DNA of 53,820 bases from IMG/VR virus record IMGVR_UViG_3300025671_012102, positions 1 to 53,820 of that record. One strand, written 5' to 3'. Positions within the stretch are counted from its first letter, which is position 1, and the number at the start of each line of letters is the position of its first letter. This DNA comes from a virus (lineage: Duplodnaviria > Caudoviricetes). Of the stretch, positions 1 through 53,820 are shown piece after piece. The notes beneath the pieces were generated by a model. It saw only the letters and a program-made list of their open reading frames with translations. It ran no database searches and was not told the DNA's origin. Made by a program: the position numbers and the translations under genes.

Positions 1-1017
1 ATGGCTACGGCTTATAGGAAGAACAGTGGTTGGCGTGGTCAAGCGGCAATCAATGGAAAAAGAAAAACAAAGGAAGGTTTTTCCACTAAACGCGATGCAA
101 TGGCTTGGGCGGCTAATGAAGAGCGCTTAGCAAAAGAAAGCACCTCTTCTGATATTCCAGATCGCCCCTTTAGTGAAGCGCTAGAACGCTACCGTGATAC
201 GGTCAGTGTGACCAAGCGTGGTCAAAAATTTGAAATCCGAAGAATTGAACGCTGGTTGGGCAAAAGCGCCGACGAACCAGCAGACCCACTCTGTTTTATA
301 TCCCTCCAAGACCTTCAATCAAAACACTTTGCCGAATGGCGAGACAGACGCCTGCAAAAAGTAGCCGTTGGCACAGTCTTACGTGAATGGACCGTACTTT
401 CTTCTATTTGCAGTCAGTGTGCGAAGGAATGGGGCTGGTTGAAAGAAAACCCAATGACAAGGGTGAAGCGTCCCAAAGAACCAGAAGCGAGAACAAGACG
501 GCTGTTGCCTGGCGAATTTGAACAACTGATGATCGCCACACAATACGACATAGAGATACCACCAGAATCCAAAAGCGAGCGCATCGGCGCGGCCATCGTC
601 TTTGCCATAGAAACCGCTATGCGTGCCGGTGAGATTTGTGGCATAACATGGGAGGACGTGAATTTAGAAAGGCGCACCGTTCACCTACCCAAAACAAAGA
701 ACGGTAATCCTCGTACCGTGCCGCTATCCACCACAGCCGTGAAAGTATTGGAAAAGCTCAAGACCTTAGATGACTGCAGGCTAAAAGCGTTTAATCTAAA
801 ATCAGACTCGCTTGATGTGAATTTCAGAAAGATACGCAACAAGTGCCTAATAGACGATCTACACTTTCACGATCTGAGACGGGAAGCACTGACACGACTA
901 GCAACTAAAGTGGACGTACTTAACCTAGCGAAGATATCAGGCCATACAGACCTAAGAATCCTGCAGCGGGTTTACTACGCACCAGATATGGGTGATATTG
1001 CATTGATGCTGGATTAA
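1..1017 (+). CDS. int: Tyrosine recombinase / phage integrase
   Basis: Catalytic residues R (TAMRAGE), K (KTKNG), H-x-x-R (FHDLRRE), H (SGH), Y (RVYY); N-terminal arm-binding-like segment. Confidence 0.95.
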   Translation: MATAYRKNSGWRGQAAINGKRKTKEGFSTKRDAMAWAANEERLAKESTSSDIPDRPFSEALERYRDTVSVTKRGQKFEIRRIERWLGKSADEPADPLCFISLQDLQSKHFAEWRDRRLQKVAVGTVLREWTVLSSICSQCAKEWGWLKENPMTRVKRPKEPEARTRRLLPGEFEQLMIATQYDIEIPPESKSERIGAAIVFAIETAMRAGEICGITWEDVNLERRTVHLPKTKNGNPRTVPLSTTAVKVLEKLKTLDDCRLKAFNLKSDSLDVNFRKIRNKCLIDDLHFHDLRREALTRLATKVDVLNLAKISGHTDLRILQRVYYAPDMGDIALMLD

Positions 1018-1035
1018 CTTGATGGATTTATATAT

Positions 1036-1656
1036 ATGGAGAGTAATAGTTTTACCTTAGGAGATATGTCAGAAGGGCTAATCAGACAAAGACGAAACTT
1101 GATATCTGTTTCTTGTATTCTTGTATTTCTAAAGTTTGCGGGTGTTGAAATTAGTAAGTTAAGTTTTCTTGGGTTAGATTTTGATGAATTAAAAAATCCT
1201 TCTGCTTTTTATTTGCTTATATGGGTAGCGTACTTCTACTTTGCACTACGTTATTACCAGTACTTTTGGCAGGAAGGTAGGTCTAAGGTCACAAATAATT
1301 ATATTAGTGGTGTGAGGAATCGTACCATTAATAAAGTATGGACTAATGCGAAAAAGAGCAAAATAAATGGAGAGTTTCGTACATATGAACCTAACACTTT
1401 AGAAGAATTAGAAGCTAATGATTGGAAGTATGAGGCAACTTATAGAAAAGCTGATGGGACAAAAATTGTCGTGGGAATGGTTCTGGAGAAAAAAGAACGT
1501 GTTAAATGTAGGGTGAATACAATTATTAATCTTACGTTCCATACCAGTATAGTGACTGATTACTTACTGCCATTCTTGTTCGCTATCGGTGCACTTTCTT
1601 ATTGTGCTACTGGATCAACATCAAGTTTGTTTTGGGCTTTAAGAGATAGCTTTTAA
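1036..1656 (+). CDS. Hypothetical membrane protein (cargo)
   Basis: 206-aa AT-rich ORF with about three hydrophobic segments; GGA upstream. Confidence 0.75.
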   Translation: MESNSFTLGDMSEGLIRQRRNLISVSCILVFLKFAGVEISKLSFLGLDFDELKNPSAFYLLIWVAYFYFALRYYQYFWQEGRSKVTNNYISGVRNRTINKVWTNAKKSKINGEFRTYEPNTLEELEANDWKYEATYRKADGTKIVVGMVLEKKERVKCRVNTIINLTFHTSIVTDYLLPFLFAIGALSYCATGSTSSLFWALRDSF

Positions 1657-1740
1657 AATATTATTTAATTCATGAAAGTTGTGTGAGTTAAGGAAAGATA
1701 TTTGATGCCGAAAAAATATGCTAATGAAAATCAGAATAAA

Positions 1741-1766
1741 AGCCGCTCTACCTAGGTAGAACGGCC
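1741..1766 (-). terminator. Intrinsic terminator of the toxin mRNA (possibly bidirectional)
   Basis: Hairpin GCCG(C/T)TCTAC-CTAG-GTAGA(A/G)CGGC followed by TTTT on the minus strand, just after the peptide stop codon. Confidence 0.7.
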
Positions 1767-1773
1767 TGTTCTT

Positions 1774-1851
1774 TTACTTGCGAAAAATAAGAACTAGTAG
1801 CTTCACAATATTCACTACCAGGGCAGTCACAAGGACAGCTATTTCTAGCAT
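1774..1851 (-). CDS. Putative type I toxin, 25-aa hydrophobic peptide MLEIAVLVTALVVNIVKLLVLIFRK (TisB/DinQ/ShoB-like)
   Basis: Read manually, below the ORF-track cutoff. GAGGTG Shine-Dalgarno at 1855-1860, one TM-like helix with a basic C-terminus, terminator downstream. Confidence 0.75.
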   Translation of the reverse strand: MLEIAVLVTALVVNIVKLLVLIFRK

Positions 1852-2090
1852 AAGCACCTCATTATCCTAGGTGCCGCTTGGTTGTATGTTTATCTGGCCT
1901 TCCACACACCAACATCGATGAAATGGTGCAAGCACACGGCAGTTAAAAATCCCTCTTTGCCAGCTAGCTGTCACACTAGGTTAGGGGTGTCTCCCCTAGC
2001 GATGAAGACGGTTCTAGAGATTAATTCACCGTTTACAACAGTAGTAATCTCCTTAATTGCCGATGCAGCCATTAACTCATCGATTCAATG

Positions 2091-2156
2091 ATTCTAAAGC
2101 AATGTTTAGGTTTAAGACAAACTAGGATTGGATATAATTGTGAAAAAGGTTACTAT
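2091..2156. promoter_or_regulatory. Divergent sigma70-type promoters for the toxin mRNA (minus) and antitoxin sRNA (plus)
   Basis: Minus strand: TTGTCT(2120-2115)-18 nt-TAGAAT(2096-2091), +1 near 2084. Plus strand: TTGGAT(2128-2133)-17 nt-TACTAT(2151-2156), +1 near 2164. Confidence 0.6.
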
Positions 2157-2163
2157 TTGACCT

Positions 2164-2247
2164 ATCGATGAGATGGTGCATTGCGCACATGATGTTAGGC
2201 CGTCAACCGAACATCAATGAATTAACTGCCCAAGTGGCGGTTTTTTT
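2164..2247 (+). ncRNA. Putative antitoxin sRNA (IstR/AgrB/OhsC-like arrangement)
   Basis: 5' end ATCGATGAGATGGTGCA matches 1914-1930 at 16/17 nt, so it is antisense to the toxin leader. Internal hairpin TGATGTT...AACATCA; terminator ACTGCC-CAAGT-GGCGGT-TTTTTT. Confidence 0.7.
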
Positions 2248-2396
2248 GTGCCTGGCGTTTGGTTTGACTAGCGCAAAAGAGCAAAACAATTTACTGTAAA
2301 GGAAATGACAACAATATGAAGCAATCATACACTCAGATTGCAGTGCAACTACGCTAGAAAAGCGCAGCATGTCACACTAGTAGTACAAGGGAAGTT

Positions 2397-3275
2397 ATGG
2401 CTAATAATGATAAGGGACGTGTCTTCGGCCATATTCCTGGGACCACAGTAGGTCAAATTTTTAAAGACCGTGCCGCTTTAGCGAAAGCCGGTATTCATAA
2501 ACCCAACCAAGCCGGGATTAGCGGTAGTGGTAAAGAAGGCGCGGACTCTATTGTCTTATCCGGTGGTTATGAAGACGATGAAGATCGTGGGGATGAGATA
2601 ATTTACACCGGTGCTGGCGGTCAAGACCCAGGGACCAAAAAACAAAACGCAGATCAAACCCTAGATGGCAAAAATCTAGCCCTAGCCAGAAGCCACCTAG
2701 AAGGTTATCCGGTTCGCGTTTCTCGAAGCCTCAAGCACAAAGACCCAAAATCAACAGAAAAAGGTTATGAGTATTCAGGCTTATACAAAGTAGATGACTA
2801 CTGGCAAGAAAAGGGCCGTTCTGGTTTTTATGTTTGGCGATACCGTCTTATTGCCTGTGACGAACAACCTATCCAAGTAGCACCTAACGAACCATCAAAC
2901 GGCTATACTGAGGCTAGGCGAGTACAAACCACCGTTCAGCGGATCGTTCGAGATACCAAAATAGCCAAGCACGTAAAGCTGCTGCACAACTACCAATGCC
3001 AAGTATGCGGGACCTCGTTAGAAACCAGTGCCGGTTTATATGCCGAAGCCGCCCACATCAAACCATTAGGTCAACCTCACAACGGGCCAGATGTAGAAAG
3101 CAACATCCTCTGTCTTTGCCCCAATCACCACGTACTCTTTGATAATGGTGGGTTCACCATCGATGATGAACTAAAGCTGATCGGCATAGAGGGCGAATTG
3201 AAGACAGTAAAAAAGCACAAGATTGAAAAAAAATTTATCCAGTACCACCGTGAACACTATCAGGTGAGAAGTTAA
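2397..3275 (+). CDS. SRA/YDG-HNH modification-dependent (5mC/5hmC) restriction endonuclease, TagI-like
   Basis: SRA motifs (FGHIPG, QAGISG, SIVLSGGYEDDED, IYTGAGG, YSGLYKV) plus HNH domain (CQVC, EAAHIKPL, NILCLCPNHH). Confidence 0.9.
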   Translation: MANNDKGRVFGHIPGTTVGQIFKDRAALAKAGIHKPNQAGISGSGKEGADSIVLSGGYEDDEDRGDEIIYTGAGGQDPGTKKQNADQTLDGKNLALARSHLEGYPVRVSRSLKHKDPKSTEKGYEYSGLYKVDDYWQEKGRSGFYVWRYRLIACDEQPIQVAPNEPSNGYTEARRVQTTVQRIVRDTKIAKHVKLLHNYQCQVCGTSLETSAGLYAEAAHIKPLGQPHNGPDVESNILCLCPNHHVLFDNGGFTIDDELKLIGIEGELKTVKKHKIEKKFIQYHREHYQVRS

Positions 3276-3360
3276 TTTTTGATTAAATCAGATATAAATA
3301 ATTTTTAAATTTAGGCTTTATTTAAACCTGAAAATATTTTCTATTAATGGACGCTAAAAA

Positions 3361-4143
3361 ATGAAATCAAAAAATCACAGGATAAAGTTTTATATTATTC
3401 TATTTTTTTCATTGTTGTTATTTATGGTTTTGGTTGTTTGCCCTTTAGGAAACGCACTCTATGATAAATATAGAAATAATGAGTTAAAGGTAGACGATTC
3501 TTTAATCTTGCCAAACGTTGTTATTGCTGATGCCTGTGATGAAAACGATCAGAATTGTATGAAGAACGTTATTCTTATTAATTCGGCGATTAGCTTAAAT
3601 ACTATAGAATCTTTTAATAAATTAAAACTTCCAGAAAATGTTGATACAGTATGTTTTTCAAGCTCTGGAGGTAATGTTGAGGTATCAATTCTAATCGGTA
3701 ATTATATTAAAAAACATGGTTTTAATACCTGTATGGCCTCAAAATATAAGATACATAATATATTGCAAGATGGGGGGGTTCTTACTATGCATACTGGAGG
3801 ATGCGCTTCTATGTGTCCGTTAATACTTTTAATGGGGGAAGAAAGGTATGCAATAGGTGGTAATTTCAAAATTGAACTTCATCACATAGGTAAAACACGT
3901 AATTATTGTATTTGCGAAATTAAAACGAATTCATCTGATAGTGATGGTGACGTCATATCAATGCTGAGCTCTGTCGGAACAGAGAGCGATATAAATAAAA
4001 AGATAGATTTTTTTCGATTATCACAAGAAACAGATTTTAAAGAAGATAAATTGTATCGAGTTACTGAAGATGAACTTCAGAAGTATAGAGTGTTTACAGA
4101 GTACTATTCTAGTTCACCATTAAGTGTAAAAACTGATGTATAG
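3361..4143 (+). CDS. Membrane-anchored periplasmic protein, ClpP/crotonase-like (COG3904-like)
   Basis: N-terminal TM segment; SSSGGNV and CASMCPLILLMGEERY motifs typical of ClpP-like folds. Confidence 0.6.
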   Translation: MKSKNHRIKFYIILFFSLLLFMVLVVCPLGNALYDKYRNNELKVDDSLILPNVVIADACDENDQNCMKNVILINSAISLNTIESFNKLKLPENVDTVCFSSSGGNVEVSILIGNYIKKHGFNTCMASKYKIHNILQDGGVLTMHTGGCASMCPLILLMGEERYAIGGNFKIELHHIGKTRNYCICEIKTNSSDSDGDVISMLSSVGTESDINKKIDFFRLSQETDFKEDKLYRVTEDELQKYRVFTEYYSSSPLSVKTDV

Positions 4144-4217
4144 TTGAAGTATTCTGGAGCTAGTTGGTATTTATTAGTTATAAAAAAACAATACCTATTC
4201 AGGTTAAAGGAGTAATC

Positions 4218-4424
4218 ATGGACAGTTCAACACCAAACTACGCGGTTTCTAGCAATAAGAAAAAAGCCATCTACTCCTTGAAGAGAATTTAGAAAAGTGT
4301 GGTGGCATGCGCCAAATTTCATATGGTTGAGGTTCTTGCCTATAAAGTAAAGACAATAGAGCTAAGAGACGGCGGACATCCGCTTATCATCCTAACGGAA
4401 CAAGAGTGGGTTAGGTTTATTTAG
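4218..4424 (+). pseudogene. Degraded remnant of a BRCT-domain protein gene
   Basis: AAGGAG SD and ATG, in-frame TAG after 24 codons. The same frame ends in TIELRDGGHPLIILTEQEWVRFI, resembling bacterial BRCT C-termini. Confidence 0.5.
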
Positions 4425-4551
4425 TCTGTTTGGTTAAGAAGAGTGCTTTCTACAAGATGCTAAGAAATTGATAGGTGACTAAGTTAAGAGTGTTCCTGAT
4501 GTTTTCTTATAATTTTTTCAGTATGATTTTTAAATATAAGCTTGAGTAAAT

Positions 4552-6087
4552 ATGAACCAAAAATACTATTTATTTTATACTATCAATCTTATTGTTAGGC
4601 TTTTTCCTGTACTTTTTAGTAAAAAAATGAAAAGCATTTCTAATGCTTTTTTTGAGTTCAAAAAATATAGTGAGAATAATGATAGATACAAGGATCTAAA
4701 GAGCCATAGTTTATTAGACCCTAAGGTTGATTGGAGTTTAGTGGCTGTGCACTCAGCATTTTCAATTTCTTCTAACCATGCAGATAAAATTTATAAGTGG
4801 ATAAAAGATCGAAGGCATTATGAATCAGGTGGTGTGGGGAAATCACGTATTGATGATAATTCATGGCATAATTTGGGGTTCTTTGTACCGAATGGTATAA
4901 AAAGTATAGATGCTATTCCTGTCGGTTTAGATTCTAAGTTTGTTAAGAGCTGTGAAGTGCATTTTGCTTCAATATCTGGGTTGTATTATATATCAATTTA
5001 TTGGTTTTTAAGCGAGGAAGCTAATGATTTGGTTAAATCTTTAGATGTTTCAAATGAAAAATCTATGGAGATTAAAGTTAAAACATGTAATCCATTTAGT
5101 TTTGGTTATGGCATATTACATCACTACAGTAAGATATCTTATTGTAAGGACTTGATAGAAAATAATCTAAAATTGTTAAATGATGATATTTCATATCTGG
5201 AAAAAAGAATAAATAATATTTTAATGGGGCGTTCATTTGATTATACTTCTATAAGGAATTTAGAGGTATTAGTAAAGTCCGATGACTCATATTTCAATTT
5301 AATTTCAGATAATTTGGTAGATGAAGATAGGTGTATTAATAGTTTTTCTATTGATCGAAATCCACCACTCTTGCCTATGATTAATGAAAATAACGAATCT
5401 TTTTTAGATGATTTTTCACAATTTGGAATTGATATACCATTTAATTCGGTTTTTATTAAATCTGAAAACTTAACGGATGAAGATAGAAAAGAAAAATATG
5501 GCTTTTCCTATGGGAACACTTCATGTCATATTCATGATTCTCATAATTTTCTTTCTATTTTTTATCTCTTGGATAATGAGTATAATAATCTTGTCGATAA
5601 ATATTCAAGTATAATATCAAATGAACACTATGAGGAAAGTGATCATTATGAAATGCTTTATGAAGCTTTTGTTGAATTCGATGCTTTATCTAGAAAAATT
5701 GAGAAGGTAAATTCTGATGGATGGGTGTTGTTTTCTGACTTTTCTAAAGAGAAAAAAATATTAGAATTGTTTTTTTCTAAAACTAAATGTACTTTTGAAA
5801 AAATAAGTAAAACAAAGTTAGAAGTGGAGGTTCTTAAGAGAAATAAAAATGAAAAAATACAGTCTAGTAATTTGAAGTATCAAAAAAGAAACTCAATTTT
5901 AATTGTTATATTGGTGATTGTTCAAATTGTTATAGGTTTTTTTAGTTTGGATGAAAATAAAATAAATATATTGATGTTGTTTTTAAAAACTCCTTTTGGT
6001 TTTTTCATTGTCCTAGTTTTAATAATATGCATTGGGTATTTTTTATATAAAATTTTAGTTAAGTTGGGAAGCTTTTTAATACGATGA
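4552..6087 (+). CDS. Hypothetical protein with C-terminal coiled coil and two TM helices (cargo)
   Basis: 511-aa, very AT-rich uninterrupted ORF. Confidence 0.75.
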   Translation: MNQKYYLFYTINLIVRLFPVLFSKKMKSISNAFFEFKKYSENNDRYKDLKSHSLLDPKVDWSLVAVHSAFSISSNHADKIYKWIKDRRHYESGGVGKSRIDDNSWHNLGFFVPNGIKSIDAIPVGLDSKFVKSCEVHFASISGLYYISIYWFLSEEANDLVKSLDVSNEKSMEIKVKTCNPFSFGYGILHHYSKISYCKDLIENNLKLLNDDISYLEKRINNILMGRSFDYTSIRNLEVLVKSDDSYFNLISDNLVDEDRCINSFSIDRNPPLLPMINENNESFLDDFSQFGIDIPFNSVFIKSENLTDEDRKEKYGFSYGNTSCHIHDSHNFLSIFYLLDNEYNNLVDKYSSIISNEHYEESDHYEMLYEAFVEFDALSRKIEKVNSDGWVLFSDFSKEKKILELFFSKTKCTFEKISKTKLEVEVLKRNKNEKIQSSNLKYQKRNSILIVILVIVQIVIGFFSLDENKINILMLFLKTPFGFFIVLVLIICIGYFLYKILVKLGSFLIR

Positions 6088-6104
6088 GCTATGTTAAATT
6101 ACAC

Positions 6105-6131
6105 AAAAAAACCGCCCTTTGGCGGTTTTTT
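6105..6131. terminator. Bidirectional intrinsic terminator
   Basis: AAAAAAACCGCC-CTTT-GGCGGTTTTTT between the convergent cargo genes and early operon. Confidence 0.85.
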
Positions 6132-6151
6132 AATGTCTGTTGTAAATCAAT

Positions 6152-6436
6152 TCAATGCGTCATTTTCTGAGCCAATGCCCATGACATTACGTCGCTGGCG
6201 ACCCAACGCCAGTTGGTGCGGTTTTCTGATCCGCCTACGTTTCTTGCTTGTGGAAAGGTGCGTTTGCACGCTACGTCGCCCATGAATTTCTTTTTTGATA
6301 ACCCAAGGTAAGCGGCGCATTCGTCTGAACCCCATAGGGTTTTGTTGTCTGCGACTTTCGGTTTGCTTAGGGTTTGGATCAGTTGTTCTAGCTTTTCAGC
6401 AAGAGAAGCGTCAATTTTATTAATATCTGAATTCAT
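6152..6436 (-). CDS. AlpA/excisionase-like DNA-binding protein
   Basis: LWGSDECAAYLGLS...FPQA...RWVASDVMSW winged-HTH pattern; last gene of the early operon. Confidence 0.7.
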   Translation of the reverse strand: MNSDINKIDASLAEKLEQLIQTLSKPKVADNKTLWGSDECAAYLGLSKKKFMGDVACKRTFPQARNVGGSENRTNWRWVASDVMSWALAQKMTH

Positions 6437-6453
6437 CTTATTCTCCTTCAGCT

Positions 6454-6702
6454 TTAGGCTGCTAGTTCTAGATTTGATATGTATGAATAACGACGGCCTT
6501 GGTGCATCAGTCGTTTAATTGTTTCACGAGCGCGAGCTTGGCCTTCTTGGCCCATGCCGTTTTCCATTGCGGCGTAGATCAGCCTTATTTCTGCTTCTAT
6601 GGCATCACCGTATGCATCGCTAAAGTTTTTGCATTCAGGCGTGTAATGCGACAAACGTAAGGCGGCATTAAGCGCCTCATTTGCTAGTTTATGAGTGGTC
6701 AT
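6454..6702 (-). CDS. Hypothetical phage protein
   Basis: Start moved to MTTHKLANE on the basis of an AAAGGT SD; co-oriented in the operon. Confidence 0.6.
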   Translation of the reverse strand: MTTHKLANEALNAALRLSHYTPECKNFSDAYGDAIEAEIRLIYAAMENGMGQEGQARARETIKRLMHQGRRYSYISNLELAA

Positions 6703-6872
6703 TTTGTTTACCTTTGGCAAGTTGGTCTGAGAAATGAAGAGGGCGCTAATGGGCGCTTTGAATTGCAGCCAAACCCAAGCCACTTATGGGCGCTGTGCCA
6801 AGCTAGGTGTGGCACCACCTACTGGCTGCAAATCAAAGAGCCCACCAGTGTGTCGGTGGGCTAGTCGCTCTA

Positions 6873-7715
6873 TTAGCTGCCTAGTGAGAAAGAGCCAACA
6901 TAAACATTGGCGCTTTCATCTAATTTTTCGGTAAGAATTTCTTTAAACTCTTGCGCCATTTCTTCTTCGTGGGTTTCGAGGTTAATGACTCGAAGTACAA
7001 CTTTTGGTTCGCTGCTTGTAAGAATGCCAACACGAAAAACAAAGGTTCGTTCTGGTAAGCCTGCATAGGGAATGCAGCGGAAGTAAACGAAGTTCGGGCG
7101 AGCGTCTTTTGCTTGTGCCTGAATAGATTCTCGCGCTGATCGTTCACGCCCAAAGTTGTGCTCGCCATGCTCTTGGGTTTGTGTGGCGCTAACTGTGATA
7201 TTACGAAGGGCGTTAGCGGCCACCTTTACTGTTATGTTTTCGCCAACATCACCTGTTATTTCAATAACATTTGCTTGCCAGTCCTCAATAAACTCAGCTG
7301 CTTCCTTTTGCCCTAGCTTGCTGTCATTGATTCTAGTTAGAGCACGAAAGGCCGCTGTGGGTTTTAATCGAATGCTGGCAACATCATCACCATGACCAGC
7401 TGAGTCGTGATTACCCAAGTTGAAGAATGCTTTGGCGTTCATATCTTGTGCATTGATGTATGTGGTGTTTTCCGATTTAGAGTTGGCGTAAGTCGCAAAG
7501 TCTTCGATGCTTTCGGTGGTCATAGTGCCGCGAAAGCGATCACGCGAATGCTGAAATCGCTCCAATGATTCGAGCACAACACCGTCGCCTTTTGGCACTG
7601 CAATGACGTTAGTTGAAAGATATTCGTTATCAAAATACGTGATTAGTTTATCGCTTAGGGTAATAGCTGCTTGGTTTTGCTCTAAGTGGACGATGGCGTC
7701 TTTATTTAATGGCAT
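6873..7715 (-). CDS. DUF2303 (YfdQ-like) phage protein
   Basis: RDRFRGTMTT, GHGDDVA, AEFIEDW and CIPYAGL motifs. Confidence 0.8.
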   Translation of the reverse strand: MPLNKDAIVHLEQNQAAITLSDKLITYFDNEYLSTNVIAVPKGDGVVLESLERFQHSRDRFRGTMTTESIEDFATYANSKSENTTYINAQDMNAKAFFNLGNHDSAGHGDDVASIRLKPTAAFRALTRINDSKLGQKEAAEFIEDWQANVIEITGDVGENITVKVAANALRNITVSATQTQEHGEHNFGRERSARESIQAQAKDARPNFVYFRCIPYAGLPERTFVFRVGILTSSEPKVVLRVINLETHEEEMAQEFKEILTEKLDESANVYVGSFSLGS

Positions 7716-7757
7716 GCTGGTTTCCTGTTTTTTTAGATGGGTAGTTAGTGCGAAGTT

Positions 7758-8126
7758 TTAAAAACGATTAATAGGACCGTCTTTTGTCTTCGATTCTTTT
7801 TCAAACATTTGAAGCTGATTTTCTGGGTACATGGTGATGTTGCCTTTTTCGTTCACTACGAGCGGGGTTAGAAGCTCTAGGTCCTCGGTTTTCTTTCCGT
7901 TTTCAGTCGGAATGACACAGGACATTTTGTGGTTACAAACCACGTTCATGCCCGAGCCTTGAGGCTTGATTTTGATTTCAAGGGTGACGCTTCCGCCTTT
8001 GCGGTTTTCGATCACTGCCGCGCCAATTTCTGACAGGGTGATATCCAGAGCTTTTAAGAATGCACCACCGCCTAAGTCGCTTAATAGCTCGGTGGTGTCT
8101 GTTGGTTTTAGGCCTTGTGATGACAT
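7758..8126 (-). CDS. YfdP-like phage protein
   Basis: DLGGGAF...GSVTLEI pattern; usual partner upstream of DUF2303; GGAG SD. Confidence 0.65.
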   Translation of the reverse strand: MSSQGLKPTDTTELLSDLGGGAFLKALDITLSEIGAAVIENRKGGSVTLEIKIKPQGSGMNVVCNHKMSCVIPTENGKKTEDLELLTPLVVNEKGNITMYPENQLQMFEKESKTKDGPINRF

Positions 8127-8286
8127 GGTGTTTCTCCTTTGATGTGGGAAGGTTCGCACTGACGTAGCGGACACGGCTTTGCCTGCGGGGTAGGGTTTTT
8201 GAGGCACCTCCGCGTCTATGGCTAGCTACACTCGCGCTGGCTGTGGTTAGGTGGTGAGTTGTTTAACGACGGTCACGCTGGCCGTC

Positions 8287-8964
8287 TTAGCTAAAAGGTA
8301 TATCGTCGTCAAAGTCGTCGAAGTTGGGCGCTTGCTGCGACATTGGCCGCTGCTGCTGGCCTTGATGACGTTGTTGTGGTGTGGCTTGCTGGCCGTGCAT
8401 TTGGCCTTGTGGCTGGTTGAATCCTCCTTGTTGCGCACCGCCTTGCGCATTGGCATAACCATTCGGTTGGTTACCCCATGAGCCGAAGCTTTGCGGTTGA
8501 GCTTGCTGGTTATTTTGTTGCTGTGGTCGCTGTTGGTTTTGGCTATAGCCACCTTGCTGTGGCGCTTGGTTGCCATAACCGCCTTGTTGCTGATTGCCTC
8601 CTTGGGTCCCTCCATCTTGGCGACCGTCAAGCAATTGCATTTCGTTTGCGATGATTTCAGTGGTATAGCGTTTGATCCCGTCTTTTTCCCATTCACGAGT
8701 ACGCAAAGAGCCTTCGATGTAAACCTTGGTGCCTTTCTTGATGAAGTCGCCAGCGATTTGACCAAGGCGGAAGTTACCGCGATCCATGAAAACGATACGG
8801 TGCCATTCGGTACGTTCTTGCATTTCACCGGTTTGCTTGTCGCGCCAGCTTTCGGTGGTTGCCAGGTTAACATTTGCGACCGCTGCGCCTGATGGCATGT
8901 ACCGCACTTCGGCATCATTGCCAGCGTTGCCTATCAGGATGACTTTGTTAATACCTCTAGCCAT
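8287..8964 (-). CDS. ssb: Single-stranded DNA-binding protein
   Basis: [15 protein letters not shown] fold, Q/G-rich linker, acidic tail DFDDDIPF. Confidence 0.95.
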
Positions 8965-9181
8965 GACTGTTTACCTTCTTGGGTTTGGTTGGTTTCTTTT
9001 TAACGCCTGTACTGGCTCGACCGTTGATTGTGAACTCAGAACGTCGCTTGCCTGTTAGTGCGTCTTGGCCGCTTTCGCCTGATGGGATAACAGTCACACT
9101 TTGTTTGGCTAAAAACGCCTCAACATCACGCGCGATATTGGCGCGTAATGTTTCGTGTCTTGGGTTGATTGAGTCGCGCAT
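8957..9181 (-). CDS. Small protein resembling the SutA RNAP-binding domain
   Basis: [15 protein letters not shown]...VIPSGESG resembles the SutA-type helix; overlaps the ssb start. Confidence 0.5.
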
Positions 9182-9189
9182 TATTCACC

Positions 9190-9378
9190 TCACGCTGTTG
9201 CTGCGGCTTTCTGGTTTTGAATGCGAAGATAGATTTCTTCGCGGTGCACAGAAATTTGCTTAGGTGCGGTGATACCAAGGCGAACTTGGTTTCCTTTGAC
9301 ACCCAACACAGTGACTTGGATCTCTGCGTTATCGCCAATCATTAGTGATTCGCCTGAATTACGAGTAAGTACCAACAT
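9190..9378 (-). CDS. csrA: Carbon storage regulator CsrA/RsmA (phage-encoded)
   Basis: [14 protein letters not shown]...[26 protein letters not shown]. Confidence 0.95.
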
Positions 9379-9424
9379 GGTTAAATTCCTTCTTTAAAAT
9401 GGATAGAGTAGAGCGGGGAGAGTT

Positions 9425-10609
9425 TTAGAACTGGTTCCAAACGTAAACGCGACCAGAAGCACCATCGGCAATGGCCACGCGTCCTTGATTTTTCGTCCAA
9501 ACGTCAACGAGAGTGCCTTGGTTTGCGCTTGCAGATAAAGCAGCCTGAAACGCTTCTTCTCTCGATGTATGCACTCGATTTAACATTTCCATTGAGCCGT
9601 TTGGTGTGAATATTACGTCCACCTGTTCGGCTTGGTGCTGCACTGGCGCTGGTTGCTGCATCGCTCTTAGCTGCTGTTCCATATGGTTAATATTGCGCAA
9701 CTCTTCGCTGTGATTGCCTTCTGCATACGGCAAAGCTTCTTTAGCTTGCTTGATTCGCACTTGTAATTGTTCCTCTTTGGCGGGAGGGGCAAATCGTTGC
9801 GGCACTGGATCGGCTTGCTGTACGGGTTCTGGCGCGGCTTCTTGCTGTGCTCGCTGCTGTTCTTCTGCCACCTGGCGACGTGTCGCTTCTTCTGTTGCGG
9901 CTTGGCGTTTTAGCTCTGAAGTCATCATGTGAGCGAGTTTTCCAGCATAGGATGCTTCAGTATCAAACAAGAAGCTTTCAACGTGCTCGCGGGTAAGTGG
10001 TGCTTTCAAGCCTTCTTTATAAGACTGGTTTTCAAGCATCAAAAGGCGCTTTTCAGTCTGGTCCTGCAATCGACGATTGTTGTCGATTAGTGATTGAAGA
10101 TCACGCAATGTCGTTGACGTTAAGCTGTCTTTTGCGGTGAGGGCGGTTAACTTGACCAGCTTATCAATAGGGGCGTCACGGAACTCTTCGGCCACTTCAA
10201 GGTTATCCCATAGCTCTAGGCGCTTGGCTTCAATTGCATTGCGCACAACAACCTTGCGCTCGTCTTCAAACTTTTTGATTTGAGCGGTGAGCTTCTCGCG
10301 TGACTCTAGAATCTCGGTCACGATGTCGGCCACTTCTAAACCAAGATCATCAACTGGCTTTGTCACTAGTGCGGCCGCTTCTTTAAATCGATCCTTTAGT
10401 GACTTGGCTTGGCCGTTTAGATCTGCGGCCAATGCTTTGGCGTCTTTCACTGTGTCTACGGTAACAACGAGGTCGTATTTCTTTAACTCGTTGCGAATGT
10501 TTTGGCGAAATTCCTGCAAGTTGAATTGGATTTTTGCAGGGACGGAAGAAAGCAAAACCAACTCGGTGGTTGGTGCTTGGGTTTCGGTTTGTAGTGCTGC
10601 GTTAGACAT
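9425..10609 (-). CDS. DUF1351-like coiled-coil phage protein
   Basis: Long helical protein (KYDLVVTVDTVKDAKALAADLN) within the recombination module. Confidence 0.55.
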   Translation of the reverse strand: MSNAALQTETQAPTTELVLLSSVPAKIQFNLQEFRQNIRNELKKYDLVVTVDTVKDAKALAADLNGQAKSLKDRFKEAAALVTKPVDDLGLEVADIVTEILESREKLTAQIKKFEDERKVVVRNAIEAKRLELWDNLEVAEEFRDAPIDKLVKLTALTAKDSLTSTTLRDLQSLIDNNRRLQDQTEKRLLMLENQSYKEGLKAPLTREHVESFLFDTEASYAGKLAHMMTSELKRQAATEEATRRQVAEEQQRAQQEAAPEPVQQADPVPQRFAPPAKEEQLQVRIKQAKEALPYAEGNHSEELRNINHMEQQLRAMQQPAPVQHQAEQVDVIFTPNGSMEMLNRVHTSREEAFQAALSASANQGTLVDVWTKNQGRVAIADGASGRVYVWNQF

Positions 10610-10628
10610 GGTTAGTGCTCCTGATTTG

Positions 10629-11513
10629 CTAATTAGTTTTCAAGCTGCTTTTGAGGCTTGTGGTTTTAGATTGGCTTTCTTCTTTGCCGCCAAAGTAATC
10701 ACTGACTCTGGCACCTTGTTTGATGGCGTTGAATACGCCAAAGAGTTCGGCTAAATCATCAACGCTGCAATCATCGACGCTGTGGCCGATGTAGGCGGTG
10801 ATCTGATCGGGCTTTATGCCAAACTCGCCAAACTCCACAACCATCTGACTTATTTTTGAACTCATTGATTGGGTGTTATTGCCAGATAACGTTCTACGGC
10901 ATTCAGCTAGCCCCAATTCAATGAACGTTTTTGGTACGATTGCCAGAATTCTGCCTCGCATTTGTTTGCTGGCAATGTTGGCTATGCGGTTATCAATATC
11001 AGCTTGATCTACGAGTGGGCGTGTTTTCTTTTGCTTTGTTCTTTTGTCTGTAAAGTCGAGGATATGCTCGACAGTTATTTGACGCTTGCTGTAGTTGTTT
11101 TTCTCCTTGTCCCATGCGTAGACCTCAATTTCTGATTTCCCTTTGCTACGTGACAGCTCGCGGTGTCCGTATTCAAAATTGCCGTAACATCGAGCAACTT
11201 CTTCAGCAAAACGAATAGAGGGGCCACTACCGCGATTAGGTACCGAGTAGAAAGCAGACTTCGCGAAATCCCAGTTTTTGCAGGCTTCAATCAATTCGCT
11301 TAATGCTTCGCTGTTTGAGCGAGGGAACATTTTTGCTAGCTGGATTTGGCTGCGAGCTTCAGCAATAGCGCGCTGCTGTTCAATTGCAATCGAACCAGTG
11401 TTGGCACTTTCGTTTTGGACTTGGGGTGGTGCTTGGTTGAAGGGGTTGGAGTGGTTTTGCTGTGCTGTGTTTTGCGGATAACGGTTTTGATCTTGATATA
11501 TTCCATTATTCAT
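10629..11513 (-). CDS. Putative single-strand annealing/recombination protein
   Basis: AKMFPRS and GPSIRFAEEVARCYGN motifs; adjacent to the exonuclease. Function inferred from position. Confidence 0.55.
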   Translation of the reverse strand: MNNGIYQDQNRYPQNTAQQNHSNPFNQAPPQVQNESANTGSIAIEQQRAIAEARSQIQLAKMFPRSNSEALSELIEACKNWDFAKSAFYSVPNRGSGPSIRFAEEVARCYGNFEYGHRELSRSKGKSEIEVYAWDKEKNNYSKRQITVEHILDFTDKRTKQKKTRPLVDQADIDNRIANIASKQMRGRILAIVPKTFIELGLAECRRTLSGNNTQSMSSKISQMVVEFGEFGIKPDQITAYIGHSVDDCSVDDLAELFGVFNAIKQGARVSDYFGGKEESQSKTTSLKSSLKTN

Positions 11514-11520
11514 AACTTAC

Positions 11521-12492
11521 TCACTTCGCCCAATGTGGGCGCTCTAATGTTCGTACATGCAGCCAATCGTCATTGCGTCGGCAATAAGCATATGTTTGGA
11601 GGTTTTCACGGTATTTTTCATACCCAATCTCTTTCCATTCGTCCGATAGCTGGACTACCTCGACTTCATATTTTCCAGCGCTCACAACGTCACTTACACA
11701 AAGAAACCAAAGGTCAGGACGTATTCCAAAGTGTTGAAAGTAACCGTCCGTGTACATTGCGTACTGCACGTGGTAGCGAAACTCTTCTACATGGCGCTCA
11801 AATCGATCAAGACCTGCCACTTTCTTTACATCGATAAGAATAGGTCTGTCATAAAAATCGAACTTCCTGTCAGGGCGTACTCGGCACATTTCCTCAGTTT
11901 CTTTGTCTTGCCAGAATATCGATGCTTCGTTGTAGCCGTCGGCCTCGAAAATCATTCTTGCAACGGGATGGGCAAACACAGATTCACGCATAATTTGAAG
12001 CTTTCGATTTTCTTCAAATGTCATGATTGTGCGATCGGCATTTTCCTCTTTGAATTGCGCCCATTTCGCTTTATCCACGTTGGTGCGCAAGTTGAGCTCT
12101 GGCGCGATAACAAATTGCTCGCTGAACTTTTCAGGCTCCAGAAGCAGGGTGTGAACAGCGGTGCCAAAATCTAAGGCAGATTCTTTTTCAACATCGCGCG
12201 GTGCGTTCTTGGACCAAATCAACTGACTTGGGTTTTTGTCGATCCAGTCCAATCCAGATTTTGAAATGCTGTCGTCGCGGTGGTAGTCGCGATTGCTGAG
12301 GTCGTAGTAAATGCCCGGTGCAATGCCAGAAGTAGTTCGAGGCTCAACGTACAGAGTGTCTTCATCTTCGAAGTCATCAAACTGTGGTGCCTGAAAGTGT
12401 GCAGCTTGCGAAAGCGGCAATTCGGCTTGCGTGTGAGCATCACCGAAAAGGTCAAACGGGTTTTGTTGTGCTGCTATGTTCATCGAGTCCAT
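11521..12492 (-). CDS. RecE/exonuclease VIII-like PD-(D/E)XK nuclease (DUF3799)
   Basis: PGIYYDLSN.DYH, ISKSGLD, GTAVH, CRVRPD, IDVKK, YHVQYAMY motifs. Confidence 0.85.
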   Translation of the reverse strand: MDSMNIAAQQNPFDLFGDAHTQAELPLSQAAHFQAPQFDDFEDEDTLYVEPRTTSGIAPGIYYDLSNRDYHRDDSISKSGLDWIDKNPSQLIWSKNAPRDVEKESALDFGTAVHTLLLEPEKFSEQFVIAPELNLRTNVDKAKWAQFKEENADRTIMTFEENRKLQIMRESVFAHPVARMIFEADGYNEASIFWQDKETEEMCRVRPDRKFDFYDRPILIDVKKVAGLDRFERHVEEFRYHVQYAMYTDGYFQHFGIRPDLWFLCVSDVVSAGKYEVEVVQLSDEWKEIGYEKYRENLQTYAYCRRNDDWLHVRTLERPHWAK

Positions 12493-12514
12493 CCGTCCCT
12501 AAAGGGGGTAAAGG

Positions 12515-12676
12515 TTAAAATTCATCAAGAAGTGGTCGAATCGCTTCTCGTACGTTTTGTTTGCGGTGAATCGCTATTGCGGCTGTACCAACAATCATGA
12601 ACAGCCAAGCGAAGATGAGAAGAAAACAAAGGCCTACAGAGAGGCCAATGAAAAACAATGCGTCTGCAGGTGCCAT
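12515..12676 (-). CDS. Small membrane protein (53 aa)
   Basis: Read manually: AGGAGG SD, MAPADALFFIGLSVGLCFLLIFAWLFMIVG... Confidence 0.6.
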   Translation of the reverse strand: MAPADALFFIGLSVGLCFLLIFAWLFMIVGTAAIAIHRKQNVREAIRPLLDEF

Positions 12677-12686
12677 TGATTACCTC

Positions 12687-12851
12687 CTAAGCGGTTGCCG
12701 TTTCTGGCCAGCCAACGCGCTTTTCGCTTACTCGTATTTGTTTGGGGAAAGTGTTTTCTTTGATTTTGCGGTAAATCGTCGTGCGAGCTAACGTTGTGCG
12801 TCGCTCCACTTCTTTGCGATTCAATACCGTAACAGGTTTGTTTTCGCTCAT
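12687..12851 (-). CDS. AlpA-family regulator (short C-terminus)
   Basis: LNRKEVERRTTLARTTIYRKIKENTFPKQIRVSEKRVGW; AGGAGG SD. Confidence 0.8.
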   Translation of the reverse strand: MSENKPVTVLNRKEVERRTTLARTTIYRKIKENTFPKQIRVSEKRVGWPETATA

Positions 12852-13046
12852 ATTGTCCTCCTGTGGTTTTCTGGCTGCGCACTCATGGAATGCGTACTCA
12901 GAAAAAAACATGGTTAAACATGCCCATCACACCTATCCCCATATTCAGAGGGGGATTCGGTCACAGCTCGCACCTATGGTTTATCGCCTTACATGGCAAC
13001 TCGGTGGTCTTTGCTGGAGCGGTTCGCCGCTTCGATGAGATAATAA

Positions 13047-13086
13047 TGAACCAAAAGTACATTAAATGTAAAGTACTGAAAGTACA
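13047..13086. promoter_or_regulatory. OL operators (two sites) overlapping the leftward early promoter
   Basis: TGAAC-CAAAA-GTACA (13047-13061) and AGTAC-TGAAA-GTACA (13072-13086); consensus TGWAC-N5-GTWCA shared with OR. Confidence 0.75.
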
Positions 13087-13136
13087 TTATTTTGAGTGTT
13101 TTTTTAATTTATAAAAAAATCAAGAAGTTGTGGGCG

Positions 13137-13167
13137 AAAAAAAACCGCCTCGGTGGGCGGTTTTTTT
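13137..13167. terminator. Bidirectional terminator ending the cI operon
   Basis: A-run-CCGCC-TCGGTG-GGCGG-T-run. Confidence 0.8.
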
Positions 13168-13245
13168 GGGGTGTTGGAAGAGTTTTTTTGGCATGATTTA
13201 CTAAAAAGGTGGTTGTCGAGTTGGTGAATTGCTCTCAATAATACG

Positions 13246-13818
13246 CTAATAGTTTTTATCGAATTGGGTTAGTAGCCTTCGTATTGTGGTAATAATGTTT
13301 GTATTACAGTTTTCCCAAGAATCGAAGTTGGCTGGGCAAAAAATTAAAGTACTACGATTCCATACAGTGGCGTAATCAGGATGGATTGGGATATCTAGCA
13401 CTTCCTGAACGTCTAATTGGAAATCTCTACGAAGTGATACAGCCTCTTTGACGCTTAAGCCAATCTGATAAACTTCATCGTCAGCATCTGAAAATAAAAA
13501 TCTAAACGACCACTGAAGTTGCGTTGGATGGCTGCATGTGATTATTGATTGCGGCCCTCCGACCAAATCCTTCATAGAATTAATGCATTCAATTTTGGCG
13601 TTATCTCCAGAGTAATGCTGAATGCTATTTCTAGCAAAGCTCAAAAGTGTAAGGTCTTGTACTAGATTTATATGATCGATACCGATCTCTCTCTCTTTAT
13701 TTAGGGACTCAATGTAAGTGATGGTTGCCACCTTTATAGGGCTTTCTCGGCTATCTGCAAGCGCTTTCGAGTATGAGAGATTAATTGCTGCAAGAGTTAA
13801 GAGTAATGCAATTTTCAT
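13246..13818 (-). CDS. Exported hypothetical protein downstream of cI
   Basis: Signal-peptide-like N-terminus; lies 15 nt after the cI stop. Confidence 0.7.
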   Translation of the reverse strand: MKIALLLTLAAINLSYSKALADSRESPIKVATITYIESLNKEREIGIDHINLVQDLTLLSFARNSIQHYSGDNAKIECINSMKDLVGGPQSIITCSHPTQLQWSFRFLFSDADDEVYQIGLSVKEAVSLRRDFQLDVQEVLDIPIHPDYATVWNRSTLIFCPANFDSWENCNTNIITTIRRLLTQFDKNY

Positions 13819-13833
13819 TTCATCTATCCCTAT

Positions 13834-14556
13834 CTAAAGTATTGCTGAATACCAAAAAACCCGCCCGATAATGCGAATGTCTTTAGCTTCCTCCCCACTA
13901 ATTTCTTCATCTTGATAATCAGGGTTGGCTGATCTAATCCGCAAACCATTAAATGGCATACGATAAAGAAATTTTACCCGTAGCATGCCTCCGTGATTGA
14001 TGGCATACACTTTTCCATCTTTGATGTGTATGTCACTTGTATCCAATCCAACCGTTGCTCCATCTGGCAGCATAGGCTCCATACTATCACCACTAACCCT
14101 ACAGCATGCAGCCCTTGATGGAGCAACACCGGCACTTGATAAAGTTGATAAATTAAATCTCATTTGCTGTGTTGCTATTTCTGAAACGCTGTTAAATCCA
14201 TTTCCAGCAGATAGCTCGACTTCCGTAAAGAAAGGCACTTCTATTTCGTCATAATGAAGGGGCTCATCACTTTCGTAGACGTCAATATGACCAAGGTCGA
14301 TCGAATAATGGCTGCTTTTCTCTTGTACACTTGGGAATTTGACTTCACCTTCTCCAAAAGCTAACCACTCCGATCTCACGCCAGTGACTTTACAAATTAT
14401 TTCTAACTTTTCTCGTCTAGGTTGTGATTCACCATTAAGCCATTTGTTTGCAGCTTTCACTGTGGTGCCTGTTTGTTTTGCTAGCCATGCGCCAGCTCCA
14501 TGTCGTTCTACATTGATCAAGCGTAATGCTGTCATGAGGCGCTCTGGAAAAGACAA
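13834..14556 (-). CDS. cI: CI-like repressor (HTH plus S24 autopeptidase)
   Basis: N-terminal HTH, VSGDSMEP (Ser) and LRVKFL (Lys) S24 motifs. TTG start at 14556 chosen from the AAGGTGG SD. Confidence 0.92.
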   Translation of the reverse strand: MSFPERLMTALRLINVERHGAGAWLAKQTGTTVKAANKWLNGESQPRREKLEIICKVTGVRSEWLAFGEGEVKFPSVQEKSSHYSIDLGHIDVYESDEPLHYDEIEVPFFTEVELSAGNGFNSVSEIATQQMRFNLSTLSSAGVAPSRAACCRVSGDSMEPMLPDGATVGLDTSDIHIKDGKVYAINHGGMLRVKFLYRMPFNGLRIRSANPDYQDEEISGEEAKDIRIIGRVFWYSAIL

Positions 14557-14576
14557 TATAACCACCTTTCGTTTTA

Positions 14577-14648
14577 TGTACTTAAAGTTCAATTGTCGTT
14601 AACTATTGCAGAATTGTCAGTTCATATTTAATATGTACTAAAAGTACA
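14577..14648. promoter_or_regulatory. OR operators (three sites) between cI and cro
   Basis: TGTAC-TTAAA-GTTCA (14577-14591), AGAAT-TGTCA-GTTCA (14610-14624), TGTAC-TAAAA-GTACA (14634-14648). Confidence 0.78.
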
Positions 14649-14663
14649 TTAAAGGTCATTAAA

Positions 14664-14897
14664 ATGAACTCACTGAAAGAAGCAATAAACCTTATTGAAG
14701 GCGGAGTGCCTAAAGCTGCTGATGTATGCGGTGTAAGTGTTCGTGCTGTTTATAAATGGCTAGACCGAAACCGATTACCACGAACTGAATATACCGGTGA
14801 AACCAACTATGCCAAAAAACTAGAAGCTGCCAGTAATGGAGCTGTTAGTGCAAAAATTTTATTAGATTTTACCAAAACGCCCACAGAGGCGGCTTAA
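14664..14897 (+). CDS. cro: Cro-like repressor
   Basis: HTH AADVCGVSVRAVYKW and LPRTEYTGETNYA; divergent from cI. Confidence 0.85.
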   Translation: MNSLKEAINLIEGGVPKAADVCGVSVRAVYKWLDRNRLPRTEYTGETNYAKKLEAASNGAVSAKILLDFTKTPTEAA

Positions 14898-14918
14898 CCC
14901 AAAAAACAGGAGCTACTT

Positions 14919-15146
14919 ATGCCAGCAGCTAAACCACTAGATCAGCAACACATACATGACTACCGCCCACGTTTCACTGATGAGGTGCATAGGAAAATAT
15001 TGCAGCTCACAGCCGAGTTAACACGACTCAATGGGGGTGAACCTGTCCCTAAAAATGTCGTACTTCGTGCTTTAGCAGAGCGACAAATTCAACGTTTACG
15101 CCAAAGCGATTTAAACGAGATCTTAACGTCTATCCACGTCAGCTAG
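14919..15146 (+). CDS. Small putative DNA-binding protein in the cII position
   Basis: AGGAG SD; possible ribbon-helix-helix pattern; position after cro. Confidence 0.55.
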   Translation: MPAAKPLDQQHIHDYRPRFTDEVHRKILQLTAELTRLNGGEPVPKNVVLRALAERQIQRLRQSDLNEILTSIHVS

Positions 15147-15166
15147 AAGGGACGAAGGGGGATATT

Positions 15167-15388
15167 TTGAGCAATGAAACACAGCCCTTGTTAGTGCAAG
15201 TAAGTGACGAGTATGCGGAGGTGTTGGATTCGTTCGCTAGTGCGACGGATCAAACGCCAACGGAAGCAATGGAGCTGCTTGTTAAAGACAGCTTGGAAGA
15301 GGCTTTACGAGATCCGAGCTTCTTGCTCGATCTTCTTGAAGACTGCCAGGTATTAATGGGTAAAAAAGAGCCTCTTGTTCTTCATTAG
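15167..15388 (+). CDS. Small hypothetical protein (possible ribbon-helix-helix)
   Basis: TTG start with GGGGGA SD; beta-alpha-alpha-like pattern. Confidence 0.5.
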   Translation: MSNETQPLLVQVSDEYAEVLDSFASATDQTPTEAMELLVKDSLEEALRDPSFLLDLLEDCQVLMGKKEPLVLH

Positions 15389-15490
15389 AGGGACTAGGGG
15401 AAATTGGAGCCAATAAAAAAGCCCGGGTGGCCGCCCGAGCTTCTTAACGGTTTCGTATGCAAATAAAACCGTATTTCTAAGGAATTTAGT

Positions 15491-15640
15491 ATGCAAATTA
15501 AACAGATGTTTTTCAAGTCAATTCGCAGTTTATCGGCATTTTTTATGTTTTGGGCGCCATGTTCGCTGGCATTTAAGGCGCACTTTTGGGCGTGTAAAAA
15601 ATTAGATCGTCAGCAAGTGACTAAGGCGGTGGTGTTATGA
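15491..15640 (+). CDS. Small hypothetical protein (49 aa)
   Basis: AAGGA SD; stop overlaps the next start (ATGA). Confidence 0.4.
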   Translation: MQIKQMFFKSIRSLSAFFMFWAPCSLAFKAHFWACKKLDRQQVTKAVVL

Positions 15641-15912
15641 GTATGCAACTTCTTCAAACTGTTATGAGCACTCAATTTGATAATCCAAAATACAAGTTGA
15701 TGCTTGCCCAAATGGCCCATGATGCGGACGAAAATGATACGTGTCATACAGCTATTGGTGATATTGCCAAGCAGTGCTGCCTAAATCTTGGAAAGACTTT
15801 TCAGTGTATTCAAGACCTTGAGCAAGCGGGGTATATCAAGATCGAGAAAAACATCAGAGACGTTTGTTTCAAATTAAACCCTGCCCGTATATCAGAGAAA
15901 GGGGCTCATTAG
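15637..15912 (+). CDS. Stand-alone winged-HTH protein similar to the initiator N-terminus
   Basis: KLMLAQMAHDADENDTC...DLEQAGYI aligns with the downstream O-like HTH. Confidence 0.7.
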   Translation: MSMQLLQTVMSTQFDNPKYKLMLAQMAHDADENDTCHTAIGDIAKQCCLNLGKTFQCIQDLEQAGYIKIEKNIRDVCFKLNPARISEKGAH

Positions 15913-15914
15913 TA

Positions 15915-16712
15915 ATGAGTGTAGATGCAACGCGTTGGGCTTGGTTAGCAAGCCCAGCCAAATCGTCTGAATTGCTTGTGCTGCTTTCAATGGCAGATAG
16001 AGCGGGAGAAGACCACACTTGTTGGCCTTCCATAGCTCGTATGGTCAAAGACACAAAGCTGAATGAGAAAACAGTTAATACGGCGCTTAAGGGACTTGTT
16101 GAGCAAGGTTTGATTTGTGATACCGGTCGAAGAGTTGGAAATACTGGTCGTGTAAAAGTGTATCAGTTAGTTGGTGTCTTAGGCCGTGACGAGCAGTTAG
16201 AAAAGACAGCAAGACCTAAAAAGAAGGGAAAAAAGAATACACCCGAAATAGGGGGGATTAAATCTAATACCCCCAAAAACGGAATACTTCCAATTTTACC
16301 GTCTAATACCCCCGAAATTGGGGGGACTAAATACCCCCAAAATAGGGGGTCAGAACCTATCACTTTAGAACCTAACAAAGAACCTAACACTTCTTTGAGT
16401 TCGCCTCCGGCAAACGCCTCAACAAAAACCAAACAGTCTTGTGTATTTCCAAAAGACTTTGCGGTTGATCAAACCATGGTGAATTGGCTGAACGAAAAGG
16501 GGATTACCGCACCTTGGCAACTCGAAACGGAAAAGTTTGCTAATCACCACATTGCCAAAGGTTCACTTTTCAAGGATTGGCGAGCGGCATGGCGAACGTG
16601 GATGTTGAACTCAATTAAATATCAGGTTCCAGCTCAACAGCAGGCAGCAATTAAAACTGGACGACAGGGTGTACAAGACGCGCTTGGCAACATTGATGAC
16701 ACGGATTGGTGA
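15915..16712 (+). CDS. Replication initiator (lambda O-like HTH protein)
   Basis: LLVLLSMADRA...CWPSI HTH, internal iterons, DWRAAWRTW C-terminal domain, DDTDW terminus. Confidence 0.85.
   Translation: MSVDATRWAWLASPAKSSELLVLLSMADRAGEDHTCWPSIARMVKDTKLNEKTVNTALKGLVEQGLICDTGRRVGNTGRVKVYQLVGVLGRDEQLEKTARPKKKGKKNTPEIGGIKSNTPKNGILPILPSNTPEIGGTKYPQNRGSEPITLEPNKEPNTSLSSPPANASTKTKQSCVFPKDFAVDQTMVNWLNEKGITAPWQLETEKFANHHIAKGSLFKDWRAAWRTWMLNSIKYQVPAQQQAAIKTGRQGVQDALGNIDDTDW
16236..16350 (+). repeat. Replication origin iterons (four copies)
   Basis: AATAC(A/C)CCC(G/A)AAA(T)-GGGG-like units starting at 16236, 16266, 16305 and 16330 inside the initiator gene. Confidence 0.8.
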
Positions 16713-16727
16713 GGTGGTAAATGGGTT

Positions 16728-17060
16728 TTACGGTTTGGAAACGGCTTCGTCAAAGGTATCACCAAATTCTTTATCTTCCTCGTAGTTAGGGTTCAGGTGA
16801 TGGAGGTCAGCTAAAAGCTCAGCGTTTTTAGATTTAAGTGTTTTTAATTCAGTTTTATAAGAGTGGAGAGAGAAAAATGACCGTACTAGAACTGCTGTTA
16901 TTCCTGTTATTAACCAAAACAATTGCAGATAACTCAACTCACCTAATAGACGGGCCCCAAGATCTTGAAGAAGATACGAAATTGCACCCCAAATCAGGAC
17001 ACCACATAACGTTCGGGTATGTTTCTCGGTTTGTATTAATAAATGCTTCATCGGCAACAA
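16728..17060 (-). CDS. Two-TM membrane protein (moron, opposite strand)
   Basis: Two hydrophobic helices and a coiled-coil/acidic tail; start codon uncertain. Confidence 0.55.
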   Translation of the reverse strand: MLPMKHLLIQTEKHTRTLCGVLIWGAISYLLQDLGARLLGELSYLQLFWLITGITAVLVRSFFSLHSYKTELKTLKSKNAELLADLHHLNPNYEEDKEFGDTFDEAVSKP

Positions 17061-17232
17061 TATCCTATTCAGTTGTTAAGTTAGGGATGTCTATAGCTCT
17101 AATGCTTGGGATACAGCCAGCGTAGGTTATCGCACATTTATTGATCAAAAAAGTATTTTAAGGGACTCAGGGCAAGGGGCGTAGTGTCCCGAAAACCACG
17201 GACATTACGATTTGAATTGCAGGTGAAGCGGT

Positions 17233-17634
17233 ATGACAGAAAAGAAAACGGTTCAAGTATTGCCCAGTATTTTCAAAGGGCTTAGCAAGCAAGAGGTTGA
17301 TGAGTTGGCTAAATGCGCACCAATTGAAAGCTTACGAACTGAAAGATTGAAGCAGCGCTCGCTAGGTTTGCTAGATGATTTACGAAGAGACTTTGTAGAG
17401 GTCAGAAAGCACAACCCAGGGCGCAAACCAATTATTTTTCTTTCACAAAAATTTTATGACGATCTTTTTTGGGCGCGAAATCCATACCATGGAGTTTTGG
17501 ATGAAATAGAGGAGACAGGGACGCTATTTGGGGCTGATTTGAAAATATTTTTAGAGCCTCCGATGCGCAATATCAAAGATAGAAACTGTAAAGGTTATTA
17601 CATCCACTGCATGAACCCTACGGTGAGAAGATGA
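17233..17634 (+). CDS. Hypothetical phage protein
   Basis: AGGTG SD; ATGA overlap with ninB. Confidence 0.65.
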   Translation: MTEKKTVQVLPSIFKGLSKQEVDELAKCAPIESLRTERLKQRSLGLLDDLRRDFVEVRKHNPGRKPIIFLSQKFYDDLFWARNPYHGVLDEIEETGTLFGADLKIFLEPPMRNIKDRNCKGYYIHCMNPTVRR

Positions 17635-18086
17635 AAGCAGCAAAAGCAGATATCACAATAGAAATTAACGGGGAAGACGACCTGCGTACCAAGATGATGC
17701 AGGCTTGGAAATTGGTTTGTAAGGGTATCAAGGCGAATGAAACCAAAGGCCCCGTCGTCCTCAAATTAGGTCGAAAAAAGAGAAATAACGGCCAGAACGC
17801 AAGGTTATGGGCAACGCTTACAGACGTGGCCACACAGTTGGAATGGTATGGCGAGAAGCTAAGCCAAGAAGATTGGAAGCATGTTTTTACCGCGGCACTG
17901 AAAAAGCAGAAAGCGGTACCGGGCATCGATGGCGGCTTTGTTGTTCTCGCAACACACACAAGCACGATGAATAAAACCGAGTTTTCAGAATTACTCGAGT
18001 TAATTTATGCGTTCGGTTCAGAGCGCGGGGTGCGTTGGAGTGATCCAGTGATGAAGTATTACGAAGAGTTGGGGCTAGTCGCGTGA
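17631..18086 (+). CDS. ninB: NinB/Orf recombination protein
   Basis: QNARLWATLTDVA.Q..W.G..L..EDWK, VPGIDGG, TSTMNKTEFSELLELIYAFG. Confidence 0.9.
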   Translation: MKAAKADITIEINGEDDLRTKMMQAWKLVCKGIKANETKGPVVLKLGRKKRNNGQNARLWATLTDVATQLEWYGEKLSQEDWKHVFTAALKKQKAVPGIDGGFVVLATHTSTMNKTEFSELLELIYAFGSERGVRWSDPVMKYYEELGLVA

Positions 18087-18391
18087 AAGTAAGATCGGAC
18101 GCAATACGCAAAAGTGCGCGCGGCCAAGATTGCGCACTAAGAATACCTGGTCATTGTAATTTTGATCCAGAGACGACGGTGTTGGCCCACGTTGGCCGTG
18201 ATCGTGGTATGTCGATGAAATGTGACGACACCATGGCGGTGTATGCATGTTCGGGGTGTCACGATGCGATAGATGGTCGAACTACTCTGCTCGATAAAGG
18301 GACTCAAGCCTTATACATTCTCGATGCACTCGAACGCACGCAAAACCACCTGATTCAATCAGGCCTTATCTCTGTTAAGGGGCAAAAATGA
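18083..18391 (+). CDS. DUF1364 (YbcO-like) putative nuclease
   Basis: IRKSARGQDCALRIPGHCN..PETTVLAH...ACSGCHDAID. Confidence 0.85.
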   Translation: MKVRSDAIRKSARGQDCALRIPGHCNFDPETTVLAHVGRDRGMSMKCDDTMAVYACSGCHDAIDGRTTLLDKGTQALYILDALERTQNHLIQSGLISVKGQK

Positions 18392-18798
18392 AATACGGTC
18401 GTGAAGTGACGTTCACTATCCCTGAAGCATCGATCCTGCTTAATGTGTGGCAGCGGATGCACTGGAATAAGCGTCGCGAATATCACAAAGAGTTATGTTG
18501 GAACGTACGTGCTGCGCTAGAAAGCGAAGGTTACCAGCGCCTAAGTCCCTTTAAAAAATGCAAGATCGAAATAGACCGCTATTCCTCAGTGTTGGGCGAC
18601 TGGGATGGCGTAATGGGAGGACTTAAACCTTTATTTGATACGTTAGTCGTCTGTACCAAAACAAACCCGCTTGGGCTTGGCGTTATCGAAGACGACAACC
18701 CCAAATGCATCATTGAATGCCCAGTTATTAGACAACACAAATCAACACGTAAAGCGGCCTCGACAGTCGTGACAATTACAGAAATATTGGAGGCCTAA
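18388..18798 (+). CDS. RusA-like Holliday junction resolvase
   Basis: DWDG..GGLKPLFD.L and GVIEDDN motifs. Confidence 0.7.
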   Translation: MKYGREVTFTIPEASILLNVWQRMHWNKRREYHKELCWNVRAALESEGYQRLSPFKKCKIEIDRYSSVLGDWDGVMGGLKPLFDTLVVCTKTNPLGLGVIEDDNPKCIIECPVIRQHKSTRKAASTVVTITEILEA

Positions 18799-18799
18799 C

Positions 18800-19699
18800 A
18801 TGCAATATTTATCAGCTCGCCAAATGTGGCACGACGCATTCTACTCGCGTAGTGCAAATGACCAGCTGCTAGAGATCAATCGATCTAATGCAAACTTACT
18901 TAGACGGAAACCGGTAATGAACGAGACACAGACACGTGGACCAGCGGACAATTCCTCTCGTGTGATGCACATGGCAAAAGCAGGGCGCGTACAGTCAGAG
19001 ATAGCGAAGTTACCCGCACATTTACAAGCATTTGGTATGTATTGCTGGGCACCGAAAGAACAGGACACGTTACCAACCTATAAACACCATAACGAGATTG
19101 CCAACGCGCTAGCCCGTGAGATCAAAGAGAAGTTTCCACAGGAATACAGCTATTACACCAGTCGCGTGAGTATCGTAGTTCTGAACGTACTCAAATACGA
19201 GTTTGAGCGCGATAAGGGGCGCAAACCGCAGAACATCGACATTACTCTATCAGGTGCCATGGCGATGTCAAAAGAAAAAGTACAGGCGCAATGGGGACAC
19301 ATCATTAAGCACATTCGCTGCTGTATTCGAGATATGCATTTAGCAACTGATACAGATAAAAATCTATCAATTGGCATTCTGCATTTATTAAAAGAGTGGC
19401 AAACACAGACCGGTGCTGAAGCCACAGAAAAGCATTCAGTTATAGCAAGCCTCGCTTTGAAGTCATTTGCTCACCAAGACCAAGCCTATTTATTCTCGGC
19501 AAGTGAAGAGCGTAAACCAGTGAAGCAATCGAAACCACTTTATACGCAAGAATACCTAAGCTGGCGCGTGGGTGTAGCGCAAGCTAACTGGAGGCGTGAC
19601 GGCTGGCAAGATGCGCTTGACCAGATGACGACTGTATTAAATCAATGGGCAAGAGAATCGTTGGAGACAATTAGTATTCATAAAAAAGCCAGCATTTAG
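18800..19699 (+). CDS. Putative late-gene regulator (Q-like antiterminator)
   Basis: Last gene of the nin region; LSARQMWHDAFY N-terminus resembles Q-position proteins of gammaproteobacterial prophages. Function inferred. Confidence 0.5.
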   Translation: MQYLSARQMWHDAFYSRSANDQLLEINRSNANLLRRKPVMNETQTRGPADNSSRVMHMAKAGRVQSEIAKLPAHLQAFGMYCWAPKEQDTLPTYKHHNEIANALAREIKEKFPQEYSYYTSRVSIVVLNVLKYEFERDKGRKPQNIDITLSGAMAMSKEKVQAQWGHIIKHIRCCIRDMHLATDTDKNLSIGILHLLKEWQTQTGAEATEKHSVIASLALKSFAHQDQAYLFSASEERKPVKQSKPLYTQEYLSWRVGVAQANWRRDGWQDALDQMTTVLNQWARESLETISIHKKASI

Positions 19700-19729
19700 C
19701 TGGCCTAATAGGTGAACAATATCCTTAAC

Positions 19730-19954
19730 TCACTGCGCTGTTATTGATAGTACCTCGATTTGGTAATTTTTCTTGTAAGCCTCTTCATCCGAATCATTTC
19801 TATCCTGTGATGGTATTAGGACGTTATCGGGAATATGCTTCTTTTTTATAGAAAAAAGGATATAGGTTATGTCAGGCTTTCTTGATAACTCTATTATCAT
19901 AGAAAGCTTTTCATCTTTGTATTTATAATCAATTAACCAATTTTTCTTTTCCAT
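19730..19954 (-). CDS. Hypothetical protein (cargo)
   Basis: AT-rich ORF; GGAG SD before MEKKNWL. Confidence 0.55.
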   Translation of the reverse strand: MEKKNWLIDYKYKDEKLSMIIELSRKPDITYILFSIKKKHIPDNVLIPSQDRNDSDEEAYKKNYQIEVLSITAQ

Positions 19955-20058
19955 ACAATACTCCATCTTGATTAGTGCGCACTTTCCGTACGCAGTGCGC
20001 ATCGTGCGCACTGCGTATTTTTATCTGAGTCGTATAATACAGAATAGCGTAATAGACT

Positions 20059-20736
20059 TTATGAAAAAACTTTTTTTAGCAAATCTTCTTCTTTATCTAA
20101 AGCTGCTTCCGGCATTTTTTCAATGTGCCTTTGGCAGTAAGTGTTTAGACTTTCAACATCTTGATATTTTTCAGGGTTAGATAATCTAAAAAGCTCATGT
20201 AAAATTTTTTTAACGCTATCTCTATAAGTTATCAGAGTTCTATCAGGGTTTACATCAATGGAGCATAGGATCACAGCTTCCATGTAAATTTCACTTATAA
20301 TATCGATTACACTTAAAGCAAACCTATTTATTTCTCGTTGATCTTCATCCGATAGATCACTTGATATGAGACATCTATTTCTAGTATATTTTTTCTCCAT
20401 TTTTTCGAAGATAACGCGCCCTTCACTCTTCGATAAAGTTGAGGCTTTCATTGCTGATGTTTTAAGCCCGCATACAATATTTATTTTTCTTTCTGTTGAT
20501 AACTTGTTTTTCCAATCATTGACGTTAAACCAACCAAAGGCCAGCAGGCCAACAGTGCCGAGTCCGGCGAGCATTGAGCCAACCATAGTCCAAAAATCGG
20601 TAGCGTCCTTGTAGCAAAGCGCAAGTGCAATTGTCGCCCCAAGCGCAGCGCCCGTTATTAGGGTTAGTCCTTCGTTAAGGAGGAAGTCAATTATGTGGCT
20701 TAGTACAGATTTTGGAGGTGAAAGCTTCTTTTCCAT
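20059..20736 (-). CDS. Hypothetical membrane protein (cargo)
   Basis: Two N-terminal TM helices; start reassigned to MEKKLSPP. Confidence 0.65.
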   Translation of the reverse strand: MEKKLSPPKSVLSHIIDFLLNEGLTLITGAALGATIALALCYKDATDFWTMVGSMLAGLGTVGLLAFGWFNVNDWKNKLSTERKINIVCGLKTSAMKASTLSKSEGRVIFEKMEKKYTRNRCLISSDLSDEDQREINRFALSVIDIISEIYMEAVILCSIDVNPDRTLITYRDSVKKILHELFRLSNPEKYQDVESLNTYCQRHIEKMPEAALDKEEDLLKKVFS

Positions 20737-20898
20737 TTGGCATTGTTCCGTGTTGGTTCGATTGTTCACGCTTGCACTTCTCATCTTTAGTACAAAGTTA
20801 AGAAGGGGAGGTGTTGCGTAGCGTTTAAATAATATGTACATTTTAATTCTGTTTAGGGAAGTTAACACATACCAATCAATCATAATATGGAGATTTAT

Positions 20899-21339
20899 AT
20901 GTCAGATTCTTTTGTCTTAGAAGCATTGTTTATCCAACAGCGTCTTCAGATATTATCCATGGCCGATTCATTCCCTGATTTTTATGTGTATGCGTGGGAA
21001 GAGGGTATCTACCCTTACTTAGAAGATACAGATGGAACAGTCGTTAGAAAACCTCACGAACCTTATGAGTCTTGCTTCCGCTACGGTAGGTTAATGGTTA
21101 AGTCAGTTACAGAGTTTATAGATGGGAAATGGATCAATAACGAAACTATCACATTTAGAGACCTTGAGCGTCAATTCAAAGGGTATGAGCCACATAAGCT
21201 GCAAAAAGTTTGCAGGTACTTATTTTTAAAGGGGGCGTTTGATGATGAGCTGTGGAATAGTTTTATCACACCTCAGTGCTCTTCGTCCGCTTATGGAATA
21301 AAAGCAGACTACGACTCAAGCTCTATCTATTTTATTTGA
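20899..21339 (+). CDS. Hypothetical protein (cargo)
   Basis: GGAG SD; globular, aromatic-rich ORF. Confidence 0.7.
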   Translation: MSDSFVLEALFIQQRLQILSMADSFPDFYVYAWEEGIYPYLEDTDGTVVRKPHEPYESCFRYGRLMVKSVTEFIDGKWINNETITFRDLERQFKGYEPHKLQKVCRYLFLKGAFDDELWNSFITPQCSSSAYGIKADYDSSSIYFI

Positions 21340-21370
21340 TTTAGACAACTAGATGTTCACGGAGGAACAC

Positions 21371-21529
21371 ATGGAACAACTAAAGCAATTGCTCGACAAC
21401 CTAGAGCTCATTTCATTTCAAGACATTTCAGAGATCCCCGAAGACAAGCAGCATGAGGTGGCCGAGCAGATAGAGCGGCTGCAAGATAACCTAAAGCAAT
21501 TGAGTGAACGTAAGGAATATCATGGATAG
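21371..21529 (+). CDS. Small helical protein (52 aa)
   Basis: Read manually: GGAGGA SD, MEQLKQLLDNLELISFQDISEIPEDKQHEVAEQIERLQDNLKQLSERKEYHG; overlaps the next start. Confidence 0.6.
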   Translation: MEQLKQLLDNLELISFQDISEIPEDKQHEVAEQIERLQDNLKQLSERKEYHG

Positions 21530-21755
21530 AATTTCAGCACTAAATATGTATCGATTAAATCAGCTTGATAGATGTGAAATAACCGAATGTGAAGAAGGTG
21601 TCTTCAATATTAAAATTTTTGGAATAGAAGAAGATGGCGAATTCCTTACAGAAGACGGTGCGATATTGCCAATGCGTATTGCAGAGAAATCCTATGCGAT
21701 GCTTATGGCTAGACGCATAGGATTTAAGCCAGATGAGATTGAATTTATAAAATGA
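21522..21755 (+). CDS. Hypothetical protein
   Basis: AAGGA SD; ATGA overlap with the next gene. Confidence 0.6.
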   Translation: MDRISALNMYRLNQLDRCEITECEEGVFNIKIFGIEEDGEFLTEDGAILPMRIAEKSYAMLMARRIGFKPDEIEFIK

Positions 21756-22387
21756 CTGTAGCTAAAGAGTACTGGAATATACCCAAACCCTCAGAAGACT
21801 TCTTAACGACACAAGGCACAAATCTAACTGTGTTTGTGGATCATGCGGATAACACATTGGTTTGGGGGCTTGGTGCTAGCGATGTGACTGCAATTGCTGG
21901 TGTGTTTATCGCGCTAATAGCGATTTTAATTTCTATTTGGCAGGTTATTGTCTCTAGAAAGCATGACCTGATATCAGTAAGACCAATTCTGAGTTACAGC
22001 ACTTTTATGAATGCTGAAATAGGCAAGTATGTAATAACTATTTGCAATGTCGGCGGTGGACCTGCAATTATAAAAGAGGCTGCTGTGTATTTTAAGTCTA
22101 AGGCCATAGTTATGAATGATGATGACAACACTTATAATGCATTAGAAAAAGCGATTTTTTCAAGTTTTAAGCCAGAACACGATATAAGATTTTCGGTTCC
22201 ACCTCTTGGGAAGGGGGCAGTAATAAGCTCAGGTGAAAAAATATCTATAACAATAGAGGTTGGAAAGCCTGAATTGGTTAAAAGAGATTATTTTTCAAAA
22301 CCTTTGGCGGATGTGTTAGTTGAAATATTCTATACGGGTGTCTATGGAAAAAGCGTTCCGCCTCTTAAACTCTCATTGGGCTATTGA
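21752..22387 (+). CDS. Single-TM hypothetical protein (cargo)
   Basis: TM IAGVFIALIAILISIWQ followed by SVRPIL...ICNVGGGPAII beta-rich domain. Confidence 0.7.
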   Translation: MTVAKEYWNIPKPSEDFLTTQGTNLTVFVDHADNTLVWGLGASDVTAIAGVFIALIAILISIWQVIVSRKHDLISVRPILSYSTFMNAEIGKYVITICNVGGGPAIIKEAAVYFKSKAIVMNDDDNTYNALEKAIFSSFKPEHDIRFSVPPLGKGAVISSGEKISITIEVGKPELVKRDYFSKPLADVLVEIFYTGVYGKSVPPLKLSLGY

Positions 22388-22462
22388 CACCGTGATAATA
22401 AAAAACTAACCTTTTTCCCATAGTCCAAAACTCTGTAAAAACCTCGCTTAGGCGGGGTTTTT
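22384..22462 (+). promoter_or_regulatory. Late promoter (pR'-like) with downstream terminator
   Basis: TTGACA-17 nt-TAACCT, then hairpin AAAACCTCGC-TTAG-GCGGGGTTTT at 22437-22462, upstream of the lysis genes. Confidence 0.65.
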
Positions 22463-22562
22463 GCGTTTTTGGCTCCCAATTTTCGAATCTGACTGGCATA
22501 AGTCAGCTCCATTGCCGCCCACGTTTTTAGCGTGAGGCGGCTTTTTTATTTCTAGGATTTGT

Positions 22563-22910
22563 ATGACAGCTAGTAACGATCTTCTAGTTCAAGAACTTAG
22601 AGAACATCGCAAGGTATCAAGTGCTCAGCACTCTGAATTGCGTACTGCTGTGGTTGATATGGCGAAGTCTGTCTCTGAATTGACCGTGGTTGTTGCTCGA
22701 TCAGAAGAGCGTCATTTGCGACAAGATGACGGATTGAAGCGAATTGGTAAGCAGGTTGATGACCACGAATCACGTTTGCGATTAGTTGAGACTGTTTCAT
22801 TAACTCAGAAAGGTTATATCTCTGGCGGCTGGAAAGTGGTGACTGTCGCAGCGACCATTATTGCTGCTGTTGTTTCATGTGTCATAACTGTGGGGGTTAA
22901 GTATCTATGA
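22563..22910 (+). CDS. Holin-like/lysis-associated membrane protein
   Basis: Coiled coil plus one C-terminal TM helix; directly upstream of the endolysin. Confidence 0.55.
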   Translation: MTASNDLLVQELREHRKVSSAQHSELRTAVVDMAKSVSELTVVVARSEERHLRQDDGLKRIGKQVDDHESRLRLVETVSLTQKGYISGGWKVVTVAATIIAAVVSCVITVGVKYL

Positions 22911-23458
22911 GCCAGCTATCACAGGATTTTAAGAAAGCGTTTGAGCTAGTGATTATCCATGAAGCTGGCTTTGTGAATGATCCACGAGATCCAGGTGGCA
23001 AAACAAAGTTTGGTATCTCTGACCGCAGAGACGGAGAGATTGACGGGCTAGCTGATACAAACGGTGACGGGCTTGGGGATAAAGCCATCGAGTTATTAAC
23101 ACTTGAAGATGCTGGGAATATTTATAAGCGTGAATACTGGGACAAGTGCCGTTGTGACGAGTTGCCTAGTGCCATCGCAACAGCTCTATTTGATACCGCT
23201 GTGAATGTCGGAAACCACCAAGCCAAATTGTTATTGCAGCGAGCCTTGGGCGTAAAAGATGACGGCATCATTGGCCCCATCACAATGAAGAAAGCCCAAC
23301 AAGCAAGCCAACCTTATTTAATCGCACGATTCATGGCAGAGCGCCAAATGTATTACGCAGCACTGAAAAGCTGGAATACATATGGTCTTGGCTGGACTCG
23401 TCGTGTGATTGAAACCGCGCATTACTGTCTGTCACTTATCAATAAGGAGGTGAAATGA
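22907..23458 (+). CDS. Endolysin, glycoside hydrolase 108 with PG-binding domain
   Basis: HEAGFVNDPRDPGGKTKFGI, FDTAVNVG, DDGIIGP.T, GLGWTRR. Confidence 0.92.
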   Translation: MSQLSQDFKKAFELVIIHEAGFVNDPRDPGGKTKFGISDRRDGEIDGLADTNGDGLGDKAIELLTLEDAGNIYKREYWDKCRCDELPSAIATALFDTAVNVGNHQAKLLLQRALGVKDDGIIGPITMKKAQQASQPYLIARFMAERQMYYAALKSWNTYGLGWTRRVIETAHYCLSLINKEVK

Positions 23459-23772
23459 TTAATGCAATTGTAAATGTCATCTTAGGCATGTTCTCAGGGG
23501 CTGGTGTGGCGGGAATTTTCGCCAATCTAGTGAAAGAAGCGCTTTTGGCGCTGGTTATGAAGATCGAATGGAAGGTTGTGATTGAGCGAGCTACAACGCG
23601 AATTGTAGTTGCTGGCTTGCATCGACTGGCTGCGTTATCTACTAACCAGTTATTAACAGAAACGGTGGAAGACTTCGTTAATCAGTTACAAAGCAAGGGC
23701 TTGAAGCAGGCCAACCAAACGTATGAATCGGCAAAGAAATATCGGCCAATTAAAAACACTGAAAGTTCATAA
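23455..23772 (+). CDS. Lysis-cassette membrane protein (holin or outer-membrane lysis candidate)
   Basis: Hydrophobic N-terminus; overlaps the endolysin stop. Confidence 0.5.
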   Translation: MINAIVNVILGMFSGAGVAGIFANLVKEALLALVMKIEWKVVIERATTRIVVAGLHRLAALSTNQLLTETVEDFVNQLQSKGLKQANQTYESAKKYRPIKNTESS

Positions 23773-23842
23773 GTCTGCGCCTCAGTCACTAAGTGATTGG
23801 GGCGTTTTCTTATGGGGTTTAACTAGAAGGTATTAAATACAA

Positions 23843-24418
23843 ATGGCTAAGTACGATCTAGAAGCAATCGAAGCGGATTACCGTGCCGATTTATTGAGTA
23901 ACCGTGCGATTTCTACAAAGCACGGCTGCTCAGAAGCTTCTATTCGTAAGTGGGCCCTGAAATTCGGCTGGCAAAAGGATTTAAGCGGCAAAGTTAAGCA
24001 GGCGACAAAAGCTAAGTTGACTAAAACCGTAGCTGAAACAACACCTAAAGTCATTGAGCGTAAGCAGCGTGAGCCAGATGCGAAGCTGACAGATGAAGAG
24101 ATCGTTGAAGAAGCGAGCAATGCCGCGGTTGATGTGATCACCAGCCACCGTACAAGAACAGCTGAGTATCAGGGCATTGTAAGAATCTACGGCTCTAAGT
24201 TGAGAGAGCAGCTAGACAATGGAAAGCTAAAGGTGCTGGCACCAAATGGCGATCCTATAGAGATTGATATTCCGCTTGAATACATCGGTAAGTGCCTGAA
24301 CTCGGCTACTCAGTCGTTAGAGCGTTTAATTAAGTTAGAGCGCCAAGCCTACAACCTAGACGATCAGCAAGACAGCAGCTACGAGGATGATTTAGAAGCA
24401 TTGTCCGAAGGTTTGTAA
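23843..24418 (+). CDS. terS: Terminase small subunit
   Basis: N-terminal HTH (IEADYRA...SEASIRKWA..GW), LERQAYNLD; precedes terL. Confidence 0.8.
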   Translation: MAKYDLEAIEADYRADLLSNRAISTKHGCSEASIRKWALKFGWQKDLSGKVKQATKAKLTKTVAETTPKVIERKQREPDAKLTDEEIVEEASNAAVDVITSHRTRTAEYQGIVRIYGSKLREQLDNGKLKVLAPNGDPIEIDIPLEYIGKCLNSATQSLERLIKLERQAYNLDDQQDSSYEDDLEALSEGL

Positions 24419-24421
24419 ACC

Positions 24422-26065
24422 ATGGCGATGGATAGGGCGGAAAGACGCAGGCTCATAAAAGAGCTACGCAAAGACTACAAGGTTTTCGCCAAGCGTTGCT
24501 TAAAGATCAAGATCAAAGCGGGTGAGATTGCGCCTTTTGATTTCAATGCCGCACAAGAGCACATTCACAAAGAAATAGAGGACCAGCTTAAACGCATTGG
24601 TAAAGTGCGGAAAGTGTTGCTTAAAGGTAGACAGCAAGGCGGGTCTACTTATGTTGCAGGTCGTTACTATAAGAAAGTAACTGAAACTAAGGGTTTCAGC
24701 GCGTTCATACTTTCTCACGAAGCTAAGACAACAAGCCGCTTGTTCGAAATGATTCAGCGCTACCACAAGCACTGCAATCCTCTTCTTAAACCGCGAGCTG
24801 GCAAAGACTCAGCACAGGGAATGAACTTCCCTAAGCTGGATTCAGGATTTGAGCTAGCCACAGCCGGTAACAAAGAGACAGGGCGTGGTTTTACTTCTCA
24901 GTTATTTCACGGGTCAGAAGTAGCGTTTTGGCCGAATGCCGATGCCATCCTCGCGGGTATTTTGCAAACATTACCCGATGTGCCAGGCAGTGAAGTCGTA
25001 CTTGAATCCACGGCCAACGGTGCTGGCGGGATCTTTTACGAATACGTTCAAGATGCGTTAGCCGGTAACGGTGAATATGAGCTGATCTTTGTTCCTTGGT
25101 ACTGGCAACCAGAGTATAGAGCAGCAGCACCGAAAGACTTTAAGCGCACGGAAGAAGAAGACCATTTAGTTAAGCTTTGCCGAAACCATCCAGATGGACC
25201 TAAGTACAGCCACACACTAACCAACGATCAATTAATGTGGCGTCGCAACAAGGTCTACGAGCTAAAAAGCCGCGACAAATTCAAGCAAGAGTATCCGTGC
25301 TACATCAAAGAAGCCTTCTTGTTCTCAGGTCGTCCAGTATTTGACCCGAATCACACTGAAGCCGCTTTTGCTGACTGCAAGGTTCCGCTTGCTCGATATC
25401 GAGTCACACCCGAAACGGGGCGTATGTCACTCAATGCAGAGGGTGAGTTCACGATTTGGGAGCGAGCCGAAGCAGGCAAGCTTTACGCAATTGGTGCCGA
25501 CGTTGCCGAAGGGCTTGAAACTGGTGATTTCTCAAGCGCTGACATTCTTAACGAGCAAGGTGAGCAAGTCGCGCATTGGCGCGGCCACATCGACCCAGAT
25601 CGTTATGGTGAGCTGCTTTACTATCTCGGTAAGCGCTACAACAACGCTTATTTAGGTGTTGAACGAAACAATCATGGCTTAACCACGCTTACCGCTCTGC
25701 AGAAGAAAGACTATCCGAACCTTCATATTGAAGAAGACGTTCAGCGCCAAGGTGGTGAAAAGAGCATGAAGCGTATCGGCTGGCTAACAACGAGTAAAAC
25801 GAAACCGTTGATTATCGACAACCTGGCGTCTGAGCTACGCGATGGAACAAGCGGAATTCGAAATAAAGACACAGTTGACGAGTGCCAAAGCTACGTTATC
25901 CACGAAAACGGCAGCTATGGCGCACAGTCAGGCAAATACGACGATCGAGTTATGAGCTACGCAATTGGCAAAGAAATGGTTAAGCGTATGCCGAAAATAC
26001 ACATCCCAGATCACATTATTCAAGATGCATTTCATTCATCAGCAGACAGCACAGCAGGTTATTAA
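24422..26065 (+). CDS. terL: Terminase large subunit
   Basis: Walker A LKGRQQGGST, HGSEVAFW, ESTANG, nuclease IGADVAEG...DDRVMS. Confidence 0.95.
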   Translation: MAMDRAERRRLIKELRKDYKVFAKRCLKIKIKAGEIAPFDFNAAQEHIHKEIEDQLKRIGKVRKVLLKGRQQGGSTYVAGRYYKKVTETKGFSAFILSHEAKTTSRLFEMIQRYHKHCNPLLKPRAGKDSAQGMNFPKLDSGFELATAGNKETGRGFTSQLFHGSEVAFWPNADAILAGILQTLPDVPGSEVVLESTANGAGGIFYEYVQDALAGNGEYELIFVPWYWQPEYRAAAPKDFKRTEEEDHLVKLCRNHPDGPKYSHTLTNDQLMWRRNKVYELKSRDKFKQEYPCYIKEAFLFSGRPVFDPNHTEAAFADCKVPLARYRVTPETGRMSLNAEGEFTIWERAEAGKLYAIGADVAEGLETGDFSSADILNEQGEQVAHWRGHIDPDRYGELLYYLGKRYNNAYLGVERNNHGLTTLTALQKKDYPNLHIEEDVQRQGGEKSMKRIGWLTTSKTKPLIIDNLASELRDGTSGIRNKDTVDECQSYVIHENGSYGAQSGKYDDRVMSYAIGKEMVKRMPKIHIPDHIIQDAFHSSADSTAGY

Positions 26066-27966
26066 TGAGCAATCCTACAGATTTTGAAACACCAGAAGTG
26101 TCGGAAGAGCTAAGCGACAATCTTGGTACCAAAGTGCGCGGCTTGTTTGCGACCGCTGAGCGTGAGCGTCGTGATTACGAGGATCAATGGCTTAAAGATT
26201 TGCGTCAATACAAAGGTGTTTACGACGATGAAGTTGTTGCGAATATCGCAGCAGGCCGTAGTAAGACATTCATTCGCTTAACTCGCTCAAAAGTAAAAGC
26301 CATGGATTCTCGTTTGATGGATATTCAGTTTCCAGCGGGTAGCCAGAAGAACTACAGACTTGAAGCAACCCCCGTTCCTGATATCGATCCAACATTACGC
26401 GAGCAAGTCATTAACGAATGGTTTGCTCAAAACGCATCACAAAGCGACTTACCACCACAGCCACCGACGCCAGAGCAGATAGAAGACGTTATTAAAGAAG
26501 CAGCAGAAGATCGTGTTGAGCGAATGTCTGAAGAGATTGACGATCAGTTAAGCGAGCTGAAATACCGCGAAATCTGCAAAGACGTTATTCATAGCGGTAA
26601 TGTGTTTGGCACTGGTGTTTTGAAAGGTCCATTGTTTGAAACTCGGCTCAAGAAGCGCTGGATAGAAACGGCTCAAGGTGTTTCGCTCGTTGAGCATGAG
26701 GAAATGAAGCCTTACTTTGAGTTCGTGCCAATTTGGGATATTTACCCAGATATGAACGCCATGACGCTAGAGGACTGCGAGTACGTTATTCAGCGCCACA
26801 CAATGCTAGCCTCAGACCTTCGCCAGCTTGCCCGACGTGGTGACTTCGATAAGAAGAAGATCAAGGAATACATTGCTGCGAATCGTAACGGTGACAAGAG
26901 CCAGACTAAGCAGCATGAGCAAGAATTACGCTACATCAACGGAAACAAAGACTCTGTATCAGCAATCGATAATAAACAGTATGAAGTGCTTGAATTCTGG
27001 GGTTATGTTGACGGTCAAGACCTTGTCGATATGGGTGTGGAAGGTATTGGCGAAGATGAAATAGACGATGAATTCGAAGCGAATGTGTGGGTTCTAGGTA
27101 ATACGGTCATCAAAGCCGAGCTAAACCCAACTGCACATGGGACTCGCCCTTATAACTTCTATTACTTTGAAAAAGATGAGACGGGGATTTTTGGTGTTGG
27201 CCTTCCTGCCATCCTTGCCGACACTCAAAGCATGTTTAACGCTGCCATTCGTATGAGCATTGATAACGCAGCTATTTCATCAGGAGCGCAGTTCGAGATT
27301 GATTTGACTGTGTTAGACATAAATAAAAATCCAGAAGCTACAAAGATCTTCCCAAATCGCGTTTGGTTTAAAACTGGCAACTCTTCTGATAATCGAAAAG
27401 CTCTTACTGTTCACACTATCCCAAATAACACCAGCCAGCTTCTTAACCTGGCACAGCTTGCAAAAGAATTGGGCGATGAAGCCAGTACTATGCCGAGCTA
27501 TATGGGCGGCAATGATGCAGGGATTGGTGGTGCAGGCGATACAGCCAGTGGGTTATCTATGCTCATGGGTGCTGCAGGAATCACCGTGAAAGACGTTGCC
27601 CTTAACTTTGATATGGGTATCACTCAGCCAGCCATGACAGCTTTGTACAACTGGAATATGCAGTTCAATCCTAACCGTGAAATCAAGGGCGATATGAATG
27701 TCACCGCTTTGGGCGCTGTTTCTCTCGTTGCAAAAGAGATCAAGAGTAAGCAGCTTACCGAATTTGCGGTATCAACTAGCAATCCAATGGATGCCCCTTA
27801 TGTTAACCGTCAGAAGCTTAATGCTGAACGAGTCAAAGCGCTCGATTTACCAGAAGATATTTTGTACACCAAAGAAGAATCTGACCAGCTGCAATCTCTA
27901 CAGCAAGAAAACCAAGCTCTTATGCAGCAACTACAAAAGCAGGTAGGTACTGATGTCGCAGCATGA
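26065..27966 (+). CDS. Portal protein
   Basis: 633 aa directly after terL; FGTGVLKGP, TASGLSMLMGAA motifs. Confidence 0.85.
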   Translation: MSNPTDFETPEVSEELSDNLGTKVRGLFATAERERRDYEDQWLKDLRQYKGVYDDEVVANIAAGRSKTFIRLTRSKVKAMDSRLMDIQFPAGSQKNYRLEATPVPDIDPTLREQVINEWFAQNASQSDLPPQPPTPEQIEDVIKEAAEDRVERMSEEIDDQLSELKYREICKDVIHSGNVFGTGVLKGPLFETRLKKRWIETAQGVSLVEHEEMKPYFEFVPIWDIYPDMNAMTLEDCEYVIQRHTMLASDLRQLARRGDFDKKKIKEYIAANRNGDKSQTKQHEQELRYINGNKDSVSAIDNKQYEVLEFWGYVDGQDLVDMGVEGIGEDEIDDEFEANVWVLGNTVIKAELNPTAHGTRPYNFYYFEKDETGIFGVGLPAILADTQSMFNAAIRMSIDNAAISSGAQFEIDLTVLDINKNPEATKIFPNRVWFKTGNSSDNRKALTVHTIPNNTSQLLNLAQLAKELGDEASTMPSYMGGNDAGIGGAGDTASGLSMLMGAAGITVKDVALNFDMGITQPAMTALYNWNMQFNPNREIKGDMNVTALGAVSLVAKEIKSKQLTEFAVSTSNPMDAPYVNRQKLNAERVKALDLPEDILYTKEESDQLQSLQQENQALMQQLQKQVGTDVAA

Positions 27967-28192
27967 TTACTATGATGAAGCACTAAAAAAGCTTAAAGAG
28001 TCTGATAACGCTAAGCGCCTTACCATCAACCTATTGAAAGCATCGGTAGAGAAGTGGAAAGAGGATTGTATTGGCGCGACTCACATTGAAATTGACCGTT
28101 ACCATGGCGCCATCATTCACACCCGATCAACCATTGATTTACTCGAACAAGATTTAAAAGGCTTTGAGCTACAGACTCAAAGTTACACCTAA
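27953..28192 (+). CDS. Small head-module protein
   Basis: Overlaps the portal end; typical position. Confidence 0.6.
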   Translation: MSQHDYYDEALKKLKESDNAKRLTINLLKASVEKWKEDCIGATHIEIDRYHGAIIHTRSTIDLLEQDLKGFELQTQSYT

Positions 28193-28281
28193 TTTGCCCC
28201 TCGCCAGAGGACAGCAAACAACCCGCCATGTGCGGGTTTTTTTGTATCTGGATACTACCAAACTAGCCCGGAGAAATAGCA

Positions 28282-29124
28282 ATGCCGAAAGATGAACTTG
28301 AACTAAGTGCTGAACAATTAGAAGCAAAAGCATTCGACGATGCGTGGAATGACGATGCACCTGATACCGATGACTTTGCAGATGACGTTGACGACGATAC
28401 TTCTGATGAAGAAGCCGAAGACGACACAGACGAAGACAGCACGGACGAATTGGAAGAAGAAAGCGACGAGGATGAATCAGACGATCAGGACGAGGACGAG
28501 TCCACAGAAACGGATGAAAACGCAGAGCAGCCAACCGAAGACAAAGACGCACAGCGCCTAAAATCTTGGGAGGGTCGACTTAGGGCCGATGAAGCGCGAT
28601 TGAAAAAAGAGCGTGAAGAAATTGAGCGTAAGCGCAAGGAAGCTGAGCAGCAAAACGGCAATGAATCTGATGACCAGCAGGATACCGACAACGGCCCTGA
28701 CGAATTTGAAGAAGAGTTTCCAGAAGTTGCCGATTATCTGAAAAAGCATATTCAACCACTTCGAGAGCAATTATCGCAAAGCCAGCTTAAACAGCAGCAA
28801 GAAGCAGCTGAGGCACATATCAATCGAATTACTGCCTCACATCCAGATGCTTTAACGGTTGCTGGAAGCGAAGACTTTAAATCATGGATTGATGATCAGC
28901 CTTACAAGAAAGCGAAAGACTACGTTCATGTTCAGCAAAACGGCACACCAGAGCAGGTCATTGCCATGCTCGACGACTTCAAAAAACACAAATCCGAATC
29001 CACTAAGTCAGCCCCCACCAAACAACCATCGAGCGTCGTTAAAACTCGACGTACAGCCAAGCCAAAAGGCCGTGTGTCGAAAAATGACTTCGATGGCGCG
29101 TGGGAAGAGGCTAACAGCAATTAA
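28282..29124 (+). CDS. Capsid scaffolding protein
   Basis: Highly acidic coiled-coil protein (KSWEGRL, HPDA) directly before the capsid gene. Confidence 0.75.
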   Translation: MPKDELELSAEQLEAKAFDDAWNDDAPDTDDFADDVDDDTSDEEAEDDTDEDSTDELEEESDEDESDDQDEDESTETDENAEQPTEDKDAQRLKSWEGRLRADEARLKKEREEIERKRKEAEQQNGNESDDQQDTDNGPDEFEEEFPEVADYLKKHIQPLREQLSQSQLKQQQEAAEAHINRITASHPDALTVAGSEDFKSWIDDQPYKKAKDYVHVQQNGTPEQVIAMLDDFKKHKSESTKSAPTKQPSSVVKTRRTAKPKGRVSKNDFDGAWEEANSN

Positions 29125-29136
29125 TAGGAAGCCATT

Positions 29137-30120
29137 ATGAAATACGGTGATATTTCTCCACGTACTGCCGCGCATGTATCCAAACAGTTATTGGAGCGCG
29201 GCATCCCTTACATGTGTTTGGAGCTATTTGGTCAAACAAAACCATTACCAGCAAACTCCACGCAATCCATGACGTTCCGACGTTATGAAGCGCTTGATCC
29301 AACTCCCAAGGTGCTTACTGAAGGCGTCACACCTTCAGGTAACACGCTAACCAAAACAGACATTACCATTCAAACCGAACAAGTTGGTGATTGGATTGAA
29401 TTGACTGATGTGATCCAAGATACACATGAAGATCCGGTGTTGTCTGAATCGGTAGATATTTTAGGCGAGCAGTCTGCAGAAATGCTTGAGCTTATGCGAT
29501 ATGGCAAATTAAAAGCAGGCTCTACAGTGTTTTATGCTGGCACAGGCGTAGTGTCGCGAGACGGTGTGAAAACCAAAATGACTCGTGACCTACAGCGTAA
29601 GGTAACGCGTTTTTTGCAGGCTCAAAAAGCTAAGAAAATTACTAAACGTGTTGCCGCTTCTCCAAATTACGGCACCTCCCCTGTCGCACCTGCCTATGTG
29701 GGTATTTGCCATACGGACTTGGATAGCGATATTCGAGACATGGAAGGCTTTGTTCCAGTTGAAAAGTACGGTTCCGGCATGTCCCCGTTTGAAGGCGAAA
29801 TTGGTAAGTGTGAGTCAGTGCGCTATATCTGCTCTCCAGTGTTTAATCCTTTTGCCGATGCAGGCGCAGCAAGCTCTGATATGTTGTCCACCACTGGAAC
29901 AAACGCTGACGTTTACCCGATTATGTTCTTTGGTGCGAACGCATACGCACTGGTGCCGTTTAAAGGCAAAAACGCAGTTACCCCAATGGTGGTTAACCCT
30001 AAACCGGCAAACGGTGATCCATTAGGTCAGCGTGGTTCTGTGGGTTGGAAGACTCGCACTGGTACCGTAATTTTGAATGACTTATGGATGGCGCGCGTTG
30101 AGGTTTCAGCAAGCGAATAA
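29137..30120 (+). CDS. Major capsid protein, N4-gp56 family
   Basis: YGDISPRTAA, LTEGVTP, DPLGQRGSVGWK, LNDLWMARVEV. Confidence 0.9.
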   Translation: MKYGDISPRTAAHVSKQLLERGIPYMCLELFGQTKPLPANSTQSMTFRRYEALDPTPKVLTEGVTPSGNTLTKTDITIQTEQVGDWIELTDVIQDTHEDPVLSESVDILGEQSAEMLELMRYGKLKAGSTVFYAGTGVVSRDGVKTKMTRDLQRKVTRFLQAQKAKKITKRVAASPNYGTSPVAPAYVGICHTDLDSDIRDMEGFVPVEKYGSGMSPFEGEIGKCESVRYICSPVFNPFADAGAASSDMLSTTGTNADVYPIMFFGANAYALVPFKGKNAVTPMVVNPKPANGDPLGQRGSVGWKTRTGTVILNDLWMARVEVSASE

Positions 30121-30136
30121 TCCATAAAGCAAACCC

Positions 30137-30168
30137 AAAAAGGCTCACTAATTCAGTGGGCCTTTTTT
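30137..30168 (+). terminator. Intrinsic terminator after the capsid gene
   Basis: AAAAAGGCTCACT-AATTC-AGTGGGCCTTTTTT. Confidence 0.8.
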
Positions 30169-30201
30169 GTTTCTCCATTTTACTTATTTAAAGGTGATGA
30201 T

Positions 30202-30654
30202 ATGTCCGCTAAAAAATATACAAAAACTGCTCTTGGATCTTTAACTGAAGATGAGCTTATTCAAATCGGTGCTGATGACTTCAACTTAGAGCTTGATGAA
30301 GAAATGTCAAAAGACGATATGGTTGAAGAAATCTGGGAAGCAATCAAGGCAAGTAAAGAGAGCGAAAAAGATGCTAACGAGTCGCTTAAAGCAACGCCCA
30401 ACGACCAAAAAGAAAAGGTCGAAATTGAAGTGGCTAAAGGTGGCGAAAACGAACCTGATTATGTGGCCCCTGCCATTAACGGCAAGGTGTGGCGAATCAA
30501 ACGTGGCGAAAAAGTTATGGTTCCTAAGTTTGTAGCGCGTCACCTACAAAGTCTTTCTAACACTATTTATAAAGAAGTGAAAGATAGCAACGGTAAGGTG
30601 ATTGCTCGTAAGGCCGAAGAAGTGAAACGCTTTAACGTACAGGTAAGTATCTAA
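30202..30654 (+). CDS. Virion-module hypothetical protein
   Basis: N-terminal Rho-N/HeH-like helices; INGKVWRIKRGEKVMVP C-terminal domain. Confidence 0.65.
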   Translation: MSAKKYTKTALGSLTEDELIQIGADDFNLELDEEMSKDDMVEEIWEAIKASKESEKDANESLKATPNDQKEKVEIEVAKGGENEPDYVAPAINGKVWRIKRGEKVMVPKFVARHLQSLSNTIYKEVKDSNGKVIARKAEEVKRFNVQVSI

Positions 30655-31016
30655 TGGCTGCGCTGGCTGAGTTCCGCATTGATATTGCGCCTGATGTGCA
30701 GCAGTGTCCGACGCTCTTTATTGACCGTCAGTTAATTCACGTCGCTATTGAGTTTTGCAAAGAGACAAAGATTGCGGAGCCGCCAGCGCTAAGTTCTAAC
30801 GAAGTACCGGACGAGCTTTTGGAGTACATCGAAGGGATAGCCCACGGTGTAAAGGCTCGCTTATTTGCAATGCCAAGTAAGCCGTGGACACAGACAAATC
30901 TCGTCGATTATCACCAAAACAAATTTGTTGAAGCAAAAGCAGACGCTAAAGCGGCTTACATCATTGGCGAGCAATCCAACCCACTAACCATTGAATCTAA
31001 GCCGTTCGGCTTTTAG
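30654..31016 (+). CDS. Putative head-tail adaptor protein
   Basis: Position; AIEFCKET and MPSKPWT motifs. Confidence 0.6.
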   Translation: MAALAEFRIDIAPDVQQCPTLFIDRQLIHVAIEFCKETKIAEPPALSSNEVPDELLEYIEGIAHGVKARLFAMPSKPWTQTNLVDYHQNKFVEAKADAKAAYIIGEQSNPLTIESKPFGF

Positions 31017-31024
31017 GAATCATC

Positions 31025-31696
31025 ATGGCAACCACATTAGTCGTAAAAGTCATTAAGCGCGTCCAGCGTATTATCAATGATAAAACAGGGATCATTTGGC
31101 CTGAATCTGAATTGCTCGAAGACTTTAACGATGCGATTAAAGACATTGTTTTGCATCGTCCAGATGCCAGCACAATTAACACAGTATTTGATTGCGCTAC
31201 TAGCTCAAGCAAGCAGCTCTTGCCTAGCGATGCATTGCGATTGGTGGAGGTGGTTCGAAATATTGGCGGGAACGTCATCACTAATATTGATCGATCTACG
31301 CTGAATGCGACGCGCCCTGATTGGCACCAAAGCACACCAACGATTGCGATAGAGCATTACGTTTATGATGAACGTGATCCTAAGACGTTCTATCTCTATC
31401 CGCGTCCTGCGAATAACGGTGAAGACGCGCACCAAATCGAAATCGTGTATTCAACATGTCCCGCTGATATCGAAATAGATGAAGCGAGCATTAAAAACGG
31501 CTCTAGCACAATTACCATTCCAATTGATGACACTTATTCAAATGCGATTATTGATTTCATGTTAGCGCGAGCGTACAGCAAAGACCTTGGTTCTGCGGCT
31601 AACGCTAATCGATCAGCGCGTCATTACCAGCTATATGGGAACGCTTTGGGCGTAAAACTTCAGTCTGATGCAATGATGATGAAAGAGGGGGCTTAA
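31025..31696 (+). CDS. Adaptor/tail tubular-like protein (DUF6682-like)
   Basis: WPESELL, RPDA, YDERDPKTFYLYP, RAYSKD. Confidence 0.7.
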   Translation: MATTLVVKVIKRVQRIINDKTGIIWPESELLEDFNDAIKDIVLHRPDASTINTVFDCATSSSKQLLPSDALRLVEVVRNIGGNVITNIDRSTLNATRPDWHQSTPTIAIEHYVYDERDPKTFYLYPRPANNGEDAHQIEIVYSTCPADIEIDEASIKNGSSTITIPIDDTYSNAIIDFMLARAYSKDLGSAANANRSARHYQLYGNALGVKLQSDAMMMKEGA

Positions 31697-31699
31697 ACC

Positions 31700-33289
31700 A
31701 TGGCCTGGCCGACATTTACCGTTGATGTAACGCAAAACAGCAATCAGATTAAGGTTTATGGACCTGTACCAGCTAGCCAGTTACCTGCTGGTTTTGAGGC
31801 TATCATCAACGGCATTGGAAACCTAGAAGTAAGTTACGGTACAGCTGTCATGTATGACGGCTCAAACAACCCTTACTCTCACTTGTATTTAGCACGCCCA
31901 TATAAAGGTTCGACAGCTAGCAATGTAGAAATGGTCGTCAAGCCAACTGGCTCGCAATTTAACGATGTTGTTAGCATTTTCCAGAACGCCTCTAATTTAC
32001 TAAACAGCACCATGGCCGGCTTTCGCCAGTTCGTTGAAGGTACCAGCCCTGTATCTTTTCAACCGTTGGATGAGAATGCCGAGCCTATTTCCATTAAGCC
32101 ATTACTGCAGATGAATCAGGAAGCCCAAGCAGCGGTAAACCAAGCTATTAGCGCCTTCCAGAACGCAGCAGGCACCGCAGCTGGCTATGACGTTACGTCA
32201 AGTACGACTGATACAGGGAATGGTGCGAATGGTAAGCCTAAGTTGTTGAGGGTTGGGGATGGAGGGATTTTGGGAAATCCCATTCCTATTGCAAGCGGTA
32301 ATCTTGATTCAGTAATAGTGCCAGGGGTTTATGCCGTTAGTTCTGGAACAATTGGCAATCCAACAAATGATAACGGAGTGCTAATCGTTAGCCTTCGAGC
32401 AGCTAACCGAATACATCATCGATTTTTGCAACTTGGAGGGCAAAATTTTGTTGGTGAATACGAAAGGGTGAGTTATGGCTCGATGCTGTGGTCGCCATTT
32501 GAGAAGGTATTAACAACTGGCAACACTGGTACAGCTGTTGGCTATGATGTGACATCTAACGCGACTGATAAAACGCCAAACAGATTGTTGAAAGTGGGTG
32601 ATTTTGGTCTAGGAGGTGGGGGGTTATACGGGTTTTTTGGCCTTGATCTAAATAACTATATTGAAACGGGTGTTTACAGAAATTCGTCACATGCGAATTG
32701 GAATAACTCAACAAATAAACCTCCGTCTATTGCAACAGCACTTAACCAGACGTTTGTTCTTACTGTAGACAGAAATCAATCATCAGCTTTAACGCAAATG
32801 CTTCATGTTGAATCTAATAGATTTTTTATAAGAGCTAGAAATATAACTGATACATGGACGCCATGGCGAGAGGTTCTTCACACTGGCAACCTAGTAGGTA
32901 CAGTATCTCAATCATCAAGTGTACCAACTGGTGCAATCATTCAACGCGGCTCAAATGCAAACGGCGAATACACTAAGTTTGCGGATGGTACGATGATTTG
33001 TGTTGCAGATAAATCTCTGACTTTTGGGTCTAGTGCAGCTGCAACTATTGGCGGGTTGGCGGGCTTTAGAACTAGCTCCGGTGATGTTGCGACACAATTC
33101 ACTTTACCATCATCATTTTCTGGTGAATTTTCAGTCGTCATCTCATCCAGAGTTTCAACTGGTCCATTAATTATATTGGGTGGTGGCAGGACTTCTGACT
33201 CGGTTGCATATATTAGTGCTTTTAGCACTATGAGTTGGTCTAATTTGATGCAGACTTTTAATTATGTATGTATTGGCCGCTGGTACTAA
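31700..33289 (+). CDS. Tail fiber with repeated knob domains
   Basis: Two GTA.GYDVTS...LL.VGD.G repeats, WTPWREVLHTGN, RGSNANGEYTKFADGTMIC, C-terminal IGRWY. Confidence 0.85.
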   Translation: MAWPTFTVDVTQNSNQIKVYGPVPASQLPAGFEAIINGIGNLEVSYGTAVMYDGSNNPYSHLYLARPYKGSTASNVEMVVKPTGSQFNDVVSIFQNASNLLNSTMAGFRQFVEGTSPVSFQPLDENAEPISIKPLLQMNQEAQAAVNQAISAFQNAAGTAAGYDVTSSTTDTGNGANGKPKLLRVGDGGILGNPIPIASGNLDSVIVPGVYAVSSGTIGNPTNDNGVLIVSLRAANRIHHRFLQLGGQNFVGEYERVSYGSMLWSPFEKVLTTGNTGTAVGYDVTSNATDKTPNRLLKVGDFGLGGGGLYGFFGLDLNNYIETGVYRNSSHANWNNSTNKPPSIATALNQTFVLTVDRNQSSALTQMLHVESNRFFIRARNITDTWTPWREVLHTGNLVGTVSQSSSVPTGAIIQRGSNANGEYTKFADGTMICVADKSLTFGSSAAATIGGLAGFRTSSGDVATQFTLPSSFSGEFSVVISSRVSTGPLIILGGGRTSDSVAYISAFSTMSWSNLMQTFNYVCIGRWY

Positions 33290-33298
33290 GGAGCACTT

Positions 33299-33670
33299 AT
33301 GAAAATAATTTTATCCCCTACAGATTCAAATAAAACAACAACTGTTTCATTGTCCGGCTTAGTTTTAACTATCGATGATGTTGAATATGATCTGTCAGTC
33401 ATTCCAGAGGGTGGCCAAGCAGAGCCCGAAGAAGACTCTCATTTCATCGGCATAGTTACTCGTGAATCTGTCACGATTAAATACGAGTATGACAGCTTAA
33501 AAGCGGAGCCGAACCAGTCAACTGATTGGGCTGATTACACGTTTGATATTGATGAGGGCGAGGTTCCTTGCCCTATTAAGTGGTTACCAGAGCCAGAAGT
33601 TCTTGCGCCTGTAGTGGAGCCCGATCAAATAGATGAAGACCTTATTCAATCGGAGTCTGAGAATGTTTAA
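33299..33670 (+). CDS. Tail fiber assembly/accessory protein
   Basis: MKIILSP...LTIDDVEYDLS.IPEGG; follows the fiber gene. Confidence 0.65.
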   Translation: MKIILSPTDSNKTTTVSLSGLVLTIDDVEYDLSVIPEGGQAEPEEDSHFIGIVTRESVTIKYEYDSLKAEPNQSTDWADYTFDIDEGEVPCPIKWLPEPEVLAPVVEPDQIDEDLIQSESENV

Positions 33671-33893
33671 AAATATCAAAACAGCTGAGCAATTAGCTGT
33701 TGAAAAATTAGCAGCTGAGCAAGCGCAGAAAGTTGCTGAGTCAAAAGCCTATCTCGCTAAGACCGATTGGATTATCTCGAAAGTGGGTGAGGCAGCAATG
33801 CTAGGAGAGGGAGCTGAAGCTCTCAAAACGAAATATGCAGTTGAAATCGCAGCACGAGAAGAAGCGAGAGCATTAATTAACTTGCACGAGTAA
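33663..33893 (+). CDS. Small tail-fiber-associated protein
   Basis: AYLAKTDW...REEARALI pattern. Confidence 0.6.
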   Translation: MFKNIKTAEQLAVEKLAAEQAQKVAESKAYLAKTDWIISKVGEAAMLGEGAEALKTKYAVEIAAREEARALINLHE

Positions 33894-33950
33894 CAAACAC
33901 TCAAATAACCCACGGCCGCGAAAGCGGTTTTTTTATACCTGAGAAAACCT

Positions 33951-35546
33951 ATGACCCTACGAATCACAGATTTTGCTGGCATAGCGCCCGTTGTTGCCCC
34001 ACACAAACTTAATACGCTTGCTCAGGTTGCCAAGAATGTCCGACTCGAAAGTGGCCAGCTTGAAGCGATGAAGGGCAATGCGTTTGTTGCGTCGACACAA
34101 CTTAACAATATTCAGTCCATTGCACGCTATCAGCCTGGTGAAACACCTTACTGGTTTGAGTTTAGTTCTCACGTCGATATGGTGCCGTCTCAGATATTTG
34201 GTTCAGCACGTAGTGAAATGTATTGGACGGATGGCGTGAAGCCAAAGCGCACCACGTCAAGCATTGCTACGGCAAGCGCGCCATATCCAAGTGCATCTTT
34301 TTCTTTGGGAGTGCCTGCGCCAGACGGCCAGATAGTTGCGAGCGATATTACAGGCGATGAGCCAGAAACGGACTTTGAATTGGAAGATCGTGTGTATGTG
34401 GTCACGTTTGTGACAGAGGAAGGTTACGAGGGGGCGCCATCGTTGCCAGTTAACATTGAGCTAGGAACCGAGCAGGGCTGTACGCTTTCTAATTTACCAA
34501 CTTCATACGATGGTAACTACAACATCACTCGAAAACGCATTTACCGTGGCACCGCTGCATCGAGTGATATTCATTTTCTTACCGAGTTGGATTTAGCGAC
34601 AAGCACTCATGTTGATACTGCAGAAGCATTAACACTTGGTGAGGCGCTATCAACTTACGACTACGATTTGCCGCCTGATGACTTAATAGGGCTGACTGTT
34701 ATGCCCAATGGTGTGCTTGCTGGCTTTAACGACAATCAGCTTTGCTTTTCAGAACCTTTCTTGCCTTACGCTTGGCCTACTATCTACAGATTAACAACCG
34801 AAAACCCGATAGTGGGCATTGCGGCTATTGGTTCTGGCTTGCTAGTGACAACGACGGGTAAACCGTATTTGGCGTTGGGTACGACACCGGGCTCTATTCT
34901 GCTTCAGCAAATGGACAGTAACCAAGCATGCGTTAGTAAGCGTAGTTTGGTTGATGTGGGCAATGCTGCTATTTATGCATCCCCTGATGGTTTGGCTAAG
35001 GGAAGTGCGTCAGGCGTTCAATTAATCGGTGACGACTTGTTTTCTCGTGATCAATGGCAGGCACTAAAGCCTGAAAGTATTCACGCTTATTACCACGATG
35101 AAAAGTATATTTTCTTCTATGATAATGGCGCCAAGCGAGGTGGTTATATTTTAGATCCGTCAGCAAAGACGGGCGCGTTAACTGAGTTAGATTTTTACGT
35201 CGATTCGGGCTTTAACGATTTGGCGACGGACACCCTTTATTTCCTTAAAGACGGTGAGATCCTTTCCTTCCAACATGGCGATCCTGTCAGCTACACATGG
35301 CGTTCGGCACAATTCCAACTACCTAATTTAATGCCATACAGCGTTTGTCGTGTCGTGGCTGACTCTTACCCCGCTGAAATATCGATTATTTACGATGGTG
35401 AAGAAACGGTAATGACCTATGTGGATGATCAGCCGTTTCGTTTTCCTGCTGGACGACGAGCTCGCTTTATCGAGGTAGAGCTTCGCGGGACCAACTCAGT
35501 AAAGCAAGTCATGCTTGGCAATGATATGGAGTCTGTAAATGGCTAA
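33951..35546 (+). CDS. Tail nozzle/stabilisation protein (podovirus-type)
   Basis: Beta-rich; FSEPFLPYAWP and YASPDGL motifs. Confidence 0.7.
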   Translation: MTLRITDFAGIAPVVAPHKLNTLAQVAKNVRLESGQLEAMKGNAFVASTQLNNIQSIARYQPGETPYWFEFSSHVDMVPSQIFGSARSEMYWTDGVKPKRTTSSIATASAPYPSASFSLGVPAPDGQIVASDITGDEPETDFELEDRVYVVTFVTEEGYEGAPSLPVNIELGTEQGCTLSNLPTSYDGNYNITRKRIYRGTAASSDIHFLTELDLATSTHVDTAEALTLGEALSTYDYDLPPDDLIGLTVMPNGVLAGFNDNQLCFSEPFLPYAWPTIYRLTTENPIVGIAAIGSGLLVTTTGKPYLALGTTPGSILLQQMDSNQACVSKRSLVDVGNAAIYASPDGLAKGSASGVQLIGDDLFSRDQWQALKPESIHAYYHDEKYIFFYDNGAKRGGYILDPSAKTGALTELDFYVDSGFNDLATDTLYFLKDGEILSFQHGDPVSYTWRSAQFQLPNLMPYSVCRVVADSYPAEISIIYDGEETVMTYVDDQPFRFPAGRRARFIEVELRGTNSVKQVMLGNDMESVNG

Positions 35547-37863
35547 GGCAAAGCGGCCACAGATTGAGCCAGCCCGATTTACTGGCCAGCTTGCAGGCAT
35601 TAACACAATACTTAATGCCATTCGTGAGCAAATGCAAATAGATCAGGGCGACCGTGGCGACCCATTAGATCGAGCGGTGAAGATTCGAGATTTAACCGAT
35701 GCGGGTGTAGCCGAGTTTCTTTTGTCAAAACGAGGCAAAGGGCAGTACGCAAGTATTGTTGCACCGGCTGGCAATCAATTGGTGACAGCGGCACCACCAA
35801 ACCCTGAAAATCTGCAAGCTAATCCAACAACTGCAACTATTTACTTAACGTGGGATGCGCCTAACTACCCTTATCATGCTTACACCGAAGTGTGGCGCAA
35901 CACAGAAGATAACTTATCTACCGCAATAGATTTAGGCGCTCGTCCAGCGTATCGCTATTACGCTGACCCTGTGGACTCAGGACGCACGTATTACTATTGG
36001 GTTCGCTTTGTTACCCACGCTGGTAAAAAGTCCGATTACAACGCTGTGGATGGCGTCAGCGCAACAACCAATCTTGATCCATCGGTTGTCCTTGAAACGC
36101 TGAATGACAAAATCACATCGAGCCAGCTTGTAAAGGACTTGCGCGACGAAATTGAGCTTATATCTGAATTGGAAGGTGGGTTGGCTCAAGAAGTAGAAGC
36201 ACGAATTCTCGCAGACACAAAGGAAAAACAAGAGCGGATTGCCAGTATACAGCAAGAAGCCGAACAGACGGCTAATAGCATTCTTCTTGAATCACAGGAG
36301 CGAATTAAATCATTTCAAGCGCTTCAATCTATTGAAAGCTTGGTTGGCAATGATGCAAGAGAACTAAAGGCACTCGCTCGTATCTCGAATGAAGAAGTGT
36401 CCCGCATACAGCAATACCAAGAACTGTCTGCATCGTATCAAACGTTAAAAAGCACTTCTAATGCTCAAATCATTCGACTCGATGAAGCAATAGCAAGTGA
36501 AAGCGAAGCACGAGCATCGTCTATTGTTTCGCTAACAGCTAAGTTTGAAAACGATTTGGGCATCGCTAGGGATGCGGCTGTAGAGGAAGCGATTAACGTC
36601 ATTACCACGAATGACGATGTTATAGCTCAAGTAATCACCAAGATAAGCGCGGCAGATACGGCAAACTGGGCAACAACGACTTATGTGACAGATAATGTTG
36701 TCACACCACTGAATGCCCTAGCTACTCGAACAGACACGCTAGAAAGCCAATATCAATCGTTAGGCAGCACATACCTCTCTCAATCAAGTTTTACGGATTG
36801 GCAGCAATCGTACACATCAGATCAAACTGCAACGGCTGAGCGTCTAAATTCGCTCGCAACGTCATTAACTAACCCTAGCACTGGCTTATCAAGTAAAGCC
36901 AGCCTGAGCCAGTTAACCCAAGCTAAAAACGATATTTATAACAGTGCTGTTTCACAATTTGGCAGCATTGAAGCCAAGTTCCAGAATCAACAAAGTGACA
37001 TTAATGCTCGTGCTACTCAGACAGAACTTAATGAGGTGGCGGCAGGGCTTGATGGTGTAAGTGTTAATCGGCTGTCTCAAGCTATCACGACTCTAAAACA
37101 ATCAGATTTTGAATCACAAACTCAGTACATTAAAAATATTGAGCAGTCATCAAAAGCCGATCGCTCCCAGATGACGCGATATGAGCGGATGGAATCAGAG
37201 TACAAGACGGGATTGAGCGCAACTAAGGCGTCTATCACTCAACTTGCAGAAACAGTAAGCACCGAATCCACTGCTCGAGCCAACGCAATTACCCAATTGA
37301 CGACCGAGATTAATGGTCAAAAAGCAACACTTGAACAGCAAGCATCAAGCATTGATGGTATACGCACAAACTGGGCGGTTAAGTTTCAAATTGATAATGA
37401 CGGTGTAAAGCGCGTTTCTGGTTTTGGTATAAGTGCGGATGGCGAAAGTACAGGCGCACACTTCGATGTTGATCAATTTAGCATTTCAAAGCCCGGTGCC
37501 GAGAAACTAGATTTTTCTGTTGCTGATGTGTTGCAACCGGATGGTACCACTAAGCGCATGGTGGTAATGGATGCGGCCAGCATAGTAAATCTAGTGGTTA
37601 AAAACGCAATGATAGAAAGCATTTCTGCTGACAAAATCACAGCTGGATTACTTGGCGCTCAGTTTGTAGATACTGAAAACCTAACAGTAAAAGACGCCAA
37701 ATCATCGAACTATCTTTATCAAACGTCAGGGTGGCGCCTCACAAAAGATGGATTTTTTGAAATCAATTCCAGCACTGACGATGGCCGAATACAGCAAGAT
37801 GGTAACGGCATGAGGGTGTATGACAAAAATGGTGTACTACGTGTAAAAATGGGGAAATTGTAA
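35539..37863 (+). CDS. Tail spike/host-specificity protein (Fn3-like, coiled coil, DUF1983-like)
   Basis: TYYYWVRFV Fn3-like domain, long heptad region, C-terminal VYDKNGVLRVKMGKL as in J-like proteins. Confidence 0.75.
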   Translation: MAKAKRPQIEPARFTGQLAGINTILNAIREQMQIDQGDRGDPLDRAVKIRDLTDAGVAEFLLSKRGKGQYASIVAPAGNQLVTAAPPNPENLQANPTTATIYLTWDAPNYPYHAYTEVWRNTEDNLSTAIDLGARPAYRYYADPVDSGRTYYYWVRFVTHAGKKSDYNAVDGVSATTNLDPSVVLETLNDKITSSQLVKDLRDEIELISELEGGLAQEVEARILADTKEKQERIASIQQEAEQTANSILLESQERIKSFQALQSIESLVGNDARELKALARISNEEVSRIQQYQELSASYQTLKSTSNAQIIRLDEAIASESEARASSIVSLTAKFENDLGIARDAAVEEAINVITTNDDVIAQVITKISAADTANWATTTYVTDNVVTPLNALATRTDTLESQYQSLGSTYLSQSSFTDWQQSYTSDQTATAERLNSLATSLTNPSTGLSSKASLSQLTQAKNDIYNSAVSQFGSIEAKFQNQQSDINARATQTELNEVAAGLDGVSVNRLSQAITTLKQSDFESQTQYIKNIEQSSKADRSQMTRYERMESEYKTGLSATKASITQLAETVSTESTARANAITQLTTEINGQKATLEQQASSIDGIRTNWAVKFQIDNDGVKRVSGFGISADGESTGAHFDVDQFSISKPGAEKLDFSVADVLQPDGTTKRMVVMDAASIVNLVVKNAMIESISADKITAGLLGAQFVDTENLTVKDAKSSNYLYQTSGWRLTKDGFFEINSSTDDGRIQQDGNGMRVYDKNGVLRVKMGKL

Positions 37864-38198
37864 TGGCGGAAGTTATTTTGACTTTGATCAAGGGAGAGGG
37901 AAAAGAGTTTCCTCTATCGTTCAATGACCAATCGGGAAACAGACTTGATTTTACTGGCTCTAGTTTCTCATTTGCCATCGACATCATGGACGAGGAAAGA
38001 GTGATTCAGCGCACGATAGAGCAAGAAAGCGTCACAGTTTCCCAGAGCGAGAAAGGGAAAATAAACATAGTGTTTGATCAGAGCCTTGTAGATGAATTGC
38101 CGCTAGGCGTTCATGGCTTTCGAATCAAAAGCAACATTGGGGATCACAATGACAAATACACAATCGCAAGCGACTTGGTGCGCGTTGTAAATGGCTGA
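37863..38198 (+). CDS. Small tail protein (Ig-like/BppU-like)
   Basis: Translationally coupled; beta-rich. Confidence 0.55.
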   Translation: MAEVILTLIKGEGKEFPLSFNDQSGNRLDFTGSSFSFAIDIMDEERVIQRTIEQESVTVSQSEKGKINIVFDQSLVDELPLGVHGFRIKSNIGDHNDKYTIASDLVRVVNG

Positions 38199-38538
38199 TT
38201 ATGGCTTTGCTACTTACACGCAAGATGGCGTAGAAGGTTTTAATCTAAGCACTCGAATCACAAAGAAGGTGCTGGATTTAACGATTGAGGCAGACAGTTC
38301 CGGCAGCATGACGGTGTCTGTTCCCGATAATCTCGCTGTCGCAATCACTGTTATTCAGCTGGATGGTGACGCTTACATGCGACATTACCCACATCGAGTT
38401 ACATTTGATGCGAGTACGAACGTATTAACCTATTCGCCAGGTGTGAATCCAGACCCAAAACTGAATGGTTTTGAAGAATGGAGTATTCCGAAGCGCAGCA
38501 GATCCGCCATTATTATTTATGGTTTTGTTCCCGGGTGA
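38191..38538 (+). CDS. Small tail protein
   Basis: MADYGF..Y..DG start typical of genes after J-like proteins. Confidence 0.6.
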   Translation: MADYGFATYTQDGVEGFNLSTRITKKVLDLTIEADSSGSMTVSVPDNLAVAITVIQLDGDAYMRHYPHRVTFDASTNVLTYSPGVNPDPKLNGFEEWSIPKRSRSAIIIYGFVPG

Positions 38539-38541
38539 TTT

Positions 38542-39489
38542 ATGACGTACGGTTTTGAGGTTACGATCAATGGCACCCAAGTTAAGCTGGATGACGAATA
38601 CGAAAACATTGTGTTGCTAGGTAAGAAAACTGTCCAACTCTCAGCAGGCTATCAAGTGGTTTCATTGTCAGAGTTTGAACACGAGAATCTAACAACCTGT
38701 ATTCGCCATCTAGGCTTTGGCGTGTCATTCTTAGGGTATATTTATAGCAATGGCAAACGAGCTGGATTAAGGCTATACGCAAGTGCGGCAGGCAAAGCGG
38801 AACTTGCATTACTTGTTCCATTTTACCCAATGCCAGAGCAAGGATATGGCGTTATTTTATATAGCGAGTTTGGAGAGCAGAAATTTCATTCTGATCACAT
38901 TTATTTCGATGTGAAAAATACGGGTGATTTGAATATTGGGGGGATCAATACAAGCAAAGACATGTATGTTTTAAGCAACCCTGAAAGCCCATCATTAAGG
39001 TATTACCCCCGTTACGAAGAGTATCAATTGCCTGTCTATGGTCAGGTTCCTTATCAGTCATGTAGTACATCATATCGATATGTGACAACTTGCACTTACG
39101 TTCCACCAAAAATGGTATGTGGTTACGTAAATGGCAGTTATTCCTGCAGTTACCAAGGAGGTGGGCAAGTATGTACGTCGAAACTTGAACCATATCAAGT
39201 TTGTAATACCTTTTATAAAACTGAAATTGTTGGATATCGAACAGAGTCTAACAGTTGGGTGAATTGCACGAAAACAATCGGCATGATTCAGCAAAGCATT
39301 GATGGCAATTTAAGCAAAACTACCGTGACGCTGAATAATAATCAGTATGCGTACGGGGTCTATGACTATGGCAACTACAATCACTTTAATGGATTGTCAT
39401 TTTCTTTGCCTGCCACTTTTATATTTAACCCACCATCAAACAAACTGGCGTTCAGTTCCCGAACCATTACCTGTAAAGCCATAGTTTAA
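38542..39489 (+). CDS. Tail-tip/receptor-binding candidate with Cys/Tyr-rich insert
   Basis: MTYGFEV...QVKLDDEYEN and YGVILYSE.G motifs of tail-tip proteins; six-Cys insert. Confidence 0.65.
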   Translation: MTYGFEVTINGTQVKLDDEYENIVLLGKKTVQLSAGYQVVSLSEFEHENLTTCIRHLGFGVSFLGYIYSNGKRAGLRLYASAAGKAELALLVPFYPMPEQGYGVILYSEFGEQKFHSDHIYFDVKNTGDLNIGGINTSKDMYVLSNPESPSLRYYPRYEEYQLPVYGQVPYQSCSTSYRYVTTCTYVPPKMVCGYVNGSYSCSYQGGGQVCTSKLEPYQVCNTFYKTEIVGYRTESNSWVNCTKTIGMIQQSIDGNLSKTTVTLNNNQYAYGVYDYGNYNHFNGLSFSLPATFIFNPPSNKLAFSSRTITCKAIV

Positions 39490-39502
39490 TTAACAACCAA
39501 GA

Positions 39503-39602
39503 CTGACAATTGATAACGAATAAGCTATAGTTTTCCCATGCTGCCATAAGTGTGTGCAGTCCCATTCTTTTTAAATTAAACCGCCCCAGTGGCGGTTTTT
39601 TT
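39503..39602 (+). promoter_or_regulatory. Second putative late promoter plus terminator, upstream of the ejection genes
   Basis: CTGACA-17 nt-TATAGT; terminator AAACCGCC-CCAGT-GGCGGTTTTT at 39578-39602. Confidence 0.55.
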
Positions 39603-39622
39603 GTGCCCAAAAAAGGTGATTT

Positions 39623-40315
39623 ATGAAAGTCAGCCGAACCTATGACATAGAGGCGGTTGACGCCATATTGAGAGATCCGTCTGTATTTGGTGGCATTATT
39701 AACGACAGCTCACCGGATAAAGCAGACTTTACTGCCAGAGAATTATTGTTAAATCGTCGCAACATTGTGCTTATGGTATCGGAAGAAGGGGAGAATATTG
39801 GGTGTTTCATCTGTGTGCAGTGCTCACCTTCGACCTACGAAGGGCATATAAATTTAACGGCACTTTGTAGAGGTAGAAAGGCCCTTGAAGCTCTTGATCT
39901 TGGAGCGAGCTGGTTATTTACGAACACGGACGCATTTCGAATTATTGGGCTCACCCCAGAATCAAACAAACCTGCTTTATCTATCACTAGGTTGGCTGGC
40001 TACTGCAGGATTTCTGTTAGAGAAAAAGCCATATCTATCTCAGGGCACAAGCAGAACATAATCCAATCAGAGTTAACGCTTCATAAGTGGCTGTCAAATC
40101 AACAAGCTTACGAGAGTGCAAATACAGGGCTTGATACCTGGCACCTTCAAAACCTTTTTTTCGCTAAGGCTCTTGTTGAGTCTGGTAACGCCAAAAAAGC
40201 GGCATTCCTACTCTCAGAGCTATCACATCAATCTTATGCAAAGCGAATTTGTATTAAAGATTATCCATTTATCAAAATTGAAGCGACAAGCTTCCATGTC
40301 AAAGACATTTTTTAG
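39623..40315 (+). CDS. GNAT-fold virion-associated protein (DUF2824-like)
   Basis: YEGHINL...RGRKA...WLF...IIGLTPESNKPA...AGY; precedes the ejection genes. Confidence 0.7.
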   Translation: MKVSRTYDIEAVDAILRDPSVFGGIINDSSPDKADFTARELLLNRRNIVLMVSEEGENIGCFICVQCSPSTYEGHINLTALCRGRKALEALDLGASWLFTNTDAFRIIGLTPESNKPALSITRLAGYCRISVREKAISISGHKQNIIQSELTLHKWLSNQQAYESANTGLDTWHLQNLFFAKALVESGNAKKAAFLLSELSHQSYAKRICIKDYPFIKIEATSFHVKDIF

Positions 40316-40324
40316 GAGAAACAT

Positions 40325-41017
40325 ATGGCAGTAGGTGCGGCAATTGGTGGCGTTGCTTTAGGCGCCATAAGCGGGAATAAAGCTAATAAAAATGCAAGCA
40401 AGTCAATTGATCAGCAAGGCGATGCCTTAGCTGCTCAAAACGCTATCGCTCAGCAGCAAATGGATATGGCTCAAGAGCAATATGACTATTACAAAACAAC
40501 ATATCGTCCTCTTGAGGAAGAGATTGTTGCAAATGCAGGGCTTTCGGATGCAGAGCAACAAGAAATGGTTACGAAGGCAGGGCTTACCACTCAATCAGCA
40601 TTCGATAGTGCCGAAGCTTCTCGAAACCGAAACCTTCAGCGCATGGGCATTAATCCAAACTCAGGAGCCTATGCTGAAAACACGCGCAAGAGCGCTATTT
40701 CAAAAGCTGTGGCAAAAGCCAACTCCCAAAACACAGCAAGAGCGCAGGCAGAAGAAATGGATTACAACCAAAAAGTTGCAGCGGTCGGCCTTGGTAAGGG
40801 ACTTCCAACGGCAGCAGCCGGATTAATGAGCAGTGCATCGAGTAACTACGCTAACCAAGCAAGTGCCTACGGCCTTAATGCGCAGATGTATGGACAACAA
40901 GCATCTAACAGTATGCAACTTGGCATGGGGATAGCGGGTGCAGCAATGGGTGCTCAAAATGAGGACGGTAGCTTTAATTCGAATCAATTTGGTAAAGGCT
41001 TATTAGGAGTATTTTAA
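40325..41017 (+). CDS. DNA ejection/pilot protein
   Basis: A/G/Q-rich; hydrophobic Gly-rich ends; RMGINPNSG motif. Confidence 0.7.
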   Translation: MAVGAAIGGVALGAISGNKANKNASKSIDQQGDALAAQNAIAQQQMDMAQEQYDYYKTTYRPLEEEIVANAGLSDAEQQEMVTKAGLTTQSAFDSAEASRNRNLQRMGINPNSGAYAENTRKSAISKAVAKANSQNTARAQAEEMDYNQKVAAVGLGKGLPTAAAGLMSSASSNYANQASAYGLNAQMYGQQASNSMQLGMGIAGAAMGAQNEDGSFNSNQFGKGLLGVF

Positions 41018-41018
41018 T

Positions 41019-42134
41019 ATGAGTTACGGTTTAGGTTTTATAGCAGATGGTTTATTGAAGGGCCAAGAACGTAATAGAAACTGGGGGTTGCGCCAAAGGC
41101 AAGAGGAACGAGCTCAAACGACGTTTGGTCTTCAAGTTCCAGTGCTTGAAGCAAAAGCTCAGGAAGCCAAGGAGTATGTTACTCCTGACGCAATAGAGCG
41201 AAGAAATACGATTGCTGGAAACAACCTAGCCATATCGAGCAATAATGCTGAATCCTCCGGATATGATAGGGATCTCAAGAAAAATGATGCTTCTACAGAC
41301 AATATTGCAAGAATCAACCGAGAACGTGAAGCTAAAGCGTTAGGGGCTGAAAGCTTAGCTAAGGGCTATGGGCTTGGTAATGCGATTAAGCAGCAGCAAA
41401 TAGACATGACGAATTTAGGTCCACTGTCTAAAGAAGGTAGAGACCTGCTATATAACAAAAACAAATACGATCTAGAGGCTCAGGCGTGGGAACATAAAAT
41501 GAGGGAGGCAGTCAACCAAACAGACAAGCTTAAAGCAATGATGGCTTTATCTGAGGTGAAACTGAACAGAGAGTTCAGAGTTATTGAGCTGGCCAGAAGT
41601 GGCAACACGAAGGCAGCGGCATCATTAATTAATGGATTTAGCGACAACCCTTATAAGAATGTTGTTGATGCTGTGTTTACAAAAGAAGGCGGTATAACTG
41701 GGTACAATGAAAAAGGCGAGATCGTTGCTGAGTACACTCCAAAAGAAGTCGCAGGCATTGAATTGGAGATCAGAAATAAAGAAGCCAAAGCAAGAGAGGC
41801 TAAGGCAGGAACACCAAAAGTCAATTTCGAAAAAATCTATAATGATTTGGGCGAGCAAATTGGCGAAAGACCATTCATTACTAAAACAGACCCACAAACA
41901 GGCCAGCCTTACAAAGAGTATGTGGAAGAGCGAAAAGGCACGATTTCCCAGACAGACAGCGATGAAGAGATTGCTCTTGCGAAAACCATGGTGAAAGCGG
42001 GAGAGATGACACCTGACCAGTTCCAGCAGCTTTATGGTCAAGCTTACGCACCAAATCAAAATAATGCCTCGCCAAGTGCTAGTAACAAGCCAAGGCAAGA
42101 TGATTACGACGTAGATATTCCTTTAATCTTCTAA
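41019..42134 (+). CDS. Internal virion/ejection protein
   Basis: Helical protein positioned between the pilot and the giant protein. Confidence 0.6.
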   Translation: MSYGLGFIADGLLKGQERNRNWGLRQRQEERAQTTFGLQVPVLEAKAQEAKEYVTPDAIERRNTIAGNNLAISSNNAESSGYDRDLKKNDASTDNIARINREREAKALGAESLAKGYGLGNAIKQQQIDMTNLGPLSKEGRDLLYNKNKYDLEAQAWEHKMREAVNQTDKLKAMMALSEVKLNREFRVIELARSGNTKAAASLINGFSDNPYKNVVDAVFTKEGGITGYNEKGEIVAEYTPKEVAGIELEIRNKEAKAREAKAGTPKVNFEKIYNDLGEQIGERPFITKTDPQTGQPYKEYVEERKGTISQTDSDEEIALAKTMVKAGEMTPDQFQQLYGQAYAPNQNNASPSASNKPRQDDYDVDIPLIF

Positions 42135-42149
42135 AACACCGCAATTTTC

Positions 42150-42177
42150 AAAGCCGCCCACCGAGGCGGTTTTTTTT
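42150..42177 (+). terminator. Intrinsic terminator before the giant gene
   Basis: AAAGCCGCC-CACCGA-GGCGGTTTTTTTT. Confidence 0.7.
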
Positions 42178-42196
42178 CGTTTGGAGAAAACACAAC

Positions 42197-45100
42197 GTGG
42201 CCGATTACACAAGAGAAGAGATAGCGCGCCTAGCCGCAATCAAAAAAAGAATTAATGGCAAAATGGAGAGCCTTGGTTCGTCACCTGAAAACGAGCAGGG
42301 CTTTTTAGGTGATGCGGTCGATGCTGTTCAACATGGTTTGTTGAGTGGAGCAGCAGACTTAACGGACGGTGTTGGCTATTTAACTGGATCTGACACTATT
42401 AGAAAGGGCGCGAATTATCTAAGAGGCCAAGCAGACAACCAAATTAATCAAATGTCACCAGATGGTCGTGAGGCGTTTCAAGGGTTTGGTATTCAGGCTG
42501 ATGAAAGCAGCCCAACTGGTTATGGCTTCAAAGATGAAAGCAGCTTAAAAGGCTTTGGTCTTAATGTGCTTAGCGGTGTAGGCAGTTTTGCCCCAACAAT
42601 GGTGCCAGGGCTTGGTGCTGCCAAAGCGATTTCAGTTGCAGGTAAAGCAACAGGGCTTGCAGGTAAAGGAACAAAAGCGGCCACAGCACTAGATAAAGGC
42701 GCTGATGTTGTAGGCTTTGCAGGTGCTGGCGCTGCGAGCATTGGCGGATCTACAGGCAACCAAGCTTATGAAACCGTCGTTAACGCTGACTTTCACACAT
42801 TAAAAGACGCTGAAATTTTCCAAAAAGAATACTGGAACCTGAGAAAACTCAAAGAGCTTGATCATATTTCCGCACTGAAGCAAGCGCGTGAAAATGTGGC
42901 TCGCGAGCTGGCAACGGAAGCGGCAAAAGATGGCGCCATCATGGGGGCGATCACGCAAGGCGCACTTGGTCCAGTGATGGGCAAGTTATTCCGTGGTGAG
43001 GCTGGCAGTATCGGTAAAGCAGCCGCCACCGGTGCAATTACCGAAGGCTCACAAGAGTTTGTTGAAAGCGGTGGTCAAACTGCTATCTCAAACATGGCTG
43101 TTAATCCAGCGGTACCAACCAACACAATGGATAATGTCGTTGGCGATGCGCTGACAGGTGCCATGGTCGGTGGCCCCGTAGGTGGTGGCTTTGGTGCAGC
43201 TGGCGCTTCTTTCGGTCGCTTTCGTAAGCCTAAAGACAACACGGATGATCCGCTTGATCTTTCCGAGCAAGATCAAGGCTATCAAGCAGTAGAGCGGCAG
43301 ATTGCCGAAATTGAAGGCTTGATGGTTGAAAATGGCGACAATTTAACAGATTCTGAATTTGCAGAGCTTGAAGCAAAGCGAAATGAGCTACTACAAAGAC
43401 GAGCGGAAATCACTGGTGAACAGCCTATGGATTTTTCTGGTCCAGTCGAAAGCCAGGTGCAACCAGAGCAGCTTGCTCTTCCCAATCAAAATATTATCTA
43501 TGGTGAACGCCCAGAGCCAAGCCAAGAGCAAATCCAAGCGCGTCAAAAGAACCAAGCTGCCTTTGAAGGCCAATTTGGTGAGCCACGGAATACAGGAAGA
43601 GAGGGTGAATACCTTGGTCAGGTCTTTCCGGAAAGCGCCAATCAACAACAAGGCGGTAATGTCTATGATGGTGAAGTGTTGCGCGATCCTTTGTCACTTG
43701 AAGCGCCACAGCAAGCCGGTGATGTACCAGCGCTAGAAGATGCAGGGATTATTTATGGCGAAAAACCAGAAAGCAATGCTCGTCCAGCTCGTTCCAATGG
43801 TTTAACCGACCCATACACCGCGCCACAGCCAAGCCGTAAAAACGACAATCCAATCTATCAAGAGATTAAACATAAACAGCGATTGCTTGAAGAACAAGAG
43901 CAATCAGTAACAGAAGAAGCAGCGCCACAGCTTAACCAACAAGCAGTCCCTGAAGCACCGTTAGAGAAATCAGCTCCACAAAATGAAGTATTAGTATCAG
44001 AGTCTAAAAATGTAACTGAGTTGCCAGCAGTTGAAAGTAGTCCTGTTACTCAGCCGCCATTAGAAGGCATTGTCGCCGAGCAAGAACAGCCATCATCTGC
44101 AGAGCTGCCAACTGAGGGCAGCGAGCCAATCAAGCAAGCATTAGATAAGGCTGCACAGGACACAAATACCCAGCCAACTGAAAAGCAGATCGAGGCTGAT
44201 AACTATAAAAAAGGTCGGGTATCTCTTCATGGCTTAGATATCGCCATTGAAAATCCTAAAGACTCTGTTCGCTCAGGCAAAGATAGTGATGGTAAAAAAT
44301 GGGAGTCTAAAATGGCTCACCATTATGGCGATATAAAAGGCATTAAAGGGGCCGATGGCGATGACCTTGATGTATTTATTGGCGATAAACCGGAAAGTGA
44401 CAAAGCCTATATTGTCGATCAGGTCGACCCAAAAACAGGCGAATTTGACGAGCATAAAGTCATGCTTGGTTTTGATGATAAAGCGCAAGCTGAAAGCGGC
44501 TATCTTAAAAATTACGAGGATGGCTGGAAAGGTGTTGGTGCTGTGACTGAAATGCCAATCAGTGAATTTAAAGAGTGGATTAAGTCTGGCGATACGACAA
44601 AGCCGGTTAGTGAATTGATGGGCGGTAAAGCAGATAAAGTCATTGAAGCAGAACCAGCCGAGTTGCCACCTGTCACTGTTAAATTATCTTTATCCAATAA
44701 GCCTTTTAAAACCGAGTCCAGCGCTCGTTTATCTCGTACATTCAAAGACACACCTAATGCCGAAGTTGTACCTGTGGATGGCGGTTTTGGCGTTAAAGAG
44801 GGGGAAGTAGCCAAGCAGAATGCAGAACCAGCAACAGCCAAAGTCAATGTAGACGAAAGCGATGAACCACCTTATGCCCATTATCATTCAGTCCAAAAAA
44901 ACTTGTTTGATGGTAAAGAGGTGACAGCTGATGAGGTAAAACAAGGCTTTGAGCGCCTTGCTGGTGACCCTGCAAGAGCAAAAGCTGAGCTAAATAAGCT
45001 AACCAAGAAAGAATTGGCAAAAATAGTTAATGGTCATGTTTATTCTGATGAAAAGAAAGCCCGCCTAGTGGAGCGTGCTTATCAATCGAGTATTAGTCGG

Positions 45101-48100
45101 TACCGATTCATTGGAAATAATAAAGGTTCTTTTACTTCTCATTCCATTAAGTTAGATGGCGTAATTGATGAAACACGTAAACACCTGAATTCATTAAGCA
45201 ACGAATCGCTAAAAGATTACGGTGCCCACCTTCGCGAGCAACAAGCAGAGCGTCAAAAGAAGTTTAATGAATACAAAGAGAGATTAACCAACCCAAAAAC
45301 AATAAAAGACTTTCAAGACTCTATAGCGACACTTGGCAAAGGTCGTTTATCTGATGAACAGCTTGCTCAGTACGATAAGCTACTTGCTGAAAAAGAAATG
45401 ACAGATAAGCCAGCCGTTAAACAAGGCCTAGAGAGTGATGAAAAAATAGAGCTTGGCGAACCAGAAGAAAGTACTCATGGAAAAACAGGAGACACTATCT
45501 TCAATGTAAAGGCAATTACTCGCATTGGTAAGGAGAAATTTAAGGAAGCGGCTAATTTTGCTCGATCTTTGGGTGGTGGTTACTACCGTAGCAATTTTTA
45601 CTTTAAAAGCCGCGAGGATGCAGGGCTTTTTAGCAATTGGATGAATGGAGAGGATGTAGACCTTACCGAGAAAAAACAGGCGAGAGATCAAGCCAAGAAA
45701 GAAAGCGCTGCAAGCCGATTAAAATCAATGGCAGATAGCCTAGAACAGCAAGCGAACGAAAGACTTAACTCCGAGCGCAAAGAGAATACTATAAAGCGAA
45801 TGAGAGAGGCAGATAGTGCTCGCAACGCTGCAAATAATGACATTGAAACGGCCAGACTTCTAAAAGCCATTGCAGATAACCCTAAGTCTGTATTGAAAAA
45901 TCTCACGCAAAAAGTGCAAGTAGAATTGTTTCAGCAGCTTCAAAAATCACTTGTCCACTATGCCCCTTCTGAGCTAAAGCAAAAAACACCGGATGGATAT
46001 GATCATTTTAGAGGTGACGTAAGCTCTGAAAAAAAAGCACAGCTTGTAAAAATGCCTTTAGCTGAACTTCATCAAAACTTAGTAGATGATATTGCGAAAA
46101 AAAGTGAAGGTAAAAAAGGCTTTATTCTCTTATCTAGGATGCTTGCTAAAAAATCAAAACAAAGTGAGAGAGGAAAAGTTATACCTTTAGATCAGCGTGA
46201 AATAGAAGGAATTATTAAGTTTTATGAAGCGAATAAAGAAGATTTTCAATACAGTTTTTTGAAGAATAATGTCGAAGATTATAAGCGATTGAAGCGTATG
46301 GGCATTACCAGCAAGCCAGCTCTAAGGGCCGCCTTGTTAGAGTTTATGAACATAGAGAAAAAGGTAGATAAGCCAGAAACAGGAAAAAGTAAACTGGAAG
46401 TCATGCAGCGCAATTTAAAACAAAGAGTGCTTGGAAACCGTAATGCCTTTAATGACTTCTTTCCAACTCCAACAGAAACGGCTAGTGAGATTATTGATCT
46501 AGCAGATATTCAGCCTGGCATGAAAGTGCTTGAACCTTCTGCCGGTAATGGCTTGCTGGCAGACGCAGCAAAAGAGGTTGGTGCAAAAGTCGATACTGTT
46601 GAAATGGCTGGCCAGTTGCGTGAAATTCTAAGCGAGAAAGGTTACAGGCTAGTTGGTGATGATTTCCTAGAATACAGCGGCGGCATTGGCGAATACGATC
46701 GCATCGTTATGAATCCCCCGTTTAGCAACGACCAAGATATTCAGCATGTTGCGCATGCCTATGACAAATTAAAGCCAGGCGGTCGATTAGTCGCGATCGT
46801 GTCTAGGATGGCAGGCGAGCGCCAAAACAAACGCAATAAAGCATTTAGTCAATGGCTTGATGACCTTGGTGCCGAAACTCAAGCGTTACCAGAAAACGCT
46901 TTTAAATCCTCGTTAAACCCAACAGCCGTGCGAACTAAGGCAATCATCATTGATAAGCCAGAAGACGGCAGTATTAATGTTCCGGAAGAAGTTAAGCCAC
47001 CTAAAGAAGCGCTAATGTCAATTAGCGAGCGCGCGGCAAGTGGTATGAAAGCCGAAGATATCCGAAAAGCAGTTGAACCGCTTATCAAGCAGCTTCACGA
47101 AGAAAACACCTTTCAAGTTGTCCAGTCTGTTAACGATTTACCCTTTGCCGTGCGCCTTCTTGTTAAAAAGCAGTTATCTAAATCGAAAGGCGAGAATGCA
47201 ACCGTTCGCGGTGTGAATGCCGGTGCCAAAAACTATCTTATTGCTGATGGTATCAAGGACGAAAAAGAAGCGGTTTCTATCTTCCTTCATGAAGTGGTTG
47301 GGCATAAAGCTGTTCTGGATATGCTAGGAAAGGAAGGCGATTCCATCATGGAACGTATTGCTTACAGCTATGGACCTAAACAGCTGCAGGACTTAATTAA
47401 AGCCTATGGTGCAGATTTCAAAACCAAAGAAGGGCGCATTCTTCTTGGCAAAGAAAAAGTGGCCCAAATGGCTGAGAGGAACGAGAAACCTTCTTTGCTT
47501 GGCAAGCTGGTAGCAAACGTAAAAGCATGGTTGCGCAATTACTTCCCCAATATCAAATGGTCAGATAATGACGTGCTCAACATGCTGGCAACCGCGAGGG
47601 ATAACGTCGAAAACCGCTACATGGTGAAAGTTGACCTAGATTCAGCCGAATCGAAAAGCGATTCAACCGAGAAAGAGGCTAATCTCTCTATAAGGGCCAA
47701 AAACAAAACAGAGCCAACCGAAGAAACACCATACGACACTCTATATAGAACATTAGGGCAAAAAGATAAAACCGTCTTCCAGAAAGCAAAAGATGAAATG
47801 AAGCGTCAATTTAAAGCCGGTGGGTTGCTTCCTGACTCTGTATTCAGCAAAAAAATTGAACGTGATTCAAACATGAATGCCAGCGAACTGGATGTTAGCG
47901 CTTATCTATCATCATTCAGAGCAGCTGTGAAAAAAGCATATGGGAAAGAGTACTCTGATTTAAACGATACGCTTAAACAAAAAATCAATAATCAGATGAG
48001 TTCGACTGACCCAGATAAGACCATACCTTTCTCCGTTAGGCTGGAATTGATGAAGATGAGATTTAGCATCAAAGGCTTATCGCAAGAATATGCTGCCATT

Positions 48101-50368
48101 CTAAAGAGTGATATGGAGCAATTAAGAAACGAAGGCAAAGACACAGCTGCAAACGAAAAAGCTCAACTATTGGAAACGATATTGGGCAATTTGGACACAT
48201 ACACTAATAGATCATATAAAGCCTTTGATGATCCGAAATGGCCTAAAAAAGTCCCTCAGAATATCTTAGATGATGCTAAAAACTACCTTGAATCACGCTA
48301 CCTTGATCAAGGGTTATCAGAAAAGCAGATTCAAGAAAAAGTTGCTAGGACAATACGAACTATCTTGGAAGAGGGAACAGCTTATGAGGATATGGGGAGC
48401 TTTATAAAAGAAAGTAAATTAGGTGCTAAGGATTTAAGTACCTTGAAGAAAAGAAAGGAAATCGCCCCTGAAATTCGGGCATTGTTAGGCGAATACCAGG
48501 ACGTTGAAGTTAACTTTGCCAAGACAGTTACAAAGACAAGTCATCTCGTCGCAAACCATAAGTTTCTTCAGCATGTTCGTGATTTAGGTGAAAAAGAAGG
48601 CTTCTTGTTTACGGAAGAAAACAAACCTCTCGATAAAAGTGTTGTGAAAATTGCCGCGGATGGTTCGGAAGTTATGGCGCCATTAAATGGCTTCTACACT
48701 TACCCTGAAATCGAACAAGCTTTTAGAGAGGCTCTTGGTAAGCAGGGTGATATGCCAGCATGGTTAAGTGGAATTATTCGATTAAACGGCATTGTGAAGT
48801 ACGGGAAAACTGTTCTATCACCCACCACGGCAATGAGAAACATTTGGTCTGCTTTTTTCTTCTCTGTAGCAAACGGGCATTTTGACGTTAGCCAAATGCG
48901 TAAGTCTATCGAAGTTAGAAAACAGTACTTTGGTGGCGACAATGACAAAAGTAAATTGGCCTATCTTAAAAAATTAAAAAGCCTTGGGGTTATTTATGAT
49001 ACGCCTTATGCGGGTGAAATGATGGACCTTTTAGAAGATTCTCGCCTGCGGGATTTTATGACTAACAAGAAGGTCTTTTCATCGTTTACTAAGCTTAATG
49101 ACTTTGCTCAAAAATTTTACCAGTACGGTGATGATATGTGGAAAATCATGGGCTGGGAAAACGAGAAAGCCATGCTCATGAAATACAAGAAAATGAGCGA
49201 ACCTGATGCCGAAGTTGCTGCCGCTGAACGCATTCGCAATACATACCCAACTTATTCGATGACAGGGCGATTTACCCAGTCTCTCAGACGCTTCCCTCTT
49301 GCTGGTACCTTTGTTTCGTTTCCCGCTGAAATTATTCGAACTAGCTATCATATGATTCGCTATCTTAAGCAAGACTTTAAAGAGTCACCTGCTTACGCTA
49401 GACGTAAAGTAGCCGGTTTGGCTCTGGTCAGCAGCTTAGCATTTGCTGCCCAAGGAGTAAGTAAGGCGTTAATGGGGCTTGACGACGACGAGGAAGAAGC
49501 TGTTAGAGATATGGCTGCATCTTGGCAGAAAAACTCAAACATATTGTTTACTGGCCGCGACGAAAACGGAAATATTCAATATTTGGATATGTCGTTTCTT
49601 GATCCCTACAACTATTTCAAACGTCCAATTAATGCCATGTTAAGAGATCAGCCTATTAAAGACATGGTTGCTCAATCCGCTTCTGAAATGCTGACCCCTT
49701 TCTTTGGTGAAGACATTACCTTTAGTAATTTGATGGAGGTTTACACAAACAAGAAAGGCAGTGGCGGGAAGGTGTTTAATGAACAAGGATCAGTGGGAGA
49801 TCAGGCTATGGATATAGCTGACCACTTAAGGAAAGGTTTACAACCGGGCTTTATGAGCAATATGGAACGAATGTATAAGGCTATGGAGGGAGATGTTTCT
49901 GCCAGTGGTAAAAAATACACTGTACAAGATGAAATGGCCGCTCTTGTTGGCTTTAGAATGTCAACATTAGACCCTAAAACGGCACTTTATTATCAGAGCT
50001 TCGACTTTAAGCAAAGCAAAGCTGATGCCGCAAAAATACTAAAGGATGTTTTAAGAAACCCTAACAAGGTGTCAAAATCCGATCTAGAAAACGCAAGAGA
50101 TACGATGCTTAAAGCTAGAAAAAATTCATACGACAGGATGATGCGATTAGTTAAGTCTGCGAAAAAAGCAGGTATGACAAACCCAGAGATAGGACAAATA
50201 TTGAAGTTAAGCGGAGTCAGTCGACAAGACGTTATGTCTCTCATTCTTGGGCGTATGCCAAAAAATGATAGTTATCTTGAAATGGCTGCTTCTATATCAA
50301 AAAGAGCAGAGGTTTTGTACGGCAAAGAGTCTGGAAACGAAATCATAAGTAGAGCGAAAGGACTGTAA
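42197..50368 (+). CDS. Large polyvalent/internal virion protein: InPase-like domain, amino-methyltransferase, zincin-like HExxxH and large helical C-terminus (DarB-like)
   Basis: YKKG...IENPK.S.RSG.D..G..W...M..HYG.I.G..GADGD.LDVF (~44200-44590); DFFPTP, LEPSAGNG (46529), NPPF (46712); HEVVGH (47288). Confidence 0.85.
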   Translation: MADYTREEIARLAAIKKRINGKMESLGSSPENEQGFLGDAVDAVQHGLLSGAADLTDGVGYLTGSDTIRKGANYLRGQADNQINQMSPDGREAFQGFGIQADESSPTGYGFKDESSLKGFGLNVLSGVGSFAPTMVPGLGAAKAISVAGKATGLAGKGTKAATALDKGADVVGFAGAGAASIGGSTGNQAYETVVNADFHTLKDAEIFQKEYWNLRKLKELDHISALKQARENVARELATEAAKDGAIMGAITQGALGPVMGKLFRGEAGSIGKAAATGAITEGSQEFVESGGQTAISNMAVNPAVPTNTMDNVVGDALTGAMVGGPVGGGFGAAGASFGRFRKPKDNTDDPLDLSEQDQGYQAVERQIAEIEGLMVENGDNLTDSEFAELEAKRNELLQRRAEITGEQPMDFSGPVESQVQPEQLALPNQNIIYGERPEPSQEQIQARQKNQAAFEGQFGEPRNTGREGEYLGQVFPESANQQQGGNVYDGEVLRDPLSLEAPQQAGDVPALEDAGIIYGEKPESNARPARSNGLTDPYTAPQPSRKNDNPIYQEIKHKQRLLEEQEQSVTEEAAPQLNQQAVPEAPLEKSAPQNEVLVSESKNVTELPAVESSPVTQPPLEGIVAEQEQPSSAELPTEGSEPIKQALDKAAQDTNTQPTEKQIEADNYKKGRVSLHGLDIAIENPKDSVRSGKDSDGKKWESKMAHHYGDIKGIKGADGDDLDVFIGDKPESDKAYIVDQVDPKTGEFDEHKVMLGFDDKAQAESGYLKNYEDGWKGVGAVTEMPISEFKEWIKSGDTTKPVSELMGGKADKVIEAEPAELPPVTVKLSLSNKPFKTESSARLSRTFKDTPNAEVVPVDGGFGVKEGEVAKQNAEPATAKVNVDESDEPPYAHYHSVQKNLFDGKEVTADEVKQGFERLAGDPARAKAELNKLTKKELAKIVNGHVYSDEKKARLVERAYQSSISRYRFIGNNKGSFTSHSIKLDGVIDETRKHLNSLSNESLKDYGAHLREQQAERQKKFNEYKERLTNPKTIKDFQDSIATLGKGRLSDEQLAQYDKLLAEKEMTDKPAVKQGLESDEKIELGEPEESTHGKTGDTIFNVKAITRIGKEKFKEAANFARSLGGGYYRSNFYFKSREDAGLFSNWMNGEDVDLTEKKQARDQAKKESAASRLKSMADSLEQQANERLNSERKENTIKRMREADSARNAANNDIETARLLKAIADNPKSVLKNLTQKVQVELFQQLQKSLVHYAPSELKQKTPDGYDHFRGDVSSEKKAQLVKMPLAELHQNLVDDIAKKSEGKKGFILLSRMLAKKSKQSERGKVIPLDQREIEGIIKFYEANKEDFQYSFLKNNVEDYKRLKRMGITSKPALRAALLEFMNIEKKVDKPETGKSKLEVMQRNLKQRVLGNRNAFNDFFPTPTETASEIIDLADIQPGMKVLEPSAGNGLLADAAKEVGAKVDTVEMAGQLREILSEKGYRLVGDDFLEYSGGIGEYDRIVMNPPFSNDQDIQHVAHAYDKLKPGGRLVAIVSRMAGERQNKRNKAFSQWLDDLGAETQALPENAFKSSLNPTAVRTKAIIIDKPEDGSINVPEEVKPPKEALMSISERAASGMKAEDIRKAVEPLIKQLHEENTFQVVQSVNDLPFAVRLLVKKQLSKSKGENATVRGVNAGAKNYLIADGIKDEKEAVSIFLHEVVGHKAVLDMLGKEGDSIMERIAYSYGPKQLQDLIKAYGADFKTKEGRILLGKEKVAQMAERNEKPSLLGKLVANVKAWLRNYFPNIKWSDNDVLNMLATARDNVENRYMVKVDLDSAESKSDSTEKEANLSIRAKNKTEPTEETPYDTLYRTLGQKDKTVFQKAKDEMKRQFKAGGLLPDSVFSKKIERDSNMNASELDVSAYLSSFRAAVKKAYGKEYSDLNDTLKQKINNQMSSTDPDKTIPFSVRLELMKMRFSIKGLSQEYAAILKSDMEQLRNEGKDTAANEKAQLLETILGNLDTYTNRSYKAFDDPKWPKKVPQNILDDAKNYLESRYLDQGLSEKQIQEKVARTIRTILEEGTAYEDMGSFIKESKLGAKDLSTLKKRKEIAPEIRALLGEYQDVEVNFAKTVTKTSHLVANHKFLQHVRDLGEKEGFLFTEENKPLDKSVVKIAADGSEVMAPLNGFYTYPEIEQAFREALGKQGDMPAWLSGIIRLNGIVKYGKTVLSPTTAMRNIWSAFFFSVANGHFDVSQMRKSIEVRKQYFGGDNDKSKLAYLKKLKSLGVIYDTPYAGEMMDLLEDSRLRDFMTNKKVFSSFTKLNDFAQKFYQYGDDMWKIMGWENEKAMLMKYKKMSEPDAEVAAAERIRNTYPTYSMTGRFTQSLRRFPLAGTFVSFPAEIIRTSYHMIRYLKQDFKESPAYARRKVAGLALVSSLAFAAQGVSKALMGLDDDEEEAVRDMAASWQKNSNILFTGRDENGNIQYLDMSFLDPYNYFKRPINAMLRDQPIKDMVAQSASEMLTPFFGEDITFSNLMEVYTNKKGSGGKVFNEQGSVGDQAMDIADHLRKGLQPGFMSNMERMYKAMEGDVSASGKKYTVQDEMAALVGFRMSTLDPKTALYYQSFDFKQSKADAAKILKDVLRNPNKVSKSDLENARDTMLKARKNSYDRMMRLVKSAKKAGMTNPEIGQILKLSGVSRQDVMSLILGRMPKNDSYLEMAASISKRAEVLYGKESGNEIISRAKGL

Positions 50369-50369
50369 T

Positions 50370-50567
50370 CTAGTCATCACCCAAGTAATAAATAGGAACA
50401 CTTGTATCGACATGGATGTCATCTTCTAAGTCCCTTCCCCAAAAGATCCCACTAAAACAGAATATTAACCAAACAATGAAGAACCAGCCGTGCCAGTTGT
50501 CGGTTATTTCATTCTCAATTTTCATGCGACGCTCATGCCATATTGAACGCTTCTTTTTTTTGCGCAT
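50370..50567 (-). CDS. Small single-TM protein
   Basis: AGGAG SD; basic N-terminus, WFFIVWLIFCFSGIFW TM, acidic C-terminus. Confidence 0.6.
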   Translation of the reverse strand: MRKKKKRSIWHERRMKIENEITDNWHGWFFIVWLIFCFSGIFWGRDLEDDIHVDTSVPIYYLGDD

Positions 50568-50630
50568 TCAGCAATCTCCTAGATTATTTACATAGTAAGA
50601 GTAGCTGCAGAATTAAGAAGTGTGAAGGGA

Positions 50631-51185
50631 CTACTCGTGTTTAGTAACAATGTACATCGTTACTAGGTCAGTACCGGTATCGTTGATCACAGGAATTGTT
50701 TTGAAGCCGTGTTGTTCATAGTATTCAATGAGCGGTTTTATATTTTCACATTCCAAAGTTATGACCTTCCCACCAATTAAGTCTTGAGCGGCATGAATTA
50801 TCCCATAAGCTTCAGCTAGTAGGTCTTTCAACGATATAGGGTTGTTATCAATGTTGAAGTTCTTGCCTATCTGACCTATCAGGTGTGTTTTGATAATGCC
50901 ACCACGAGCTTTTAGCTTTTTAACTAGGGTAGTTGAAGCTAGCTCTGTATCAATTTTGATTTCTTTTGATGACACCGTTGTATAGCCGAGAAGGTCTCCG
51001 TTGCTCTTATCCAAAAGAAAATAAGTACGTGAAGCAGCTTGTCTTTCGTTGGCTATCGCGGTATTTGATAGGAAGTGTTGTACATCTGGATTTCTTGAAC
51101 TAAAAGTATCGATGATGGCCTCAGCATAGGATTGACCATCATCGTCTTCTAGGATTTTCTTGAGTGAGAGAAGCGTTGTTTTAAT
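50631..51185 (-). CDS. GNAT-family acetyltransferase (putative toxin); start probably non-canonical
   Basis: The frame stays open upstream of the called TTG (51014) and encodes FSSRNPDVQHFL..TAI..E....SRTYF; also LIGQIGKN and LECEN...LIEYYEQHGF. Confidence 0.7.
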   Translation of the reverse strand: MKTTLLSLKKILEDDDGQSYAEAIIDTFSSRNPDVQHFLSNTAIANERQAASRTYFLLDKSNGDLLGYTTVSSKEIKIDTELASTTLVKKLKARGGIIKTHLIGQIGKNFNIDNNPISLKDLLAEAYGIIHAAQDLIGGKVITLECENIKPLIEYYEQHGFKTIPVINDTGTDLVTMYIVTKHE

Positions 51186-51328
51186 AGCTGCATACCTTTC
51201 TTGCTATCTTTATTCAGGTCGCGTTTCGCTGCCTTTACCGTCACTGGTGCTTCGATGTCTTTTAAGAATTTAAGGCTAGCTTCTTTATCTTCGACAACAA
51301 ATGCTCTTTCAAATGATATTGTAGACAT
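51149..51328 (-). CDS. Small protein (59 aa) upstream of and overlapping the GNAT gene; putative antitoxin
   Basis: Read manually: GAGGT SD, MSTISFERAFVVEDKEASLKFLKDIEAPVTVKAAKRDLNKDSKKGMQLLKQRFSHSRKS. Confidence 0.65.
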   Translation of the reverse strand: MSTISFERAFVVEDKEASLKFLKDIEAPVTVKAAKRDLNKDSKKGMQLLKQRFSHSRKS

Positions 51329-51459
51329 AATATTTACCTCTGAACGTCTTGTTATGTTCTGTAGCCATCTTGGCTAAGGTATGTACAGTATCGTATTAAC
51401 ACAAATCAGTTTCTAATTGATTTTTACTATGTACTTAACAAAAAAAGGAGTTTGAGAGC

Positions 51460-52134
51460 ATGATAAAGCGTTTATTTTCACACATGTTGTTAATTGTGGT
51501 GTCGGTGCTGTCGATTTCGACACATGCTTACGAACCAGTCAAAAAATCAAAGTCAGCTATTTGCCATGCGCCAGGCACAGAGTACTACAGCCGAACCAAG
51601 AACTTTACTTCCTATGACACTTTAGACCAGTGCCTTGCTAGTGGTGGCCGATTACCCAAAGGTCAAAGCTACACGCCCCAGTCAAAGCCTAAAGTCGCAT
51701 CAGAAACACCAACCAAATACAGCCGAGAGGAATTTGGAAGAGGCTGGGCCGATGAAGATAAGGATTGCCAAAACACTCGACAAGAAATACTGATCTCTCT
51801 ATCTACAGCACCTGTTCGTTTCTCAGATGATCGAGAATGCAGAGTAACGTTTGGTCGTTGGATTTCGATGTACTCAGGAGAAGTGATTTTTGATGCTTCA
51901 AAACTGGATGTTGATCACATTGTTCCGTTAAAGTGGGCGTGGGATAATGGTGCAGATAAATGGAGCAAAGATAAGCGAGAACGGTTTGCGAATGATCCCG
52001 CTAACCTAGTCGCTGTTGAGGCTTCGTTAAACCGGCAAAAAGGTGCAAAAGGGCTAGACGAATGGCTACCACCTAAAAACCAAACGCAGTACAAGGCGAG
52101 ATTTGAGCGAATTTTAAAGAAGTATGGGATGTGA
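51460..52134 (+). CDS. Exported HNH nuclease (DUF1524-like)
   Basis: Signal peptide; small CH...C N-terminal domain; DVDHIVP and FANDPANLVAVEASLNRQKG. Confidence 0.85.
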   Translation: MIKRLFSHMLLIVVSVLSISTHAYEPVKKSKSAICHAPGTEYYSRTKNFTSYDTLDQCLASGGRLPKGQSYTPQSKPKVASETPTKYSREEFGRGWADEDKDCQNTRQEILISLSTAPVRFSDDRECRVTFGRWISMYSGEVIFDASKLDVDHIVPLKWAWDNGADKWSKDKRERFANDPANLVAVEASLNRQKGAKGLDEWLPPKNQTQYKARFERILKKYGM

Positions 52135-52152
52135 GTTGATAAGACTTTGAGC

Positions 52153-52698
52153 TTAATGTGATAGTTTTTTAACTTCCGCATTAGCTTTATAAATACCTAA
52201 GATAAATTCCTTGAGCTGATTTTCAATCACCTCTCTTACAAACGACGGGCATCTGTCAGACTGACATGAAATGATAGATCCAGTGTCCCAAGATGTTGCG
52301 TATTGGTTTGCTGATGTAAAATTGTAATCCCTTAGTCTAGGCAAGCTAGCCAATTCATCTAGCCTCAGCTCAACATGGATGGAAAAAATGTTCGACGTAC
52401 TTATTTGTAGCACTAGCACATTTGAGGTGAGTGCTGGGCTTTCAATACACTTATTTAAAGTGTTGACATCTTGTGTTGCATTACAAACGTCTCTGTCAAT
52501 AATGCTAATATTATTTTGCATTAATTCTAGTTCGATTAGGTTTGATATTGTGCGCTCATCTAGCATGACATTCTGATAGTCTCCACCCAAAGAAACATAA
52601 GTCTTTACTTCATCTATACCTGTTAACTCTCGTGAAACCTCAGCAGAAATGCCACTTGAAGATAAAAATAGAATTATTGAAAATATGAGCTTTTTCAC
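52153..52698 (-). CDS. Exported hypothetical protein (cargo)
   Basis: MKKLIFSIILFLSSSGISA signal peptide. Confidence 0.7.
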   Translation of the reverse strand: MKKLIFSIILFLSSSGISAEVSRELTGIDEVKTYVSLGGDYQNVMLDERTISNLIELELMQNNISIIDRDVCNATQDVNTLNKCIESPALTSNVLVLQISTSNIFSIHVELRLDELASLPRLRDYNFTSANQYATSWDTGSIISCQSDRCPSFVREVIENQLKEFILGIYKANAEVKKLSH

Positions 52699-52877
52699 TA
52701 CGCGTCTTCCTTGATTGAGAATTGATTTAGTTTAACAAGAAACTTGAATCTAGTTTAAGTATAAACTAATATCACTTCGCGCTGGCAAAATCCAGCGCTC
52801 GGGATTGGCGTTCCGAAAATACAAGATGGACATACCGCCATCAAGCGGTTTTTTTATGTCCATAGCTTTGCTCTTCT

Positions 52878-52957
52878 ATGGGCGGGCTGAGTGGGGGTGC
52901 ATTCGTGCACACCAGACCTTGTACTGGTACGCCAACTCTACAAAAGCCCGTCCACCC
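52878..52957 (+). ncRNA. C4-like antisense RNA (P1/P7 C4, P4 CI type)
   Basis: Closing stem GGGCGGGCT/AGCCCGTCC, inner hairpins; CCTTGTA and ACGCCAA are complementary to flanking TACAAG(G) and TTGGCGT sites. Confidence 0.8.
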
Positions 52958-53004
52958 TAATTGGCGTTAGGCAGACGGAAGCGAAACCTATACAAGGACC
53001 CATC

Positions 53005-53820
53005 ATGAATAGTTTAACTATCCTATCTAGAAACATCCGTATACTTGACGGATTGTATTCCCTTAATGACCTTCACAAGGCAGCGGGCAACGACCCTAAA
53101 CATAAGCCGATTCAATATCTACGTAACGCACAAACTAAAGAATTAATTGAAGAAATCGAGAAAGGTGCGAATTTGCACCTTTCTATAAAAGTAACTAAAG
53201 GCTCTAAAGGTGGCACTTGGGTTTGCAAAGAGCTGGTATATGCCTACGCAATGTGGATCAGCCCAAAATTCCATCTTCATGTTATCCGTGCTTTTGATCA
53301 GCTTGTAACAAAACCAAAACTTTCTGATACTACCGAACGAAAAGCTTTGAACATTTGTGTTCGCTCATTGGCAAATGCTCGCTCTCATACTGGCGAGCCA
53401 GCCGACTATGCAAGCGTTTGGAAAATGGTAAACGGCTATCTTGGTGTTGCTCATATTGAAGAGGCCACAGTCGAGCAAGTAGAGAGGGGTGTGGAGTTTG
53501 TGCAAAGAGCTATTGAAGGTGAATACATTGGCCGACTAGACGCTCCTATTGCCAATTCAAACGCAGAATTAGAAAGCAGAGTGGCAGCACTTGAAGCCAC
53601 AACGGCCTCATTGGAAAAAGAGCTTATCTTTATTCACAGCCATGCTGAGAAATTAACCCAAGACTTTAACGGCACGATTTACCCGGCATTAAAGGGACTG
53701 AATCCAAAGTTGTTTGCCGGTGTTCGTGAGCGTATGTTTTGTATCTACTCCCATAGCTCAAAAAGATCTGTTGATGGCTGGAAACAACAATCTCTTTTAT
53801 CTTCACTGCAAACACATTAA
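53005..53820 (+). CDS. KilA-N domain antirepressor-like protein
   Basis: YSLNDLHKAAG, GGTWVCKELVYAYAMWISPKFHLHVIRAFD. ATG at 53005 preferred because the upstream GTG lies inside the C4 RNA. Confidence 0.88.
   Translation: MNSLTILSRNIRILDGLYSLNDLHKAAGNDPKHKPIQYLRNAQTKELIEEIEKGANLHLSIKVTKGSKGGTWVCKELVYAYAMWISPKFHLHVIRAFDQLVTKPKLSDTTERKALNICVRSLANARSHTGEPADYASVWKMVNGYLGVAHIEEATVEQVERGVEFVQRAIEGEYIGRLDAPIANSNAELESRVAALEATTASLEKELIFIHSHAEKLTQDFNGTIYPALKGLNPKLFAGVRERMFCIYSHSSKRSVDGWKQQSLLSSLQTH

Follow-up and report, generated by a model that had tools for sequence, protein, structure and literature searches.

A probable type I toxin-antitoxin module beside the integrase of a Marinomonas prophage

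The window, meaning the whole stretch of DNA that was analyzed, is a single IMG/VR provirus record of 53,820 bases with an estimated completeness of 84%. A tyrosine integrase gene, recognized by a Pfam Phage_integrase match, occupies positions 1 to 1017 and is separated by a 206-aa ORF without assignment from the region described here, a putative toxin-antitoxin locus. On the other side of this region from the integrase lies a gene for a SAD/SRA and HNH endonuclease (2397 to 3272), for which PADLOC returned weak HNH and type IV restriction matches; two unassigned ORFs are found past the endonuclease, with phage genes further along. Close relatives of the window were found solely in Marinomonas, and a leader pattern search of genome contigs matched M. 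atlantica Cmf 18.22. Two homologous loci were available for comparison. L023, an IMG/VR provirus whose sequence is also present in an M. atlantica genome (G001, as L024/L026), contains the whole locus with 75% identity over 507 nt and adjoins a different integrase of 395 aa. The second, L033 from genome G040, is partial.

The minus strand of the locus carries a 25-aa ORF (1851 to 1774, with the stop codon at 1774 to 1776) encoding MLEIAVLVTALVVNIVKLLVLIFRK. No other frame is open throughout the three homologues: each of the remaining two is interrupted by stops in at least one of them. The peptides of the other two loci are MRDIAVLVLELSIEVVKLLNTIFSK and MLEVAVLVISLIVNIVKLLTLIFRK, and start, stop, and length are conserved in all three. 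Differences among the three peptide genes at the first, second, and third codon positions (9, 6, and 13; 6, 3, and 10; and 10, 5, and 13) were most frequent at the third position and least frequent at the second, and the codons of the window and L033 differed by nine synonymous and five nonsynonymous changes. The GRAVY score was 1.99 for the window peptide and ranged from 1.1 to 2.0 across the three, each of which has a polar stripe and a sizeable helical hydrophobic moment. Judged by these substitutions and by composition, the ORF is a predicted coding gene for a membrane-type amphipathic helix.

A promoter-like site upstream of the ORF (TTGTCT-18-TAGAAT; 2120..2091, minus strand) places the transcription start near 2084, hence a leader of 233 nt, and downstream of the ORF a Rho-independent terminator with 12 pairs and a T-tail was predicted at 1767 to 1740 on the same strand. 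The scans used for promoters and terminators report consensus matches only; the terminator stems differ in sequence in L023 and L033 yet still pair. The Shine-Dalgarno sequence (GAGG, 1860 to 1857) lies within the 3′ arm of a predicted hairpin, GCACCU/AGGAUAAUG/AGGUGC (1874 to 1854, minus strand), which forms locally in the window, L023, and L033 and is present in the consensus fold. In the long-range minimum free energy (MFE) fold of the window mRNA the Shine-Dalgarno region is also paired, but in another local arrangement than the simple hairpin. This fold of the 347-nt mRNA (z = −3.35; none of 100 shuffles folded equally well) further brings the 5′ end of the primary transcript (2064..2084, minus strand) back onto the leader, with nucleotides 1 to 9 (AUCGAUGAG) closing a 171-nt domain. 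The partner of the 5′ end is the core (1914 to 1930) of a site at 1914..1937 on the minus strand (mRNA nucleotides 148 to 171), 62 nt upstream of the AUG of the ORF. It is a candidate standby site or one exposed after processing and, as described below, is also the predicted target of a small RNA (sRNA). No LexA box (CTGT-N8-ACAG, one mismatch or fewer allowed) was identified within 1700 to 2300, and the 14 matches to this pattern elsewhere in the window are at chance level.

Back to back with the toxin promoter is a second promoter-like site, on the plus strand (TTGGAT-17-TACTAT; 2128 to 2156), that was left unflagged by a stricter scan. Together with a terminator and T-run found by scan at about 2224 to 2242, it delimits an RNA of ∼84 nt (2164 to 2247, plus strand), assigned as a putative antitoxin-type sRNA from its fold and a family alignment. 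The sRNA consists of a seed (2164 to 2180, extending to 2188), a stem-loop SL1 (2176 to 2188), a stem-loop SL2 (2191 to 2215), whose CCGUCAA loop is near-invariant (found in 10 of 11 copies), and the terminator, with its hairpin at 2225 to 2241 and a U-run behind it. The predicted start sites of the toxin mRNA (2084) and the sRNA (2164) are 80 nt apart and divergent, and the two transcripts do not overlap. The first 17 nt of the sRNA are identical to 1914 to 1930 at 16 positions; because its 5′ end repeats this sequence, it is complementary to the minus-strand leader, with the single difference giving a G-U wobble. When nucleotides 1 to 30 of the sRNA were paired with the mRNA in RNAduplex, six further pairs (GCGCAC with GUGUGC, 1937 to 1932) were predicted beyond a small internal loop, for a duplex of 17 plus 6 bp at −39.1 kcal/mol. 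In the window and in L023 alike, the real seed paired better with the mRNA than did any of 1,000 shuffles of the first 20 nt of the sRNA, and across the 53.8-kb window the target site is the best non-self match to the seed, with no other site equal to it.

These results bear out most of a preliminary description prepared from the sequence of the window. It had proposed a minus-strand peptide followed by a terminator, a promoter ∼230 nt upstream with its start near 2084, a Shine-Dalgarno sequence locked in a hairpin, a divergent ∼84-nt sRNA with 16 of 17 nt complementary to the leader, and an mRNA 5′ end able to pair with the same site. Each of these was recovered where it had been placed, the promoter having a counterpart in L023 and the hairpin being agreed on by local and consensus folds. 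The lack of a LexA box at the toxin promoter and the setting in prophage cargo, also noted there, were likewise confirmed.

A covariance analysis across relatives, as the preliminary description had suggested, showed that L023 conserves the complementarity, seed and target having changed together. Extended parts of the leader are unchanged from the window to L023, but all three interacting elements have changed. The 5′ end of the sRNA reads AUCGAUGAG-AUGGUGCA in the window and UCUACGU-AUGGUGCA in L023; the leader target reads UGCACCAU-UUCAUCGAU and UGCACCAU-AUGUAGA, respectively; and the mRNA 5′ end reads AUCGAUGAG and (G)UUUACGU. Both the seed/target pairing and the pairing of the mRNA 5′ end with the target are kept in each locus. 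Cognate duplexes were predicted at −39.1 (window) and −37.8 (L023) kcal/mol, compared with −26.8 and −25.0 kcal/mol for swapped partners, which are 12 to 13 kcal/mol weaker. When the L023 mRNA was folded independently (MFE z = −3.81), nucleotides 1 to 8 again closed on the target, and the consensus fold keeps the pairs of 1 to 8 with 164 to 171, of which three are compensatory, three one-sided, and two invariant. Covariation was found in four separate helices, on the basis of two independent full loci (window and L023) and one partial locus (L033). The scan placed both divergent promoters at equivalent positions in L023 (toxin, TTGATC-18-TAGAAT; sRNA, TGGATA-17-TAAAAT).

L033 retains the ORF, the Shine-Dalgarno hairpin, and the part of the leader that ends with the target; beyond this, it continues directly into the antisense of the sRNA gene. 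The hairpin arms have changed from GCACCU/AGGUGC to GGCCUC/GGGGCC with pairing intact. The fusion of leader and sRNA gene looks like the product of one deletion between direct repeats, the target and the seed. A deletion of this kind would entail the loss of both promoters, and in agreement with this, the scan identified no promoter-like site on either strand of L033; a minus-strand terminator blocks read-in.

A profile search with the peptide, of the kind that had been proposed for this locus, located real matches in 2 of 64 Marinomonas genomes. The profile matched 22 of these genomes at E ≤ 1, of which G001 and G040 alone are real (E < 1e−13); four marginal matches were inspected, and each either fell within a longer coding gene or was in a different frame. 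The same profile identified only G001 itself among 401 genomes sampled from the order, and among 400 sampled from the class (one unscored) it gave G001 and one match with an E value of 0.013, with no convincing match besides G001. A family-level DNA search amounted to the same 64 Marinomonas genomes. No match was obtained by BLASTN of positions 1700 to 2300 against plasmids and phages or by tBLASTn of the peptide against phages. A pattern of the toxin leader had no match in metagenome contigs and in viral contigs recovered L023 and one chance match only. The 17-mer seed pattern gave 19 single matches in viral contigs, and by BLASTN none of these was homologous beyond the motif.

RNA evidence was available as assembled contigs over positions 1600 to 2400 from four runs of four studies; contigs of this kind carry no strand, true ends, or levels. 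They cover 1683 to 2070 only, with nothing on 1600 to 1680 or 2086 to 2400; in standard libraries, the lack of contigs over the 84-nt sRNA region says nothing either way. The contigs of two studies end a little short of the predicted start (at 2069 and at 2070), and one contig of the set (X23) extends beyond the toxin terminator to 1683. The contigs fit a transcript with the predicted limits of the toxin mRNA. In one run, a contig over 1768 to 1930 had a depth of 483, compared with 3.8 for a contig over 1909 to 2070; this contrast weakly hints at an abundant 5′-shortened form starting at the sRNA site, contigs being unable to define ends. The loose ends of one contig resemble the L023 form, and another diverges upstream of 1930, which indicates that further variants exist.

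In the 64 Marinomonas genomes, BLAST showed the sRNA part of the locus to be commoner than the toxin part, and pattern scans added copies of the sRNA from one viral contig and two metagenome contigs. Eleven copies were aligned, and a toxin gene was adjacent in 3 and absent nearby in 8. SL1 is common to all 11, the SL2 loop is CCGUCAA in all except L078b (CAGUCAA), and every copy ends in a terminator hairpin, which in L047 and L078b has a different sequence. Over the first ∼11 nt the copies vary, with at least seven seed types. In the family structure 96.7% of cells are paired, compared with ≤43% in slid controls; four pairs have changed on both sides, and the covariation score was reached by none of 500 shuffles. 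A covariance model built on the family gave one strong match in the window (101 bits). It matched 58 of the 64 Marinomonas genomes at E ≤ 0.01, of which 6 exceeded 85 bits and the rest scored ≤37. Four of five weak matches that were inspected are non-members, and L102 may be a decayed relative.

The sRNA copies are repeatedly found beside integrase genes. The integrases next to the L094, L098, L095, L097, and L077 copies are 83 to 100% identical to that of the window, L099 and L047 have integrases like that of L023, and that of L078 is of a third kind. The sRNA promoter directly follows the integrase stop codon in L034 and L039, and L078 has two tandem copies whose seeds differ. The slot between integrase and sRNA is occupied by HicA and HicB in L097. 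In L077/L035, where the seed is identical to that of the window, it is occupied by a PemK-like toxin gene. From this alignment and its gene contexts, the predicted sRNA is a member of a wider, integrase-linked family that is mostly without toxin, and the eight copies with no toxin nearby suggest that the sRNA may have another or an additional function.

Similarity to known type I systems was limited at the level of sequence. An Rfam cmscan of positions 1400 to 2600 (E ≤ 10) returned four weak, unrelated matches, all far under gathering scores. The L023 peptide matched TisB_toxin (PF13939) in Pfam at 13.9 bits (E value, 0.074; cut-off, 25), and the window and L033 peptides had no Pfam match at E ≤ 10. 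A six-frame search of the window for TisB_toxin found none, in a search whose E. coli control also missed the cut-off, and none of the three peptides matched NCBIfam at E ≤ 10. Neither Pfam nor NCBIfam gave a match to Zor/Orz, ShoB/OhsC, DinQ/AgrB, Hok, Ldr, Ibs, or Fst, so far as these families are represented there. The literature searches yielded no paper describing a type I system in Marinomonas; the peptide may already be listed among the candidates of PMC2887945 or in T1TAdb.

Similarity was extensive at the level of design. In TisB/IstR1, Zor/Orz, ShoB/OhsC, and DinQ/AgrB, the sRNA is encoded on the 5′ side of the mRNA and the two do not overlap (PMC8594479); the primary transcripts of these systems are described as inert and the processed forms as active (PMC8594479; PMC5397157; PMC7708055). 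The locus described here has the shared architecture as given in PMC8594479: an sRNA 5′ of the mRNA, divergent, nonoverlapping, and within 300 nt of it. It resembles tisB/istR-1 (PMC7708055; PMC8594479) in its small amphipathic membrane peptide, its long structured 5′ untranslated region (UTR), its divergent nonoverlapping sRNA, which would bind single-stranded leader sequence at a distance 5′ of a sequestered ribosome binding site, and the predicted concealment of that site by the 5′ part of the primary transcript. It differs from tisB/istR-1 of E. coli in its Marinomonas host and prophage location, in having no PF13939 membership, Rfam antitoxin match, or LexA box, and in the distance from the sRNA site to the AUG (62 nt compared with about 100 nt in tisB).

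Likeness to zorO/orzO and zorP/orzP of E. coli O157:H7 lies in the pairing of the sRNA with the 5′ UTR, there over 17 to 18 nt, and for zorO/orzO also in the predicted control of translation: in that system the full-length UTR inhibits it, and processing opens an upstream region that is essential for translation and bound by the sRNA (PMC5397157). As in zor/orz, paralogue seeds have diverged and antitoxin-only loci are common (PMC11264685). In contrast to zor/orz, no sequence similarity was detected, the leader is 233 nt rather than 174 nt, orphan sRNAs adjoin integrases, and seeds are far more variable among copies. The E. coli dinQ/agrB and shoB/ohsC systems share the gene order and a trans-acting sRNA (PMC8594479), and the dinQ transcript from +1 is reported to be inert and activated by removal of its 5′ end (PMC5066626); neither system shares sequence membership with the present locus, which is also without an SOS box. 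RalR/RalA, on the rac prophage of E. coli, is likewise a type I system of a prophage; its sRNA is encoded in trans and has a short complementarity of 16 nt, although RalR is a DNase and not a small membrane peptide. In the cis-antisense systems Hok/Sok and Ldr/Rdl the toxin mRNA leader fully overlaps the sRNA gene, whereas neither the window nor L023 shows any such overlap; L033, in its fused form, does have an overlap, but no promoter-like site was found on either of its strands, and read-in is blocked by the terminator.

The preliminary description had assigned the locus to the architecture of tisB and its counterparts dinQ, shoB, and zorO. That architecture is supported by the three-way covariation in L023, the coding-type substitutions, and the contigs on the toxin transcript. 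The kinship it had proposed holds for the design and fails for sequence membership, with no Pfam, NCBIfam, or Rfam match at threshold. On the profiles compared here, the locus is best described as a separate family with the same design as the tisB, zorO, shoB, and dinQ systems and unrelated to them in sequence.

The features described above would allow control in three layers. Transcription of the minus strand would yield an mRNA of ∼345 nt (2084 to about 1740) encoding the hydrophobic amphipathic peptide which, by analogy with other type I toxins, may insert into the inner membrane and dissipate the membrane potential. Translation would be blocked locally by sequestration of the Shine-Dalgarno sequence as the 3′ arm of its hairpin, and at a distance by the first 8 to 9 nt of the mRNA, whose pairing 62 nt upstream of the AUG would hide that site in the 171-nt domain. 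As a third block, the single-stranded 5′ end of the sRNA could bind the same leader site (17 plus 6 bp, about −39 kcal/mol). The primary transcript would most likely be inert, as in tisB and zorO. Processing at the 5′ end, again after tisB and zorO, probably exposes the site and so permits ribosome standby or unfolding; the sRNA would then compete for the exposed site and probably trigger cleavage, and in this way repress synthesis of a toxic peptide. Loss of the prophage, or an infecting phage that shuts off transcription, would bring sRNA synthesis to an end; the mRNA, being stable, would then be translated, with arrest or death of the cell as the outcome. Such a module might serve in maintenance, persistence, or abortive infection.

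It is thus proposed, with good though not full confidence, that the locus is a type I toxin-antitoxin module in the integrase-proximal cargo of a Marinomonas prophage. Two hallmarks of type I systems are found here, namely, a gene that is under coding selection and specifies a hydrophobic peptide of <60 aa, and an sRNA-mRNA complementarity that covaries. An alternative that appears unlikely is that the sRNA is mainly a prophage regulator (of lysogeny, excision, or cross-immunity), control of the small ORF being secondary or lineage-specific, or the complementarity being left over from a duplication. This would accommodate the excess of sRNA over toxin (11 copies, 3 of them with a toxin; strong sRNA matches in 6 of 64 Marinomonas genomes, the peptide in 2 of 64), the association with integrases of three kinds, the near-invariant SL2 loop (10 of 11 copies), and the resemblance of the target site to a paralogue of the 5′ part of the sRNA gene. 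The joint change of seed and target between the window and L023, with the loss of pairing energy on swapping, argues against a plain duplication relic, and the leader target is the best that the window offers to the seed. Targets that a regulator might have were also sought around the orphan sRNAs: none was found within 1.5 kb, the pairing of the L077 sRNA with the neighboring PemK-like mRNA was no better than chance (63 of 300 shuffles paired equally well), and in genome-wide searches for seed complements (two mismatches or fewer) in three orphan-carrying genomes, the two one-mismatch sites that were inspected lay in coding genes and were chance-like. Orphan antitoxins moreover have a precedent in a true type I system, since in E. 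coli about 30% of genomes have orz but lack zor, and expression of the orphan is reported (PMC11264685).

The peptide could, with a rather slim chance, be a nontoxic small membrane protein, for instance one that modulates a transporter or a membrane factor related to phages, that is riboregulated without forming a toxin-antitoxin pair. Many small hydrophobic proteins are nontoxic, and no toxin family was matched at threshold. Against this, triple silencing of translation combined with a dedicated antisense sRNA is the design of type I toxins (PMC5397157; PMC7708055). The slot between integrase and sRNA carries a HicA/HicB pair or a PemK-like toxin elsewhere, and a single deletion appears to have cost L033 both of its promoters. 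That the minus-strand RNA is noncoding, and the 25-codon frame and its pairings no more than intergenic chance, is barely credible: the brevity of the ORF and the reliance of the promoter and terminator scans on mere consensus matches would allow it, whereas the coding-type substitutions, the start, stop, and length kept in all three homologues, the covariation in four helices, and the failure of any of the 1,000 seed shuffles to pair as well speak against it.

If the locus is a type I module, its host and its sequence set it apart. To our knowledge, type I systems that combine a long regulatory leader with a trans-acting sRNA have been worked out almost solely in E. coli and close relatives; here, the same logic of three layers would be at work in a family of unrelated sequence, on a prophage of a marine gammaproteobacterium. 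The window and L023 together constitute a natural compensatory-mutation experiment, in which seed, target, and mRNA 5′ end differ and the helices are kept. This supports the idea that closure by the mRNA 5′ end, together with a site upstream, is a solution of general use that has arisen convergently. The two loci would also provide two orthogonal sRNA/leader pairs for studying translation control of the standby type. The integrase-linked sRNA family, in which seeds vary and the toxin is often lost, opens a route to studying the origin of orphan antitoxins, as does the slot occupied elsewhere by HicAB or a PemK-like toxin for the exchange of toxin cargo in prophages.

A more speculative reading, which we regard as possible rather than probable, is that the sRNA is a portable scaffold (SL1, SL2 with its CCGUCAA loop, and the terminator) bearing a swappable seed that codiversifies with toxin leaders, and that a family of Marinomonas prophages and islands carries it beside the integrase. 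Orphan and tandem copies would then act as anti-addiction or cross-immunity RNAs, and the seed/target repeat would be a built-in exit. If so, elements with the sRNA only or with tandem copies, such as L078, may neutralize type I toxins that belong to related elements, whether these compete with them or are newly arriving, and a single deletion between the seed and target repeats would remove both promoters at once, of which L033 looks like an example.

Beyond the terminator of the antitoxin sRNA, approximately 150 nt of the plus strand (window positions 2248-2405) was conserved, with the sequence kept in other Marinomonas genomes. This stretch was retained in L034, L038 and L046 and partly in L036 and L042, and its conservation reached through the first codons, ATGGCTAAC, of the next gene, while the gene bodies that follow it differed among Marinomonas genomes. 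The stretch 2248-2405 looks like a fixed leader ahead of an exchangeable cargo gene. A short plus-strand frame with its own SD, starting MDSSTPNYAVSSNKKKAIYSLKRI, was identified at 4218-4292. In L042, a 288-aa ORF directly follows the conserved leader, and frame 4218-4292 resembles the truncated start of that gene. This resemblance suggests an insertion of cargo at this place in the window. The SRA-HNH endonuclease gene downstream of the sRNA was reduced to about 100 aa in L034/L094 and L038; the shortened gene retained the HNH part, and the SRA domain was gone.

Toxin genes of other types were located on the plus strand in the slot between the integrase gene and the sRNA. L097 carried a HicA/HicB pair (320-1061), and L077 a PemK/MazF-like toxin gene (1909-2382) for which no obvious antitoxin gene was identified; the corresponding region of L035 equals that of L077. 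The variable 5′ end (seed) of the L077 sRNA was the same as that of the window sRNA, and no target for the L077 sRNA was detected. Downstream of an integrase gene in L078, two tandem sRNA gene copies were found on the minus strand (1477-1696), and their 5′ seeds differed from each other.

In L033, the third toxin copy (genome G040), the toxin ORF and distal leader were joined directly to the sRNA gene in antisense orientation (1540-1761), and no promoter-like site was left. Such a fusion would be expected if the DNA separating the seed repeat from the target repeat had been deleted, taking both promoters with it. Over the predicted toxin transcript of the window, assembled contigs from one metatranscriptome (run X20), which carry no strand, true ends or levels, had a depth of 483 for 1768-1930 versus 3.8 for 1909-2070. 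The contig break coincided with the 5′ edge of the predicted sRNA-binding site.

A second sRNA-like unit was identified on the plus strand of the window at 39503-39607, between ORFs at 38542-39489 and 39623-40315, and comprised a promoter-like site (CTGACA-17-TATAGT), about 70 nt and a terminator almost matching that of the antitoxin sRNA. It scored only 25.6 bits against the covariance model of the sRNA. The same unit, with an identical promoter, was also carried by L043 and L045. The late region of the prophage also contained a very long plus-strand ORF of 2723 aa (42197-50368).
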